The position numbers and the translations under genes were made by a program. DNA of 64,000 nucleotides. Source: an uncultured Acidobacteriota bacterium. Lineage in GTDB: Bacteria; Acidobacteriota; Vicinamibacteria; Fen-336. Positions 1 to 64,000 of the stretch are shown here, piece after piece (position 1 is the first letter of the stretch; the number at the start of each line of letters is the position of its first letter). The DNA lies in the NCBI GenBank assembly GCA_963720545.1, contig OY970399.1, positions 224,001 through 288,000 on the forward strand. Direction: 5' to 3'. The notes below the pieces were generated by a model. That model did not search any database and had not been told where the DNA came from. It saw nothing but the letters and a program-made list of their open reading frames with translations.

Positions 1-3000
1 TCGCCTTCTGCGGCAGGAAAGTGACGAGGTACTCCTCCGGTTCGCGGTCCGCGGGATGGAAGGCCGGCGACCACACCGAGCCGTCGCGCACGTCGCGGAT
101 GAACATCGACAGCCCGGGCGTGTCGCGCGTCGGATCCTCGCGCGGCCGCGTCACCGCGATCCCCCGGCACGCTGAGGCGCCGCCGCCGGCGTTGGTGACG
201 ATCACGGTATAGGCGCCGTTCGAGAGGAAGTGCGCGTGTGGGTGAGCGGTGTGCGGCGAGCGGAAGCGTCGCGAGGAGAGGCTCGGCGCAGCGACCACAA
301 CGCGGGTCTCCTCGGCCGGCCGCGGGTTCTGCGTCGCGAGGCCGCGCGGCACCCGCTCCTGCAGCAGCAACTCGGTCGCCTGCACCCGCGGGTCGGCGTG
401 GAAGCGCCGCGTCATCGAGCAGGCGTCGAGGACGTTGGCGATGGCGCCAATGGTCATGCCCTGGTGGTGGGCGAGGTAGGCGCGCACCACCACCGCCTCT
501 GGACGGTTGCCGCCGGTGTGGGCGCCATCGGCGGCCGCCTCCAGCTCGGTCTTGCGCGGCGTGAAGTCGAGCGCCTCGTAGAAGCCGTACGGACCCTCAC
601 CGCCGAGCCGGGCGAGCCGCTCGAAGTTGGCGAGCGCGGCGGGCGCATCCACCTGCGCAGCCAGTGCCGTCGCATATGGCGCTATCACGAGTTCGTCGGC
701 GAGGCCGCGCTTCATGCCGAGCCCGGGGACACCGAAGGCCTTGTATTGATACTGGCCGAGCCGGTCGGTGACCGCGAACCCCGACTCGGACATGCCCCAG
801 GGCACGCCGCGCGCGACACCGTATCGCTCCTGATGTTTCACCGCCATGCGCGTGGCTCGATCCAGCAGGGTGCCCGGATAGGTCTTCATCAGCAGCATCG
901 GCATGAGGTACTCGAACATCGTGGCGCTCCACGACAACAGCACCGGCACGCCGTCGACGCTGGTCACCGGGCGGCCGAGCTGGAACCAGTGCGACTGCGG
1001 CACCTGCTCGTTGGCGATGGCGATGAAGCTGGCGAGCCGCGCTTCGGATGCGAGCAGGTCGTAGTACGAGGTGTCGAGCCGTCCGGACGCGCCGTGGTCG
1101 CCCAGCTGATAGCCGATGGAGAACAGCTTGCGGCCGCCGTCGTAGAGGAAGCCGAAGTCCATGTCCCGCGCCATGGCTTCGCAGCGCTCGGCCAGTGCCA
1201 CGAGCGCCGGGCGATCGGTCGGCAGCTGCGCGCGCCGCTCGACCAGATCCTGCGACTGCGCGAGCATGCGCGTCCAGTATTCGACTTCGGGGTCGAAGTT
1301 GCGGCGGTTGCGGGCGGCGTGGGCGCGCGCTACCTGCAGCAATTCCTCGGCGTCCTCAACTCCGCCCGCCAGCCGGTCGTTGGGGTCGGGGCGCTCCGCG
1401 ATCTCGAGCAGCCCCTGCGCGAGCGCCATCAGCACGCCCGCGAGGTTGCCGCTGTCCACGGTGGACACGTAGCGCGGCAAGAGCGGCGCCAGCGACGACG
1501 TCTCGTACCAGTTGAGCAGGTGGCCGCGGAAGTGCTCCATGCTGCCAAGCGTCGTCAGCGTGCGGCGCAGGCGTTCCTCGAGCGAGGCGGTGTCGAGATA
1601 GCCGAGGTCGTGAGCGGCGAGCGTCGCGAGCAGGCCCATCGCGATGTCGGTGGGCGAGGTGCGGCGCGCCACCATCCGGCCCGGCTCCTCCTGCAGGTTG
1701 TCGGGGGGCAGGAAATGGTCGGCCTCACCGACCAGTTCGTCGAAGTAGCGCCAGGTCTTGCGGGCGATCATGCGCCAGCGCGTGCGTTCGTCGGAGGTGA
1801 GCGCCCGTGGCTGCGGCGCGACCGCGCGTTGGCTGAGGAGGTAGGCGACGAGCGGCGCCACCAGCCAGAGCAGCAGGATCGGCGCTGCCGCCGCCGGGGC
1901 GCCGTGCCCGGCCGCGAGCACAAAGGGCACGAGCGCCAGCGCGATCGCGGGACTCGCGACCATCTCGACGGCAAAGGCGCGCAGCCCGGCGAGGCCCACC
2001 AGGTGGCGGGTACGGGCCTGGCTGGCGGCGGCCGTCTCCCATTCGAGCATCCGCCGGCGGGTCACCAGCACGCGCACCAGCGTCAGGCCGATCGCGTGCA
2101 GCATGGCCGCGGCCTGGTACGCGAGGAACGTCAAGGTGATCGCCCACTGCGCGAGCGCCGTGCCGATCTCCTCGACCAGGTAACGCGCCCACACCGTCGC
2201 GCGCTCGCCGCGGCGCGGCCGCAGCACCCCGGGGATCTTGAAGAACGCGGGGAAGGCGAGCACCGCGAGCAGCGCCGCGGTCCACATCCACGGCGCGCCC
2301 GGGAAGAAGGTCCAGGCGCCCGCCAGGAACGCGACGTAGCATGGCGGCACCAGGCTGCGGCGCAGGTTGTCGAAGATCTTGAAGCGGCTGATGGCCGGCA
2401 GGGTGTTGCGCTCGACGCCGCCGCGCACCGGCACGAACGGCGACAGCCAGCGCAGGATCTGCCAGTCGCCCCGCACCCAGCGGTGCTGGCGGCGCGCATG
2501 GGCCAGCACGCTCGCCGGGTAGTCGTCCACGAGTTCGACGTCGCTGACGAGCGCGGTGCGCGCGTACAGGCCCTCGAACAGGTCGTGGGAGAGGAGGGCG
2601 TTCTCCGGGACGCGGCCCTCGAGCGCAGCGTTGAAGGCATCGATCTCGATGAGGCCCTTGCCGGTGAAGATGCCCTCACCGAACAGGTCCTGGTAGGCGT
2701 CGGAGACGGCGGACGTGTATGGATCGACGCCGGTATGGCCCGCGTACAACCGGGCGAATATGGAGCCGGCCGCGCTCTCGAAGGTGACGCTGACGCGCGG
2801 CTGCAGGATGCCGTAGCCCTCGACCACGCGGCCCACGCCCGCCTCGAATGCGGGCCGGTTCAGCGGATGGTCGGCGATGCCGATGAGGGTGCGCGCGGCC
2901 TCGCGCGGCAGGCGCGTGTCGCGATCGAGCGTGATGAGGTAGCGGAAGTGCGGCAGCGTCTCGAACAGCCTGGCGTCGTGCTCGTAGCTGGTGTCGGTCG

Positions 3001-4804
3001 CGCCGCGCAGCAGCCGCGCAAACTCCTCGATCTTGCCGCGCTTGCGCTCCCAGCCCATCCAGATGCCTTCGCTCTCGCTGAAGCGCCGTTCGCGATGGAA
3101 GAACCAGAAGCGCTCGCCGCCGTTGCCGTTGTGCCGGGCGTTCAACTCGCGCACCGCATCGCGCGCGGCGCCGACGATTGCCGCATCTTCCGGCTCGCGC
3201 GGCCGGGTCGAGTCGCTGAAGTCGGCGAGCACCGCGAAATGAATGTTGGCATCCGAGTTGCCGAGCGCCTGCACTTCGAGGTGCTCGAACAGGGCCACCG
3301 CGGCGGCAACACTGTCGAGGATGGTCGGCACCACCACCAGCGTGCGCGCCGTGTCGGGCACGCCGCCGTCGAAACTGAAGCGCGGCAGCCGGCGCGGCGC
3401 GGCCAGCGCCGCCACCAGCCGCTGCACCAGCCCGACCGCGAGTTCCGACGCCGGCATCAGCGCCAGCAGGCAGGTCCAGACGACGGTGGCCTTGCCGGCG
3501 CCCGCGGCATCGGCGGCCGCGAACGCGGCCGCCACGCCCAGCAACGTCAGCAGCGTGATCGCGCCGAGGTAGGCGGTGGTCGCATTCCGGAACACCAGGC
3601 GCCGCAGCGCGGCACCGGGCTTCGGCGAGTGGCGCACCAGCTTCTCGAAGTCGGAGCGGCCGCGGCCGATGAGGTGATAGCCGACGTGGCTGGCGCGGGC
3701 ATCGCCCCCGGGCGCCGTTGCGGCGCCGCGCCCGAGCATCTCGCGCCCGGCGTCGACCGCCTGGCGCGCCACCGCCACCTGCTCGTCGCCGGAGCGGCCG
3801 GCGATCTCCTCGACCGCCGCGCGATAGCGGTCACGGCTCTCGAAGGTCATGCGCGAATAGGCGCCGGAGGGGTCGCCCTGCAGCACCTGCTCCACGAGGC
3901 TGACTCTCTCGATGAAAGCCGACCAGTTGAGCGTCGCGCAAAGCCGCAGGCTGGTGATGGTGTTGCCGATCGAGACCTGCACCGCGGCGTGCGTCTGCTG
4001 ATCGGCGCGCACCGCGTCCTCGGTGTTTTGCCCGGCGGCGGCGAAGCGCGCCTCGAGGCGGCTGCGAAACGCCGCGACCCTGGGGCCGTGCTCGCGCAGG
4101 CGCGCGAGCAGCTCGACGAGGAAGGCGGGCGAAAACACCTGCGGCAGTTCGGGAAGGGCGTCGGCATCGCCGCCGCTCTCGAGCGGCTCCATGTAGCGCG
4201 CGGCCGCGACGTGATCGGCGCGCGAGGCGAGCAGCACGTCGCAGATGCGCCGCAGATGCTCGATGAGCGCGGTTTTCACGACGCTCGGCCATGCCCAAAG
4301 TTCGCCCAGGCTCAGCGGCGCCACGCTCTGGAAGAGAGCCAGGAACCGTTCGAGGCGATAGGCGTCGATGCGCGCGTCGCTGTGCTCGACCACGTCGAGG
4401 GCGAGGGCGTAGATCCGCGCGCGCCCGGCGAACGGCACGGCGTCGCGGTCGCCGGCAACGATCGGCAGCTGCAGGTGATAGGCGGCGGGCAGGTCGCGGC
4501 GGATGCCGACGATCTCCGCCTCGACGAGGTGATAGTTGTCGAGCAGCCACTCGGCGGCGGGCGGAATCGCCTCGCGGCGCACGTCTTCGGAGAAGGTCAG
4601 GTAGGCGCGGCGCAGCACGCGGGCGTTTTCGTCGAGGCGCCGGCCGTGGGCGCGGACGCTGGCGCGCGACCGCGTCGCCGAGGTTGCCATTTCGAGCGCC
4701 AACTGGCGGCCGCGCTGCTCGAGGCGCTCGAGGTTGAGGAGCTCGCCGCGGGGCGGAAGCACTACGCCTGCTGGCGGCGGTGTCGGCGTGGAGGCGGCTT
4801 TCAT
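1..4804 (-). CDS. ndvB: Cyclic beta-1,2-glucan synthase (NdvB/ChvB/Cgs type; GT84 + glycoamylase-like + start of GH94 region); 3' part runs off the left window edge
   Basis: Absent from the ORF track because it is truncated. Minus-strand reading from ATG 4804 (AAAGGTAA upstream) gives MGWERKRGK, SHDLFEG, RWVRGDWQ, DLLASEARLASFIAIA, SWSATMFEYLMP, PWGMSES, QYKAFGVPGLG and LSNGAYTVIVTNAGGG, all typical of Cgs/NdvB. Frame checked at the left edge. Confidence 0.92.
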   Translation of the reverse strand, partial: MKAASTPTPPPAGVVLPPRGELLNLERLEQRGRQLALEMATSATRSRASVRAHGRRLDENARVLRRAYLTFSEDVRREAIPPAAEWLLDNYHLVEAEIVGIRRDLPAAYHLQLPIVAGDRDAVPFAGRARIYALALDVVEHSDARIDAYRLERFLALFQSVAPLSLGELWAWPSVVKTALIEHLRRICDVLLASRADHVAAARYMEPLESGGDADALPELPQVFSPAFLVELLARLREHGPRVAAFRSRLEARFAAAGQNTEDAVRADQQTHAAVQVSIGNTITSLRLCATLNWSAFIERVSLVEQVLQGDPSGAYSRMTFESRDRYRAAVEEIAGRSGDEQVAVARQAVDAGREMLGRGAATAPGGDARASHVGYHLIGRGRSDFEKLVRHSPKPGAALRRLVFRNATTAYLGAITLLTLLGVAAAFAAADAAGAGKATVVWTCLLALMPASELAVGLVQRLVAALAAPRRLPRFSFDGGVPDTARTLVVVPTILDSVAAAVALFEHLEVQALGNSDANIHFAVLADFSDSTRPREPEDAAIVGAARDAVRELNARHNGNGGERFWFFHRERRFSESEGIWMGWERKRGKIEEFARLLRGATDTSYEHDARLFETLPHFRYLITLDRDTRLPREAARTLIGIADHPLNRPAFEAGVGRVVEGYGILQPRVSVTFESAAGSIFARLYAGHTGVDPYTSAVSDAYQDLFGEGIFTGKGLIEIDAFNAALEGRVPENALLSHDLFEGLYARTALVSDVELVDDYPASVLAHARRQHRWVRGDWQILRWLSPFVPVRGGVERNTLPAISRFKIFDNLRRSLVPPCYVAFLAGAWTFFPGAPWMWTAALLAVLAFPAFFKIPGVLRPRRGERATVWARYLVEEIGTALAQWAITLTFLAYQAAAMLHAIGLTLVRVLVTRRRMLEWETAAASQARTRHLVGLAGLRAFAVEMVASPAIALALVPFVLAAGHGAPAAAAPILLLWLVAPLVAYLLSQRAVAPQPRALTSDERTRWRMIARKTWRYFDELVGEADHFLPPDNLQEEPGRMVARRTSPTDIAMGLLATLAAHDLGYLDTASLEERLRRTLTTLGSMEHFRGHLLNWYETSSLAPLLPRYVSTVDSGNLAGVLMALAQGLLEIAERPDPNDRLAGGVEDAEELLQVARAHAARNRRNFDPEVEYWTRMLAQSQDLVERRAQLPTDRPALVALAERCEAMARDMDFGFLYDGGRKLFSIGYQLGDHGASGRLDTSYYDLLASEARLASFIAIANEQVPQSHWFQLGRPVTSVDGVPVLLSWSATMFEYLMPMLLMKTYPGTLLDRATRMAVKHQERYGVARGVPWGMSESGFAVTDRLGQYQYKAFGVPGLGMKRGLADELVIAPYATALAAQVDAPAALANFERLARLGGEGPYGFYEALDFTPRKTELEAAADGAHTGGNRPEAVVVRAYLAHHQGMTIGAIANVLDACSMTRRFHADPRVQATELLLQERVPRGLATQNPRPAEETRVVVAAPSLSSRRFRSPHTAHPHAHFLSNGAYTVIVTNAGGGASACRGIAVTRPREDPTRDTPGLSMFIRDVRDGSVWSPAFHPADREPEEYLVTFLPQKA

Positions 4805-4908
4805 TTACCTTTCGGGCGTCTTTAGTTCATTCGCTGCGCACCTCGACGCCGGCCGCCTTGCAGCGATTTGCGTTTCATGACGTTGTCGCTATTTCTGGCA
4901 GCCGAAAA

Positions 4909-4924
4909 AGCAACGCTCGTGCCA
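4909..4924 (-). promoter_or_regulatory. Sigma54 (-24/-12) promoter for ndvB
   Basis: Minus strand reads TGGCACGAGCGTTGCT, an exact match to TGGCACG-N4-TTGCW, about 105 nt upstream of the ndvB ATG. Confidence 0.8.
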
Positions 4925-5030
4925 TCCGCGGCGGCCTGGAATGAGCGGCTTTGGCGCGTAGGGCGGCAGCGGCGCTCGCGCAATCTACAAAACTCATTAA
5001 ACCACGGATCAAAGGCCCGATGTCGCCTTT

Positions 5031-5047
5031 TCGGCACGCGGCTTGCT
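5031..5047 (+). promoter_or_regulatory. Sigma54 (-24/-12) promoter for the sod operon
   Basis: TCGGCACGCGGCTTGCT: GG-N10-GC spacing, one mismatch to consensus, just upstream of the GGAGGAG RBS and the sod ATG. Confidence 0.7.
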
Positions 5048-5070
5048 GCCCTCCACGGGGAGGAGAACCA

Positions 5071-5688
5071 ATGGCCACCTACGCACTGCCCGACCTCGAT
5101 TACGACTTCGGTGCGCTCGAGCCGCACATCTCGGGCCGGATCATGGAACTGCACCACGACCAGCATCACAAGACCTACGTCAAGAACGCGAACGACGCCC
5201 TCGACAAGCTCGAGGAAGCCCGCGGCGCGAACGACTTCAAGGGCATCGCGGCATTGCAGCGAGCTCTGGCGTTCAACGTTTCCGGCCATGTCCTGCACTC
5301 GCTCTTCTGGAAGAACCTCGTGCCCAAGGGCGGAGAAAAGCCGGCGGGGGAGCTGGCGGCGCTCATCGATCGCGACTTTGGGTCTTTCGTCGCCTTCAAG
5401 GCGCAACTGTCGGAAGTGGCGGCAACGCTCATGGGCTCGGGATGGGCGGCCCTTGTCTACGAACCGGTTTCGCAGCGGCTCATGACGACGCAGGTCTACG
5501 ACCACCAGTCGAACGTCAACCAGGGCAGCGCGCCGCTGATGGTGATCGACGCCTGGGAGCACGCGTACTACCTGCAGTACGAGAACCGCAAGGGCGAGTT
5601 CTTCAAGGCTGTGTGGTCGCTATGGAATTGGGATGACGTCGCTGCGCGGCTCACGGCCGCGCAGGCGCTGATTGTAGAAACGTCGTGA
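5071..5688 (+). CDS. sodA: Fe/Mn superoxide dismutase
   Basis: ATG 5071 after GGAGGAG; YALPDLDYDFGALEPHIS, ELHHDQHH, GSGW, DAWEHAYY. Confidence 0.96.
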   Translation: MATYALPDLDYDFGALEPHISGRIMELHHDQHHKTYVKNANDALDKLEEARGANDFKGIAALQRALAFNVSGHVLHSLFWKNLVPKGGEKPAGELAALIDRDFGSFVAFKAQLSEVAATLMGSGWAALVYEPVSQRLMTTQVYDHQSNVNQGSAPLMVIDAWEHAYYLQYENRKGEFFKAVWSLWNWDDVAARLTAAQALIVETS

Positions 5689-5702
5689 ACCGCGGAGGCG
5701 CG

Positions 5703-6467
5703 ATGAAGCCCGAACGCACGTCGGACAAAAAGAAGAAAAAAGATGACAAGGCGCCGCAGAACGCACCCTTGACCGAAGGCCTGAACACGTTCGATCGCGA
5801 TCGCGCCGGTTCGCTCGCCGACGAGGGCGGCGGCGCCGGCGCGACGATCGAGACGGAAGCGGAACTTCAGCAGGAGACAGAAGAGCAACGCGAAAGCGAC
5901 GAAAAGCCGCGCAAGCAGCCCGGCAAGGCCTCAGCCGCCCTTCTGGTTGCGGCGTTCCTGTCCTTGGCCGGCGCGGCCCACGCCGAAACGTACGCGACGC
6001 CCTTCGCGGCGCTCGCGTTCTCGGGCGACACCGACGACTCGAAGATCACCTGGGGCGGCGGGCTCACGTTCGCACCGCAAGGCGGCGGACTCGGCTTCAA
6101 CGTCGACTTCGCCAAGACGCCGGACTTCTTCGGCTCGAGCGGCGTCATCGACAACAGCGTCACCACACTCACCGGCAACCTGGTCTTGATCTCGTCGGGG
6201 CGCACCCGCTTCTACGCGGTTGGCGGTGGCGGCCTGCTGAAGACGCGCGTCAGCGGCGCCAACGGCCTGTTCGACATCGACAGCAACGACTTCGGCATCG
6301 ACGCCGGCGCCGGGCTGCTCGCGGGCGGCGACGGGCCGATCGGGCTGCAGGCAGACTTACGCTACTTCCGCGCGCTGCGCGATCCCGAGCCCGACGACGA
6401 ATTCGACGTCGATTTCGGAGAGCTCGATTACTGGCGCGCTTCGCTTGGCGTCTCGATCCGGTTCTGA
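5703..6467 (+). CDS. Outer-membrane beta-barrel protein (small OmpA/OmpW-like barrel) with a long hydrophilic N-terminal extension
   Basis: GGAGG RBS before ATG 5703; internal signal-peptide-like AALLVAAFLSLAGAAHA; alternating beta-strand pattern; C-terminal YWRASLGVSIRF beta-signal. Confidence 0.7.
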   Translation: MKPERTSDKKKKKDDKAPQNAPLTEGLNTFDRDRAGSLADEGGGAGATIETEAELQQETEEQRESDEKPRKQPGKASAALLVAAFLSLAGAAHAETYATPFAALAFSGDTDDSKITWGGGLTFAPQGGGLGFNVDFAKTPDFFGSSGVIDNSVTTLTGNLVLISSGRTRFYAVGGGGLLKTRVSGANGLFDIDSNDFGIDAGAGLLAGGDGPIGLQADLRYFRALRDPEPDDEFDVDFGELDYWRASLGVSIRF

Positions 6468-6519
6468 CTCTCAAGTAAGACGAATGCTCAGCGCAATCAA
6501 AATCCCAAGGAGGTTCGAA

Positions 6520-6744
6520 TTGGCGGCACGAAAGAAGTCCAGCAAGCGTTATGGAGAGAAGGCGGGCACCAAGGTGGAGCGCGCGATGCACGAAATGAAG
6601 CGCGGCAAGCTGCGCTCCGGCGGCTCTGGCAAGAAGGTCACGAGCCGCAAGCAGGCGATCGCAATCGGGCTCTCCGAGGCGCGCAAGGCCGGCGGCAAGG
6701 TACCCAAGGCGCCAAAGCGAAAGAGCCGTAAGAGCGGCAGCTGA
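6520..6744 (+). CDS. Small basic protein, DUF6496 family
   Basis: TTG after AAGGAGG; KVERAMHEMKRGKLRSGGSGKKVTSRKQAIAIGLSEARKAG. Confidence 0.8.
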   Translation: MAARKKSSKRYGEKAGTKVERAMHEMKRGKLRSGGSGKKVTSRKQAIAIGLSEARKAGGKVPKAPKRKSRKSGS

Positions 6745-6760
6745 CGCTGCGGCGGGCTTC

Positions 6761-9373
<2,613 letters not shown>

Positions 9374-9402
9374 CGCATCGGCCGCGGCGCCCTCCTGCAG
9401 CC

Positions 9403-10419
9403 TCAGCCGAAGAAGACTTCGGCTTCGGCGAACTGCACGAGGTCCAGGACCTTGTGTCCGGAGGTCGCCTCGGCCAGCGGCACGCCGACGATGTTCGGGC
9501 CCTGCAGGGCGACCATCTCGCCGAAGCGGCCGGCCAGCACGAACTCGACGGCGTGCAGGCCGAAGCGCGTCGCCAGGATGCGGTCGAAGGCGGTCGGCGA
9601 ACCGCCCCTCTGGATGTGCCCCAGCACCGTCACGCGCGTCTCGACGTGCAGGCGCGCCTCGATCTCGCGGGCGACGCGGTAGGCGATCCCCGAGTCGCGG
9701 CCTTCGCCCACGTGGTCGGGCCGCTCTTCACCGGCGGGGAAGGCGCCCTCGGCAACCACCACCACGGAAAAAGAGCGCCCGCGCTGCTTGCGCGCCTGCA
9801 GCACCTGGCACATGTCCTCGAAGCGGAACGGCTTCTCGGGAACCAGGATGTAGTCGGCGCCGCCGGCGAGGCCGCCGTACGCAGCGATCCAGCCGACGCG
9901 GCGGCCCATGACCTCGACCACCATCACGCGGTGGTGGCTCTCGGCGGTCGTGTGCAGCCGGTCCACCGCGTCGCGCACGATGTTGACCGCGGTGTCGAAA
10001 CCAAACGTGTAGTCGGTGCCCTTCAGGTCGTTGTCGATCGTCTTCGGCACGCCGACCACCGGCACGCCGCGCTCGTGCAGGTCGCGCGCCGCCGACAGCG
10101 TGCCGTCGCCGCCCACCACGATCAGCGCCTCGATGCCGAAGCGCTGGATGTTGGCCAGGACCACCTGCAGGTCTTCGACGTTGCTCACCGGGTTGACCCG
10201 CGACGTGCCGAGGATGGTGCCGCCCTTCGGCAGGATGCCGCTCACCGAAAATGCCGTGAGCGGCTCCACTTCTCCCTTCACCAGGCCGAGGAAACCGTTG
10301 CGGATCCCGAGCACCTGGATCCTCTCCGGCAGGGTGCGCCTCACGACAGCCCGGATCACGGCGTTGAGGCCGGGGCAATCGCCGCCTCCGGTCAGGATTC
10401 CGATCCTGGAGATGCTCAT
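9403..10419 (-). CDS. pfkA: 6-phosphofructokinase
   Basis: ILTGGGDCPGLN, GGTILGTSR, GGDGT, PKTIDND, EVMGR, LGHIQRGG; start re-called to ATG 10419. Confidence 0.95.
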   Translation of the reverse strand: MSISRIGILTGGGDCPGLNAVIRAVVRRTLPERIQVLGIRNGFLGLVKGEVEPLTAFSVSGILPKGGTILGTSRVNPVSNVEDLQVVLANIQRFGIEALIVVGGDGTLSAARDLHERGVPVVGVPKTIDNDLKGTDYTFGFDTAVNIVRDAVDRLHTTAESHHRVMVVEVMGRRVGWIAAYGGLAGGADYILVPEKPFRFEDMCQVLQARKQRGRSFSVVVVAEGAFPAGEERPDHVGEGRDSGIAYRVAREIEARLHVETRVTVLGHIQRGGSPTAFDRILATRFGLHAVEFVLAGRFGEMVALQGPNIVGVPLAEATSGHKVLDLVQFAEAEVFFG

Positions 10420-10453
10420 CGCGAAAAGAATTATAAGCTGCATGCCACGGGCC

Positions 10454-11113
10454 ATGCGGACGGTACTGGCGGTAGACACGAGCAGCGAACATGGCAGCGC
10501 CGCGCTGCACACCGCCGCAGGTGCCGGTTTTGCCGATGAATGGACCGGCACCAACAGCCATTCGACGCGGCTCGTCACGCGTATCGAAGCCCTGCTGGCG
10601 CAGGCCGGCATCGGCATCGCCGGCATCGAGCTGCTCGCCGGCTGTGTCGGCCCCGGCAGCTACACCGGCCTGCGCGTCGGCCTCTCGGCGGTCACGGGAT
10701 TGTCGATCGTTGCGACCATTCCCGCGCTTGGCATTTCCTGCCTGCAGGCGATCGCCTGGTCGGTGGCGCCGGCTGCCGGGCCGATCCTCGCGGTGCGCAA
10801 CGGCTTCCGGCGCGACCTCTTCCACCAGCTCTTCGACGCCGCCGGCGAGCCGCTCGGCCCGCCGGGCTTGCTGCCGCTCGATGCCCTGGGAACGCTGCTG
10901 CTGCCGGCCGATGCCACGATTGCCGGCGACTGCGGCGAGGAAGCCGGCGAGCGGCTGCGCGAGGCGTTCCCGGTGACGCCGCTCGACTCGCGGGTGCGGG
11001 CCCTGGCCCCGGCGATGGCCGAACGCGCGGGCGCGCGCCCGTTCATGGAGATGGCGCCGCTCACTCCGCTCTACATTCGCCCGGTGGACATCGGCGTGCC
11101 GCGGCCGCGCTAA
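10454..11113 (+). CDS. tsaB: tRNA threonylcarbamoyladenosine biosynthesis protein TsaB
   Basis: LAVDTS, GPGSYTGLRVG, C-terminal PLYIRP; precedes rimI. Confidence 0.9.
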   Translation: MRTVLAVDTSSEHGSAALHTAAGAGFADEWTGTNSHSTRLVTRIEALLAQAGIGIAGIELLAGCVGPGSYTGLRVGLSAVTGLSIVATIPALGISCLQAIAWSVAPAAGPILAVRNGFRRDLFHQLFDAAGEPLGPPGLLPLDALGTLLLPADATIAGDCGEEAGERLREAFPVTPLDSRVRALAPAMAERAGARPFMEMAPLTPLYIRPVDIGVPRPR

Positions 11114-11118
11114 GGCCC

Positions 11119-11556
11119 TTGGAGGTCGCTGCCGCAGCGGCGCGCGACGTCCCGCGCCTTTGCGAACTCGCGGCGCTGGCGTTCGCGGATCCATGGCAGG
11201 AGCAGGACTTCCGCGATGCCTTGCAGGATACGCCGCGCACGCTGGTGCTCGTGGCGCGGCAGGCCGGGCACGACGCCGCCGGATACGTCGTGTGTCGCGT
11301 GGCGGCCGACGAGATGGAGATCCTCGACCTTGCCGTGGCGGCGGAGCGGCGCCGCTCGGGCATCGGACGCGCGCTGGTGGCGGCGGCGATGCGCGCGGCG
11401 GAAGGGGCTTCGGTGCGCTCGATCTACCTCGAAGTGCGCGAAAGCAACGCGGCGGCGCGCGCCCTTTACACAGGCGCCGGGTTCACCGTGCACTCACGCC
11501 GGCGAGGCTATTACAGCAATCCGAGCGAGGACGCCTTAGTTTTGAAACATCCTTGA
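11119..11556 (+). CDS. rimI: Ribosomal protein S18 alanine N-acetyltransferase (GNAT)
   Basis: DPW, ILDLAV..RRRSGIG, LEVRESNAAARALY, RRGYY..EDA; TTG start assumed. Confidence 0.88.
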   Translation: MEVAAAAARDVPRLCELAALAFADPWQEQDFRDALQDTPRTLVLVARQAGHDAAGYVVCRVAADEMEILDLAVAAERRRSGIGRALVAAAMRAAEGASVRSIYLEVRESNAAARALYTGAGFTVHSRRRGYYSNPSEDALVLKHP

Positions 11557-11581
11557 AATCGCTTCGTCACGGTGCTACTTT
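11553..11581 (+). promoter_or_regulatory. Sigma70-type promoter for the DUF465 gene
   Basis: TTGAAA-17 nt-TACTTT, followed by AAGGAGG RBS. Confidence 0.55.
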
Positions 11582-11607
11582 GCAGGCAATCGACTAAGGA
11601 GGTAGCC

Positions 11608-11820
11608 ATGGCTGAGGTCGGGTCCCAGGGCGAGGTCGAGCAAGACGAGTATCACCGACTGGTCCGGGAGCATCACAGCTACGAAGACCGCTTGCAGACG
11701 CTGAGCAGCAAGCCGGCGCTCACCGAAGACGAAGAAGTGGAAGAGCGGCTCCTGAAGAAGAAGAAGCTCCACATCAAGGACCGGCTCGAATCCATGGGCC
11801 GCGTGCTGCACGGCCACTGA
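11608..11820 (+). CDS. DUF465/YdcH family small coiled-coil protein
   Basis: AAGGAGG RBS; EYHRLVREHHSYEDRL...LKKKKLHIKDRL. Confidence 0.85.
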   Translation: MAEVGSQGEVEQDEYHRLVREHHSYEDRLQTLSSKPALTEDEEVEERLLKKKKLHIKDRLESMGRVLHGH

Positions 11821-11874
11821 CCGCAAAAAAGAGGTTCCCGGGCCCCGCCAGGCAGTTGGTTTAAGCTGCCTGCG

Positions 11875-12489
11875 ATGTCCATCGCGAAGGAAGGATGGCC
11901 CTACGCCATTGGCCTGGGCGGCGCCGGCGCCGCAGCCGCCTTCTGGTCCGTTCCGCTGGCCGTCGTGTTCGCTTCACTTGCCGCCTTCGTGCTGTTTTTC
12001 TTTCGCGACCCGGAACGCGCCGTGCCGGCCGGCGAGGCGCTCGTCGTCTCGCCCGCCGACGGCAAGGTGGTGCGCGCCGAACTGCGCGCCGAGGGCGCCT
12101 CGGTTTCGATCTTCCTCTCGATCTTCAACGTGCACGTCAACCGTGCGCCGATCGCCGGCGTCATCCACGACGTGCGCTACCAGACGGGCGCCTTCCACGC
12201 CGCCTTCGACCCGCGCGCCTCGCCGGACAACGAGCAGAACGTGGTGACGGTGCGCGGCGCCGCGCATGACGTGGTGTTCAAGCAGATCGCCGGCCTGATC
12301 GCGCGGCGCATCGTGTTCAGGAAGAAGCTCAACGACCAGGTGCTGCGCGGCGAGCGCGTCGGCCTCATCAAGTTCGGCAGCCGCGTCGACATCGAGCTGC
12401 CGCCGGGCACGACGCTGCGCGTTGCGGTGGGCGAGCGGGTGCGGGCGGCCGCCTCGGTGATCGCCGAGCTGCCGCAGGCGCGTCCGTGA
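11875..12489 (+). CDS. psd: Phosphatidylserine decarboxylase proenzyme
   Basis: FFRDPER, SPADG, HVNRAP, QIAGLIARRI, KFGSRVD self-cleavage motif. Confidence 0.95.
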   Translation: MSIAKEGWPYAIGLGGAGAAAAFWSVPLAVVFASLAAFVLFFFRDPERAVPAGEALVVSPADGKVVRAELRAEGASVSIFLSIFNVHVNRAPIAGVIHDVRYQTGAFHAAFDPRASPDNEQNVVTVRGAAHDVVFKQIAGLIARRIVFRKKLNDQVLRGERVGLIKFGSRVDIELPPGTTLRVAVGERVRAAASVIAELPQARP

Positions 12490-13277
12490 CCGGCAACGCG
12501 CCGGTGCGCCTGGCGCGAATGAAGGTACGGCGCGGCACCGCGCTGCTGCCGAGCCTGTTCACCACCGCCAACCTGTTCTCCGGCTTCTGGTCGATGATCC
12601 ACACCCTGCACGGCCGCTACGAGCAGGCGGCAGTGCTCATCGGCATCGCGATCGTCCTCGACATGCTCGACGGCCGCATCGCGCGTCTCACCAACACCAC
12701 GAGCGAATTCGGCGCCGAACTCGATTCGCTCTCCGACGTCATCTCCTTCGGCGTGGCGCCGGCACTGCTCGCCTACGCCTGGGCGTTCTCGACCATCGAG
12801 CGCGCCGGCTGGCTGGCCGCGTTCCTGTTCGTGGTGTGCGGCGCGCTGCGCCTGGCACGCTTCAACGTGCAGCGCAAGGCGACCGACGGCCGCTACTTCG
12901 TCGGCCTCGCGATCCCGGCAGCGGCAGGGCAGGTGGCGGCGGTCGTCTACGCCGTGCCCCAGGGCATCGACCTCAAGACCCTGGCGCTCATCGCCTGGTG
13001 CGCGGTGGTGGTGCTTGCGCTGCTGATGGTCAGCACCTTCCGCTACCACTCGTTCAAGGGCTTCGACCTGCGCACCCGCCGCAGCTACATGAGCGTGCTG
13101 GCGATCGCCGCCCTGCTGGTGCTCGTAGCGATCGAGCCGCAGGCGACCTTGCTGGTGCTCGCCACCGCATATGCCCTCTCCGGCCCGCTTGGCTACCTCG
13201 CCACCTTGCCGCGGCGTCGCCGCAAGTCCGAGGCGCAGCCGGAGCCGGACGGCGTCCCGGCCGATCACAGCCTCTAG
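12486..13277 (+). CDS. pssA: CDP-diacylglycerol--serine O-phosphatidyltransferase
   Basis: PSLFTTAN, DMLDGRIAR..FGAELDSLSD, LRLARFN; overlaps psd. Confidence 0.95.
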   Translation: MTGNAPVRLARMKVRRGTALLPSLFTTANLFSGFWSMIHTLHGRYEQAAVLIGIAIVLDMLDGRIARLTNTTSEFGAELDSLSDVISFGVAPALLAYAWAFSTIERAGWLAAFLFVVCGALRLARFNVQRKATDGRYFVGLAIPAAAGQVAAVVYAVPQGIDLKTLALIAWCAVVVLALLMVSTFRYHSFKGFDLRTRRSYMSVLAIAALLVLVAIEPQATLLVLATAYALSGPLGYLATLPRRRRKSEAQPEPDGVPADHSL

Positions 13278-13802
13278 GTGAGCCTTCGCGGCCCCGTTGT
13301 CGGCGTCGGCGGCGTTGTGCTCCAGGAGGGCAAGGCCCTCCTGATCAAGCGTGGCAAGGAACCGCTGAAGGGCGCCTGGGTGATCCCGGGCGGCACTGTC
13401 GAGTGGGGCGAAACGCTGGAGGCTGCGCTGGTGCGCGAGATGGAGGAGGAGACTGGGCTTCGGGTCCGCCCGGTGGCTTTCCTCGAGGCCTTCGACCGGA
13501 TCGCCGGAGCCGGCTCAGCCGCCGCCTGGCACTTCGTCATCCTCGACTACCTTTGCGAGCAGGTGGGGGGCGAGCTGCGGGCGGGTTCGGACGCCGCCGA
13601 TGCCGCCTGGGTGGCTCCGGAGGAGCTTGCGGGCCGCGGGGCGCCCGAAAAAGTCGTTGAAGTGATCCGGCTCGCATTCGCAAAAGCGAGCCTTGCCTGG
13701 CCCGCTGGCGAGGGGGTAGCCTCCGGCCATGGTGAAAGCAAAGCGGCTGGTCCTCCTGGCGTTCGTAGTCGCGGCGTTCGGCACGGCCGCTCCGTCCGCT
13801 GA
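13278..13802 (+). CDS. NUDIX hydrolase
   Basis: Nudix box GGTVEWGETLEAALVREMEEETG. Confidence 0.9.
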   Translation: MSLRGPVVGVGGVVLQEGKALLIKRGKEPLKGAWVIPGGTVEWGETLEAALVREMEEETGLRVRPVAFLEAFDRIAGAGSAAAWHFVILDYLCEQVGGELRAGSDAADAAWVAPEELAGRGAPEKVVEVIRLAFAKASLAWPAGEGVASGHGESKAAGPPGVRSRGVRHGRSVR

Positions 13803-13959
13803 CGCCGGCCTCTTCGGCAAGAAGAGCGAAGCTCAGAAATCGGCGCAGAAGGCCCGCAAGAAGGCGCGGCGCTACAACTCCATCGGCTGGGGCAACGAGT
13901 GGAAGCGGGTCTACACGCTCCAGCATTACCAGCCCGGCCACTACCTCGAGATGTACTAG
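13729..13959 (+). CDS. Small secreted hypothetical protein
   Basis: Signal peptide (KAKRLVLLAFVVAAFGTAAPSADA); host-like codons; stop overlaps the stop of the convergent kinase. Confidence 0.6.
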   Translation: MVKAKRLVLLAFVVAAFGTAAPSADAGLFGKKSEAQKSAQKARKKARRYNSIGWGNEWKRVYTLQHYQPGHYLEMY

Positions 13960-16900
13960 GCGCCTGACGGCGCCATTGGCGCTGCAGCGGCCGGCAGCCA
14001 GAGCCTGATCCGCGTCGGCTCCCCCGGTGCGCTCGCGAGCAGCACCGAGCCTCCGTGGTCCTCGGCGATCTTGCGCGAGAGCACGAGGCCGAGGCCGGTG
14101 CCGCCGGTCTTCGTCGAAAAGAACGGCTCGAACAGGCGCGCGCGCAGCGACTCGTCGATGCCGGGGCCGCTGTCCACCACGTCGAAGTTGACGGCCATGC
14201 CGCCGCGGCCATCGTCGCCGGGAAACACCGACACTCGAATTCCGCCGCCGCCCATCACCGCCTGCAAGGCGTTTTCGACGAGGTTGACGAACGCTCGCTC
14301 CACCAGCTTGCGTTCGACCAGCACCGGCGGCACGGCCGCGGCGATCTCGAGGTCAAGAGCGACCCCCGGAGGCGCCGCCATCCGGTAGGGCTCGAGCACG
14401 TCCGCGACCAGCTCGCCGGGATCGACCAGTTCGCGGTCGCGCGAGGCCGGCCGCGCGAATGCCGAGAATTCGGTGGCGATGCCGCGCAGGCGGTCCACCT
14501 GGCCGAGGATGGTGGAGACGCAAGCCTCGAGGACCTCCGGAAAGTCTGCCGGCCGCTCGCGATAGACGCGGCGCAGGTGCTCGGCCGAGAGGCGGATCGG
14601 CGTCAGCGGGTTCTTGACCTCGTGCGCCACCTGCCGCGCCATGTCGGCCCAGGCCGCCCGGCGGTTGCTCTTCTCGAGGTCGGCGCGCTGGCGCAGCAGG
14701 TCGGCGGCCATGCGGTTGAAGGCGTCCATCAGCGTCGCGATCTCATCGCTGGTGCCAGCGTTGACGCGCGTGTCGAGGTCGCCCGCGGCGATCCGCCGCG
14801 CCGCACCGGTCAGCGCCGAGACCGGTCCCGAAATGCGCCACGCCATGAAGTAAGCGAGAGCAGCGCCGGCCGCGAGGAACAGGAGCGATGCCAGCCGGAT
14901 GCTGCGGCTGAGGTCGGAGCCGACCGTGGCGGCGCCGCCCTGAAACGTCATGGGAAGGGACAAGACGCCGGTCTCGAACGGCCCGAGCGCGGCCGGCAGC
15001 GAGACGACGCGGTAGGTGAAGCCGCCGATGCCTTCGTCGCTGAACGCGTAGGGCTGGCCCTCGAGCACCACCTGGCGAAACGCCTGCGCATCCACCTGCG
15101 GCGACAGCAGTCCCGACGTGTACAGCTCGCGCTTGCTCGCGGCACGCAGCCTGCCGCCCTGGAAGAGCGCCAGGTCGCTGCGCAGAAGGCTCGCGACATA
15201 GATGAGCGCGTCGTCGCTGACGCCGCTCGGCGCGCCGTCCTCGCCCTGCAGCACCGCGTAGTCTTCCACCGCTTTCTGGCTCACGTAGGCACGCTGCAGC
15301 GCCTGGTTTTCGGTCGCGCGCTCGAGCCGTGCACGCACCACGCGGGTCGCCACCACTTGCAGCACGCCCACCGGCACCACCGCGAGCAGCACGAATGCCA
15401 CGAGCAGCCGCCAGGCGAAGCGCCCGCGGATGCGCTCGACCAGAGTCGCCAGGCTGAAGCTGCGGCGGCGCAGCAGCGTGCGCACCGCGAGCAGCAGGGC
15501 GATGGCGAGCGCCGTCACGCACAGCGCCGAGGCCGCGGCGTCGAGCAGGTCGGCGACGCGCTGCAGCGGCGCGCGCCGCGGATAGCCCAGGACGTTGGTG
15601 AGGGTGCCGTCGCCGAACACGAAGCCGTCGAACGGCTGGCCGTCGAGGTCGAGGCTGGTCCAAAAGCCGCTCGTGGCGGCGCGGCTCTTCGGCTCGAGCG
15701 TGCGCAGCCCCATCGGCGGGCGCTCGGTGGAGTAGAACGCCGGCTGGCCGCGCGCGTCGAACACGAACAGGTCGACCGGCGGGCCGCGGCGCTGCGACGG
15801 CAGGCTCGCCGGCCGGTAGAGCAGCGAGTAGGGATCGCGCGGCGTCAGGAACGGCAGGTTCCAGTAGTCCTCCGAGACGTAGAGGTCGATGGCGCCGGGC
15901 CCCAGCCCCGGCACCAGCAGCGCGCGGCTCGCATGCAGCACCGGCTGCTGCACGCTGCCGAGCGGCAGCACCTCGCGGCGCACCTGCCACGCGGCGCTGT
16001 CGGGCCGCGGCACCGGGCGTTCGGTCAGCGCTGGAAGGTTGAGCGCGAAGCGGCTGACCACGCGGCCGTTCTCGTCGTGGATCTCGACCGCCGACGACAG
16101 GCCGAAGGTGGAGAGCTCGGTACGCGACCACACCGCGAACGCCATCTGTTCGAGCGCCGGCGCCGGTCCCGCGGCAGCCGCCGGGTCCAGGACGTCGAGG
16201 CGGTCCACGGTGCGATACGCATCTTCGAGGACCGAGCGGCGCAGCAGCGGCTGCTCCAGGACGAAGGGCGCATACGCCGACTGGATGAGGTCGCGCGTGT
16301 GCTGTGCGCCGCTGCCGACCACCGCCGGCTGCACCGCCAGCACCGCCGCCAGCACCAGCGCAAAGAGCGCCGCTACGCGGTGCGTGTCGCGGTGCTCCTC
16401 GGGTCGCACGAGGATCCGGCCGCAACTGACCGCGAGCAGCAACGCGCCGAGGCAGAAACAGCCGAGCGCGGCGCGCGGCGTGGGGAAGCGGTGCCACCAC
16501 CACAGGGCGGCGCCGGCGCCGACGGCGCACCAGGCGAGCGCCGCGGCGGCGCGGCCGCCGAGCGACCGCGGCCAGGCACCCTGCCGCAGCACCGCCGCGG
16601 CGAGCAGCAACCCCGCGGCAACGATGAGCAGCAGCGCCAGCTGGATGGCGCGCACGCCAGCCGCCACCGACAGCGCTTCGCCGTCGAGCGCAAACGCGGT
16701 GAGGTCGGCGTTGGTATTGGCCACCACGTCCGCGACGCAGGCAAAGAGCGGCGCAGCCGCGGCGGCGACAGCCCCGGCGGCGACCACGAAGCGCGGCAGG
16801 GAAAAGGAGCGCGAGTCGGCGCGGGCAACGATGAGCCGCGCCAGGCCAAAGGCCAGCAAGCTGCCGAGGATCGCGGCCAGCAGCAGGTCGAGCGGGCTCT

Positions 16901-17864
16901 CGAGCCAGCGCTCGGCGCCGCGCAGGCCGGTGACATAGAGATCCGACGACAGGACCGAGCGCAAGCCACGCGGGCCCGGCTGCAGCAGCGCTTCGCAGGC
17001 GGCGCGCGCCGCGAGCACGATGCCGGCCCAGATCCACACCGCGCCGCGCCGCCGCAGCGGCACGGTGGCGATGAGCAGCAGCGCGAGCACCGCAAGCGTC
17101 GCAGCCGCACCCAGGACGGCGGCCGGCACCCGGCGCGGAGACAGCCGGTCGGTCGCGGGCGTGACGCGCACGGTGGCGAGGCGTTGGCCGTTTGGCCCGG
17201 TCAGCTCGTGCTCGAGCCGCGGCAGGTCCTTTGGAATGGCCGGCAGGCGCGGCACCGGACCCCTGGCCAGGCCGGCGTCTGCCCCCTCATAGGCGATTTC
17301 GGCGCCGAGGTCGTCGCCGATCCACGCGTCGAAATCGCGCAGGTACTCGTTCGCGATGTTGCGGCGCACGCGCACCGGCGCCTCGACCAGGATGGTGCCG
17401 TCTTCGGCCGCCGGCGCAGTCACCACCAACGACGTCGCGATCGCACCCTCGCGGATGAACACGCCCGCACGCCGCAGCCGGCCGCGCAGCGACGCCGCCT
17501 CGGGCGCCGATCCGGCCCAGGCGAGCGCGGTGCCGTTGCCGTCGACGAGGCTGATCGAAGGACGCAGCTGTTCCGCCGCCTGCGCGCTTGCGAAACGCGC
17601 GAAGAGACGCGCCCGCGCTTCGTTGTCGCCGGCGAGCGCCGGCGAGGCATCCGCGTCCTTCGCGAGGCTTGCGGCGAGCGCGTCGAGCGCCGAAACGAAA
17701 CGCTGTTCGCGCGCGACCACGCGGGCCAGCGCGGGGGCGAGCGCCTCGGGGCCGCTCTTCGCGGGTGGCCGCGAACGCGAGAGCGACCAGGCGCCGAAGA
17801 GGAGGGCGAGCGCGGCGGCGGCCAGCAGCAGGAGCCGCACGCGAGCGTCACGCCCCAGGGTCAT
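13956..17864 (-). CDS. Very large multi-pass membrane sensor histidine kinase (HAMP-HisKA-HATPase, NtrY-like), about 1302 aa
   Basis: HAMP ISGPVSALTGAARRIAAGDL; H-box AWADMARQVAHEVKNPLTPI; NLVENA, DSGPGI, FEPFFSTK, GTGLGL; ATG 17864 overlaps the DUF420 stop. Confidence 0.9.
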   Translation of the reverse strand: MTLGRDARVRLLLLAAAALALLFGAWSLSRSRPPAKSGPEALAPALARVVAREQRFVSALDALAASLAKDADASPALAGDNEARARLFARFASAQAAEQLRPSISLVDGNGTALAWAGSAPEAASLRGRLRRAGVFIREGAIATSLVVTAPAAEDGTILVEAPVRVRRNIANEYLRDFDAWIGDDLGAEIAYEGADAGLARGPVPRLPAIPKDLPRLEHELTGPNGQRLATVRVTPATDRLSPRRVPAAVLGAAATLAVLALLLIATVPLRRRGAVWIWAGIVLAARAACEALLQPGPRGLRSVLSSDLYVTGLRGAERWLESPLDLLLAAILGSLLAFGLARLIVARADSRSFSLPRFVVAAGAVAAAAAPLFACVADVVANTNADLTAFALDGEALSVAAGVRAIQLALLLIVAAGLLLAAAVLRQGAWPRSLGGRAAAALAWCAVGAGAALWWWHRFPTPRAALGCFCLGALLLAVSCGRILVRPEEHRDTHRVAALFALVLAAVLAVQPAVVGSGAQHTRDLIQSAYAPFVLEQPLLRRSVLEDAYRTVDRLDVLDPAAAAGPAPALEQMAFAVWSRTELSTFGLSSAVEIHDENGRVVSRFALNLPALTERPVPRPDSAAWQVRREVLPLGSVQQPVLHASRALLVPGLGPGAIDLYVSEDYWNLPFLTPRDPYSLLYRPASLPSQRRGPPVDLFVFDARGQPAFYSTERPPMGLRTLEPKSRAATSGFWTSLDLDGQPFDGFVFGDGTLTNVLGYPRRAPLQRVADLLDAAASALCVTALAIALLLAVRTLLRRRSFSLATLVERIRGRFAWRLLVAFVLLAVVPVGVLQVVATRVVRARLERATENQALQRAYVSQKAVEDYAVLQGEDGAPSGVSDDALIYVASLLRSDLALFQGGRLRAASKRELYTSGLLSPQVDAQAFRQVVLEGQPYAFSDEGIGGFTYRVVSLPAALGPFETGVLSLPMTFQGGAATVGSDLSRSIRLASLLFLAAGAALAYFMAWRISGPVSALTGAARRIAAGDLDTRVNAGTSDEIATLMDAFNRMAADLLRQRADLEKSNRRAAWADMARQVAHEVKNPLTPIRLSAEHLRRVYRERPADFPEVLEACVSTILGQVDRLRGIATEFSAFARPASRDRELVDPGELVADVLEPYRMAAPPGVALDLEIAAAVPPVLVERKLVERAFVNLVENALQAVMGGGGIRVSVFPGDDGRGGMAVNFDVVDSGPGIDESLRARLFEPFFSTKTGGTGLGLVLSRKIAEDHGGSVLLASAPGEPTRIRLWLPAAAAPMAPSGA

Positions 17865-18289
17865 CGCAGGTACAGCATGCCGTAGATCACGACTCCGGTC
17901 ACGGACACGTAGAGCCACAAGGGCAGGGTGACGCGGGCGATGCGCCGGTGGCGTTGGTAGTCGCCGCGCAGCCCGCGCCGCAGGGTCACGAGCACTAGCG
18001 GGACGATCGCCACCGCGAGGATCGTGTGGCTGAGCAGGATGGCGAAGTACACCGCGCGGATCGCACCCTGGCCGGAGAAGCGCACGCTGCCCACCTGCGC
18101 GTGATAGATGAGGTACGAAACGAGGAAGGCGCTCGACGTGCAAAAAGCGGCGATCATGGTGCGCCGGTGGGCCAGGACCTGACGCCGGCGGATGAAGACG
18201 TACGCCGTCACCAGCAGCAGTGCCGCCGCGGTGTTGAGGCAGGCGTTGAGCGCCGGCAGGTCGGTGACGGCCAGGCCGAGAAGCGGCAT
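17861..18289 (-). CDS. DUF420 membrane protein (cytochrome oxidase assembly associated)
   Basis: LPALNACLN, HRRTM, FLVSYLIYH, ILLSHTILA, HRRIARVT..WLYVSVTGV. Confidence 0.9.
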   Translation of the reverse strand: MPLLGLAVTDLPALNACLNTAAALLLVTAYVFIRRRQVLAHRRTMIAAFCTSSAFLVSYLIYHAQVGSVRFSGQGAIRAVYFAILLSHTILAVAIVPLVLVTLRRGLRGDYQRHRRIARVTLPLWLYVSVTGVVIYGMLYLR

Positions 18290-19152
18290 CAGCGGCGGTC
18301 GAGGATCAGGGCCAGCGACAACAGCAGCAGGTAGACGATCGAGCCGCCAAAGAGCGGGCCGGCCCGCTCCCGCGTCGGCGTCGCGGCAAAGCGCGCCGCA
18401 AGATACAGGTAGAAGGCACCAAGCACCACCGCGCACACCAGGTAGCGCTTGCCCGCCATGCCGCCAAAGGTCGGCGCCAGCGTCACGAGCCACAGCGCCA
18501 GCGTGTACGCGACCACCTGCCGCGGCAGCATCCTGCCGCTCGGATCGTCGTGCGCCAGCACCTTGAGCCCGGCACGCGCGTAGTCCTCGTGGTAGAGCGC
18601 CGCGATGGCAAGGAAGTGCGGCACCTGCCACATATAGAGGATGGCGAAGAGCACCGCCGCGCCCGGGTCGAGGCTGTTGCGCGCGGCGGCCCAGCCGATG
18701 ACCGGCGGCAGCGCGCCCGGCACGCCGCCGACGAGGGTCGCAAGCGAAGTGACTGGTTTCAGCGGCGTGTAGGCGAACACGTACGAGAGCCACGTCGCCA
18801 GCGCCACCAGCGCAGTCAGCGGGTTGTTGAAGCGCCCCAGGACCAGCAGGCCGGTGGCGGTCACGAGCCCGGCGAAGAGCGCTGCCTGCTGGCGGCTCAT
18901 GCGACCCGCCGGCAGCGGCCGGCGCCGCGTGCGCTCCATGAGCGCGTCGGTGCCGGCCTCCCACACCATGTTGGCTGCGTTCGCGCCGCCGGCGACCAGA
19001 GCCGTTCCGGCGAGCGCCGCGAGCAGCGGCCAGCCGGCGGGGCCGGCGCCGACCAGGTAGCCGACGAGGGTGGTCGTCACCACGGTGAAGGTGATGCGTG
19101 GCTTGGTGAGGGCGACGAGGTCGCGCCCCGTCACGCGAGCCGCGGCGATCAA
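18289..19152 (-). CDS. cyoE: Protoheme IX farnesyltransferase (heme o synthase)
   Basis: LTKPRI, D.LMERTRRRPLP, YTPLK, GALPPVIGW, WQVPHF. Confidence 0.95.
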   Translation of the reverse strand: MIAAARVTGRDLVALTKPRITFTVVTTTLVGYLVGAGPAGWPLLAALAGTALVAGGANAANMVWEAGTDALMERTRRRPLPAGRMSRQQAALFAGLVTATGLLVLGRFNNPLTALVALATWLSYVFAYTPLKPVTSLATLVGGVPGALPPVIGWAAARNSLDPGAAVLFAILYMWQVPHFLAIAALYHEDYARAGLKVLAHDDPSGRMLPRQVVAYTLALWLVTLAPTFGGMAGKRYLVCAVVLGAFYLYLAARFAATPTRERAGPLFGGSIVYLLLLSLALILDRR

Positions 19153-19910
19153 CGGAATGCGATGTCGGCGCGGGCGGCGGCGCCGTCCGCGAGCGTCACG
19201 CTCACCGCGGCGGTCTTGAGGCGCGGATGAGCGGCTTCGATCTCGTAGGTGCCCGCCGGCAGGCCGGTGATGGTGAACGCCCCGTCAGCCCCGGTGACGG
19301 TGAAGAACGGGTTCGGCAGCACCGCGACAAAGGCGCGCATCCATGGGTGGATGTCGCAGCCCACGGGGAACAGCATCTCCGGCTTCAGGAAGCGCAGCGT
19401 TTGCTCGATTCCCTTGCGCGGCTGGCCCTTGTTCGACTCGGGGTTCTCGCGCGGATGGAAGTGGACGTTGTGCGAGAGGTCGTCGTTGTTGCGGATGAGG
19501 AGCGACTGGCCGGCCATCACCGCGACCACGGCCGGTGCGTAGTCGCAGTCGTTCTGGTCGAGGACCGCGGGTGACGCGGGCGGCGCCAGTGCACCGCTGA
19601 GGCCGGACTTCACGTAGACGACCGTGTCCGCGACGCCGCCTGAGCTGACGCGCACGCTGTAGCGCACGATCCCGTCCGGATGGGCGGCCGCGCATTTCGG
19701 CTCGGACTGGAGCGCGATCCGGATCGGCGGTGGCACCGCCCCAGCGAACGTCACACGGCCCGAAATGCTCGCGGTGCCGAGCGCTGGGGTCGCAACGGCC
19801 GCAGGCCCGGCGGTGGCGGCGGCACCGGGCTCGGCCGACGGCGAGCGCGAACAGGAGGCGCCCACGGCGAAAAGCCCCACTGCAAGGACCGCGGCGGAAG
19901 GGCGCTTCAC
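19149..19910 (-). CDS. Lipoprotein with cupredoxin-like and carboxypeptidase-regulatory-like domains
   Basis: Lipobox VGASC; DQNDCDYAP, HNVH, CDIHPWM; C-terminal TGADGAFTITGLPAGTYEIEA; GTG start re-called. Confidence 0.75.
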   Translation of the reverse strand: MKRPSAAVLAVGLFAVGASCSRSPSAEPGAAATAGPAAVATPALGTASISGRVTFAGAVPPPIRIALQSEPKCAAAHPDGIVRYSVRVSSGGVADTVVYVKSGLSGALAPPASPAVLDQNDCDYAPAVVAVMAGQSLLIRNNDDLSHNVHFHPRENPESNKGQPRKGIEQTLRFLKPEMLFPVGCDIHPWMRAFVAVLPNPFFTVTGADGAFTITGLPAGTYEIEAAHPRLKTAAVSVTLADGAAARADIAFR

Positions 19911-19924
19911 GATGCAGGATTCTC

Positions 19925-21034
19925 TCACGGTGAAACGCCGGCCGGCAGGTTGAGCGCGGCCAGCGCGACCGGGCTCGACACCCCGACGTAGAGCCGCCCG
20001 CCGATGCGCAAGGGCGCGGTGCGAAAGACGGTCGTGCCGCCCTCGGTGCCGAGGTGCAGGGACGCGGTGCCAAGGTTCTTGCCGATTTTCGGCTCTAGCG
20101 CGATGAGGTCGGCGTCGGCACAGGGCACGAGCAGCGTGACGCCGATGACAAGCGGGGTGAAGAGCGGCCGCGAGGGCAGCGGCGAGCGCCAGATCATGTG
20201 GCCCTTGCCGCGATCGAGCGCGTAGACGACGTTCTCGAGCGACGCGAACAGCACGCGCTTCTCGAACAGCACTCCACCGGCGCGAACGTCGGCGCCCACC
20301 TTCCAGCGCCAGTGCCTCTTGCCGCTGCGCAGCGCTATGCCGAGGAACGAGCCGTCGTCGTTGCCCACCAGCACGCGCTCCTTGTCGTCCACGACCGGAG
20401 TCGCACGGATCGGATCGCCCTTGCCGTAGGTCCATTCCGAAACGCCTGCGCGCTTGCGGATCACTTCGACGGCGCCGTCCTGCCGGCCGACCACGAGGAA
20501 CGCGCGTTCGACAGTGGGCCCGGACGTGATTTCCGGCCCTTCGGAGTCGGCACGCCGCCAGGCCGCGGCGCCCGTCTCCATGTCCAGGCAGGCGATGCCC
20601 TTGCCGACGATGAACACCTGCTGACCATCGAGCACCGGCGGCAGGTCGCCCGCAACCTTCGTGTCGACGCGCCAGACCTCCTTGCCGTCCGCCGGGTCGA
20701 GGCGGGAGACGACGCCGTCGGCCTGGCGCACGACGATTGCGCCCTTGCTGCTGGCGAGCCGTCCGGGGTGCCCGGCCGCGCGCCACGCCTCGGTGCCGGT
20801 GGCGGCGTCGAAGGCATAGACGATGCCGCCGCGCGACGCGACGAAGACGCGCTGCCCATCCGTCGCGAGCGGCGCCTCGACGGCTTGCGGCTCGGTGTCG
20901 CCGTCGTTCTCGAGGTTGGCGACCCATGCGGTCGTGAGCGGAAACAGGCTCGGAACGGGCGTAACGATGCGTTTGTGGCAGCCCGCGCCGGCGGCAAACA
21001 CGAGGAGGATGAGCCAGCGGCGGGGGTGGTTCAC
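19925..21034 (-). CDS. PQQ-like beta-propeller lipoprotein (BamB-like)
   Basis: Lipobox AGAGC; repeated A.D..TG...W motifs. Confidence 0.8.
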   Translation of the reverse strand: MNHPRRWLILLVFAAGAGCHKRIVTPVPSLFPLTTAWVANLENDGDTEPQAVEAPLATDGQRVFVASRGGIVYAFDAATGTEAWRAAGHPGRLASSKGAIVVRQADGVVSRLDPADGKEVWRVDTKVAGDLPPVLDGQQVFIVGKGIACLDMETGAAAWRRADSEGPEITSGPTVERAFLVVGRQDGAVEVIRKRAGVSEWTYGKGDPIRATPVVDDKERVLVGNDDGSFLGIALRSGKRHWRWKVGADVRAGGVLFEKRVLFASLENVVYALDRGKGHMIWRSPLPSRPLFTPLVIGVTLLVPCADADLIALEPKIGKNLGTASLHLGTEGGTTVFRTAPLRIGGRLYVGVSSPVALAALNLPAGVSP

Positions 21035-21093
21035 GCTGCGCCGACTATATCGCAGGGCTATAATCCGCGGACCAACAAGGCCTTGGAGGGCTG

Positions 21094-22629
<1,536 letters not shown>

Positions 22630-22734
22630 CAAGGCCCACCCTCGACAATTTGCGCGACGGTGTCGATTTCCGGCGACCCCGTTCGTCGTTCCAATGGCAG
22701 GCCAAGGTGGCCGGCTCCAGCAAGGAGACAGAAA

Positions 22735-23100
22735 ATGCGTGTAATGGTGCTCGTGAAGGCGACCGAAGACAGCGAAAGGGGCGATCTTCCCAAGACCGAG
22801 ATGTTCGCGGCCATGGACAAGTTCAACGCCGAGCTGGAAAAGGCCGGCATCCTGAAGCCCGGGGGCGGCGACGGCCTCAAGCCCTCGTCCCAGGGCAAGC
22901 GTGTCGCCTTCAACGGTGCCGGCCGCACCGTCATCGACGGCCCTTTCGCCGAAACCCGCGAGCTCGTCGCCGGCTTCTGGCTCTGGGAGGTCAAGGACAT
23001 GGCCGAAGCGGTCGCCTGGGTGAAGCGCTGCCCCAATCCCATGCCCGGCCCGAGCGAAATCGAAATCCGCCCGCTGTACGAGATGTCCGATTTCCAATGA
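22735..23100 (+). CDS. YciI/DGPF family protein
   Basis: AAGGAGA RBS; GLKPSS, DGPFAETRELVAGFW, IEIRP. Confidence 0.9.
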   Translation: MRVMVLVKATEDSERGDLPKTEMFAAMDKFNAELEKAGILKPGGGDGLKPSSQGKRVAFNGAGRTVIDGPFAETRELVAGFWLWEVKDMAEAVAWVKRCPNPMPGPSEIEIRPLYEMSDFQ

Positions 23101-23200
23101 GAACCTGACTCGGGAAGGCGAGACGGCTTCTCGCTGAGGAGGTCGGCCGGACCAGTGGTGACGGTGCGGGGCGATAGAATCGCCGCGCACTCCTGAAGCG

Positions 23201-26200
23201 ATGGCGACCTCCACCGATTTCGTCCACCTCCACCTGCACAGCGAATACAGCCTGCTCGACGGGGCGTGTCATATCGACGAGCTGGCGAGCGAGGCGGCGC
23301 GCATGGGTATGCGCGCCATGGCGCTCACCGATCACGGCAACATGTTCGGGGCGGTGGCGTTTCACGATGCCTGCCGCGATGCCGGCATCAAGCCAATCCT
23401 CGGCTGCGAGATCTACGTTGCGACCGGCAGCCGGCATGAGCGCAATGCCTCCTCCATCTCCGACGTGTACAACCACCTCACGTTGCTGGCCGCCAGCGAG
23501 GAGGGCTATCACAACCTCGTGAAGCTCGTTTCGATCGGCTACCTCGAGGGCTTCTATCACCGGCCGCGCATAGACAAGGAAGTTCTGGCGAAACACGGCG
23601 CCGGGCTCATCGGGCTCTCCGGCTGTCTCAGCAGCGAGATCTCGAGCCACCTGCTGGCGGGCAACGAGCAGGCGGCCTTGAGGGCGGCGGGGGAGTTCTC
23701 CGACATCTTCGGCAAGGACCGCTTCTACCTCGAGGTGATGGATCACGGCATCGAGGCGCAGCGGCGCGTCAACGGCGCGCTCTATCGCATGGCGCTGCGC
23801 GAGAGCCTGCCCCTGGTGGCGACCAACGACGCGCATTACCTGAAGCGCGACGACCACCACGCCCACGACGTGCTGCTTTGCATCGGTTCCGGCAAGAAGG
23901 TGAGCGATGCCGAGCGGCTGCGCTTCGACGGCAACGAGTTCTACCTGAAGACTCCGGCGGAGATGGCTGCGCTCTTTCCCGAACACCCGGAAGCGCTTGC
24001 CAACACCGTGCGCATCGCCGAGATGGTCGACTTCACGCTCAAGGCCACGGGCTCGCTGCCCGCGTTCACGGTGCCCGAGGCGTTCTCGACCGACTCCTAC
24101 TTCGAACAGGTGGCGCGGGACGGCTTCTCGGGGCGGCTCAAGGTGCTCGAGCCTCTGGCCGCGGCGGGGCGGCTGCGCTATCCGATTTCGGTCTACGAAG
24201 AGAGGCTCACCAAGGAGATCGGCGTCATCCAGCGCGTCGGCTTCTCGGGTTATTTCCTCATCGTCTGGGATTTCATCCGCTACGCGCGCGAGAACCTCAT
24301 CCCGGTGGGGCCGGGCCGCGGCTCGGCCGCCGGCAGCCTGGTCGCGTACGCGCTCAAGATCACCGATATCGACCCCATCGAGTACGACCTCATCTTCGAG
24401 CGCTTCCTCAACGAGGAACGCATCAGCCCGCCCGACATCGACATCGACTTCTGCGAAGCGCGCCGCTCCGAGGTCATCGACTACGTCACGCGCAAGTACG
24501 GCCGCGAAAACGTCGCCCAGATCATCACCTTCGGCACCATGAAGGCGCGCGCTGTGGTACGCGACGTCGGCCGCGTCATGGACCTGCCGTACGCCGAGGT
24601 GGACCGCATCGCCAAGATGATCCCGCCCGACCTCAAGATGACGCTCGCCAAGGCGCTCGACGAATCGCAGATGCTGAAGGAGGCCTACCAGGCGGACGCG
24701 CAGGTGCGCGAGCTCATCGACGTGTCGCGGCGCCTCGAGGGCACCACCCGACACGCCTCGACGCACGCGGCGGGCGTCGTCATCGCACCGCGGCCGCTGC
24801 AGGAGATGGTGCCGCTCGCGCAGTTCAAGGGCACCCAGGGCGAGGTCACGACCCAGTACGACATGAAGGGCGTCGAGCGCATCGGCCTGCTGAAGATGGA
24901 CTTCCTCGGCCTGCGCACGCTCACGCTCATCGACAACTGCGTGAAGATGATCGCGGCGCGCACCGGCCAGGTCATCGACCCCGGCACCATCCCGCTCGAC
25001 GACGCGCGCACCTTCGAGATGTTCACGCAGGGCCGCACCAGCGGACTGTTCCAGTTCGAGTCGGATGGCATGCGCGACATCCTGCGCCGCTTCCGTCCGG
25101 CCGAGCTCGAGCACCTCACGGCGCTGAATGCCCTCTATCGCCCCGGCCCGATGCAGATGATCGACGACTTCATCAAGCGCCGCCACGGCCAGACGAAGGT
25201 GGTGTTCGAGCACCCGCTGCTGGAGCCGATCCTCAAGGGGACCTACGGCGTCATGGTGTACCAGGAGCAGGTCATGCAAATCGCCTCGGCGCTCGCCGGC
25301 TTCACGCTCGGCGAGGCCGACATCCTGCGCAAGGCGATGGGCAAGAAGAACGCCCAGGTGATGGGCAAGCAGATGGACAAGTTCCTCTCCGGCTGCGCGT
25401 CGCGCGGGGTCAACGAGAAGAAGGCGCGCAGGATCTGGGACCAGATGGAGCAGTTCGCGGGCTACGGCTTCAACAAATCGCACTCGGCGGCCTATGCGTG
25501 GCTCGCGTACCAGACGGCCTACTTCAAGAGCAACCATCCGGCGTGCTTCATGGCGGCACTGCTCACCTCCGAGCGCGCCAACACCGACCGCATGGTGCTC
25601 TACATCGGCGAGTGCCGCGAGATGAAGCTCGACGTGCTGCCGCCGGACGTCAACGAGTCCGACCTGTTCTTCAGCGTGGTGGGCGGGGACACGGGCCAGA
25701 TCCGCTTCGGCATGTCGGCGATCAAGAACGTCGGCGAGGGAGCTGTGGAGGCGGTGCTGCGGGCGCGCGCCGCTGGCCCCTTCACCTCGCTCACCGACTT
25801 GTGCGAGCGCATCGACCTGCGCGCCGTCAACCGGCGCGTCATCGAGAGCTTCATCAAGAGCGGCTGCCTCGACTCGCTCGACAAGCGCCGGGCAAGCTTG
25901 TACGCCGCGATCGACCGGGCGCTCGAAGCGGGGCAGCGCCGCCAGCGCGACCACGAGCAGGGCCAGCACAGCCTGTTCGGCATGCTCGCGGAAGATCACG
26001 CCGAAAAGGGCGCGCCCGCCGAGCGGCTGCCGATCGTTCCCGACTGGGGCGAGGGCGACCGGCTCGCTTTCGAGAAGGAATCGCTCGGCTTCTTCATCAC
26101 CGGCCATCCGCTGATGCGCCACCGCGATGAGCTGAGCCGCTGGGCCAACGCCACCTGCGCGCGGCTCGCGGCGCTCACCGAACCGGCGGAAGTGACGATC

Positions 26201-26695
26201 GGCGGGCTCATCACCTCGCTGCGCCTCATCAAGACGCGGCGCGGCGACCGCATGGCCACGTTCGTCCTCGAAGACCTGGACGGCAGCGTCGAGGTGCTGA
26301 TCTTTCCCGAGACCTACAAGAAGGTGGGCGCGCGCCTCGCCGAGGACGAGATCGTCATGGTGAAGGGCAAGGCGGAGCCGGTGGACGACGGCAAGACCCG
26401 CCTCCTGTGCTCAGAGCTGCAGCTGCTCGAGGACGCCAAGCGCACCGATGCGCGCCACGTGCGTGTCGAGGTGCGCGCCTGGGACAAGGACAAGGCGCAA
26501 AGGCTGCGCGATATACTGGAATCGCACCGCGGCGACTGCCCCGTGACGCTGGGACTGCGGGCGGGAGGCTACGACGTGGTGGTGCACACCATGCCCGGCT
26601 TGAGCGTGCGCCCGGATCGGGCCTTCAGCGAGGAAATCGGCGCGCTGTTCGGTCCCGAGGCCCTGGTCCTCGCGCGGACCACGGAGATTTCTTGA
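23201..26695 (+). CDS. dnaE: DNA polymerase III alpha subunit
   Basis: FVHLHLHSEYSLLDG, GPGRGSAAGS, PDIDIDF, KMDFLGL, YGFNKSHS. Confidence 0.98.
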   Translation: MATSTDFVHLHLHSEYSLLDGACHIDELASEAARMGMRAMALTDHGNMFGAVAFHDACRDAGIKPILGCEIYVATGSRHERNASSISDVYNHLTLLAASEEGYHNLVKLVSIGYLEGFYHRPRIDKEVLAKHGAGLIGLSGCLSSEISSHLLAGNEQAALRAAGEFSDIFGKDRFYLEVMDHGIEAQRRVNGALYRMALRESLPLVATNDAHYLKRDDHHAHDVLLCIGSGKKVSDAERLRFDGNEFYLKTPAEMAALFPEHPEALANTVRIAEMVDFTLKATGSLPAFTVPEAFSTDSYFEQVARDGFSGRLKVLEPLAAAGRLRYPISVYEERLTKEIGVIQRVGFSGYFLIVWDFIRYARENLIPVGPGRGSAAGSLVAYALKITDIDPIEYDLIFERFLNEERISPPDIDIDFCEARRSEVIDYVTRKYGRENVAQIITFGTMKARAVVRDVGRVMDLPYAEVDRIAKMIPPDLKMTLAKALDESQMLKEAYQADAQVRELIDVSRRLEGTTRHASTHAAGVVIAPRPLQEMVPLAQFKGTQGEVTTQYDMKGVERIGLLKMDFLGLRTLTLIDNCVKMIAARTGQVIDPGTIPLDDARTFEMFTQGRTSGLFQFESDGMRDILRRFRPAELEHLTALNALYRPGPMQMIDDFIKRRHGQTKVVFEHPLLEPILKGTYGVMVYQEQVMQIASALAGFTLGEADILRKAMGKKNAQVMGKQMDKFLSGCASRGVNEKKARRIWDQMEQFAGYGFNKSHSAAYAWLAYQTAYFKSNHPACFMAALLTSERANTDRMVLYIGECREMKLDVLPPDVNESDLFFSVVGGDTGQIRFGMSAIKNVGEGAVEAVLRARAAGPFTSLTDLCERIDLRAVNRRVIESFIKSGCLDSLDKRRASLYAAIDRALEAGQRRQRDHEQGQHSLFGMLAEDHAEKGAPAERLPIVPDWGEGDRLAFEKESLGFFITGHPLMRHRDELSRWANATCARLAALTEPAEVTIGGLITSLRLIKTRRGDRMATFVLEDLDGSVEVLIFPETYKKVGARLAEDEIVMVKGKAEPVDDGKTRLLCSELQLLEDAKRTDARHVRVEVRAWDKDKAQRLRDILESHRGDCPVTLGLRAGGYDVVVHTMPGLSVRPDRAFSEEIGALFGPEALVLARTTEIS

Positions 26696-27657
26696 GCGAT
26701 TTCGAGGCGCCGCTTCACGAACTGCAGAAGAGGATCGCCGAGCTGGCGGCGTTTCCCGGCGACCCGGCCAGGGAAAAGGAGGCCGCGGCCCTGAGCGCCG
26801 AGCTCCTCGCCCTGCGGCGCGAGGTGTTCGCCGGCCTGACGCCGTGGCAGAAGACCCTCGTGGCCCGGAACCCCAACCGGCCCTACACGCTCGACTTCGT
26901 CCAGGCGCTGTTCACCGATTTCACCGAGCTGCACGGCGATCGCCGTTTCGGCGACGACGAGGCGCTCGTTTGCGGCTTCGCGCGCTTCGACGGGCGGCCG
27001 GTCGCGGTGCTCGGCCACCAGAAGGGGCGCGACACCAAGCAGAAGATCCGGCGCAACTTCGGCATGCCCAAGCCCGAGGGCTACCGCAAGGCGCTGCGGG
27101 TGATGCAGCTCGCCGCCAAGTTCAAGCGCCCGATCATCGCCTTCGTCGACACGCCGGGTGCCTATCCCGGCATCGACGCCGAAGAGCGCGGCCAGGCGGA
27201 GGCGATCGCCTACAACCTGCGCGAGATGGCGCGCCTGGCGGTGCCCATCATCGTCACCGTCACCGGCGAGGGCGGCAGCGGTGGCGCCCTCGCCATCGCC
27301 GTCGGCGACCGCGTCAACATGTTCGAGCACTCCGTCTACTCGGTGATTTCACCCGAAGGCTGCGCGTCCATCCTGTGGCGCGACGCGGGCCGCGCCGAGG
27401 AAGCGGCAACCGCGATGCGCATCACCGCCTCCGACCTGAAGGCTCTCGGGGTGGTGGACGAGATCGTGCCCGAGCCCGCCGGCGGCGCACATGTCGACCA
27501 CGACGAGATGTTCGACACGCTCGGCAAGCTGCTGCGCACGCAGCTCAAGGCGCTCACCACGGCTTCGCCAGCCGAGCTGCTCGACGATCGTTACGCGAAG
27601 TTCCGCGCCATGGGACGGCTCGGGCAGGAATTCGCGCGCCTGACGCCGCCCGCTTGA
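26692..27657 (+). CDS. accA: Acetyl-CoA carboxylase carboxyltransferase alpha
   Basis: DFEAPL, ELHGDR, RNFGMPKPEGYRKA, GEGGSGGALA, SVISPEG; TTG overlaps the dnaE stop. Confidence 0.96.
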   Translation: MSDFEAPLHELQKRIAELAAFPGDPAREKEAAALSAELLALRREVFAGLTPWQKTLVARNPNRPYTLDFVQALFTDFTELHGDRRFGDDEALVCGFARFDGRPVAVLGHQKGRDTKQKIRRNFGMPKPEGYRKALRVMQLAAKFKRPIIAFVDTPGAYPGIDAEERGQAEAIAYNLREMARLAVPIIVTVTGEGGSGGALAIAVGDRVNMFEHSVYSVISPEGCASILWRDAGRAEEAATAMRITASDLKALGVVDEIVPEPAGGAHVDHDEMFDTLGKLLRTQLKALTTASPAELLDDRYAKFRAMGRLGQEFARLTPPA

Positions 27658-27661
27658 CCGC

Positions 27662-29761
27662 ATGAAGCGGTCCACCCTCTGGGCCGTCCGGCTGCTGATG
27701 GTCGCGATCGTCGCCGCGGTGGCGGTGATGGTGCGGCACAGCTTCAAGGCCAGGAGCGTCGCCCAGCCGTCGCCGACTCCGCAGGCCGCGGCGAGCGCCG
27801 CCCCGACTCCGCCGCCCGGCGGCACCGGCATGTGGCTGAGCGGCTTCAACTACGAGCGGTTCGACGACAACGGCCGCGCCACCAAGATCCGCGCCGCCCT
27901 CTACCGCGACGGCGAGAAGGACGAGATCCTGTTGCGCCAGGTGGAGGTGGACTTCGCGTACGTGGCGCAGGGGAAGCCGGGCACCACCCACATCAACTCC
28001 GACGAAGCCGTGATGATCCCGAAGATCAACAAGGGCGACTTCAAGGGCCACGTGGTGCTGACCACGGAGGAACCGGTACCGACGCGCGACGGCGAGACGC
28101 AGAAGGGCTTCGAGGTGCGTACCGAACAGCTCATCTATCGCGGCGACAAGGGCGTGGCGCGCAGCGAAGCGCCGGTGACCTTTCGCCGCAAGGACGTCTC
28201 GGGCAGTTCGCGCGGCCTCGTCTACAACGCCGAGAAAGGCACCATCGAGTTTCCGGCGGACGCCTACATCCGCATCGACGACGAGAAGGTCGGGGCCACC
28301 GAGATCCGCAGCCAGAAAGCATTCGTGAACCGTGCCAACGGTGTGATGAAGTTCGAGGATTCGGTGCGCCTCGTGCACGGCGCCGAGACGCTCAACTGCA
28401 AGAACCTGCTGGTGGGCTACGCCGAGGACACTCTCGCCATCAACCGCCTGCAGGCGGTGGACAACGTGGTGATGAGGATCTCCGGCAACACGGTGCTGCC
28501 CGGCACCAGCACGCCGCTCATGGGCAAGGGTTCGCGCATCATCACCGCCGACCGGCTGTTTGCCCTGTTCCGGCCCGACCGCACCTTGCAGGAGGTCACG
28601 GCCCTCGACAACGCGAAGCTGACTCTGACGCCGCCGCCGGGCGATGCGGGCGACGCGATGGAGCTGGGCGGCGGCACGCTCGGGTTCACCTTCGATGCCA
28701 AGGGCCAGCTGACCGAGCTGCAGTCGACCAAGGGCGCGTCCTTCGCGAGCCGCAGCACCGCGAAACCGCCGACCGGCACGCCGTTGCGCATCGACAGCCA
28801 GCGGCTGACGGTGCGCGTCGATCCGCCCACCGGGCAGATGAAAATGATGCTGTTCGAGCGCGACGTGAAGCTGGCGCGCGGCACGCAGGCGGCCACCAGC
28901 GGCCGCGCCCGCTACGAACTCGCCGAGGGCACGCTGGAACTCCTCGACACGCCGAAGATGAGCGATTCCGGCGAGGGTTCGGAGCTGGCCGGCAACGCGC
29001 TGGTGCTCGAGACGCGCACCCAGAACCTCAAGGCGCGCAACAACGTGCGCCAGTCGACGTCGCCGAAGAAGGATGCCGGTGGACCGTTCGGCTCGGCCAC
29101 CGCCAGGACCGTGATCACCGCGTCGACATTCGAATACGACGGCGCGAAAAAGCTGGCGAACTATCGCGGCGGCGTCCTGCTCCGTTCGGGAAGCGACGAG
29201 ATTCGTGCGCGCGAGGTGTCGATCGAGGACCAGGGCGAGAACGCCCGTCTGCTGAAGGCCGCCGGCCAGGTTGCGGCGACCATGGGCACGAAGGGCGGCG
29301 GCCCGGGCGGCAAGGACTCGGAAGATTCGAGCGTTGCGAGCCGCTCCGAGACGCTCGACTACGACGAGGCGAAGCACAGCCTGGCCTACAGCGGCGACGT
29401 GACCTTGCTGATGGGGGAGCTGCGGACCCGATCCCCCAACGCCCATGTGGACCTCGACGAGGCCGGGACCTCGGTGCGCGAGCTGCGGGCCTGGGAACCG
29501 GTGGACGCCACCCAGGAAAAACGGCTCGTGAAGGGCCAGAAACTCGTGTACACGCCCGCACAGAAGAGCGTTACGGTTACTGGTAAGCTCGTTTCTTTCA
29601 AGGATTTAGAGCGAGAAATGCAGGGCAAGGTGCTGACTTTCTTCATGGGGGACGACAACCGCATCATCGTGGACGGGCGGGAACTTGGCCGCACCGAAAC
29701 GGTGATCCGCCCGAAGGAGTCTCCAAAGCCGTCCCCCTCACCCACTCCGGCCGCCCATTGA
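27662..29761 (+). CDS. lptC: LPS transport periplasmic bridge protein, LptC/LptA (OstA-like) multi-domain fusion
   Basis: N-terminal TM anchor, then repeated beta-jellyroll-like segments (TEQLIY, SEAPVTF, YSGDVTL); directly upstream of lptB. Confidence 0.75.
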
Positions 29762-30531
29762 GCGAAACAGCTCCGTCCCCGCCGGCGAGGCTGGCGCCCC
29801 CCGGGGTGAAGGTGCTGGAGGCGCGTCAGCTCACCAAGTCCTATGGCCGCCGGGTGGTGGTGCGCAGCGTCGACCTGCACGTGCGCACCGGCGAGGTGGT
29901 CGGCCTGCTCGGCCCCAATGGTGCTGGCAAGACCACGACCTTCTACATGTGCGTCGGGCTCACCCGGCCCGACAGCGGCCAGGTGTTCCTCGGCACGGAG
30001 GACATCACGGCGCTGCCGATGTACATGCGGGCGCGTTACGGCATCGGCTACCTGCCGCAGGAAGCGAGCATCTTCCGCGGCCTGACGACCGAACAGAACG
30101 TGCTTGCGGTGCTCGAGACCCGCGGCCTCGACCACGCCGCGCAGCGCCGCCGCTGCGGCCAGCTGCTCGAGGAACTGGGCATTGCCGCCCATGCCCGCCA
30201 GGCGTCCTACACGCTTTCGGGAGGCGAGCGCCGCCGCCTCGAGATCGCCCGCGCGCTGGCTGCCGACCCGTCCTTCATCCTGCTCGACGAGCCGTTCGCC
30301 GGCATCGACCCGCTGGCGCTCGAGGACCTGCAGGACATCATCGCGCACCTCAAGGACCGCGGCATCGGCGTGCTGATCACCGACCACAACGTCCGCGAGA
30401 CCCTCAAGATCACCGACCGCGCCTACATCCTGCGCGAAGGCGAACGCTTTCGCGCCGGCACCCCGAAGGAACTGGCGAGCGACGAGGAAGTGCGCCGCGT
30501 CTACCTCGGCGAAGGCTTCAAGCTCCACTAG
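29758..30531 (+). CDS. lptB: LPS export ABC transporter ATPase
   Basis: [53 protein letters not shown]. Confidence 0.97.
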
Positions 30532-30546
30532 AATTTCACAGCAACC

Positions 30547-31971
30547 GTGGCGATGAACCAGAAACTCGGCCTGCAGGCGCGGATGTCGCAGCGCCTCGTC
30601 CTGACGCCGTCGCTGCAGCAGGCGATCAAGCTGCTGCCGCTGACGACGCTGGAGCTCGCCGACGTCCTCGAGCAGGAGGTGATGGAGAACCCGCTGCTCG
30701 AGGAGGCGCCGCCGGAGGCGCCCGGCCCCGACGAGGCGACCGCCGAGGACGCGCCCGCCGAGGAGCGCAAGGACTCGCTCGACGAGATCGACGTCGACAA
30801 GTTCTTCGAGGACTACATCGAGGACAGCTACGAGAGCCGGCCGATGCCGTCGTCCGACATCCCCGAGGCGCCGCCCATCGAGAACACGCTGGTCGAGTCG
30901 CCCGACCTCTACGACCACCTGTTGTGGCAGCTGCGCATGACCGCCGCCGACGAACTGATCCAGGAAATCGGCGTGTGCATCATCGAGAACCTCGACGAGG
31001 ACGGCCTGCTGCGCGCTACCGACGAGGAGATCGCGAACCTCGGCCCGTACCCGCCCGCGGACGTCGCGCGAGCGCTCGCCCTGGTGCAGTCGCTCGACCC
31101 GCCCGGCGTCGCCGCGCGCGACTTGCAGGAATGCCTGCGCCTGCAGCTGCGGCGCTCCGGGCTCGCGGACTCGATGACCGACGTGATCGTCCGCGACCAC
31201 ATGAAGCACCTGCAGAACCACCAGTACGGCGAGATCACGAGGGCGCTCGGCCTCGGCCCCGACGAGATCGCGGCGCACCTGGAGATCATCCGCCACCTCG
31301 ATCCCAAGCCCGGTGCGCGCTACAGCCCGACGCGCTCCAACTACGTGGTGCCCGACGTCTACGTGGTGAAGGAGGGCGACGACTACAAGGTGGCGCTCAA
31401 CGACGACAGCCTGCCACGCCTGCGCATCAGCCCCACCTACAAGCGCATGCTCGATAACAAGGAGCCGGGCTCGGAAGCGACCCGCGACTACGTCAAGGAC
31501 AAGCTGCGCAGCGCCTTGTGGCTGCTGAAGAGCGTCGACCAGCGGCAGCGCACCATCTTCCGCGTCTCCGAGTCGATCGTGCGCCACCAGCGCGCCTTCC
31601 TCGACCACGGCCTCGAGCAGCTGCGGCCGCTGGTGCTGCGCGACGTCGCCAACGACATCGGCATGCACGAGTCGACCGTGTCGCGGGTGGTGGCGAACAA
31701 GTACATGCACACGCCGCGCGGCGTCTACGAGCTGCGCTTCTTCTTCCACAGCGGCATCACCTCGACGGTGGGCGAGGCGGTCAGCTCGGTGACCATCAAG
31801 GACAAGATCCGCAGGATGATCGAGGCCGAGGACCAGGCGCGGCCGCTGTCCGACTCGCGCATCGCCGAACTGTTGTCGCGCGAGGGGCTGAAGCTGGCGC
31901 GGCGGACCGTGGCGAAGTACCGTGAAGAGATCCGGCTGCCGCCGTCGAACCTGCGGCGTTCGGTCGGCTGA
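30547..31971 (+). CDS. rpoN: RNA polymerase sigma-54 factor
   Basis: LQQAIKLL, HESTVSR, RpoN box ARRTVAKYRE. Confidence 0.98.
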   Translation: MAMNQKLGLQARMSQRLVLTPSLQQAIKLLPLTTLELADVLEQEVMENPLLEEAPPEAPGPDEATAEDAPAEERKDSLDEIDVDKFFEDYIEDSYESRPMPSSDIPEAPPIENTLVESPDLYDHLLWQLRMTAADELIQEIGVCIIENLDEDGLLRATDEEIANLGPYPPADVARALALVQSLDPPGVAARDLQECLRLQLRRSGLADSMTDVIVRDHMKHLQNHQYGEITRALGLGPDEIAAHLEIIRHLDPKPGARYSPTRSNYVVPDVYVVKEGDDYKVALNDDSLPRLRISPTYKRMLDNKEPGSEATRDYVKDKLRSALWLLKSVDQRQRTIFRVSESIVRHQRAFLDHGLEQLRPLVLRDVANDIGMHESTVSRVVANKYMHTPRGVYELRFFFHSGITSTVGEAVSSVTIKDKIRRMIEAEDQARPLSDSRIAELLSREGLKLARRTVAKYREEIRLPPSNLRRSVG

Positions 31972-31985
31972 GACTGGAGGGCGGG

Positions 31986-32318
31986 ATGGCAGCGAAGACC
32001 AGCATCGAATACACGGGACGCCATGTCGAGATTCCCGAGTCGGTGAAGCGCCTCGCGGCGCGCAAGCTGCAGAAGCTCGAGAAGGTGCTGGGCGCGGGCA
32101 CCAGCGCGCACGTGGTGCTGGCGATGGAGCGCAGCCGCAGCCAGGCCGAGGTGACCCTGGTCTCGCCACACCTGACACTGCAGGCGAAGGAGCGCGGTGC
32201 CGACTTCGGCGCGGCGCTCACCGCGAGCATGGACAAGCTGGCCCGCCAGGTGCAGACGCGCATCGGCAAGCTGCAGTCGAAGCGCCGCCGCGCTGCCCGC
32301 ACCGGCACCGCCGCCTAG
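31986..32318 (+). CDS. hpf: Ribosome hibernation promoting factor (short HPF/RaiA)
   Basis: IEYTGRH..., DKLARQV; position after rpoN. Confidence 0.85.
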   Translation: MAAKTSIEYTGRHVEIPESVKRLAARKLQKLEKVLGAGTSAHVVLAMERSRSQAEVTLVSPHLTLQAKERGADFGAALTASMDKLARQVQTRIGKLQSKRRRAARTGTAA

Positions 32319-32325
32319 AGCGACC

Positions 32326-33198
32326 GTGCGCCGCGCCGACCGGCATCCCGCCATCCTCGTCATCACCGGCCTCTCGGGGTCGGGGAAGACGCACGTGTCG
32401 CGAGCACTCGAGGACGTCGGCTGGTTCTGCGTCGACAACCTGCCGGTGGCGCTGATCCCGCCGTTCAGCGGCCTGATCCGCGGCCACGACGAGCTGCGCC
32501 GTTCGGCGCTGGTGGTGGACATCCGCGCCCGCGACTTCACCGAGCGCTTTCCGGCGGTTTACAAAGAGCTGCGGCGCCGCGGGGTCGCGGTGGGCCTGCT
32601 GTTCCTCGAAGCCGACGAACGCACATTGGTGCGGCGCTTCAGCGAGACGCGCCGGCCGCACCCGCTCGCCATCAACCAGCCCGCGGTGGACGGCATCCGC
32701 GAGGAGCGCGAGAAGCTGCGGCCCATCCGCACCCTCGCCGACCAGATCCTCGACACTTCCGGGATCACGGTCCACCAGCTGCGCGACTGGGTGCGCGAGC
32801 ACTACGACGTGCGCGCCGAAGCGCCGCCGCTGGTGGTGTCGGTGATGTCGTTCGGCTACAAGTACGGCGTGCCGGCGGAGGCCGACCTGGTGTTCGACGT
32901 GCGCTTCCTGCCGAACCCCAACTTCGTGCGTTCGCTGAAGAAGCTCACCGGCAAGGACGCGCGCGTGGTGCGCTACATCCGCCGCGGGCCCGATGCCGAG
33001 GCGTTCCTGAAGAAGATCGACGCGCTGCTGCGCTTCATGCTGCCGCGCTTCGTCCGCGAGGGCAAAAGCTACCTGACGATCGCGATCGGCTGCACCGGCG
33101 GCCGGCACCGCTCGGTGATGATGGCGGAGGCGCTCGGCGCACGCCTCCGCAAGCGCGGCCTGCCGGTGAACATCCGCCACCGCGACGTGAAGCTGTAG
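32326..33198 (+). CDS. rapZ: RNase adapter RapZ (YvcJ) P-loop protein
   Basis: TGLSGSGKT, VDNLP, SFGYKYG, DVRFLPNP, GCTGGRHRSV. Confidence 0.95.
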   Translation: MRRADRHPAILVITGLSGSGKTHVSRALEDVGWFCVDNLPVALIPPFSGLIRGHDELRRSALVVDIRARDFTERFPAVYKELRRRGVAVGLLFLEADERTLVRRFSETRRPHPLAINQPAVDGIREEREKLRPIRTLADQILDTSGITVHQLRDWVREHYDVRAEAPPLVVSVMSFGYKYGVPAEADLVFDVRFLPNPNFVRSLKKLTGKDARVVRYIRRGPDAEAFLKKIDALLRFMLPRFVREGKSYLTIAIGCTGGRHRSVMMAEALGARLRKRGLPVNIRHRDVKL

Positions 33199-33224
33199 GC
33201 AACGAGGGAAGGAGCGAAACGCGC

Positions 33225-33587
33225 ATGCGCCGGGTCGACAAGCCGTGGGGCCACGAACTCTGGTGGGCGTTCACCGACCGCTACGTCGGCAAGCTCCTGC
33301 ACATCGAGAAGGGCGAGAGCCTGTCTCTGCAGTACCACGAAAAGAAGGACGAGACCATCTGGGTGCAGTCGGGCAGGCTGCTGTTCGAGACGCGCGCGAC
33401 ACCGGCCGACGGGCCGCTCGAGCGCCGCGAGCTGGGCCCGGGCGACGCCTTCCACATCACGCCGTTCACCGTGCACCGCATGACGGCGCTCGAAACCTGC
33501 GACATCCTCGAGGTCTCGACGCCCGAGGTCGAAGACGTGGTCCGCCTCGAAGACCGCTACGGCCGCAAGGGCACCTCCGCCCCCTAG
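33225..33587 (+). CDS. Cupin (mannose-6-phosphate isomerase type II C-terminal-like)
   Basis: KPWGHE, LSLQYH..KDET, VHRM, EVSTPE..DVVRLEDRYGR. Confidence 0.88.
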   Translation: MRRVDKPWGHELWWAFTDRYVGKLLHIEKGESLSLQYHEKKDETIWVQSGRLLFETRATPADGPLERRELGPGDAFHITPFTVHRMTALETCDILEVSTPEVEDVVRLEDRYGRKGTSAP

Positions 33588-33660
33588 CGTTACTCGCGGT
33601 AGTCGAGCGGCGGGTGGCGCTCGCCGACCAGCGACCGATACACCAACTCTCGCGGCCGGT

Positions 33661-35766
33661 TCAGTACTTGCGCAGGGCCAGGGCGGCGTCGACGATGGTC
33701 GCAACCTGCGGCAGGATGGCGTCCTCGAGCACCGGCGCGTAGCCGACGAAGGTGTCGAGCGCGCCGATGCGGCGCACCGGCGCGTCGAGCCATTCGAAGA
33801 GCTCGTCGCCGATGCGCGCGGCGATCTCGGCGCCGTAGCCCCAGGAGAGGCTGTCCTCATGGGCGACGATGACCTTGCCGGTCTTGCGCACGCTCTGCGC
33901 GACCGCTTCCCAGTCGTAAGGCTGCAGCGTGCGCAGGTCGAGCACCTCGAGCGAGACGCCCTGCGCCTCGAGCTGGCGCGCCGCGACCAGCGAGCGCTGC
34001 ACCAGCGCGCCGAAGGTCACGACCGTGACGTCGGCGCCGGCGCGCTTCACCGCCGCCTTGCCGAACGGCACCATGTAGTCGGGGCCGGGGTAGACGCCCT
34101 TGTTGTAGGTCTGACGGTAGAGGTGCTTGTGCTCGAGGAACAGCACCGGGTCGTCACAGCGCAGCGCGGTGCGCAGCAGGCCGTTCGCGTCCTCGGCGTT
34201 CGACGGGATCACGACGCGCAGCCCCGGCGTGTGCGTGAACAGCACCTCGCCGCACTGGCTGTGATAGACGGCGCCGCCCTGCAGGTAGCCGCCGTAGGTG
34301 ACGCGGATGACGACCGGGCACTTGAAGGCGTTGTTGGAGCGCCAGCGCAGCAGCGCCAGCTCGTTGCGCATCTGCATGAACGCCGGCCAGATGTAGTCGA
34401 AGAACTGCACCTCGGCCACCGGCTTCAGGCCGCGCGTGGCCATGCCGATGGCGCGGCCGACGATGCTGGCCTCGGCGAGCGGCGAGTTGTAGACGCGGCT
34501 GCTGCCGTGGCGGCGCTGCAGGTTGTGGGTGACCTTGAAGACACCGCCCTTGCCCTTCACCTGCTCCAGGCTGCCCTCGCGGCTGCAGTCGGCGACGTCC
34601 TCGCCGAAGATGACGATGCGCGGGTCGCGGCCGAGCTCGTCGTTGAGGCAGGCGTTCAGCAGGTCGACGACCGTCTTGGGCCCGCCGTCGGGTTTCGCCT
34701 CGGTGGCAAACGCCGCGGACGTCGGATCGACGTCTTCCGAAAACACGTAGCGCCTGGCGGAGCCGGCTTCCGGCGGCGGCGAGGCAAGTGCCTCGTCGGC
34801 GGCGGCGTTCACTTCGGCATCGACCGACTCGCGCACCGCGGCGAGTTCCTCGGCGCTCGCGAGGCCTTCGCGCAGCAGGAACTCGGGAAACGCGGTGAGC
34901 GGATCGCGGCGCGCGTCCTGATCGCGCTCGGAAGGCGGCCGGTAGTTGGTCTCGTCGTCGGAGAGCGAGTGCGAATAGGGGCGGATGACATGCGCATGCA
35001 CCAGCGCCGGGCCCTTGCGCGCGCGGCACCACTCGGCCGCCTCGCGCAGCACCAGCAGGCTCGCGACCGGATCGCAGCCGTCCACCTCGCGCACGTAGAG
35101 GTCGGGGAACGAGCGCACCAGCTTCGAGATGCTGCCGCCCGCGGTCTGCACTTCCACCGGCACCGAGATCGCGTACTTGTTGTCCTCGACCAGGTAGAGC
35201 ACGGGTGCCTTGAGGTTGCAGGCGCTGTTGAGGCTCTCCCAGAACTCGCCCTGCGACGTCGTGCCCTCGCCGGTGGAGCAGTAGACGATGTCGTCACCCG
35301 CCGCGGCGCTCCCGCCGGCCTGAACCGCCGGGTTCTTCGCGAGGTACATCGAAGCTTCGGCGCAGCCCACCGCCTGCAGGAACTGCGTGCCGGTGGGCGA
35401 CGACTTCGACACCACGTTCAGCTCCGGGAAACCCCAGTGCGACGGCATCTGCCGGCCGCCCGACGCCGGGTCGGCGGCCGCGCCGACGGCGCCCAGCAAC
35501 ATCTGCACCGGGGTGACGCCGAGCTGCAGCATCAACGCGCGGTCGCGGTAGTAGGCGTAGAACCAGTCGCGCCCCGGACGCAGCACCATGCCCGCCGCCA
35601 CCAGCACGGCCTCGTGGCCCGCGCCGCTGATCTGGAAGTAGATGCGGTTCTGGCGCTTGAGCTGGATCTCCTTGTCGTCGATGCGGCGCGACAGGTAGAT
35701 GGTGCGGTACATCGAAACGAGGGTCAGACGATCGACGCCCAACGAATCGGCTACCGACGTTGCCAC
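33661..35766 (-). CDS. 2-oxoacid (probably branched-chain) dehydrogenase E1, fused alpha/beta
   Basis: [17 protein letters not shown], ThDP motif [39 protein letters not shown]. Confidence 0.93.
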
Positions 35767-35854
35767 TCTTCGCTCCTATGAGGCCGCTGCGCCTTTGGTG
35801 AGGGTATGCCTGCCTATCTTAACCACGCCCGCGCCGGGCCGCCGCCTGTGCGCA

Positions 35855-37033
35855 TCACGCGCGCAGCAGGTCGAACAACATCCCGAGCCGCAGCGCCGCC
35901 TGCGCCGGCACGAAGTCGCCGGCGACGCCGACGAGGGTGTCGGCGAGGTCGGGGCGGCGCTGCAACCTGGCCGCCATCTGGTTGGCGAGGCCGGGGCGCG
36001 CCACCACCTGCTGCAGCAGCCGGTTGAAGCGGAACTTGGCCCGGGTGCGCTCGCGCCGCCGCGTCTCGTACACGGACAGCGCCGTGCCGGCGCGCAGGTG
36101 GTCGTCGATGGCCTCGGCGGCGAGCAGCGCGCTGCGCAGGGCGAGGGTGACGCCTTCGCCGGTGAACGGATCGTAGAAGCCCGCCGCGTCGCCGCACAGC
36201 ACCAGGTTGCCGAGCGTGAGCCGCGACACCTCGGAAGCGAGCGGCCCGGTGGCCTGCGGGGGGGCCATGAGCGATGCTCGTTCGAGACGCGCTGCGACCC
36301 GCGGCCAGCGGTGCAGCGTTGCGCGGTAGAAATCCTCGATGCGCCCGCCGGCCGCCGCCATCTCCGAGGCATCGAGGACCAACGCGAGGTTGGCCTCGCC
36401 GCGCCGAAGCGACAAAGGGGCGACGCCGCAGTAGCCGCCGCCACCGACGTGCATCTCGCCCAGATCACCCAGGGCGGCGACGCCTTGCCAGTGGCCGCGC
36501 ACCGCGAACTTGCGCAGCCGCGCCGGCCGCGCCAGGCCGAGACGGCTCGTGAGGGCGCCGCCACGGCCGTCGGCGCAGACGACGACGCGAGCACGAACCA
36601 TCTCCCTGGTGTCGCCGTGCGCGCCGGCTATCCGGACCTCGGCGCCGCCCGGTGCCAACGGCTCGGCGCGGGTCGACTCCAGCACCGAGACCCCGGCGGC
36701 ACGAGCGTGTGCGAGGAGCGCTGCGTCGAGATGCAGCCGGCGCACGCCGAGCCCGGCGTGGCCCTGGTAGCGGCCCTCGAACGAGGTGCCGTCCGGCGCG
36801 GTGAGGCGCATGCCGAGGAGCGGCTGCGGCTCGAGCGCGGCCACGGCTTCGGCCGCGCCCAGTTCGCGCAGGGCCGTCCACGCCTCGGGCGAGAGGCCCT
36901 CGCCGCAAATCTTCTCGCGCGGGAACGCCGCCTTGTCCACCAGCACCACCTCCCGCCCGCGCTGGGCGAGCGCGGTTGCGGCCGCGGCGCCGGCCGGTCC
37001 GCCGCCGACGACCAGCACGTCGCAAACGCTCAC
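35855..37033 (-). CDS. FAD-dependent oxidoreductase (geranylgeranyl reductase/monooxygenase family)
   Basis: VVGGGPAG, FPREKICGE, CADG, GDAAGFYDPFTGEG. Confidence 0.9.
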   Translation of the reverse strand: MSVCDVLVVGGGPAGAAAATALAQRGREVVLVDKAAFPREKICGEGLSPEAWTALRELGAAEAVAALEPQPLLGMRLTAPDGTSFEGRYQGHAGLGVRRLHLDAALLAHARAAGVSVLESTRAEPLAPGGAEVRIAGAHGDTREMVRARVVVCADGRGGALTSRLGLARPARLRKFAVRGHWQGVAALGDLGEMHVGGGGYCGVAPLSLRRGEANLALVLDASEMAAAGGRIEDFYRATLHRWPRVAARLERASLMAPPQATGPLASEVSRLTLGNLVLCGDAAGFYDPFTGEGVTLALRSALLAAEAIDDHLRAGTALSVYETRRRERTRAKFRFNRLLQQVVARPGLANQMAARLQRRPDLADTLVGVAGDFVPAQAALRLGMLFDLLRA

Positions 37034-37716
37034 TGCGCCTTCCTCGCGACCGCAACGAGCCGGTAGGGAAAGACGCGCCGGATCTCGACATCGCCGTCGC
37101 GCACGCCCGCGGCGGCGAACGCGGCGCGCAACTCCGCGACTGTGAAGCTGCGCCGGATGGAGAGCAGGCCGTCGTGGATGCTTACCCTGCTGCGAAACAC
37201 CAACGGGAAAACCATGCGTCCGAAGGCCCAGGGCACGACGGCCCGCCGCAGGTCGTTGACCACCAGCGCCTGGCGCGCCTGCGCATAGAGGCCGCGCAGC
37301 ACCTCGGCCACCGCATCGCCGTCGAAATGATGGAGGAACAGCGAGCAGATGACGACGTCGAAGGAGGGTTCGCGAAACGGCAGGCGGCGCACGTCGCCGG
37401 CAACCGTTGCGACGCACTTCGGCACCTGCCGCAAATGCGCCGGCTTGAGGTCCAGGCCGGTTGCGGCGATCCGTCCGCTGCCCCAGGCGACGAGGTCGGC
37501 CGCCACGTCGCCGGAGCCGCAGCCGGCGTCGAGGAGTCGCAGCGAAGCGGGCGAGCCGCGCAGCAGCGGTGCCATGGCCCGGCGAAAAGATCGCAGGCCG
37601 CCGAGGTTGCGGTTGACCCAGCGGATGTCGCTGAGGCTCGCAGCCACTTCATCGGCAGGCAGCGCCGCGAAATCGAGCTGCTCCGGCTGCGTCGACCGTT
37701 CACGAAAGACGAGCAC
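37030..37716 (-). CDS. SAM-dependent methyltransferase (type III PKS-associated)
   Basis: WVNRNLGG, LDAGCGSGD, SLFLHHF, VNDLRR, HDGLLSIRRSF; start uncertain. Confidence 0.88.
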   Translation of the reverse strand: MLVFRERSTQPEQLDFAALPADEVAASLSDIRWVNRNLGGLRSFRRAMAPLLRGSPASLRLLDAGCGSGDVAADLVAWGSGRIAATGLDLKPAHLRQVPKCVATVAGDVRRLPFREPSFDVVICSLFLHHFDGDAVAEVLRGLYAQARQALVVNDLRRAVVPWAFGRMVFPLVFRSRVSIHDGLLSIRRSFTVAELRAAFAAAGVRDGDVEIRRVFPYRLVAVARKAQ

Positions 37717-37741
37717 GCGAGAGAGCGCCCCTTCGGCCCGC

Positions 37742-38815
37742 CTAGAACTCGACCAGCGCCATCTCGGCGCCAAACCCCGGCCCGAACGCGCCCAGCACGC
37801 CGAGCGAACCGCCCGGCGGCGCCTGCGCGCGCAGCACCTCGTGCAGCACGAACAGCACAGTGACCGAACTCATGTTGCCGTGCTCGCTCAACACGGCCTC
37901 GGTCGCCGCCATGTGGTGCGGCTGCAAGCCAAGCTCTTCCTTCATGGCTTCGATGATGCGCCGGCCGCCCGGGTGCAGGATCCAGGCCGCGATGTCCGAC
38001 GCCTTGAGGTCCTCGGGCTCCAGGAACTGCGCGGCGGTTTTGGCGACCTCGCGTTTCACGAACGGCGCCAGGTGGCGGTCGAGCACGATCTGCAGGCCGG
38101 GATTGCGCAGGCGGAAGCCCATGAGGTGGGTGGTGCCGGGAAAGAAGAAGCTGTCGGCGCGGCGAATGCGCGCGAGGCGCTTGCCGGCGAACCGCGGATG
38201 GCGCGTACCAACCAGCACCGCCGCCGCCGCGCCGTCGCCGAAGATCGCGGTGGAGACGACGTTGGTGGCGGAGCGGTCCCAGCGCTGGAACGTCAGGCTC
38301 GAGAGCTCCACCGCCAGCAGCAGCACCGCCGACTCGGGGTGCGCCGTGAGGTAGTCGTGGGCGCGCGCGAGACCGACGACGCCACCGGCGCAGCCGCTCT
38401 CGGTGATGGGCAGGCGCGCGAGCCGCGGGCCGAGCTGCAGCGCGTCGGCGACGAACGCGTCGACCGCGGGAATCATGAAGCCCGTGCACGAGACGCTCAC
38501 CACCAGTCCGAGGTCGCGTGCCTCAACCCCCGAGGCTTCGAGCGCACGCCGCGCCAGCACGGTCGTCTCGCGCTTCGCATGCTCGATGTAGAGGTCGTTC
38601 TGCGTCTCGAAATCGCCGGGAAAAAACACCCGGTCGATCGTCACCACGCTGGCGCGCGTGTCGACGCCGGCGGTGTCGTAGACCTTCAGCAGCCGCCGCG
38701 CCGCGGCCTCGCCGCCCTCACCGTCGCCGAGCCACTCGGCCACCCAGCGGGTGACTTCGGACTGCGGATAGCGGTGGGGCGGGAGGAAACGTTCGAGCGC
38801 GACGATTGCGCTCAA
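37742..38815 (-). CDS. Type III polyketide synthase (chalcone/stilbene synthase family)
   Basis: Cys-His-Asn triad: ESGCAGG, ILHPGG, HGNMSS; FGDGAAA; GAFGPG. Confidence 0.93.
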   Translation of the reverse strand: MSAIVALERFLPPHRYPQSEVTRWVAEWLGDGEGGEAAARRLLKVYDTAGVDTRASVVTIDRVFFPGDFETQNDLYIEHAKRETTVLARRALEASGVEARDLGLVVSVSCTGFMIPAVDAFVADALQLGPRLARLPITESGCAGGVVGLARAHDYLTAHPESAVLLLAVELSSLTFQRWDRSATNVVSTAIFGDGAAAAVLVGTRHPRFAGKRLARIRRADSFFFPGTTHLMGFRLRNPGLQIVLDRHLAPFVKREVAKTAAQFLEPEDLKASDIAAWILHPGGRRIIEAMKEELGLQPHHMAATEAVLSEHGNMSSVTVLFVLHEVLRAQAPPGGSLGVLGAFGPGFGAEMALVEF

Positions 38816-39300
38816 AAGGGAACGTCTTCGTCGCTGACCTCGAAGTTGTCGTCAGCGCCCGAACCGCCGCCCTCACGGCCGCCGCCAGGCCCTGAGGAGC
38901 GTCCACCGCCTCCACCGCCGCCCGGACCAGAGGCGCCGCCGCCGCCGCCTTCGCCGCGGCCGCCGAGCAGCACCAGCTTCGAGTTCGGCCCGCTGATGCG
39001 GATCTTGGTGGTGTTGCGCTTGTTGCCGTCCTTGTCGGTCCACTCGTCGTAGACGATCTGCCCTTCGAGATAGACCGGGCGACCCTTGGTGAGGTAGTCG
39101 CGCGCGATCTGCGCGGTCTTGCCGAACACCTCGACGCGGTGCCAGGCGGTGCGCTCCTGCTTCTCCCCGCTCTTGTCGGTCCACCGTTCGCTGGTCGCCA
39201 CCGAGAAGTTGGCGATGGGCTCGCCACCCTGGGTGTAGCGGATCTCGGGGTCGCGGCCGAGGTTGCCGAGCAAGATCACCTTGTTGACGCTGCCGGACAT
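38812..39300 (-). CDS. ssb: Single-stranded DNA-binding protein
   Basis: VNKVILLGNLGRDPE, WHRV, Gly-rich linker, acidic tail DEDVPF. Confidence 0.97.
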   Translation of the reverse strand: MSGSVNKVILLGNLGRDPEIRYTQGGEPIANFSVATSERWTDKSGEKQERTAWHRVEVFGKTAQIARDYLTKGRPVYLEGQIVYDEWTDKDGNKRNTTKIRISGPNSKLVLLGGRGEGGGGGASGPGGGGGGGRSSGPGGGREGGGSGADDNFEVSDEDVPF

Positions 39301-39326
39301 GCTTCGTGGTCCTTTCTGATGACGGC

Positions 39327-40184
39327 CTAGGGAGTCGCCAGTTTTTCGCGGGCGATGCGTGCCGCCGGGGCGCTCGGATAGCGATCGATGACGATGCGGT
39401 ATTCGCGCACCGCTTCGGTGCGCCGGCCGAGCTTCTCGAGGGCCAGGCCCTTCTTGACGTGGGCGTCGGGCAGCTTGTCGCTCGTGGGGTAGTCGCGCTG
39501 CAGGACGCTGAGCGCGTCGACCGACTCCTGGAACTGCTGCTTGCCGTAATAGCACTCGCCGATCCAGTACTGCGCGTTGTCGGTGAAGTCGGTCTTGTAA
39601 TTCTTGACGTACTCCTGGAAGCCCTGGATCGCGAGGTCGTAGTTGCCGCGGGCGAAGTCGGCGTAGGCCTGGCTGTAGAGTTCGCGCGGCGGCGCGGCGG
39701 TGGGCAGGAGCGGCGCGGCAGGAGCGGGCGAGGCGCCTGGAGACGCGGCCGCGGGTGTGGCAGGCGCGTTGGCACCGCCGGGTGGCGGGGTCGGCGCGGG
39801 AGCGAGCGGGTCGGCGCCCGTGGGCGCGGGCACGGGCGCGGCGGGCATCGTCTGGAACTTCTCGCGCAGCTCGGAGAGCCGGTCGGACATGTCGCGCAGC
39901 GACGACTGCACGGCCTCGTCGCGCAGGCGCTGGTCCTGCTGGGCGCGCTTCTGCGTGGCGTTCGCCTCGGCGACCAGGTCGGAGAGGCGTTTCATCTCGC
40001 GCTGGATGCCCTGCACGTTGTCTTCGAGGGCGCGCTGCAGGTCGGCGATTTGCCCCTGCAGGTTGGTGATCTGCGCCTGCAGGGCCTGCATTTCCTTGTT
40101 GGCCGCCAGCGCCGCGGGTGCGAGCAGCGCACCGCCGCCGAGCACGAGCATGGTGATGACGAGTGCACGCCTCAAGACCGTCAT
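39327..40184 (-). CDS. cpoB: Tol-Pal system protein CpoB/YbgF
   Basis: Signal peptide, coiled coil, TPR region (NAQYWIGECYY, YPTSDKLPDA). Confidence 0.88.
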   Translation of the reverse strand: MTVLRRALVITMLVLGGGALLAPAALAANKEMQALQAQITNLQGQIADLQRALEDNVQGIQREMKRLSDLVAEANATQKRAQQDQRLRDEAVQSSLRDMSDRLSELREKFQTMPAAPVPAPTGADPLAPAPTPPPGGANAPATPAAASPGASPAPAAPLLPTAAPPRELYSQAYADFARGNYDLAIQGFQEYVKNYKTDFTDNAQYWIGECYYGKQQFQESVDALSVLQRDYPTSDKLPDAHVKKGLALEKLGRRTEAVREYRIVIDRYPSAPAARIAREKLATP

Positions 40185-40250
40185 GAAACTCTCCTTCGCG
40201 TCCGTCTCGCGTTCATCTTAGTACGCGGCCATGCCCGCCCAGGACCGCGC

Positions 40251-41633
40251 TCAGGGACCCCAGTCGGGGTAGACGTTGTTGCCCGGCATGTCGAGGACCC
40301 GGACGATGCGGCCGACGCGGTCGGTGAGCGTCAGCTGCCACTTGCCGTTCTTCTTGCAGGCGAACACCAGGTGGCGGCCATTGCTCGACCACGACGGGTA
40401 CTCGCAGCTGCCCATGCCTTCGCTCACCTGGCGGATCTGGCCGCTCACCAGGTCGATGACCGCGATCTCGAACGAGCCCTCGAGGCGCGCGGTGAACGCG
40501 ACCTCGCTCCACTCGCGCGACGGATTCCACGACGGCGCGTCGCTGTCCATCGAGGTCAGGCGCCGCACGTTGAGGCCGTCCTCGTCCATCACCCAGATGC
40601 GCTGCCCGCCGCTGCGGTCGGAAGTGAAGGCGAGCTCGCGGCCGGTGGGGCTCCAGGTGGGCGCCGTGTCGACGCCGGGCGACTGCGTGAGGCGCTTAGG
40701 GTTCGAGCCGTCGGCGGCCGCCACGTAGATCTCGGCGTTGCCGCCGCGCATGCCTGCGTACGCGATCTTGCTGCCGTCGCGGCTGTAGGCGGGCGCCGCG
40801 AAGTTGCCGGTCATGGTGCGCGTCATGTTGTCGCCGCGGCCCTCGAAGATGAAGGCGCGCAGGATCGAGGCGATGTAGTTGCGGTAGGAGACGTAGGCGA
40901 TGACGCGGCCGTCGGAACTCCAGCTGGGAAACAGGTTGAGCGAGCGTGTGACGGTGAGGCGGCGCGGGTTGAACCCGTCGTAGTCGGCGATGTAGACCTC
41001 CTTCACGCCGCCGGCGCCGCCTTGCGGCGCGTCGCGGTCGGAGGCGAACGCGAGCCGCGACTGCGCGACACCCTTGTACTGCGTGAGGGTCATGACGTCG
41101 TCCGAGGCGCGGTGCGCGAAGCCGCGCGGGTTGTCGTTCTTGCCGGAATACTGCTTCGCCATCATGACGGCGCCGGTGTTCACGTCCCACACCTTGATCT
41201 CGACCGCCAGGTTGCCGCCGCTCACCTCGGCGCGCGACAGCACCAGCACGCTTGCGTCCACACCTTTCCAGTCGAGAAAGTTGGGAGCGTCGAAGTTGAC
41301 GGGCGGCGGCAGCTTCTTGACGAGCGCATCCGGCACGAACTCGAACAGGCCCTCGAACTTCAGGTCGTCCTGCAGCACCTGCGCGATCGTCGCGCACGCG
41401 GGCGCGGTCGCGGCATCGCGGCCGCGCGGCATGCAGTCGGGTATCGCGAAGCGCGGCGGTGCGCCGCCGATGACGATCTGGTAGGCGCCTCCGGGACGTT
41501 GCACCTGCTGCTGCGGGCCTGGCGAAGCGGGCGGCGGCGGCGTCTGGGCGGCGAGTGCCGCGTGCCATAAGAAGGCGGCGCCGAGAGCGGCTCCGCATAC
41601 GGAGAGGATGCGCGTGCGCCTGGTGCTACGCAT
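40251..41633 (-). CDS. tolB: Tol-Pal beta-propeller protein TolB
   Basis: Signal peptide; DYDG, PD40 repeats PSWSSDG, PAYSRDG, PTWSPTG, PSWSSNG. Confidence 0.9.
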   Translation of the reverse strand: MRSTRRTRILSVCGAALGAAFLWHAALAAQTPPPPASPGPQQQVQRPGGAYQIVIGGAPPRFAIPDCMPRGRDAATAPACATIAQVLQDDLKFEGLFEFVPDALVKKLPPPVNFDAPNFLDWKGVDASVLVLSRAEVSGGNLAVEIKVWDVNTGAVMMAKQYSGKNDNPRGFAHRASDDVMTLTQYKGVAQSRLAFASDRDAPQGGAGGVKEVYIADYDGFNPRRLTVTRSLNLFPSWSSDGRVIAYVSYRNYIASILRAFIFEGRGDNMTRTMTGNFAAPAYSRDGSKIAYAGMRGGNAEIYVAAADGSNPKRLTQSPGVDTAPTWSPTGRELAFTSDRSGGQRIWVMDEDGLNVRRLTSMDSDAPSWNPSREWSEVAFTARLEGSFEIAVIDLVSGQIRQVSEGMGSCEYPSWSSNGRHLVFACKKNGKWQLTLTDRVGRIVRVLDMPGNNVYPDWGP

Positions 41634-42384
41634 CGGGCTTGAAGCTCGCCTGGATCGTGATTCGATTGGTTCCATAAGTTCTCGGCAATGGCCCGAAAGG
41701 CTGGGCGGAATAAATGGCGCGTTGGGCGGAGAGGTCGATGGCGGAGCTGCCCGAGGTCTGCACGAGGCGGACGTCGGCAACCGAGCCGTCGGCGTTGATC
41801 GAGAAGGAAACGATGGCGGTCTGCGCCATGCCGCTGTGCATCTGACCCATCCACAATGACCATACCTTGCGTTGCACCCCCGCAAGATACCAGTCGCCGT
41901 TGACGTCGGTGCCCTCGGGCACGCCGGGACCGGCGGTGAGACCGACACCACCGGGCGCGGACTGCGCCGCGGCGGCCGCGGCAGGCGCCGGCGGGGCAGA
42001 GGACCGCACGTCGGGCTTCCGGCCCTTCCTGTCCGGAACCTTCTTCTGGTCGACCTCGGGGAGGCGGTTCGGGTTCGGTTCGTCCTTCGGCGGCTTGATC
42101 ACCCTTGGCGCCGGCGCCGGTTTCGCCTCTTGCTGCGGTTCTTCCTTCGGCGGCTTCACCACCGGCGGCACCGTGCGGGCCGTGACCGCACCGCCGCCGC
42201 CGCGCGGCAGCGGTGCCGCGAAGCCGTCCATCACCTTGAGGGGCGGAGTGCGGGTGAAGAGCGACAGCACGAACACGCCGGCCACCACGCCTGCGTGCAG
42301 CAGGGAAGACGTCACGACGCTGCTGCGAAAGTTGCCGTCCTCCGCCGCGCGGTCCGCGATCAAGCGGCTGACGGCATCGCTCAC
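41626..42384 (-). CDS. tolA: TolA/TonB family energy transducer
   Basis: TM helix with SSLLH, Pro/Lys-rich linker, TonB C-terminal domain (SGSSAIDLSAQRA..PFGPLP). Confidence 0.8.
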   Translation of the reverse strand: MSDAVSRLIADRAAEDGNFRSSVVTSSLLHAGVVAGVFVLSLFTRTPPLKVMDGFAAPLPRGGGGAVTARTVPPVVKPPKEEPQQEAKPAPAPRVIKPPKDEPNPNRLPEVDQKKVPDRKGRKPDVRSSAPPAPAAAAAAQSAPGGVGLTAGPGVPEGTDVNGDWYLAGVQRKVWSLWMGQMHSGMAQTAIVSFSINADGSVADVRLVQTSGSSAIDLSAQRAIYSAQPFGPLPRTYGTNRITIQASFKPDA

Positions 42385-42863
42385 GTACCCGCCTTCTCCT
42401 GCGGCAGCACGTAGGCGAAGCCTATCTGTTCGACGCCGGCCCGCTTCAGCAGGTCGACGACCGCGATCACGCGTCCGTAGCGCAACCGCTCGTCGGCGCG
42501 CAGGTAGACGACCTTGCTGACGCGGCCCCGCATCTCGCGGTTCATGCGGTCCTCGAGAATCGCCATGTCCACCGGCCGGTCGCCGATGAACACGCGGCCC
42601 TCGCCGTCGATCGAGACCGTGATGCGGTCCTCGGGCTCGTTCTTCGGCAGGTTCGCGACCGGCAGCGACACGTCGATGCCGCGGCTCATCATCGGCGCCG
42701 TTACCATGAAGACGAGCAGCAGCACCAGCACCACGTCCACGAGCGGCGTGACGTTGATCTCGCCGAGCGCATGCGCGGCGCCGGCGCGCGAGCGCAGCGT
42801 GCGATAGGTCTGTCCGGCGCTGTGGGCGGCGCCGCCGCCTTCGCCTGGAGACGAGGCCTGCAT
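42381..42863 (-). CDS. tolR: TolR/ExbD
   Basis: EINVTPLVDVVLVLLLVFMVTAP, LRAD..YGRV. Confidence 0.9.
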   Translation of the reverse strand: MQASSPGEGGGAAHSAGQTYRTLRSRAGAAHALGEINVTPLVDVVLVLLLVFMVTAPMMSRGIDVSLPVANLPKNEPEDRITVSIDGEGRVFIGDRPVDMAILEDRMNREMRGRVSKVVYLRADERLRYGRVIAVVDLLKRAGVEQIGFAYVLPQEKAGT

Positions 42864-43610
42864 CTAGGTGAAGTTGCGCTCGACGATGTTCAGGAACTCG
42901 AGCGCGAAGTCGTCCATCATGTTGTTGAGGACGCGCACGCGGCTGTTGTAGGCGTTGTAGAAGACCGCGGCGGGAATCGCGGCAACCAGGCCGGCGGCGG
43001 TGGTGATCAGCGCCTCCGAGATGCCCGGCGCCACCACCGCGAGGTTCGCGGAGGCCATGCGGCCGATGTTCTCGAACGCGTTCATGATCCCCCAGACGGT
43101 GCCGAACAGGCCGATGAACGGCGTCACGCTCGCGGTGGTCGCCAGGAACGACAGGCGCCGTTCGAGGCGCGTCGACTCGCCGCCCGCGGCCCGCACCAGC
43201 GCGCGCGACACGGCCTCGAGCGAACGCACCACCGGCCGGGCCTGCGGATTTGCCGGCGCGTTTCGCACCTGCTGGTTCACCTCGAGGTAGCCCGCCTGAA
43301 AGACGCCCACCAGCGGACTGGCGCGCAGCTGCGGGCAGACGGCGTTCACCTCGGAGAACTTCGAGCTCTTGCGGAAGATGTCGAGGAACGTGCGGCTCTG
43401 GGCCTGGGCGCGGCGCAGGCTGACCGCCTTGTTGATGATGATGGCGAAGGACATCAAGGAGAACAGGACGAGAGTGAGCAGCACGAAGCGGGCGACCCAC
43501 CCGGTGTGGGCCAGGAGCCCGGGGATGCCGCCCGCGAAACCCTCGCCGCCGGTCGCGGCAACTTGACCCAGCAGGGCAAGGCTGCCGCTAAACTGTCCAT
43601 TTAGTATCAC
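42864..43610 (-). CDS. tolQ: TolQ/ExbB proton channel
   Basis: PFIGLFGTVWGIM, VAPGISEALITTAAGL; start uncertain. Confidence 0.92.
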   Translation of the reverse strand: MILNGQFSGSLALLGQVAATGGEGFAGGIPGLLAHTGWVARFVLLTLVLFSLMSFAIIINKAVSLRRAQAQSRTFLDIFRKSSKFSEVNAVCPQLRASPLVGVFQAGYLEVNQQVRNAPANPQARPVVRSLEAVSRALVRAAGGESTRLERRLSFLATTASVTPFIGLFGTVWGIMNAFENIGRMASANLAVVAPGISEALITTAAGLVAAIPAAVFYNAYNSRVRVLNNMMDDFALEFLNIVERNFT

Positions 43611-43731
43611 TTGGCGAGCGTGCCACAAGGGATTGTGGCTGTCAAGGAGAAATCCCGAGCAAAATACCCGCAACCACTAGATAATTGGAGAGTTAGGCGG
43701 TAAAATCCCGCGCGGCCCGCGAACCAAAGTA

Positions 43732-45423
43732 ATGCTTAAACTGCTGATAGTAAAGAACATAGCGCTGAGCGCCTCGGTGGAGCTCGAATTCGCTCCCGGG
43801 CTCAACCTGTTGACAGGTGAAACGGGGGCCGGAAAGAGCCTCGTCGTCGATGCGCTGGGGCTGGTTCTCGGCGCCCGCGGCGACGCCGAACTGATCCGCA
43901 CCGGCGAGAAAACCGCGACCGTGGAAGCCGTGTTCGACGTGCCTGGAATCGGGGCGCTTCTCGAGGCACGCGGCCTCCCGGTGGACGGCGACGAGGTGAT
44001 CCTGCGCCGCGAGCTGGGCGCCGCCGGCCGTTCGCGCGCTGCCGTCAACGGCGCGCTCGTTCCCGTCGCCACGCTGCGCGAGCTGGCGCCGGCCCTCGCC
44101 GCCATCCATGGCCAGAACGAGCACCGCGATCTCCTCGACGAGGACAGCCACGGCGAGTTCCTGGACGAGTTCGCCGGGCTCCTCGCCGAGCGTGCTGCCC
44201 TCGGCGACGCGTACCGAGACCTGCGCGCGGCTGAGGCAGAGCTCGAAGCGACGACGGCGGGCGAGCGCGGCCTCGCCGACCGGCGGGAGTTCCTTTCCTT
44301 CCAGCTCACCGAGATCGACCGCGCGGCGCTCGAGCCAGGCGAGGACGAGATCCTCGCCGCCGAACGCGTGGTGCAAGCGAACTCGGGCCGCCTCGCCGGG
44401 CTCTCGAGCGAGGCATACGCGGCGCTCTACGAAGACGAGGGTGCCGTCCTCGAGAAGCTAGCCGCCATCTACCGCAAGGTGCAGGAACTCGCGGCGCTCG
44501 ACCCGCGGTTCGCGCCACACCTCGAGAGCCGCGCCGCCGTCACGGCAAGCCTCGACGAGCTGGCGCTCTTCCTGCGCGACTACAAGGACACGCTCGGCGC
44601 CGACCCCGCGCGTCTCGATGCCATCGAGTCGCGACTCGCGCTCATCGACCGCCTGAAGAAGCGCCACGGCGGCTCGCTCGTCGCGGTTCTCGAATTCGCG
44701 GAGCGCACTCGCGACGAGCTCGGCTTGTCGCGGTCGCCTGAGGAGACGCTGGCGCTCCTCGAGAAGCGCGTGTCGGACGGCCGACAACGCTATCGCGCGC
44801 TCGCAGTTGCGCTGTCGGCGAAGCGGCGCAAGGCAGCGCTCGTCCTCGAGAAGCGCGTGTTGCGCGAGCTCGGCGAGCTGGCGATGGAGAAGACGGCGTT
44901 CACCGTTGCGCTCTCTTCATCGAACGAACCCGAACTCTGGGGAGCAACCGGCTTCGACCGGCCGCAGTTCTGCATCTCGGCAAACGTCGGCGAAGAGTCG
45001 CGGCCGCTCGCGCGCGTCGCGTCGGGCGGAGAGCTGTCGCGCATCCTGCTCGCGCTGCGCACCGTGGAAGCGGGAAGGAAGAATCGCGCCACTGCGGTCT
45101 TCGATGAAGTCGACTCGGGAATCGGCGGCAGGGTTGCAGAAGTCGTCGGGCGCAAGCTGCGCGCGGTGGCGCAGTATCGCCAGGTCCTCTGCGTCACGCA
45201 CCTCGCCGCTGTCGCCTCGCAGGCCGACGCGCACTTCGTGGTGCGCAAGCGCGTGGCTTCGGGCCGCACGCTCAGCGAAGTGGCCGAGCTCGATGCGGCC
45301 GGACGCATCGAAGAGATCGCGCGGATGATGGGCGGCGAGACCATAACCGCCACCAGCCGCAAGCACGCGCGTGAGATGCTGGAGCATGCACAGGCGAAGC
45401 CGCGCGTGAAGGCGGGCGAGTGA
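43732..45423 (+). CDS. recN: DNA repair protein RecN
   Basis: TGETGAGKS, HGQ, ASGGELSR, FDEVDSGIGG, VTH. Confidence 0.95.
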   Translation: MLKLLIVKNIALSASVELEFAPGLNLLTGETGAGKSLVVDALGLVLGARGDAELIRTGEKTATVEAVFDVPGIGALLEARGLPVDGDEVILRRELGAAGRSRAAVNGALVPVATLRELAPALAAIHGQNEHRDLLDEDSHGEFLDEFAGLLAERAALGDAYRDLRAAEAELEATTAGERGLADRREFLSFQLTEIDRAALEPGEDEILAAERVVQANSGRLAGLSSEAYAALYEDEGAVLEKLAAIYRKVQELAALDPRFAPHLESRAAVTASLDELALFLRDYKDTLGADPARLDAIESRLALIDRLKKRHGGSLVAVLEFAERTRDELGLSRSPEETLALLEKRVSDGRQRYRALAVALSAKRRKAALVLEKRVLRELGELAMEKTAFTVALSSSNEPELWGATGFDRPQFCISANVGEESRPLARVASGGELSRILLALRTVEAGRKNRATAVFDEVDSGIGGRVAEVVGRKLRAVAQYRQVLCVTHLAAVASQADAHFVVRKRVASGRTLSEVAELDAAGRIEEIARMMGGETITATSRKHAREMLEHAQAKPRVKAGE

Positions 45424-46739
45424 CGGCACAGCCGCGCCGCTATTTCGTCGAGACGTTCGGCTGCCAGATGAACGTCAACGATTCCGAGAAGGTCATCGGC
45501 CTGCTCGAATCCGCCGGCCATCAACCGGCCGCGAGCGCGCAGCAGGCCGACTTCATTTTCATCAACACCTGTGCGGTGCGCGAGAAAGCCGCCGAGAAAC
45601 TGTTCTCGGCGCTCGGACGATTCGGCGCGCGCAAGAGGCAGGAGCCCAATCTCGTGGTCGCGGTCGGCGGCTGCGTCGCGCAGCTGCAGGGCACCGATGT
45701 CGCGAAGCGCGCGCCGTACGTGGACATCCTGGTGGGCACGCACAACTTCGGGCGCGTGCCGGAATTGCTCGACGAATTCGAGCGCACACGTTTCCGCCAG
45801 GTGGACCTCGATCGCAAGGCGAGCACCTTCGCGATTCCTACCGAAGTCGTGGCGCACGCGAATCCCGTGCGTGCGTTCGTCACAGTGACCGAGGGCTGCA
45901 ATCACGTCTGTAGCTTCTGCGTCGTGCCGCGCACGCGCGGACCGGAGGTTTGTCGGACGGCCGACAGTGTCGTCGATGAGGTGCGCGCGCTGGTGGCGCG
46001 CGGCTACCGCGAGGTGATGCTGCTCGGACAAACGGTGAACGCGTACGCTCACGACAGTTGCGACTTCACCTCACTGTTGGAACGCGTCGCGAGCATTCAC
46101 GGCCTTGCGCGCCTGCGCTTCACCACGTCCCATCCGCAACACGTCGACGAACGGTTCGCGCGTGCTCTGCGCGACATCGACGCGCTGTGCCCCTACCTGC
46201 ACTTGCCTGTGCAGACGGGTTCCGATCGGGTGCTGGCGCACATGCGCCGCGGCTACACACGCGATGAGTACTGTCGGACGGCCGACATGCTGCGCCGCTT
46301 CACTCCCGACCTCGCGCTCACGTCCGACATCATCGTCGGCTATCCCGGTGAGACTGAGGCCGAGTTCGAGGAAACGGTTTCGCTCATCGAGCAGGTCGGC
46401 TTCGACGGCGTCTTCGTATTCGCGTACTCGCCGCGTCCGGGCACCACCGCGCATCGCATCGTTGATGACGTCACCGAGGAAGAGAAGCTGCGCCGACTAC
46501 ACGTGGTGAACTCGATGCAGCAGCGGTTGCAGCACGCGCGCAACCTCGGCGCGATCGGCACCAGGCAACGGGTGCTGGTCGAGAACGCCACCGGCGCGGG
46601 CCGCGTCTCGGGCCGCACGCCGCACTTCCGCCTCGTGCACTTCGCCGGTGAGGCGTCGCAGATCAACTCGTTGGTGGACGTGGATATCACCGCCGCCACG
46701 CCGAACGCGTTGCAAGGAAACGTCGCCGGCGCGCACTGA
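45420..46739 (+). CDS. miaB: tRNA methylthiotransferase MiaB
   Basis: TFGCQMNVNDSE, NTCAVRE, GCNHVCSFC, RFTTSHP, C-terminal TRAM domain. Confidence 0.95.
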   Translation: MTAQPRRYFVETFGCQMNVNDSEKVIGLLESAGHQPAASAQQADFIFINTCAVREKAAEKLFSALGRFGARKRQEPNLVVAVGGCVAQLQGTDVAKRAPYVDILVGTHNFGRVPELLDEFERTRFRQVDLDRKASTFAIPTEVVAHANPVRAFVTVTEGCNHVCSFCVVPRTRGPEVCRTADSVVDEVRALVARGYREVMLLGQTVNAYAHDSCDFTSLLERVASIHGLARLRFTTSHPQHVDERFARALRDIDALCPYLHLPVQTGSDRVLAHMRRGYTRDEYCRTADMLRRFTPDLALTSDIIVGYPGETEAEFEETVSLIEQVGFDGVFVFAYSPRPGTTAHRIVDDVTEEEKLRRLHVVNSMQQRLQHARNLGAIGTRQRVLVENATGAGRVSGRTPHFRLVHFAGEASQINSLVDVDITAATPNALQGNVAGAH

Positions 46740-46741
46740 CG

Positions 46742-46771
46742 TTGACGGGCGGCTTTCACCGCCCCTATATT
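46742..46771 (+). promoter_or_regulatory. Sigma70-type promoter for the DUF151 gene
   Basis: TTGACG-18 nt-TATATT, 10 nt before the ATG. Confidence 0.5.
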
Positions 46772-46781
46772 CGTCGCCACC

Positions 46782-47267
46782 ATGGAGATTGCTGTCGAGG
46801 TGCGCGGCCTGCTCGTCGATCCCACCACCAACAGCCCCATCATCGTGCTGCGCGAACGCGACGGCGGCCGGTTGCTTCCGATCTGGGTGGGTGTTTTCGA
46901 AGCGAACGCGATCGCGATGGAGATCGAAGGCGTCAGCGCGCCGCGGCCGATGACGCACGACCTCACGCTGCGGCTCATCGGTCACCTGCAGGGCCGCATC
47001 GAGAGGGTGGTCGTCTGGTCGCTGCAGGAAAACACCTTCTACGCGCTCATCTTTCTCGATGCGGGGTTGAGCGAGCCCGTGCCTGTGGACGCGCGGCCGT
47101 CCGATGCGATCGCCCTGGCGCTGCGTGCGAACGCGCCGATCTTCGTTGCCGAAGACGTACTCGCCTCGACCGCCGAAAAGACTTCCGGGCGTTCGGAAAA
47201 CGTCGATCGGTTGCGTCAGTGGCTCGAAGGCTTGCCCGACGAGGACCTCGGCAAATACAAGATGTAG
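46782..47267 (+). CDS. Bifunctional nuclease family protein (DUF151)
   Basis: LPIWVG.FEA.AI, RPMTHDL, DARPSDAIALA. Confidence 0.93.
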   Translation: MEIAVEVRGLLVDPTTNSPIIVLRERDGGRLLPIWVGVFEANAIAMEIEGVSAPRPMTHDLTLRLIGHLQGRIERVVVWSLQENTFYALIFLDAGLSEPVPVDARPSDAIALALRANAPIFVAEDVLASTAEKTSGRSENVDRLRQWLEGLPDEDLGKYKM

Positions 47268-47298
47268 CGGATAAGTCTCACACCGCCACAATTTGTGC

Positions 47299-47328
47299 TT
47301 GACGGTTCTTCCGCGCATTTCCTATCAT
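47299..47328 (+). promoter_or_regulatory. Sigma70-type promoter for parAB
   Basis: TTGACG-18 nt-TATCAT. Confidence 0.55.
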
Positions 47329-47369
47329 CCCGACGTGCCCCACTCCTTGAGCCTGACCTTGGTGTCTTC

Positions 47370-48131
47370 GTGAGCGCAACCGTCATAGCCATCGCGAACC
47401 AGAAGGGAGGCGTGGGGAAGACGACAACCGCCATCAACCTCGCCGCCGCCCTCGCCCTGCGGGGTTTCCGGACCCTGCTCATCGACCTCGATCCCCAGGC
47501 GAACTCGTCCCTCACTTACCTGGAGTTCGACGCCGCCAACCGCTCGATGTACGAAGTCCTCTCCGAGGGCGCGGGCATCGAGGAGGTCGCCCTGCCAACC
47601 AAGGTGCCGAAGCTGTTCGTGGCCCCGGCGCGCATCGGCCTTGCCAAGCTCGAGGCCAAGCTCGCGGGCGAGATGGACGCGCCGTTCCGCCTCAAGGACA
47701 AGCTCGCGGAAGTGGCCGAGCCCTACGACTACGTCGTCATCGACACTCCGCCGGCGCTCGGCATCATCACCGTCAACGCGCTGGTTGCGGCAACCCACCT
47801 TCTGGTGCCGGTGCAGTCGAGCTATTTCGCGCTCGAGGGCACCGACGACCTGCTGGAAACGGTGGAGCGCGTGCGCTCGCGGCCGAACCCGGAACTGAAG
47901 CTGCTGGGTGCCGTCATCACGCTCCACGACAAGCGCACCACGCTCGCGCGCGACGTGCAGAAGGCGATCGCCGACGTGTTCGGCAACCGCGTCTTCAAGA
48001 CCACCATAACGCGCAGCATCCGCCTCGAGGAGAGCCCTGCGCATCGCGAACCGATCTTCAGTTTTGCGCCGCAGTCGAGCGGCGCGCTTGAGTACTACAA
48101 GCTGTGTGAGGAGGTCATCGAACGTGTCTAG
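47370..48131 (+). CDS. parA: ParA/Soj family ATPase
   Basis: NQKGGVGKTTTAIN, DLDPQAN, IDTPP. Confidence 0.93.
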   Translation: MSATVIAIANQKGGVGKTTTAINLAAALALRGFRTLLIDLDPQANSSLTYLEFDAANRSMYEVLSEGAGIEEVALPTKVPKLFVAPARIGLAKLEAKLAGEMDAPFRLKDKLAEVAEPYDYVVIDTPPALGIITVNALVAATHLLVPVQSSYFALEGTDDLLETVERVRSRPNPELKLLGAVITLHDKRTTLARDVQKAIADVFGNRVFKTTITRSIRLEESPAHREPIFSFAPQSSGALEYYKLCEEVIERV

Positions 48132-48972
48132 CACTCGTCGCTTCGGTTTGCCCACCGCCGTCCGCATGAGGCACGACGAGCATTTCGTCGACCGTCTCAA
48201 TCGCTCCGCCGGAATCCCGATCGGACGCCTCATCCCGATCGAGGACATCCACCCGAATCCCGAACAGCCGCGCCACGACATCGGCGACCTGTCGGAGCTC
48301 ATTGCCTCGGTGCGCGAGAAGGGCGTGCTCGAGCCGATCCTGGTGCGGCCGCGCGGCAGCGGCTACCAGATCATCGCCGGCGAGCGCCGCTATCGGGCGG
48401 CGCAGGAAGTCGGCCTCGCCGAGATTCCCTGCGTGGTGCGCGACTCCTCGGACGCCGAGTCGCTCGAGATCGCGCTCATCGAGAACCTGCAGCGCAAGGA
48501 CCTGCACGCCTTCGAAGAAGCCGAGGGCCTGCGCGTCCTCGCAGACACCTACGGCTACACGCACGAAGACCTCGCGGAGAAACTGGGACGCAGCCGGTCG
48601 TCAGTCACGGAAACGCTCAACCTCACGCAGATGCCCGATGAAGTGCGCGAGCTGTGCCGCTTCTCGAACATCACGTCGAAGTCGCTCCTGCTGCAGATCG
48701 TGCGCCTTGGCTCGGCCGAGGACATGATCGGCCTCATCAACCAGCTGCAGGAGCAGGGCACGCCCACCTCGCAGGGTGCCAGAAGGCTGCGGCAGGAGCT
48801 GAAGCCGGCGCCGGCATCAGGTGCGACGGCAAAGCCACGCCATTTCGTCTTCCGCTACCAGCCCGAGGAAAAGAACTTCCGTGTGACGCTGCAGTTCCGC
48901 AAGCAGCAGGTGCCACGCGAAGAGCTGATCGATGCCCTGCAGCGCATCATCAAGGAGCTGCGAGAAGCTTAA
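48124..48972 (+). CDS. parB: ParB/Spo0J family protein
   Basis: PNPEQPR, CTP-binding GERRYRA, IENLQR.DL, HTH LAEKLGRSRSSV. Confidence 0.9.
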   Translation: MSSTRRFGLPTAVRMRHDEHFVDRLNRSAGIPIGRLIPIEDIHPNPEQPRHDIGDLSELIASVREKGVLEPILVRPRGSGYQIIAGERRYRAAQEVGLAEIPCVVRDSSDAESLEIALIENLQRKDLHAFEEAEGLRVLADTYGYTHEDLAEKLGRSRSSVTETLNLTQMPDEVRELCRFSNITSKSLLLQIVRLGSAEDMIGLINQLQEQGTPTSQGARRLRQELKPAPASGATAKPRHFVFRYQPEEKNFRVTLQFRKQQVPREELIDALQRIIKELREA

Positions 48973-49007
48973 GTAAAGCTCCAGGAACTCGCTACTAAGT
49001 GGCTATC

Positions 49008-49694
49008 TTAGCTGGCTTTTTTGAGACTGGAGCGTCGAAACTTGTCCCATGGGATTCGGGTGGCGTGGACGATGTCCCAGAAGCCATTGGTGAGGCCGTA
49101 GCCCGTTTCCACCCCGACCTGGCTGTGGTGGAACCAATGATGGCGCTTGATGTAGCGCCAGTACTTGGAGCGGAAGTCGTAGAAGTGCACCGATTGGTGC
49201 ACCCACTCCTCGCCGATGTAGGCCACCATGAGGCCCGCCAGGAAGGTTGGCGCGGTGGCGACGGGTGCCAGGAAGCTGAGCGCCGCCACCGGCCCCAGGG
49301 CGGGCAGGGTGTCCTTCAGGGTGCCGTTGATGTGGTTGCCGTCCCAGGGCCGGGCATGGTGCTCATAGTGCAGGTGGTCGAAAAGGTCGTGACTCACTTT
49401 TCGCATACCGGCACCCTTCGGAAAACGCCCGTGGAGGATGAAGCGGTGGACCAGGTATTCGACCCAGGTCCAGGCGGCCGCACCAGCCGCGAACCAGGCG
49501 ATGGGCTGCCACCATGCGGACGCGCTGCGAAACGCCAGGAAGAGCACGATCAGCCCGTAACCGAGGTACGTGACGGTTACCGGGTACAACCGGCGGCGCG
49601 CACGGCGAGCTTCACCTTTCCAGTCGATTCCGACCGGAAACTTCGGGGGTGGCAGGCCCAATTCGGATTTGTGATTCGAGCTAGGTCCGTTCAC
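49008..49694 (-). CDS. Fatty acid hydroxylase/sterol desaturase family di-metal membrane enzyme (FA2H/Scs7-like)
   Basis: His boxes EYLVHRFILH, HLHYEHH, EEWVHQSVH, RHHWFHH; YGLT..FWD; start uncertain (GTG 49694 or an upstream ATG). Confidence 0.85.
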   Translation of the reverse strand: MNGPSSNHKSELGLPPPKFPVGIDWKGEARRARRRLYPVTVTYLGYGLIVLFLAFRSASAWWQPIAWFAAGAAAWTWVEYLVHRFILHGRFPKGAGMRKVSHDLFDHLHYEHHARPWDGNHINGTLKDTLPALGPVAALSFLAPVATAPTFLAGLMVAYIGEEWVHQSVHFYDFRSKYWRYIKRHHWFHHSQVGVETGYGLTNGFWDIVHATRIPWDKFRRSSLKKAS

Positions 49695-49875
49695 GGCTGT
49701 GATCCAGTATACGTCAACGGGCGGAGTCAAGATTCCCATTTCGCTCATAAAACGATGACAAAACTGCACCCTTTCGCCGCCAACGGGCGGGCTGATAAGA
49801 TGTTGCGGCTCAGGCGGCAGTCGTCGTGCGTGTAGCGAGTTCGGCCGCTTGAGGCCGGACGACCAGGGAGGGTGT

Positions 49876-51174
49876 ATGGACGCGGCCCAAAAGGCAGCGC
49901 AGAAGGAGAACGACACGGACCGCACAACGTTCGCCGACTACGACCACAGCAACTTCTACTACGGCGCGGGGGACGACCCCCTGAACCTGCTCACCCCGTT
50001 CGCCGAGTGGTATGAAGAGGCGCTGCCCAACGGGTACTACCTGTATTCCGAGCCGCTGCACACGGCGCCAGGAACCGAAGTCACGGTCGAAAGCCGCAAG
50101 AACGGCGAAAAGCTCTCGCTCATCAACTTCGCGTCGTACAACTATCTGGGCATCTCCTACCGCGAGGAAGTCAAGGAAGCGGCCCGCAAGGCGGTCGACA
50201 AGTATGGCCTCGGCGCCTCCGGCTCGCCGATCCTGAGCGGCACCATGGACGTCCACGAGGAGCTGGCGACCGCGGTCGCGCGCTTCAAGGACAAGGAAGC
50301 GGCGATCCTCTTTCCCACCGGCTACAGCGCCAACGTCGGTTTCATTTCGGCGCTGATGCGGCCGGGCGACAACATCCTCCTCGACCAGTACTCGCACGCC
50401 TCGATCGTCGACGGCGCGATCCTCGCGAAGTCGAAGACCACCTTCTTCCGCCACAACAACCCGCTCGACCTGGAGCGCAAGCTGAACGGCTGCAAGGGCA
50501 AGAAGCTGGTGGTCGTGGAAGGCGTCTACTCGATGGACGGCGACGTCTGCCTGCTGCCCGAGATCGTCGAGGTCGCCAAGCGCCACGGCGCCCGCATCCT
50601 CATCGACGAGGCGCACTCCACGTTCCTGTTCGGTCCCAACGGCCGCGGCGTCGCGGAGCACTTCGGCCTCGACGGCGAGATCGACTTCCACCTCGGCACC
50701 TTCTCGAAGAGCCTCGGCGGCCAGGGCGGCTTCGTCTGCGGCTCGCAGAAGCTCATCGACTACGTCAACGCCTTCGGCCGCTCGCGCTTCTTCTCGTGCA
50801 ACCTGGCGCCAATGCTCGCCGCGGGGCTCACCGCCGGCATCGAGATCGTCGAGAACGAGCCGGAGCTGCGCGCGCGTCTGTGGGGCAATGTCGCATTCCT
50901 GCGCCGCCGCTTCGCCGAAGAGGGCATCGACATCGGCAAGTCCAACTCGCAGGTGATGCCGGTGATGGTGAACAACGACCAGAAAGTGTTCGCGGTCGCC
51001 GAGAAGATCCAGGAACGCGGCTTGTTCCTGCAGCCGGTCACGTATCCCGCGGTGCCGAAGCACAAGTCGCGCCTGCGGATCTCCGTTTCGGCGGCACACT
51101 CTGAACAACAGCTCGAGAGGGCGGTGGGCATCATCAAGAGTGTGCTGGTCGAAGAGGGGATATGCCGGCGCTGA
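49876..51174 (+). CDS. spt: PLP-dependent alpha-oxoamine synthase, serine palmitoyltransferase-like
   Basis: NFASYNYLG, TGYSAN, SHASIVDG, EGVYSMDGD, DEAHS, PLP-Lys motif GTFSKSLG (SPT-type rather than KBL-type); lipid gene context. Confidence 0.75.
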   Translation: MDAAQKAAQKENDTDRTTFADYDHSNFYYGAGDDPLNLLTPFAEWYEEALPNGYYLYSEPLHTAPGTEVTVESRKNGEKLSLINFASYNYLGISYREEVKEAARKAVDKYGLGASGSPILSGTMDVHEELATAVARFKDKEAAILFPTGYSANVGFISALMRPGDNILLDQYSHASIVDGAILAKSKTTFFRHNNPLDLERKLNGCKGKKLVVVEGVYSMDGDVCLLPEIVEVAKRHGARILIDEAHSTFLFGPNGRGVAEHFGLDGEIDFHLGTFSKSLGGQGGFVCGSQKLIDYVNAFGRSRFFSCNLAPMLAAGLTAGIEIVENEPELRARLWGNVAFLRRRFAEEGIDIGKSNSQVMPVMVNNDQKVFAVAEKIQERGLFLQPVTYPAVPKHKSRLRISVSAAHSEQQLERAVGIIKSVLVEEGICRR

Positions 51175-51827
51175 CCCGATACGGATATTCCAACGCCATC
51201 AGCGGCTTCTTCGAGTTTCCAACCGAAAACGCGCGGCAGATACTGCCGGCGCACCTCGAGCCGGTGGAGCTGCACCACGGCACCAGCGTCTTCTCCATGA
51301 CCTGCTTCGACTTCACCGAGAGCATGGTGGGGTCGTACGGTGAAGTGGTGATGTCGGTGATCGTGGCGCCGCTTGTGAAACCGGGCGAACGCCTGCCGAA
51401 GTCGGCGTTCTACCCGTACCTTGTCGCGACCACCACGGCGGCGGCGCGCGAGCATGCGATCGAGCGCTGGCACCTGCCGCACTGGATGGAAGACGTGGCG
51501 ATGAGCTTCGACAACGCCGCGGGCATGATGACGTCACGGGTGACACTCGACGGCGAGCCGGTGGCCGAGCTCAGCATCAGCGAGCATCAGTGGCATCCGG
51601 TGTCGCATCTCTACCAGTCGTTCATGAAGGACGACTCGGGCGCTTACCTCGCCAACATCCTCATGGAAGGCCAGCAGAGCGAGCACGAGGACGAGCGCGG
51701 CAAGCTGACGCTGCACGACCATCCGTTCAACCGCTCGCTGATGATCGCCGACGTCTACGAGACGCCGTTCCGCGAGTTGTGGATGCGCGACGGGCGGCAG
51801 ACGTTCGATCCGCTGGTGACGCTCTAG
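51162..51827 (+). CDS. Acetoacetate decarboxylase (ADC)-fold protein of unknown function
   Basis: ARQILPAHLEP, FDFTESMVGSYGEV and AAREHAIERWHLP resemble ADC-superfamily patterns; overlaps the spt 3' end by 13 nt. Confidence 0.6.
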   Translation: MPALTRYGYSNAISGFFEFPTENARQILPAHLEPVELHHGTSVFSMTCFDFTESMVGSYGEVVMSVIVAPLVKPGERLPKSAFYPYLVATTTAAAREHAIERWHLPHWMEDVAMSFDNAAGMMTSRVTLDGEPVAELSISEHQWHPVSHLYQSFMKDDSGAYLANILMEGQQSEHEDERGKLTLHDHPFNRSLMIADVYETPFRELWMRDGRQTFDPLVTL

Positions 51828-51842
51828 AACGAGCGGCGGCTC

Positions 51843-52760
51843 GTGCCCGAACCGGTCTACGTCGTCTTCAACCCCCACTCGGGCCGCGGTCGCGGCGCAG
51901 CATTGGTCGAGCCGGTGCTCGCCGCGCTGCGCAGAGACGGCGATGGCGCCATGGTCGAGCATGGGCTCACGCAGAAGGCCGGCGACGAGGCAGTGCTGGC
52001 ACGCGAGGCGCTGCGCCGCGGCTTTCGCACCATCGTGGCGGTCGGCGGTGACGGCACCTGGAGCAACACCGCGCAGGCCCTGATCGGCGCCGACACCGAG
52101 GTGCGCCTGGGACTGGTCCCCGGCGGCACCGGCTGCGACTTCGCGCGCACGCTCGGCATCCCGCAGCAGGACGTCGCCGCGTGCGCCGCCATCCTGCGCG
52201 CCGGCCACACGCGCCTCGTGGACGTCGGCCGCGTCGAGGACCGCTATTTCCTCAACATCGTCGGCTTCGGCTACGACGTCGCGGTGCTCGAGGACTCGTG
52301 GACCGTGCCCTGGCTCGCCGGCAGCGCGCTCTACACCTACTGCGCGGTGAAACAGCTCGGCCGCTTTCCAGGTTTCGAAGTCGCGCTTCGCGACGGCGAC
52401 GGCGCCGCGGCGCAGGCACCGGCACGCCGGCTGTTGATGCTGATCGTCGCCAACGCGCGAGTCTTTGGCGGCGGCTTCCGCATCGCGCCGCAGGCCGAAC
52501 TCGAGGATGGCCTGCTCGACGCCGTCGCGATCGGCGACGCGCCTTTTTTCGGGCGGCTGGCGCTGATGCGCCAGCTGATGCGCGGCACGCACGGCGCCAA
52601 CCCCGCGGTCTCGGTCGCGCAAGGCGCGTCGTTCCGCCTCGCCTTCGCGGCGCCGCCGGCTTATGAGACCGACGGGGAATGGCAGCGCGCCGCGAGCGCC
52701 GAACTCACCGTCGCCGCCGTGCCGCGCGCGCTGCGCGTGCTGGCGCCCCCGGGCAACTGA
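51843..52760 (+). CDS. Diacylglycerol/sphingosine/ceramide kinase family protein
   Basis: NPHSG, VGGDGT, PGGTGCDFAR, GGGFRIAP, TDGE. Confidence 0.9.
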   Translation: MPEPVYVVFNPHSGRGRGAALVEPVLAALRRDGDGAMVEHGLTQKAGDEAVLAREALRRGFRTIVAVGGDGTWSNTAQALIGADTEVRLGLVPGGTGCDFARTLGIPQQDVAACAAILRAGHTRLVDVGRVEDRYFLNIVGFGYDVAVLEDSWTVPWLAGSALYTYCAVKQLGRFPGFEVALRDGDGAAAQAPARRLLMLIVANARVFGGGFRIAPQAELEDGLLDAVAIGDAPFFGRLALMRQLMRGTHGANPAVSVAQGASFRLAFAAPPAYETDGEWQRAASAELTVAAVPRALRVLAPPGN

Positions 52761-52780
52761 GCGGGGCAGCGGCGGTGTCC

Positions 52781-53557
52781 ATGATCGTCCAGTTCGTCCG
52801 CGGCGTCCGCAGCCTGCTCGCGGTGCTTGGCGTGGCCTTCCTGTTCGCGGTGCCCGGCACGCTCGTGATGTACCTGTACGTGTTGCCGCTATCCCTGTCG
52901 CGCAAGCGGCGTTTCGCGGTCGGCTCCTGGTTCCTCAAATGGATGGCGCACTGGATCCTGCGCATCCTCGGCTGGGGCGGCGCCCGTTTCGAGCGCCGTG
53001 GTGTCCTGCCAACCACCGAGCCGAGTTACGTGGTGATGAACCACCAGTCGCAGCTCGACATCTGCACCGCGGCCGAGATGGGCGAGCCGTACACGCCGAT
53101 CTTCGTGCCGCGCGCCCGCTACGCGCGCTTCATCCCGCTCATCTCCAAGACCATCCGCATGATCGGCTGCCCGATCGTCGACCCGCAGCGCGACGTGCGC
53201 GGCGCCTTGCGCGCGATGAAAAAGGCGGCGGTCGAGCTGCGCGGCGCGTTGCTGGTGTTTCCCGAGGGGCACCGCAGCCGCGACGGCGAGGTGCTGCCGT
53301 TTCGCGCCCGCGGCATGGTGTCGCTGCTGCAGACGCGACGCCTGCCGGTTTACGTGATCGCGAACGATGGCCTGTGGCGCGCGCGCCGCTTCGTGGACGT
53401 GCTGTTCCACGGCGCCGCGCTGCACGGCGAGACCGAACTGCTCGGCCCCTTCCTGCCGCCCGAGGACGACGCCGCGCTCGACGCGTTCGTCGCGACGCTG
53501 CGCGAGCAGCTGGTGGCGAGCGTCCTCGCGATGCGCACGCGCCGGCGCGCGGCGTGA
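52781..53557 (+). CDS. PlsC-family (lysophospholipid) acyltransferase
   Basis: HX4D motif NHQSQLD, FPEGHRS, N-terminal TM helix. Confidence 0.88.
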   Translation: MIVQFVRGVRSLLAVLGVAFLFAVPGTLVMYLYVLPLSLSRKRRFAVGSWFLKWMAHWILRILGWGGARFERRGVLPTTEPSYVVMNHQSQLDICTAAEMGEPYTPIFVPRARYARFIPLISKTIRMIGCPIVDPQRDVRGALRAMKKAAVELRGALLVFPEGHRSRDGEVLPFRARGMVSLLQTRRLPVYVIANDGLWRARRFVDVLFHGAALHGETELLGPFLPPEDDAALDAFVATLREQLVASVLAMRTRRRAA

Positions 53558-54537
53558 AGCTCGGCGACGCGGTCCGCGCGCACGTCACGGACACTGCCGG
53601 CCTCGACCCGGTTGCGGCGCGGCTCGCCGCGCTTTGCGCCGAGAGCGGCGGCGACGCCGTCAGCGCGGTGCTCTTCTACGGCTCGCGCAAGACCGGTGCC
53701 GCGCCCGACCCGTGGAGCGCCTACGACTTCTTCGTGCTCACGAGCGACGACCGGGCCTTCTATCGCGAAATGAAGGCACGCGGCCAGCTGCGCCGCTCGC
53801 CCGGCCTGGTCGCAGCCCTGAACGGCATGCTGCCCCCGAACCAGGTCTCGGTGCGCGACGGCGGCGGCGGCGCGGCACCCTTCGCCAAGTGCTCGGTGAT
53901 CCGGCTCGACACTCTCGAAGAGGAAACCTCCCCGCGACGGCGCGACCATTTCTGCGCCGGGCGCTTGTTCCAGCCCACGACCCTCGCGTTCGCGCGCGAC
54001 GCCACCGCCGCGGCGCGGGTGGCCGAGTGCGCCGTAGCCGCGCACCGCGCCACCTGGGAGTGGGTGCGGCCGTGGCTGCCGCCCGCCTTCGACGCGCGCG
54101 AGTACTGCCTCACGGCGCTGCGGGTGTCGCTCGGCCGCGAGATCCGGCCCGAGCCCTCGGGGCGCGCCGATGCGCTGTTCGCCGCACAGCGCGACTACCT
54201 GGTGCCCGTTTACCAGTCGCTCCTCGAAGAACTCGCAGCGAGCGGCGCTCTGGCGCCGGCGGGTGAGGGCCGGTTCGCGGCGACATCACCGGTTGAGCGC
54301 AGCGAACGCCGCCGGATCGAGGCATACTTTCGCCGGTCGAAGGCCCGCGCCACCACGCGCTGGTTCAAGTACATGTTCACGTTCGACGACTGGCTGGAGT
54401 ACATCGTGAGGAAGGCCGAGCGGCACGGCGGCGAAAAAGTCGAGCTGAGCGCACGCGAGCGGCGCTGGCCGCTCGTGTTCCTGTGGCCGCGTGTCTTCGA
54501 CTATCTGAAGCACAAGGATCGGCGGAAGCGCCCGTGA
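53554..54537 (+). CDS. Pol-beta-fold nucleotidyltransferase, putative lipid-phosphate cytidylyltransferase (Tam41/CpgC-like)
   Basis: VLFYGS...AYDFFVL NTase signature, LPPNQ, AGRLFQP, FTFDDWLEYI.RKAERH; GTG overlaps the plsC stop. Confidence 0.65.
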   Translation: MKLGDAVRAHVTDTAGLDPVAARLAALCAESGGDAVSAVLFYGSRKTGAAPDPWSAYDFFVLTSDDRAFYREMKARGQLRRSPGLVAALNGMLPPNQVSVRDGGGGAAPFAKCSVIRLDTLEEETSPRRRDHFCAGRLFQPTTLAFARDATAAARVAECAVAAHRATWEWVRPWLPPAFDAREYCLTALRVSLGREIRPEPSGRADALFAAQRDYLVPVYQSLLEELAASGALAPAGEGRFAATSPVERSERRRIEAYFRRSKARATTRWFKYMFTFDDWLEYIVRKAERHGGEKVELSARERRWPLVFLWPRVFDYLKHKDRRKRP

Positions 54538-55277
54538 CCGGAAGTCTCGCGGCACTCCTCGCGATCCTGGCAGGGCTGTTCGTCTCGATGGCCGTGTACG
54601 CCGCCGCGGGCCGCAGGCCCGACCCCGACGCCAGCCGCAAGGGCACGCAGTTTTTGCTCGGCGCGGGCAACTTCATCGTCCACTGGTTCATGTGGCTCAT
54701 CATGCCCATCGAGCGCCTGGCGCTCGCACTGGCGCTCGGGCCGACCTTCTTCAACTTCGCCGGCCTCGCCTTTGGCGCGCTTTCCGGTGTGCTGCTTGCG
54801 ACCGGGCGGCTGGAAGCGGGCGGCTGGGCGATCGCCGCCGGCGGCGTCTGCGACATCCTCGACGGCCGCATCGCGCGCGCCCGCAACATCGCCTCGCCGT
54901 TCGGCAAGTTCCTCGACGCCTGCTTCGACCGCTTCGTCGAGAGCTTCGCGTTCCTCGGCCTCGTCTGGTACTACGCCGGCCGGCCGCACGCCGCCTTCGC
55001 GGCCGCGGCCGCCATCTGCGGCTCGCTGCTGGTGAGCTACGCGCAGGCGCGCGGCGAGACGGTGAACGTCTCGGGCTCGGGCGGCCTGATGCAGCGCGGC
55101 GAGCGCCTCGCCCTCACGTGCTTCGCATGCCTCTTCGACCGGCCACTCAGCGCCTGGCTCAGCCAGCCAACAGGCACGGTGCTCTACTGGGTTCTGGTCG
55201 TGATCGCCGCTGGCTCCTTCGCAACCGCCGCGTACCGCACCGCGTGGCTCGCCCGCGAACTGCAGCGGCGGGAATAG
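54534..55277 (+). CDS. CDP-alcohol phosphatidyltransferase
   Basis: Canonical DILDGRIAR..SPFGKFLDACFDR; SYAQARGE, GLMQRGER (PgsA/PIP-synthase-like). Confidence 0.9.
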   Translation: MTGSLAALLAILAGLFVSMAVYAAAGRRPDPDASRKGTQFLLGAGNFIVHWFMWLIMPIERLALALALGPTFFNFAGLAFGALSGVLLATGRLEAGGWAIAAGGVCDILDGRIARARNIASPFGKFLDACFDRFVESFAFLGLVWYYAGRPHAAFAAAAAICGSLLVSYAQARGETVNVSGSGGLMQRGERLALTCFACLFDRPLSAWLSQPTGTVLYWVLVVIAAGSFATAAYRTAWLARELQRRE

Positions 55278-55282
55278 CCAGA

Positions 55283-56275
55283 ATGGCAGGGGCAGGCTTG
55301 CTGTTGTCGTTACTGCTCTCCGGGGCAGGCGAGGCTGGCGACGAAACCGCGCGCAAGACGGCTTACGCCGACCGGGCGCTGGCGGCAAGTGCGTACCCGC
55401 AGGCTATCGAAGCGCTCGAATGGCTCGACAAGCGTGCGAAGGGCACGAACGTCGCCGTGCGCCTCAAGCTGGCGAGCGCATACCTTGGCGCCGAAAAGTT
55501 CGAGCGCGCCGACAAGCTGGCAGGCTGGGTGCAGCAGAACGCGACCGACGACCACCTGCGGGCCCAGGCCTGGCTCGTCTCCGGCATGGCCCTCGGCGGC
55601 ACCTTGTCGTCCGAGAAGAGCCGCAGCGCGGCGGAAGCGGCGTTCCGCGCCGCGATCGCGGCCGATCCGGCGTACGGTGCCGCGCACTATCGCCTGGCGC
55701 AGGTGCTGTTCGCTGCGAGCCGGAACGACGACGGCTTGAAGAGCCTGCAGGACGCGGTGGACGTGCTGCCCGCCGGCCACGCGCTCGCCACCGCCTCACA
55801 TCGGGTCCTCGACAAGCCGCGCCTCGCGGGCAGGAACTTGCTGCCGGCGTTCACGGCCACGACTCTCGACGGCGGAACGTTCAGTTCCAGCGCCCTCGAC
55901 GGCAAGGTCGTGGTGCTCGATTTCTGGGCCACCTGGTGCGGGCCATGCGTGAAAGCGCTCCCGACGGTCAAGAGGCTGGCACGCGCCCATGCAGCGGACG
56001 ACATGGTCCTCATCAGCGTGAGCGTCGACGGTGACGTCAAGAAGGCGCGCAAGTTCGCAGCGAAGAACGGGATGGACTGGCCGCAGCTCTGGGAACACGG
56101 CGAGCAAGGCCACCTGGCGCGGGCGTTCGCGATCGAGGCGATCCCGACTTATGTCTTCATCGATCGTGACGGTGTCATTGTGTCGAAGTTCACCGGACCC
56201 GACGACGAAACCGCGCTGCGCAGCCAGCTCGATCGCCTTCTGGCGCTCCTGCTGAAGCGGGAGCCGGTGCAATAA
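55283..56275 (+). CDS. Exported TPR-containing TlpA/ResA-like thioredoxin
   Basis: Signal peptide, TPR-like helices, DFWATWCGPC, IPT cis-Pro loop. Confidence 0.88.
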   Translation: MAGAGLLLSLLLSGAGEAGDETARKTAYADRALAASAYPQAIEALEWLDKRAKGTNVAVRLKLASAYLGAEKFERADKLAGWVQQNATDDHLRAQAWLVSGMALGGTLSSEKSRSAAEAAFRAAIAADPAYGAAHYRLAQVLFAASRNDDGLKSLQDAVDVLPAGHALATASHRVLDKPRLAGRNLLPAFTATTLDGGTFSSSALDGKVVVLDFWATWCGPCVKALPTVKRLARAHAADDMVLISVSVDGDVKKARKFAAKNGMDWPQLWEHGEQGHLARAFAIEAIPTYVFIDRDGVIVSKFTGPDDETALRSQLDRLLALLLKREPVQ

Positions 56276-56288
56276 GCGAGTCGGTTAG

Positions 56289-56438
56289 TTGCACGCCTAT
56301 CCGACCTACATGGTCCTCGACCGTGACGGCGGCATCGCCGCGAATCTCTCCGGCCTGGACGAGCAGCGCTCGTTGCGCGCCCGGCTCGCACCGATCCTGG
56401 CACCGCTGCTTCAGGAGGAAGCTGAACCAGAGCCCTGA
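56289..56438 (+). pseudogene. Remnant: diverged copy of the TlpA C-terminus
   Basis: Translates to LHAYPTYMVLDRDGGIAANLSGLDEQRSLRARLAPILAPLLQEEAEPEP*, which aligns with the upstream AIPTYVFIDRDGVIVSKFTGPDDETALRSQLDRLLALLLKREPVQ*; in-frame TAG immediately upstream, no CxxC. Confidence 0.75.
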
Positions 56439-56487
56439 GGCGTCTGCGCGAGCGGAAGCAAACGAGGCCATCGGCTAGGATTGGCGG

Positions 56488-57807
56488 ATGACAAATGGCA
56501 GGAAAGTGGTCGTCCTGGGGCTCGATGGAGTGCCTTACACGCTGATAGAGAAGTTCTGTGCGGAAGGCGTCATGCCGCGCTTCGCGCAGCTGCTGGCCGA
56601 GGGCCAGGCGGCGCCCATGGATACGGTGATGCCGGAAATCTCGTCGACCGCGTGGGCGAGCTTCATGACCGGCACCAACCCCGGCCGGCATGCCGTCTAC
56701 GGCTTCATGGACCTCGATCCCAAGGCCTACAAGCTGCAGTTCAGCAACTTCAACTCTGTCAAGGCGCCGACCATGTGGGACTACATGAGCCGCGCCGGGC
56801 GCAAGTCGGTGGTGCTCAACATCCCCTCGACCTATCCGGCGCGCGACCTGCTCGGCGTGCTGGTGTCGGGGTTCGTCGCCATCGACCTGAAGCGCGCCAC
56901 CTTTCCGAGCCGGGTTGTGCCTTATCTCGAGAACCTCGGCTACAAGCTCGACGTCGACGCCACCACCTTCAAGACCTCGGTCGACGCCTTCATCGCCGAG
57001 CTGTGGGACGCGCTCGAGAAGCGCGAGCAGGCGCTCGAGCACCTGTTCGACACCGAGGAGTGGGAGCTCTACATCGGCGTCGTCACCGAAACCGACCGGC
57101 TGCATCACTATCTGTGGGCGGCGATCGCGTCCGAGGACCATCCGCTGCACGCCTTTTTCAGGGACTACTACCGCAAGGTGGACAAGTTCATCGGCCGCAT
57201 CCGCGACCGGGTGGGCGCCGACACGCTGTTCATGATCATGTCCGACCACGGCTTCTGCGAGATCCAGAAGGAGATCTACCTCAACAACTGGCTGCGCGAG
57301 GAGGGCTACCTGCAGTTCGAGCAGACGCCGCCGAAGGGCCACCAGGACATCGCCGCGACCAGCCGCGCCTTCAACCTCGACCCGGCGCGCATCTACATCC
57401 ACCGCCAGGACGCGTATGCAAAGGGCCCGGTGGCGGCGGGGGACGTGCAAGGACTGATCGACGAGATCGCGGACAAGGCGCGCGCTCTGCAGGTGGACGG
57501 CAGGCCGGTGATCGACCGCATCTACCGCCGTGACGAGCTCTACAGCGGCAATTTCCTCGCCACGGCCCCCGACTTGGTGTTCGTGCCGCACCGCGGCTTC
57601 GACCTCAAGGGCACGCTGTCGCAGCAAACGACCGCCGGCCGCAGCGTGCTCACCGGCATGCACACCCAGGACGATGCGCTGCTGTACGTGAACCGCCCGG
57701 TGACGAAGGCGGGCAAGGCCAGCATCCTCGACCTTGCGCCCACCGTCCTGTCGTGGCTGGGGGTGACGCCGCCGAAGCCCCTCGACGGCGTCGATCTCGT
57801 CGGCTAG
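56488..57807 (+). CDS. Alkaline phosphatase superfamily, nucleotide pyrophosphatase/phosphodiesterase type
   Basis: GLDG, SSTAWASFMTGTNPGRH, DRLHH, SDHGF, GMH, DLAPT. Confidence 0.88.
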   Translation: MTNGRKVVVLGLDGVPYTLIEKFCAEGVMPRFAQLLAEGQAAPMDTVMPEISSTAWASFMTGTNPGRHAVYGFMDLDPKAYKLQFSNFNSVKAPTMWDYMSRAGRKSVVLNIPSTYPARDLLGVLVSGFVAIDLKRATFPSRVVPYLENLGYKLDVDATTFKTSVDAFIAELWDALEKREQALEHLFDTEEWELYIGVVTETDRLHHYLWAAIASEDHPLHAFFRDYYRKVDKFIGRIRDRVGADTLFMIMSDHGFCEIQKEIYLNNWLREEGYLQFEQTPPKGHQDIAATSRAFNLDPARIYIHRQDAYAKGPVAAGDVQGLIDEIADKARALQVDGRPVIDRIYRRDELYSGNFLATAPDLVFVPHRGFDLKGTLSQQTTAGRSVLTGMHTQDDALLYVNRPVTKAGKASILDLAPTVLSWLGVTPPKPLDGVDLVG

Positions 57808-59793
57808 CTAGCGGCGCCAGCCCGCGTTCAGGAGCCGGGTGCGCGCGTCGCCGATGACGCCGTTCAGCGCGGCGTTGTCGATGTCGATCGGGTAGAGCTC
57901 CAGGAAGCGCGCGCCGTTGCGGATGCCGCGGTCGAGCGCGTCGCGCAGCACCGTCGGCGCCTGGCTGGCGCCGTACGGGTGGCCGCCGTTCATGCGGCCG
58001 GTCGGGTCGTTGCTGACCGACCAGAGCATCTGATAGCCGGCGTCCACCTGCGCCGCGGCCGCCGCCACGTCGAGCGAATGCCAGGTGGTGGAAAGCCCGT
58101 TGTTCTGCGCCATGAACTGGTTGACGCGGACGTTGGCCGCGCCGCCCTGGTCCGGCCCGTACACGTCCTTGCCATAGGCGACGATCTGGTCGGCGATGAT
58201 GCCGTCACCGCCGCTCGAGCTCTGGAAGACGTTGCCGTCGTCGTCGATCGCCGGGAAGTGATTCGGGCCCAGAGCAATCGTCACCTTCTGGAACGGGAAC
58301 GAGTCGGAGAAGGCGCGCATGAGCTGCTGCCAGGCGCCGCGCACCTTGGCGCGCGTGTAGCCGTCGCGGGCGCCGCCGGCATCGCGCACGTCGAGCCAGT
58401 TGTTGACGTCGGGGTCGTCGAAGGGCAGGCCGGCTTCCGCCGACTTGTGCTGGATGCCGGTCACCTTCACCTGCACCAGCGCCTCGCGTGAGGAGTAGCG
58501 GCGGCCGGCCGCTGCGATCAGCGCCTTCCAGCGGTCGAGGTAGACGGGATCCCAGGGCACCGGGATCCTGACGGTTTCGTTGCCGTCGCGGAACGTGAAC
58601 TCGACGGCGCCGTCCGCGAACACCCAGTTGGGCGTTGACACGCCCGCGGAGATGCACAGCGAGACGCGCTTGCCCGCGGCTTCGGCGCGCGCGAAATGGT
58701 CGTCGAGCATGGTCCAGTCGTAGCTGCCGCGCTGCGGCTCGAGCGTGCTCCAGCGGACCCGCAGGCTGACGCCGTCGACGCGCGGGCTGGCGAGCGAGGT
58801 GTCGGACAGCCAGCCGTCGTTGTCGGACAGCGAGTAGATCCCGTTCGGCTGGCGGAACGAGGGCGCCGCGGCCAGGGTCGCCCAGGTGTTCACCACCTCG
58901 GTGCCGCCGTCGGGATCGGTGATCGTCATGGTGATGTTCTTGCGGCCGGGAGCGACCCCCGCGGCGTACGTGTGGGTCGGGCTGAGGCCCGACTGCGGCT
59001 CGGTGCCGTCACCGAAGTTCCACGAAACGTCGAGGTGGGCGAGGTCGGCCGGGCTGGCATCGTCGATGGTGCCGAGCACCTGCATCGGCCGGCCGTTGGC
59101 GGCGACGTACGGCCCGCCGGCGTGGCCGGTGGGCGCCTCGTTGCCGACGTGGATCGAGCGTGTGATCCGGGTCGTGGCGCCGTCCTTGTCGGTCACGTCC
59201 ATCGCGACCGTGTAGGTGCCGCTGTCGGTTGGCGTGAAGATGAAGCGCGGCGAGGTGCTGCCGGCGCGGCCGGTGCTGCTCGGACCGCCGAGCACCACCC
59301 AGTCGCGGCGCAGGTGGCCGCGGTCGTCGCGGCCCGCATCGCTGACAGTGCTGTTGACCGTGATCTCGACGCCCTCGGCGCTCTGCGCGGGTGCGCCCGT
59401 GATGTTGCCCCCGGGTGCGACGTTCTGGATGGTGATGGTGCGCGGCGCGCTTTCGACACGGCGCACCTGGCTGCCGTTGCGCAGCTCGGTGACCCGGAAT
59501 CCCACGGGGTAGTTGCCGTTGTCGAAGAACAGGTTGGCAGGCTCGAGGCTGCGCTTTTCCCAGCCGCCTCCTTGGCCGAAGTTCCACTCGTACACGTAGG
59601 TGTAGTCCCTGCGCTTGCCGTCGACGGTTGCGGTGAAGACCGGGGAGGAGCCCTCACGATAAGGCGCCTGGGTCCGGATCGTGAACGACGCGGTCAGCGC
59701 CGGGTCGGCAGCGGCAGCCGGCACGGAAATGAATGTGGCGCTTGCGAGGAGGCAGACAAAGCACGACAGCATCAGCGAGGAGGGAAGTTTCAC
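57808..59793 (-). CDS. Secreted PKD-domain + TIM-barrel glycoside hydrolase (GH-A clan-like)
   Basis: Signal peptide; PKD motifs (WNFGQG, WNFGDGT..HTY, VTDKDG); catalytic-like domain RWSTLEP..GSYDW, PVPWDP. Confidence 0.72.
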   Translation of the reverse strand: MKLPSSLMLSCFVCLLASATFISVPAAAADPALTASFTIRTQAPYREGSSPVFTATVDGKRRDYTYVYEWNFGQGGGWEKRSLEPANLFFDNGNYPVGFRVTELRNGSQVRRVESAPRTITIQNVAPGGNITGAPAQSAEGVEITVNSTVSDAGRDDRGHLRRDWVVLGGPSSTGRAGSTSPRFIFTPTDSGTYTVAMDVTDKDGATTRITRSIHVGNEAPTGHAGGPYVAANGRPMQVLGTIDDASPADLAHLDVSWNFGDGTEPQSGLSPTHTYAAGVAPGRKNITMTITDPDGGTEVVNTWATLAAAPSFRQPNGIYSLSDNDGWLSDTSLASPRVDGVSLRVRWSTLEPQRGSYDWTMLDDHFARAEAAGKRVSLCISAGVSTPNWVFADGAVEFTFRDGNETVRIPVPWDPVYLDRWKALIAAAGRRYSSREALVQVKVTGIQHKSAEAGLPFDDPDVNNWLDVRDAGGARDGYTRAKVRGAWQQLMRAFSDSFPFQKVTIALGPNHFPAIDDDGNVFQSSSGGDGIIADQIVAYGKDVYGPDQGGAANVRVNQFMAQNNGLSTTWHSLDVAAAAAQVDAGYQMLWSVSNDPTGRMNGGHPYGASQAPTVLRDALDRGIRNGARFLELYPIDIDNAALNGVIGDARTRLLNAGWRR

Positions 59794-59915
59794 GGCACCA
59801 GCCAGAGGGAATTTTCGAGCACTAGGCGCCAGGCTCCGTTGCCGAAGCCCCGCCGGTACGACGGGAGAGAGAAGCGGAGCCTAGCGGCCTTCTGTTGCCT
59901 TGTTGGTGACCTGCC

Positions 59916-60335
59916 TCACTGGGCAGCGCACTCGAGTGATCTGGGATCGGGCAGCTCGGTGACGTCCACCACGTGAGCCAGCGAATCGCGGCCCCCGGCA
60001 TCATCGGTGATCGTCAACTGCACGTTGTACGAAGCGACGACGCAGCGCAGCCCCGTGTCAGGGAAGGTGTGGCGCACCGTGGCCCCGCCTTCGAGCGGAA
60101 CGGACCCGTCGCCGAAATCCCAGGTGTAGCGGGCGATGCTGCCATCGGGGTCGGTGCTGGCCGAGGCGTTGAACAGCACCGAGGTCTGGCCGGCGATGAT
60201 CGGCGCAACCGGATTCCAGACCCATTGCGCCTGCGGCAGGACGTTCGGATCGGGCTCGGCGGGCGTGCGGCGGTCGCAGCCCGGCTGGACGAGGGCGAGG
60301 CAGAGGATGAATGAAGCGGCGAATGTTTGTTTCAT
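59916..60335 (-). CDS. PKD-domain lipoprotein
   Basis: Lipobox-like QPGC; FNASASTDPDGSIARYTWDFGDG, LTITDDAG. Confidence 0.85.
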   Translation of the reverse strand: MKQTFAASFILCLALVQPGCDRRTPAEPDPNVLPQAQWVWNPVAPIIAGQTSVLFNASASTDPDGSIARYTWDFGDGSVPLEGGATVRHTFPDTGLRCVVASYNVQLTITDDAGGRDSLAHVVDVTELPDPRSLECAAQ

Positions 60336-60390
60336 GAAGCGCGTTGGGCGCAGTGTCCCTTCTACGGCTCGGCAAGTCAAGACCGGGAAA

Positions 60391-61461
60391 TCACTCCTGG
60401 GCCAGCATCGACGCGGCCGCGCTCATCACGGCGCGCAGCGACGGGTCCTCGATGTCGACCTTGTAGATTTCGAGGTAGCCCATCTTGTAGTCGAGCCCGC
60501 GGTTGACCGCCGAACCGAGCACCGCCGCCTTGTCATTCGGCCGCAGGCCGCACTGGTTCATCCGCTTCGGACCGTCCTGGACGTTCCACAGCATCTGCGC
60601 GCCGGCCTCCCCCGGGAACTGCAGCAACAGCGACCACTGGCCGTCGCCCTTGTCGGGCGGGAACGGCACGCAGCCGGAGAGGTTCTCGCGCCACACCCCG
60701 AACCGCCCGGGATAGGTGGCAGCGCCGTAGCGGGCGATCTCGCCGGCCACGTAGGTCGTGGACTTGCCGCTCACTTCCTTCTCGAACGGGATCGCCGCAA
60801 CCTCCGCCCAGTGGTGGGTGCGGGGCATCGAGGTGAGGAACGCGTCCACCACGGTCTGCATTGCGCTCAGCAGCTTTTCCGGAGTGTAGCCGGCACCCTT
60901 CCACGAGAAGCCGGTCTTGCCGAAGGCCTCGAGCGACCAGCCGTCGGTGACGCTTTCGGTGGAGCCGCGGGTGTAGGCGATCACGGGCTCGTCGGCGTAG
61001 CGCGCGCCGAAGGCACGGATGAAGCGGGTCCAGCGGTCGAGGAACACCGGATCCCAGGGAACCGGGATGGTGCCGTCCTTGGCGATGAAGGAGTTGGCGC
61101 CTTCGCCGTAGAGCCAGGCCGGGGTCCCGGCGATGTAGACCGAGATGCGCTTGCCGGCGGCGCGCGCGGCTCCTATCTGTGCGTCGAGATAGCCCCAGTC
61201 GTATTCGCCCGGCTTCACCTCGAGGGTCGCCCAGCGCGTGCGCACGGCGACGCCTGAGATGTCGGGGTTCTGCAGCAGGTCGTTGTCGGGCGCCCCGTCC
61301 ATCGCCTGCAGCGCGTAGATGCCCGTCGGGAAGGCGACCGCCGGCGCCGACGGTGTCGGGGTCGGCGTGGGGGTTGCTCCAGTCGGCCCACCGCCGCAAC
61401 CGGCCAGCAGGAGGCTCGACAAGATGGCCCCGCAGAGGGCGGGGGAACGGCCGGGGAACAT
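60391..61461 (-). CDS. Glycoside hydrolase-like lipoprotein (paralog of the 57808-59793 C-terminal domain)
   Basis: Lipobox LAGC, PT linker, RWATLEVKPGEYDW, PVPWDPVFLDRW, LEIYKVD. Confidence 0.72.
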   Translation of the reverse strand: MFPGRSPALCGAILSSLLLAGCGGGPTGATPTPTPTPSAPAVAFPTGIYALQAMDGAPDNDLLQNPDISGVAVRTRWATLEVKPGEYDWGYLDAQIGAARAAGKRISVYIAGTPAWLYGEGANSFIAKDGTIPVPWDPVFLDRWTRFIRAFGARYADEPVIAYTRGSTESVTDGWSLEAFGKTGFSWKGAGYTPEKLLSAMQTVVDAFLTSMPRTHHWAEVAAIPFEKEVSGKSTTYVAGEIARYGAATYPGRFGVWRENLSGCVPFPPDKGDGQWSLLLQFPGEAGAQMLWNVQDGPKRMNQCGLRPNDKAAVLGSAVNRGLDYKMGYLEIYKVDIEDPSLRAVMSAAASMLAQE

Positions 61462-61482
61462 GCAGACAGTGTACGGCACGTC

Positions 61483-61517
61483 GGGCCCTGGCTTCTGTGA
61501 GATTTGTGCCAGGGCCC
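61483..61517. terminator. GC-rich stem-loop between cysN and the GH lipoprotein gene (terminator or processing site)
   Basis: GGGCCCTGGC / GCCAGGGCCC perfect 10-bp inverted repeat, 15-nt loop; no clear U-tract on the minus strand. Confidence 0.35.
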
Positions 61518-61536
61518 CGGGCCGCGGTGGGCCTTT

Positions 61537-62697
61537 TTAGGTCACCACCGCGACGCCGACGATCTTGCCCTTCTGCTTGATGGCCATGCGGCCGAGGGAC
61601 GAATGCGACACTTCCGCGACCAGTGGCGTCTCGAGCAGCAGGCGCACCTGGCCGACCTCGCCGATACCCGTCTCCCCGAGGGCCTCGAAGCGGCCCTTCG
61701 ACTCGGCGGTGCCGCACTCGATCATGACGTCAGGCGGCGTCGCCTCGAGGAAGATCACTGGCGCCGTCACTTCCGAGCGAGGGGTCGGCGGCTGCCCGGG
61801 AGGGCACAGCACGGCACCCCGCCCGAGATCGGCAGGATGCGGCTCCATCACCAGGCCGACGTTGTCGCCCTTGCGGGCTTCGGCCACCGGCTCGTTGCCG
61901 ACCATGATCTTCACTACCGTGGCGATCGTGCCGCCGGGCGCGATCGACACGCGGTCGCCCTGGCGCAACGCACCGCTCTCGATCCGGCCCACCACCAGCC
62001 CGTTGCCGCCGTTGCGCTTGTAGACGCCTTGCACCGGCAGGCGCAGCGGTTCGCCGTGGACTTCGTCGTGCGGCTCGATCGACTCCATCGCCTCGAACAG
62101 GGTCGGCCCCTTGTACCAGGGCATCTTGTCCGAACGCGTGACGATGTTGTCGCCGGTCTTCGCTGCGACCGGAATGAACGAGATCTTCTCGTGGCCGCCG
62201 CCGAACACCTCGATGACGCCGGCCTTCATCTTGTCGAAGGCAGCCTGCTCGTAACCGACCGCGTCCATCTTGTTGATGGCCACGATCAGCCGGCCGAGGC
62301 CGAGCCAGCGCGCGAGCCGCAGGTGCTGGCCGGTCTGCGCGCCGATGCCCTCCTTCGCCGAGGCGATGAGGATGCCGGCGTCGGCATGCGACGCGCCGGT
62401 GAGCATGTTCTTGATGAGCGTCTCATGCCCGGGAACGTCGATGCAGTCGTAGAGATACCGCTTGCCCTTGATCTGGGCGTGGATGACGTCGATCGTCATG
62501 CCGTCGCGGCGTTCTTCCTGGAACGCGTCGAGCAGGAACGCGTACTCGAACTCGAGACCCAGGGAGTCGGAAGTGGCCTTGGCCTCGCGGACCTTGTCTT
62601 CCATGACGCTGCCGGTGTCGCAGAGCAGCCGGCCGATGGTCGTTGACTTGCCGTGGTCCTTGTGGCCCAGCAGCGTGATGTGGAGCCGTTTCGCCAT
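61537..62697 (-). CDS. cysN: Sulfate adenylyltransferase subunit 1 (CysN-like GTPase), short form without an APS kinase domain
   Basis: GHKDHGKST, ERRDGMTID, DVPGH, NKMD; abuts cysD. Confidence 0.85.
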   Translation of the reverse strand: MAKRLHITLLGHKDHGKSTTIGRLLCDTGSVMEDKVREAKATSDSLGLEFEYAFLLDAFQEERRDGMTIDVIHAQIKGKRYLYDCIDVPGHETLIKNMLTGASHADAGILIASAKEGIGAQTGQHLRLARWLGLGRLIVAINKMDAVGYEQAAFDKMKAGVIEVFGGGHEKISFIPVAAKTGDNIVTRSDKMPWYKGPTLFEAMESIEPHDEVHGEPLRLPVQGVYKRNGGNGLVVGRIESGALRQGDRVSIAPGGTIATVVKIMVGNEPVAEARKGDNVGLVMEPHPADLGRGAVLCPPGQPPTPRSEVTAPVIFLEATPPDVMIECGTAESKGRFEALGETGIGEVGQVRLLLETPLVAEVSHSSLGRMAIKQKGKIVGVAVVT

Positions 62698-63480
62698 TTA
62701 CATGTACCCCAGGGCGCGCAGGCGCTGCATGACGCTTTCCTGCTCCTTGTCCTGCATGCGGCCGGCGCGCTCCGAAGTCTTGGTGGTGCGCAGGTCCTCG
62801 ATGATCTCCTCGATGGTCGACGCGTTCGAGTCGACGCCGACCGTGCACTGCGTGCAGCCGAGGCTGCGGTAGCGGATGCCGTCGCGCGCGAAGTACAACG
62901 GGTTCACCGGGATGTTCTCCTGCTGGATGTAGAGCCACATGTCGAGCTCGGTCCAGTGCAGAAGGGGATGGACGCGGGTGTGCGAGGCCTTCTCCTCCTG
63001 GGAGATGAAGTCCCAGATCTCGGCGGCCTGGTTCTTGTAGTCCCAGCGGAACTCCTCGTCGCGCGGCGAGAAGTAGCGCTCCTTGCCGCGGATGCCGTGC
63101 TCGTCGCGGCGGATCGAGACGAACAGCGCGTCGAACTTGCGCTCGTCGAGCAGCTTCTTCAGCGCGTCCGTCTTGTTGGCGCCGCAGCAGCGGATTCCCG
63201 AAATGTCGTCCTTGATGATGCTCGGCACCGCGAGGACGTCGAGGTTCCATTCCTTGCCGAGCCGCTCGCGCAGCTCGTACGTCTCGGGGAAGTCGATGCC
63301 GTTGTCGATGTGGATCAGGGGAAAGGGCACCTCGCCAAAAAACGCCTTGCGCGCCAGGGCGACGAGCACGGTCGAATCCTTGCCGGTGCTCCACAGGGCC
63401 GCGAGGTTCTTGAACTTCGCGTTCGTCTCCCTGATCACGTAGATGCTGCGTTCTTCCAGTTCCTTCAAATGCTCGCTCAT
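62698..63480 (-). CDS. cysD: Sulfate adenylyltransferase subunit 2
   Basis: LEERSIYVIRE, PP-loop WSTGKDS, RRDE..R.KERYFS, RVHPLLHWTE, YRSLGC, ERAGR, LGYM. Confidence 0.9.
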   Translation of the reverse strand: MSEHLKELEERSIYVIRETNAKFKNLAALWSTGKDSTVLVALARKAFFGEVPFPLIHIDNGIDFPETYELRERLGKEWNLDVLAVPSIIKDDISGIRCCGANKTDALKKLLDERKFDALFVSIRRDEHGIRGKERYFSPRDEEFRWDYKNQAAEIWDFISQEEKASHTRVHPLLHWTELDMWLYIQQENIPVNPLYFARDGIRYRSLGCTQCTVGVDSNASTIEEIIEDLRTTKTSERAGRMQDKEQESVMQRLRALGYM

Positions 63481-63548
63481 TGCTCTCCTCGTGCTTCTGG
63501 TATCAGGTCAGCTGTTATGAAAGCCGTACATCCCACAATAGAACGCAC

Positions 63549-64000
63549 TTACGATTCCTGCACGGGCCGCAGCCTGAAAGTGCCCGCCACACGGGCCAGC
63601 TCCCGGCGGCTGAAGGTGCCGAGAACGCCCAGAAGAATTACGTAGACGATGAGTCCGAAGAGGCCGCCGAGCGCCACGACCGGCAGCGGCTGGTCGCGCA
63701 CCAGGTAGCAGACGGCGCCGAAGCCGGCGCCGGCGATGAGCGGCCGCCACAGGAGCCCAAGGCTCGCGAGGCCGCCGCCCAGGCGGCCGATGACCACGAT
63801 GCCGGCGATGAACAAGGCGAACTCGGAGGCCACGCTCGCGATGGCCGCGCCGCGGAAGCCGAGGCTCGGGATGAGTGCGAGGTCGAGCGCCACGTTCACG
63901 AGCAAGGAGATCCCGACGCAGGCAGTGTACGTGCGCAGGTGGCCGAGGCCGGTGAAGAGATACCGGTAGATGGAGGTCGCAAGCAGCAGCAGCGGCACCG
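63549..64000 (-). CDS. Polysaccharide flippase (Wzx/MurJ-like), C-terminal part; truncated at the right edge
   Basis: NVALDLALIPSLGFRGAAIASVASE, multiple TM helices. Confidence 0.8.
   Translation of the reverse strand, partial: VPLLLLATSIYRYLFTGLGHLRTYTACVGISLLVNVALDLALIPSLGFRGAAIASVASEFALFIAGIVVIGRLGGGLASLGLLWRPLIAGAGFGAVCYLVRDQPLPVVALGGLFGLIVYVILLGVLGTFSRRELARVAGTFRLRPVQES

Follow-up and report, generated by a model that had tools for sequence, protein, structure and literature searches.

The window analysed here is a 64,000-nucleotide stretch of Acidobacteriota DNA, and the seven open reading frames under study are all present in it (Table 1). Families were assigned from Pfam and NCBIfam searches with the ORF products. 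Six of the genes form a co-directional cassette (49876-55277) in which successive genes are spaced, in order, by -13, +15, +20, -4 and -4 nt; the original prediction of six genes that overlap or lie 20 nt or less apart was thus confirmed at each of its coordinates. The seventh gene, which has a probable ATG start codon and weakly matches yeast Scs7 (E 3e-5), had been grouped with the cassette as a divergent His-box hydroxylase. The gene is present, but it is not a conserved cassette member: it adjoins the cassette in none of 80 loci and stands beside it in the source genome only, and the homologues in 32 of 60 relatives are never at the cassette coordinates. It may modify the cassette product. 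A thioredoxin/TPR gene lies 5 nt 3′ of the cassette and is not conserved together with it.

Table 1. Genes of the cassette and the adjoining hydroxylase gene, in window coordinates.
Feature	Coordinates	Strand	Family evidence
PLP-dependent alpha-oxoamine synthase	49876..51174	+	PF00155
ADC-fold protein	51162..51827	+	PF06314, weak (20.7 bits, cut-off 29.8)
YegS/DAGK-family lipid kinase	51843..52760	+	PF00781, PF19279, TIGR00147
PlsC-fold acyltransferase	52781..53557	+	PF01553
Pol-beta-type nucleotidyltransferase	53554..54537	+	no Pfam match of its own; homology to CpgC-position gene
CDP-alcohol phosphotransferase	54534..55277	+	closest to PIP and archaetidylinositol-phosphate synthases
Scs7/FA2H-like His-box hydroxylase	49008..49748	-	PF04116

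The cassette is conserved across genomes, as had been anticipated, with the complete six-gene set found in 55 of 80 loci that span three phyla. Its carriers are a single order of the Vicinamibacteria, part of the Gemmatimonadota, and Ca. Eisenbacteria, and named homologues come only from Gemmatimonadota, Acidobacteriota and Eisenbacteria. A full-length cassette synthase is found in 49 of 55 same-order relatives, versus none of five genomes of other orders. Because all compared genomes are MAGs, absences are read throughout as ‘not found’. The suggestion that gene order reflects reaction order survives in part: the Gemmatimonadota and Eisenbacteria cassettes are divided into two divergent halves, each of which keeps its internal order. 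Most relatives also include a reductase gene in the cassette. No reductase is present in the source locus, or within about 9 kb of the cassette in four Gemmatimonadota on large contigs, and the nearest SDR of the source genome has 38-48% identity to cassette SDRs (family range 45-98%). The reductase is an SDR in most Vicinamibacteria cassettes and a Zn-MDR in most of those from Gemmatimonadota and Eisenbacteria. The original prediction had overlooked both this reductase and the probable inositol-phosphate head group described below. The source genome holds five further PlsC-family and four further CDP-alcohol-transferase genes, so that the cassette copies are a dedicated set.

Genomes with the cassette are mostly without the standard Spt-bCerS-CerR sphingolipid pathway. 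A bCerS profile, made from plasmid clusters picked by position and annotation rather than from the Caulobacter protein, scored at best 15 bits in the source genome against 212-439 bits for held-out members, and a further search likewise gave no match, in agreement with the earlier statement that the cluster contains no bCerS; the best CerR matches, to unlinked genes, reached 171 and 158 bits (held-out members, 214-274), and a CerR may be present. Among 151 Gemmatimonadota genomes, canonical Spt was found in none of 14 cassette carriers and in 88 of the 137 others, with a Fisher p of 2e-6 that is overstated since kin are not independent. Ten cassette genomes keep bCerS with canonical Spt not found, which suggests an amine-bearing product. 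Strong bCerS accompanies the cassette synthase and Kbl/BioF as the only oxoamine synthases found in G004, G013, G015, G017, G030, G364, G385 and G386, with CerR adjoining in seven of these; G480 and G524 likewise have strong bCerS and no canonical Spt was found in them. All three cassette-free genomes with bCerS but without a canonical-Spt match had an Spt-like gene beside bCerS. Four of 50 Gemmatimonadota and Eisenbacteria cassette genomes are without the cassette PlsC and all four have strong bCerS, while among the other 46 any bCerS match occurs in six and a strong one in two. The cassette and the canonical pathway occur together in G379, G380, G384, G001 and G011, and neither cassette PlsC nor strong bCerS was found in four cassette genomes (G021, 84% complete; G456; G486; G513). 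Overall, genome co-occurrence favours a sphingoid product of the cassette.

The kinase scores above the TIGR00147 cut-off, carries the GGDGT motif and is proposed to be a long-chain-base or ceramide 1-kinase. In the PlsC-fold protein the HX4D block reads NHQSQLD, with His88-X4-Asp93 invariant, the FPEG-R block reads FPEGHR, and a profile search matches a solved PlsC (E 5e-23). The cassette type of PlsC is found in 11 of 14 ADC-positive versus 0 of 137 ADC-negative Gemmatimonadota genomes, and we propose that it, rather than bCerS, attaches the second acyl chain. The nucleotidyltransferase is homologous over its full length (hhalign probability 99.8%, 280 columns, 31% identity) to the CpgC-position gene, which in a Caulobacter-type Roseomonas cluster stands between spt and the kinase gene, and this homology upholds the earlier parallel between this head-group arm and that of Caulobacter. 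Its Gly43-Ser44 and Asp58 are invariant, in common with the Pol-beta-type GS...D motif of the Tam41/Mmp37 CDP-diacylglycerol synthase. The Pfam and Atlas links to that family are weak, with Tam41_Mmp37 (PF09139) matched by two of 46 relatives (best E 0.0018) and Atlas leads to Tam41_Mmp37 (11% of a cluster) and Adenyl_transf; the profile search reached no solved Tam41, and a single-sequence structure model was unusable (pLDDT 41). From its sequence, the protein is proposed to be a CTP:lipid-phosphate cytidylyltransferase. The CDP-alcohol transferase has PIP synthases as its best PDB matches and scores under the cut-offs of NF040950 (109 bits) and NF045883 (96 bits). The four Asp of DxxDG...DxxxD, Ser168, Arg188 and Arg191 are invariant in 61 homologues, and at the position of the PIP-synthase Lys 55 of them have Arg and six, including the source protein, have Gln. 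In PIP synthases the Ser/Lys/Arg residues of the acceptor site bind inositol phosphate. MIPS is present, unlinked, in the source genome and in all five Gemmatimonadota tested, which were cassette carriers only. The head group of the cassette lipid is probably inositol phosphate.

The ADC-fold gene is directly 3′ of the synthase gene in all 80 loci, and in two extra stand-alone pairs an ADC-fold gene again follows an oxoamine synthase. The predicted model of the protein (pLDDT 95.7) superimposes on acetoacetate decarboxylase (Z 22.2, rmsd 2.8 over 201 residues; Foldseek E 4e-11). Glu61 is invariant, and His107, present in at least 90% of 55 homologues, replaces the Schiff-base lysine; distant WGYPK-type ADC-fold members have a Lys in this column, presumably the catalytic Schiff-base lysine of acetoacetate decarboxylase. 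Members of the ADC-like superfamily (ADC, MppR, Sbi_00515, Swit_4259) share the fold (Z 19-22) and the YxE glutamate, whereas the cassette protein differs from them in this His, is only 12-14% identical, always follows an oxoamine synthase and models as its partner. The modelled complex scores 0.73 (best control, 0.00), past a mark that 116 of 157 solved pairs reach, as do 2 of 215 mismatched ones; these numbers apply only roughly here. Modelling runs have at least 94% of contacts in common, partner pLDDT is at least 87, and the interface contains 6 of the 17 invariant ADC-fold residues. On these models the ADC-fold protein is probably a partner subunit of the synthase, bound by the N-terminal extension of the latter, rather than the enzyme of a separate step. 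Its look of a synthase subunit had escaped the earlier reader.

The synthase had been regarded as an established Spt on the strength of its GTFSKS motif, an assignment that found no support. The motif also occurs in a BioF and is not diagnostic of Spt, and the synthase forms its own clade (support 100/99) outside bCerS-linked Spt, BioF, Kbl and ALAS, in a tree of 27 rows whose seven-member Spt group (94/96) is open and whose deep forks are unresolved. None of three Spt models is passed (369/640, 334/500 and 267/670 bits, score/cut-off), the first of these, SerpalmtaseCFB, being the best NCBIfam match and the bioF model scoring 358 bits. The best PDB match is S. multivorum Spt (303 bits), followed by AONS/Kbl (248) and cysteate transferase (212). 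The key residues of the AOS fold are all present (the Lys that holds PLP, the His that stacks on it, the Asp/His pair and the Arg for the carboxylate), and His174, Asp244, His247, Lys278 and Arg401, aligned to S. multivorum Spt, are invariant in 53 homologues. Equally invariant are the unusual Pro118 (Arg in Spt), Phe250 and Cys308 (Ala in Spt), and the substrates may therefore differ from those of Spt. The Cys308 position is Thr in BioF (E. coli, Azospirillum) and ALAS, and Asn in E. coli Kbl. Judged by sequence, the enzyme is probably a serine:acyl transferase of a cassette-specific clade.

From the genes and how far they are conserved, the folds and residues of their products, and co-occurrence across genomes we infer a series of reactions, and on balance we think it likely that the cassette encodes a second, bCerS-independent route to complex sphingolipids that copies phosphatidic-acid logic. 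The synthase with its ADC-fold subunit would form a 3-keto long-chain base by condensing a small amino acid, in all likelihood serine, with a long-chain acyl thioester. The 3-keto group would be reduced by the SDR or Zn-MDR, or in the source genome by an unlinked or other reductase, and the kinase would then form the 1-phosphate, an analogue of lyso-PA. The dedicated PlsC is proposed to add the second chain on the C2 amine, yielding ceramide-1-phosphate. This is the weakest step; PlsC enzymes are O-acyltransferases, and no precedent for N-acylation by one was found in the literature. The CpgC/Tam41-like enzyme would produce CDP-ceramide, which the PIP-synthase-like enzyme would transfer to myo-inositol-1-phosphate supplied by the unlinked MIPS. 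It is possible, though we hold it only tentatively, that this is an independently assembled second ceramide route, with a heteromeric Spt containing an ADC-fold subunit, a new type of ceramide synthase with a PlsC fold and CDP-ceramide joined directly to inositol phosphate, which takes the place of Spt-bCerS-CerR in uncultured lineages that abound in soil and sediment.

The closest described system is the Caulobacter crescentus ceramide-(di)phosphoglycerate pathway, which in the available text of PMC11324152 and PMC12275187 comprises Spt, ACP, AasR, bCerS, CerR, CpgB, CpgC, CpgA and CpgD. Both systems cluster an oxoamine synthase with a DAGK-fold kinase, a CpgC-family nucleotidyltransferase and a CDP-alcohol transferase. 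Unlike Caulobacter, the cassette has no ACP, acyl-ACP synthetase, CerR or CpgD, bCerS was not found in the source genome, the synthase is of another clade, and an ADC-fold partner and a PlsC are added; the CDP-alcohol transferase is PIP-synthase-like and matches the CpgA-position gene weakly (E 1e-5, 102 residues). No CpgD phosphoglycerate cytidylyltransferase is among the conserved neighbours, and the source genome has partial, unlinked matches only. The inositol sphingolipid pathway of Bacteroides thetaiotaomicron (MIPS BT_1526, BT_1523, BT_1525 and BT_1522, as given in the available part of PMC9246714) resembles the one proposed here in its inositol-phosphate head group, MIPS and PIP-synthase-type enzyme. 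The cassette differs from it in having a lipid kinase and a lipid cytidylyltransferase instead of a conserved head-group transferase or phosphatase, a difference suggesting that the sphingolipid is CDP-activated directly.

Surveys that look for sphingolipid-producing bacteria depend on membership of the Spt clade together with bCerS and CerR; one of them, in the available text of PMC11334938, takes synthases outside the Spt clade as uninvolved and allows that non-homologous replacements may exist. If the proposed route is correct, such surveys miss one whole Acidobacteriota order and parts of two further phyla, and the cassette would provide a ceramide synthase of a new fold, an oxoamine synthase with an accessory subunit in bacteria, and a compact setting for testing what CpgC does, the mechanism of which is described as not known in the portion available of PMC12275187.

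Under another division of labour, which we consider unlikely, the PlsC, Tam41-like and PIP-synthase enzymes would make ordinary phosphatidylinositol phosphate from lyso-PA, the synthase, ADC-fold protein, reductase and kinase would make a long-chain base phosphate, and a Bacteroides-like transferase elsewhere might join both products. The divided cassettes of Gemmatimonadota and Eisenbacteria split into exactly these two halves, and the synthase arm alone is kept in G456 and G486. By the account available in PMC9246714, B. thetaiotaomicron without the CDP-alcohol transferase BT_1523 loses PI-DAG as well as PI-DHC, and BT_1522 is required for PI-DHC only. Against such an arrangement, the 80 loci hold no conserved extra transferase, the nucleotidyltransferase is homologous to a gene required after ceramide-1-phosphate in Caulobacter, the genome has its other PlsC-family genes and, by position, a probable CdsA, and loss of the cassette PlsC tends to accompany bCerS.

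A different backbone is also quite unlikely. The synthase would use glycine or serine and its ADC-fold partner would deaminate or isomerise the aminoketone, which on reduction would yield a long-chain 1,2-diol or O-acylated aminodiol. From this the kinase, a PlsC with its ordinary O-acylating activity, the cytidylyltransferase and the PIP synthase would build a Thermomicrobium-type diol-phosphoinositol lipid. O-acylation beside a phosphate suits PlsC chemistry, and the odd synthase clade and an ADC fold with its invariant Glu61 are consistent with this scheme. Thermomicrobium membranes are of long-chain 1,2-diols, for which the available text of PMC2615216 gives the pathway as not known; even under this scheme the cassette would offer candidates for the genes behind a lipid class that has no known pathway. 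The ten genomes that keep bCerS point instead to an amine-bearing product, the Schiff-base lysine is missing, part of the invariant ADC-fold residues is taken up by the modelled interface, and the named homologues that the searches found are all from the three phyla.

A sulfonolipid pathway is very improbable, in line with the original prediction, which favoured serine over cysteate: cysteate acyltransferase is a same-fold oxoamine synthase and an SDR often lies beside the cassette synthase, but the invariant Cys308 stands where SulA enzymes have Lys281 and Spt has Ala (in the available text of PMC9304779), and a sulfonate at C1 cannot be phosphorylated or CDP-activated. No more probable is a BioF or Kbl lying by chance beside lipid genes, as the bioF score near that of the best Spt model and the BioF or Kbl database labels of homologues might imply, for the genome encodes another protein as its Kbl (60% to E. 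coli Kbl) and has no bioD match and a bioB match of 54 residues only, and the synthase clade lies apart from BioF and Kbl and is linked to lipid genes in three phyla.

The six cassette genes are tightly packed, with intergenic gaps of -13, +15, +20, -4 and -4 nt, and all have a high third-position GC content (0.89-0.93). The preferred reading of the set as a whole, which is judged moderately probable and in which every step is predicted, extends from a 3-keto base to inositol-phosphate transfer. The 3-keto base would be formed and then reduced, the reduced base would be phosphorylated at position 1 and acylated by PlsC, and the product would undergo CDP activation followed by transfer of inositol phosphate. 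The cassette would work like the Caulobacter ceramide-phosphoglycerate (CPG) pathway, but it falls outside the canonical system of Spt, bCerS (ceramide synthase) and CerR (reductase). No literature on this six-gene cassette was found in searches that mostly did not cover subscription journals and that were in some cases dominated by unrelated papers. The window's genome is a single 4.09 Mb contig (94.8% complete); a tRNA-Lys called by ARAGORN across the contig ends suggests a closed circular assembly, and a tRNA-SeC is also present.

Locations of the cassette and of other features mentioned in the text (G, genomes, with G000 the window's own and C1 its contig; L, loci)
Feature	Location	Strand	Remark
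Cassette: AOS (oxoamine synthase), weak ADC match, YegS/DAGK kinase, PlsC, gene without Pfam match (NTase), CDP-alcohol transferase	window 49876-55277	+	family searches
PF04116 hydroxylase	window 49008-49748	divergent	weak likeness to yeast Scs7
TPR and thioredoxin-like gene	window 55283-56275	+	TlpA/ResA-type, WCGPC
661-aa secreted-looking protein	window 57808-59793	-	PKD-like repeats
tRNA-Lys	G000:C1:4089371-71
Candidate displaced reductase (SDR)	G000:C1:3031489
943-aa apparent fusion	G000:C1:3678903-3681734	-	carrier domain, acyl-AMP ligase, PlsC domain
Radical SAM gene (example)	L029:7064-8104	+
Reduced cassette, G011	L179:6623-9434
Stand-alone AOS and ADC-fold pairs, G513 and G517	L177:5813-7875, L178:7806-9928
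GT4 and PatA/LpxL-like genes (examples)	L054:13111-14253, L095:7728-8612
Lone plasmid AOS	L112:5974-7209
Additional AOS, G034	L188:2750-9418

An AOS relative is encoded in 283 genome stretches, and the best 80 loci were kept, 28 of Vicinamibacteria type and 52 mostly from Gemmatimonadota and Ca. Eisenbacteria. In all of these best 80 of 283, AOS is directly followed by the ADC-fold gene. The test of conservation put forward with the original prediction came out in its favour: the complete six-gene set occurs in 55/80 loci, including Vicinamibacteria, Gemmatimonadota and Ca. Eisenbacteria (a hand count; many other loci stop at a contig edge). The window's gene order is retained in Vicinamibacteria loci, and in the remaining loci the genes are split into an AOS-ADC-kinase half and, divergent from it, a half with PlsC-NTase-CDP transferase. 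Of 55 relatives from the same order, 49 have a full-length cassette AOS; none of five genomes from other orders has one. The ADC-fold gene was detected in 3/301 sampled Acidobacteriota, all of the window genome's family, and in 14/151 sampled Gemmatimonadota; in the latter sample, with 14-19 candidates scored per genome, cassette PlsC was found in 11 genomes, every one ADC-positive, and cassette NTase in 13, of which 12 are ADC-positive. A plasmid search found no cassette on plasmids. The divergent hydroxylase, originally placed at the end of the pathway, is not a cassette member: it is present in 0/80 loci, and its homologues, found in 32/60 relatives, lie distant from the cassette.

Upstream of the cassette in relatives, between parB and the cassette SDR, sit radical SAM, methyltransferase, ABC permease and membrane-protein genes, each in 14-18 of 28 Vicinamibacteria loci (radical SAM in 18) and absent from the window locus and from the loci of other phyla; no radical SAM orthologue was found in the window's genome. 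The thioredoxin-like gene that begins 5 nt past the cassette is not conserved with it. The 661-aa protein further downstream, in which a possible glycoside-hydrolase domain was seen by eye, adjoins a PKD lipoprotein and a phosphodiesterase identified by family search. In G011 (98% complete), a relative with canonical Spt and bCerS elsewhere in its genome, the cassette is cut down to AOS, ADC-fold and CDP-alcohol transferase genes.

Candidates for the reduction step are an SDR upstream of AOS in 23/28 Vicinamibacteria loci and, in 32/52 other loci, a Zn-dependent MDR that comes after the kinase; neither is present in the window locus. The best SDR of the window's genome is 38-48% identical to cassette SDRs, which are 45-98% identical among themselves; the SDR listed in the table is a candidate for a displaced cassette reductase.

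A sphingoid product of the cassette is favoured. The original prediction noted the lack of a bCerS beside the synthase, and this extends to the genome: a profile built from ten plasmid-borne bCerS genes, which scored held-out members at 212-439 bits, found nothing above 15 bits there. The profile matched 13/60 relatives and 10/50 Gemmatimonadota/Eisenbacteria cassette genomes. Canonical Spt is present in 88 of 151 Gemmatimonadota genomes, all 88 of which have bCerS. Ordinary ceramide synthesis therefore seems common in the phylum; the literature searches listed no paper on this. Canonical Spt occurs in 0/14 cassette genomes of this sample vs 88/137 others (86/135 without G458 and G498, unpublished genomes that may be published only with their depositors' permission); the p value of 2e-6 for exclusion is overstated because kin are not independent. 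Five Gemmatimonadota genomes have bCerS without a canonical-Spt match; the three without a cassette have an Spt-like gene adjoining bCerS, and the true orphans of the sample, G480 and G524, are both cassette genomes. Eight further cassette genomes carry bCerS (G004, which is 100% complete, G013, G015, G017, G030, G364, G385 and G386), with CerR adjoining it in seven and only Kbl or BioF found as other AOS; left out of this count are G034, which has another AOS whose type is not clear, and G005, only 68% complete. The bCerS substrate is a 3-keto long-chain base according to PMC11087976, and the simplest reading of the orphans is that the cassette AOS supplies it. Against this, G379, G380, G384, G001 and G011 have both the cassette and a canonical Spt; cassette PlsC is lost or degraded in three of them (G379, G380 and G011). 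Whole Caulobacter-type or core sphingolipid clusters were also observed on three records labelled plasmids (L110, L114 and L124, from Roseomonas, Diaphorobacter (IncP, conjugative) and Klebsiella michiganensis), and thus the canonical pathway can be mobile.

In the preferred reading the head-group genes would act on the acylated long-chain-base phosphate; the leading alternative, regarded as unlikely, is that they form a glycerophospholipid arm separate from the long-chain-base arm. The window's genome encodes four other CDP-alcohol transferases and five other PlsC-family proteins. The NTase aligns (hhalign probability 99.8%, 280 columns) with a gene flanked by spt and the kinase gene in a Roseomonas cluster of Caulobacter type, and its 13 plasmid matches, 11 of them from Roseomonas, are all homologues at 84-90% coverage. 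PMC11324152 and PMC12275187 place Caulobacter CpgC at the step after ceramide-1-phosphate and describe its mechanism of action as unknown. Weak links of the NTase to Tam41 suggest a role in CDP activation; a PDB profile search with the NTase alignment returned nothing useful. The best matches of the CDP-alcohol transferase are phosphatidylinositol-phosphate and archaetidylinositol-phosphate synthases, and MIPS, which would supply inositol-1-phosphate, is present in the window's genome and in 5/5 Gemmatimonadota tested, all of them cassette carriers. In 7-8 Eisenbacteria loci the cassette is followed by GT4 glycosyltransferase and PatA/LpxL-like acyltransferase genes; these are reminiscent of phosphatidylinositol-mannoside genes and would be in keeping with an inositol lipid. 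The genome has LpxC, so a lack of lipid A is not supported as an explanation for the cassette lipid.

PlsC enzymes are known as O-acyltransferases, and a deaminated diol or an O-acylated backbone is a doubtful alternative to the acylated sphingoid base. The cassette PlsC (ACYLTRANSFERASE) has an intact HX4D motif. Of the 50 Gemmatimonadota/Eisenbacteria cassette genomes, four lack cassette PlsC, and every one of these has strong bCerS; the 46 that retain it include two with strong and four with weaker bCerS matches. Three same-order relatives have cassette AOS without PlsC (G005 and G011, with strong bCerS, and G021, with none), and both PlsC and bCerS are missing from G456, G486 and G513. The presence of bCerS in 6/10 of all PlsC-less cassette genomes is a hint, far from proof, that the two overlap in function. 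The apparent fusion that includes a PlsC domain is unlinked to the cassette.

The ADC-fold protein was modelled with a pLDDT of 95.7 and Z scores of 19-22 to ADC-superfamily structures; Glu61 is invariant, and His107 stands where WGYPK-type members have a lysine. A complex modelled from two copies of AOS (residues 19-410) and the ADC-fold protein scored 0.73 vs 0.00 for the best control, a mark reached by 116/157 solved complexes and 2/215 mismatched pairs, counts that apply only roughly here. At least 94% of contacts were shared between runs, with partner pLDDT of at least 87. The modelled interface includes a clade-specific N-terminal AOS extension and 6/17 invariant ADC-fold residues, and its residues are on average only slightly more conserved than the rest (0.74 vs 0.65, and 0.78 vs 0.74 on AOS). 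The model supports binding between the two proteins, and the ADC-fold protein is read as a probable AOS subunit; catalysis on the aminoketone is a less favoured possibility. No similar complex was among the PDB matches of the profile searches, and the ADC-fold alignment gave nothing useful in a PDB profile search. The stand-alone AOS and ADC-fold pairs of G513 and G517 are additional copies, and neither a kinase gene nor head-group genes lie close to them.

Among solved relatives of AOS, S. multivorum Spt scores best (303 bits), followed by AONS/Kbl (248), a cysteate transferase (212) and E. coli BioF (189); AOS is below the cut-off of every curated model tried. A 27-row tree whose references came from annotated regions of plasmids and of E. 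coli places the cassette synthases in their own clade (100/99) apart from Spt, PigH, BioF, Kbl and ALAS, with deep forks not resolved; the provisional Spt group (94/96) has seven members, six bCerS-linked and one Prevotella Spt-like. The GTFSKS motif, originally read as marking an Spt, fails as proof because a BioF in this set has it too. A sulfonolipid pathway is highly improbable: Cys308 of AOS aligns with Lys281 of SulA (cysteate acyltransferase), a position that is Ala in Spt (PMC9304779), and this excludes SulA membership and does not by itself prove Spt identity. Equally remote is a BioF/Kbl identity, rejected along with ALAS, PigH and SulA on the PDB matches, the tree clade, a separate Kbl and Cys308; the other AOS of the window's genome is that Kbl, and biotin genes were mostly not found. 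The top plasmid match (39%), an isolated AOS carried by conjugative Bacteroides plasmids, is a weakly supported, long-branch sister to the cassette clade, and the additional AOS of G034, 43-45% identical to that clade, has SDR and epimerase-like genes around it.
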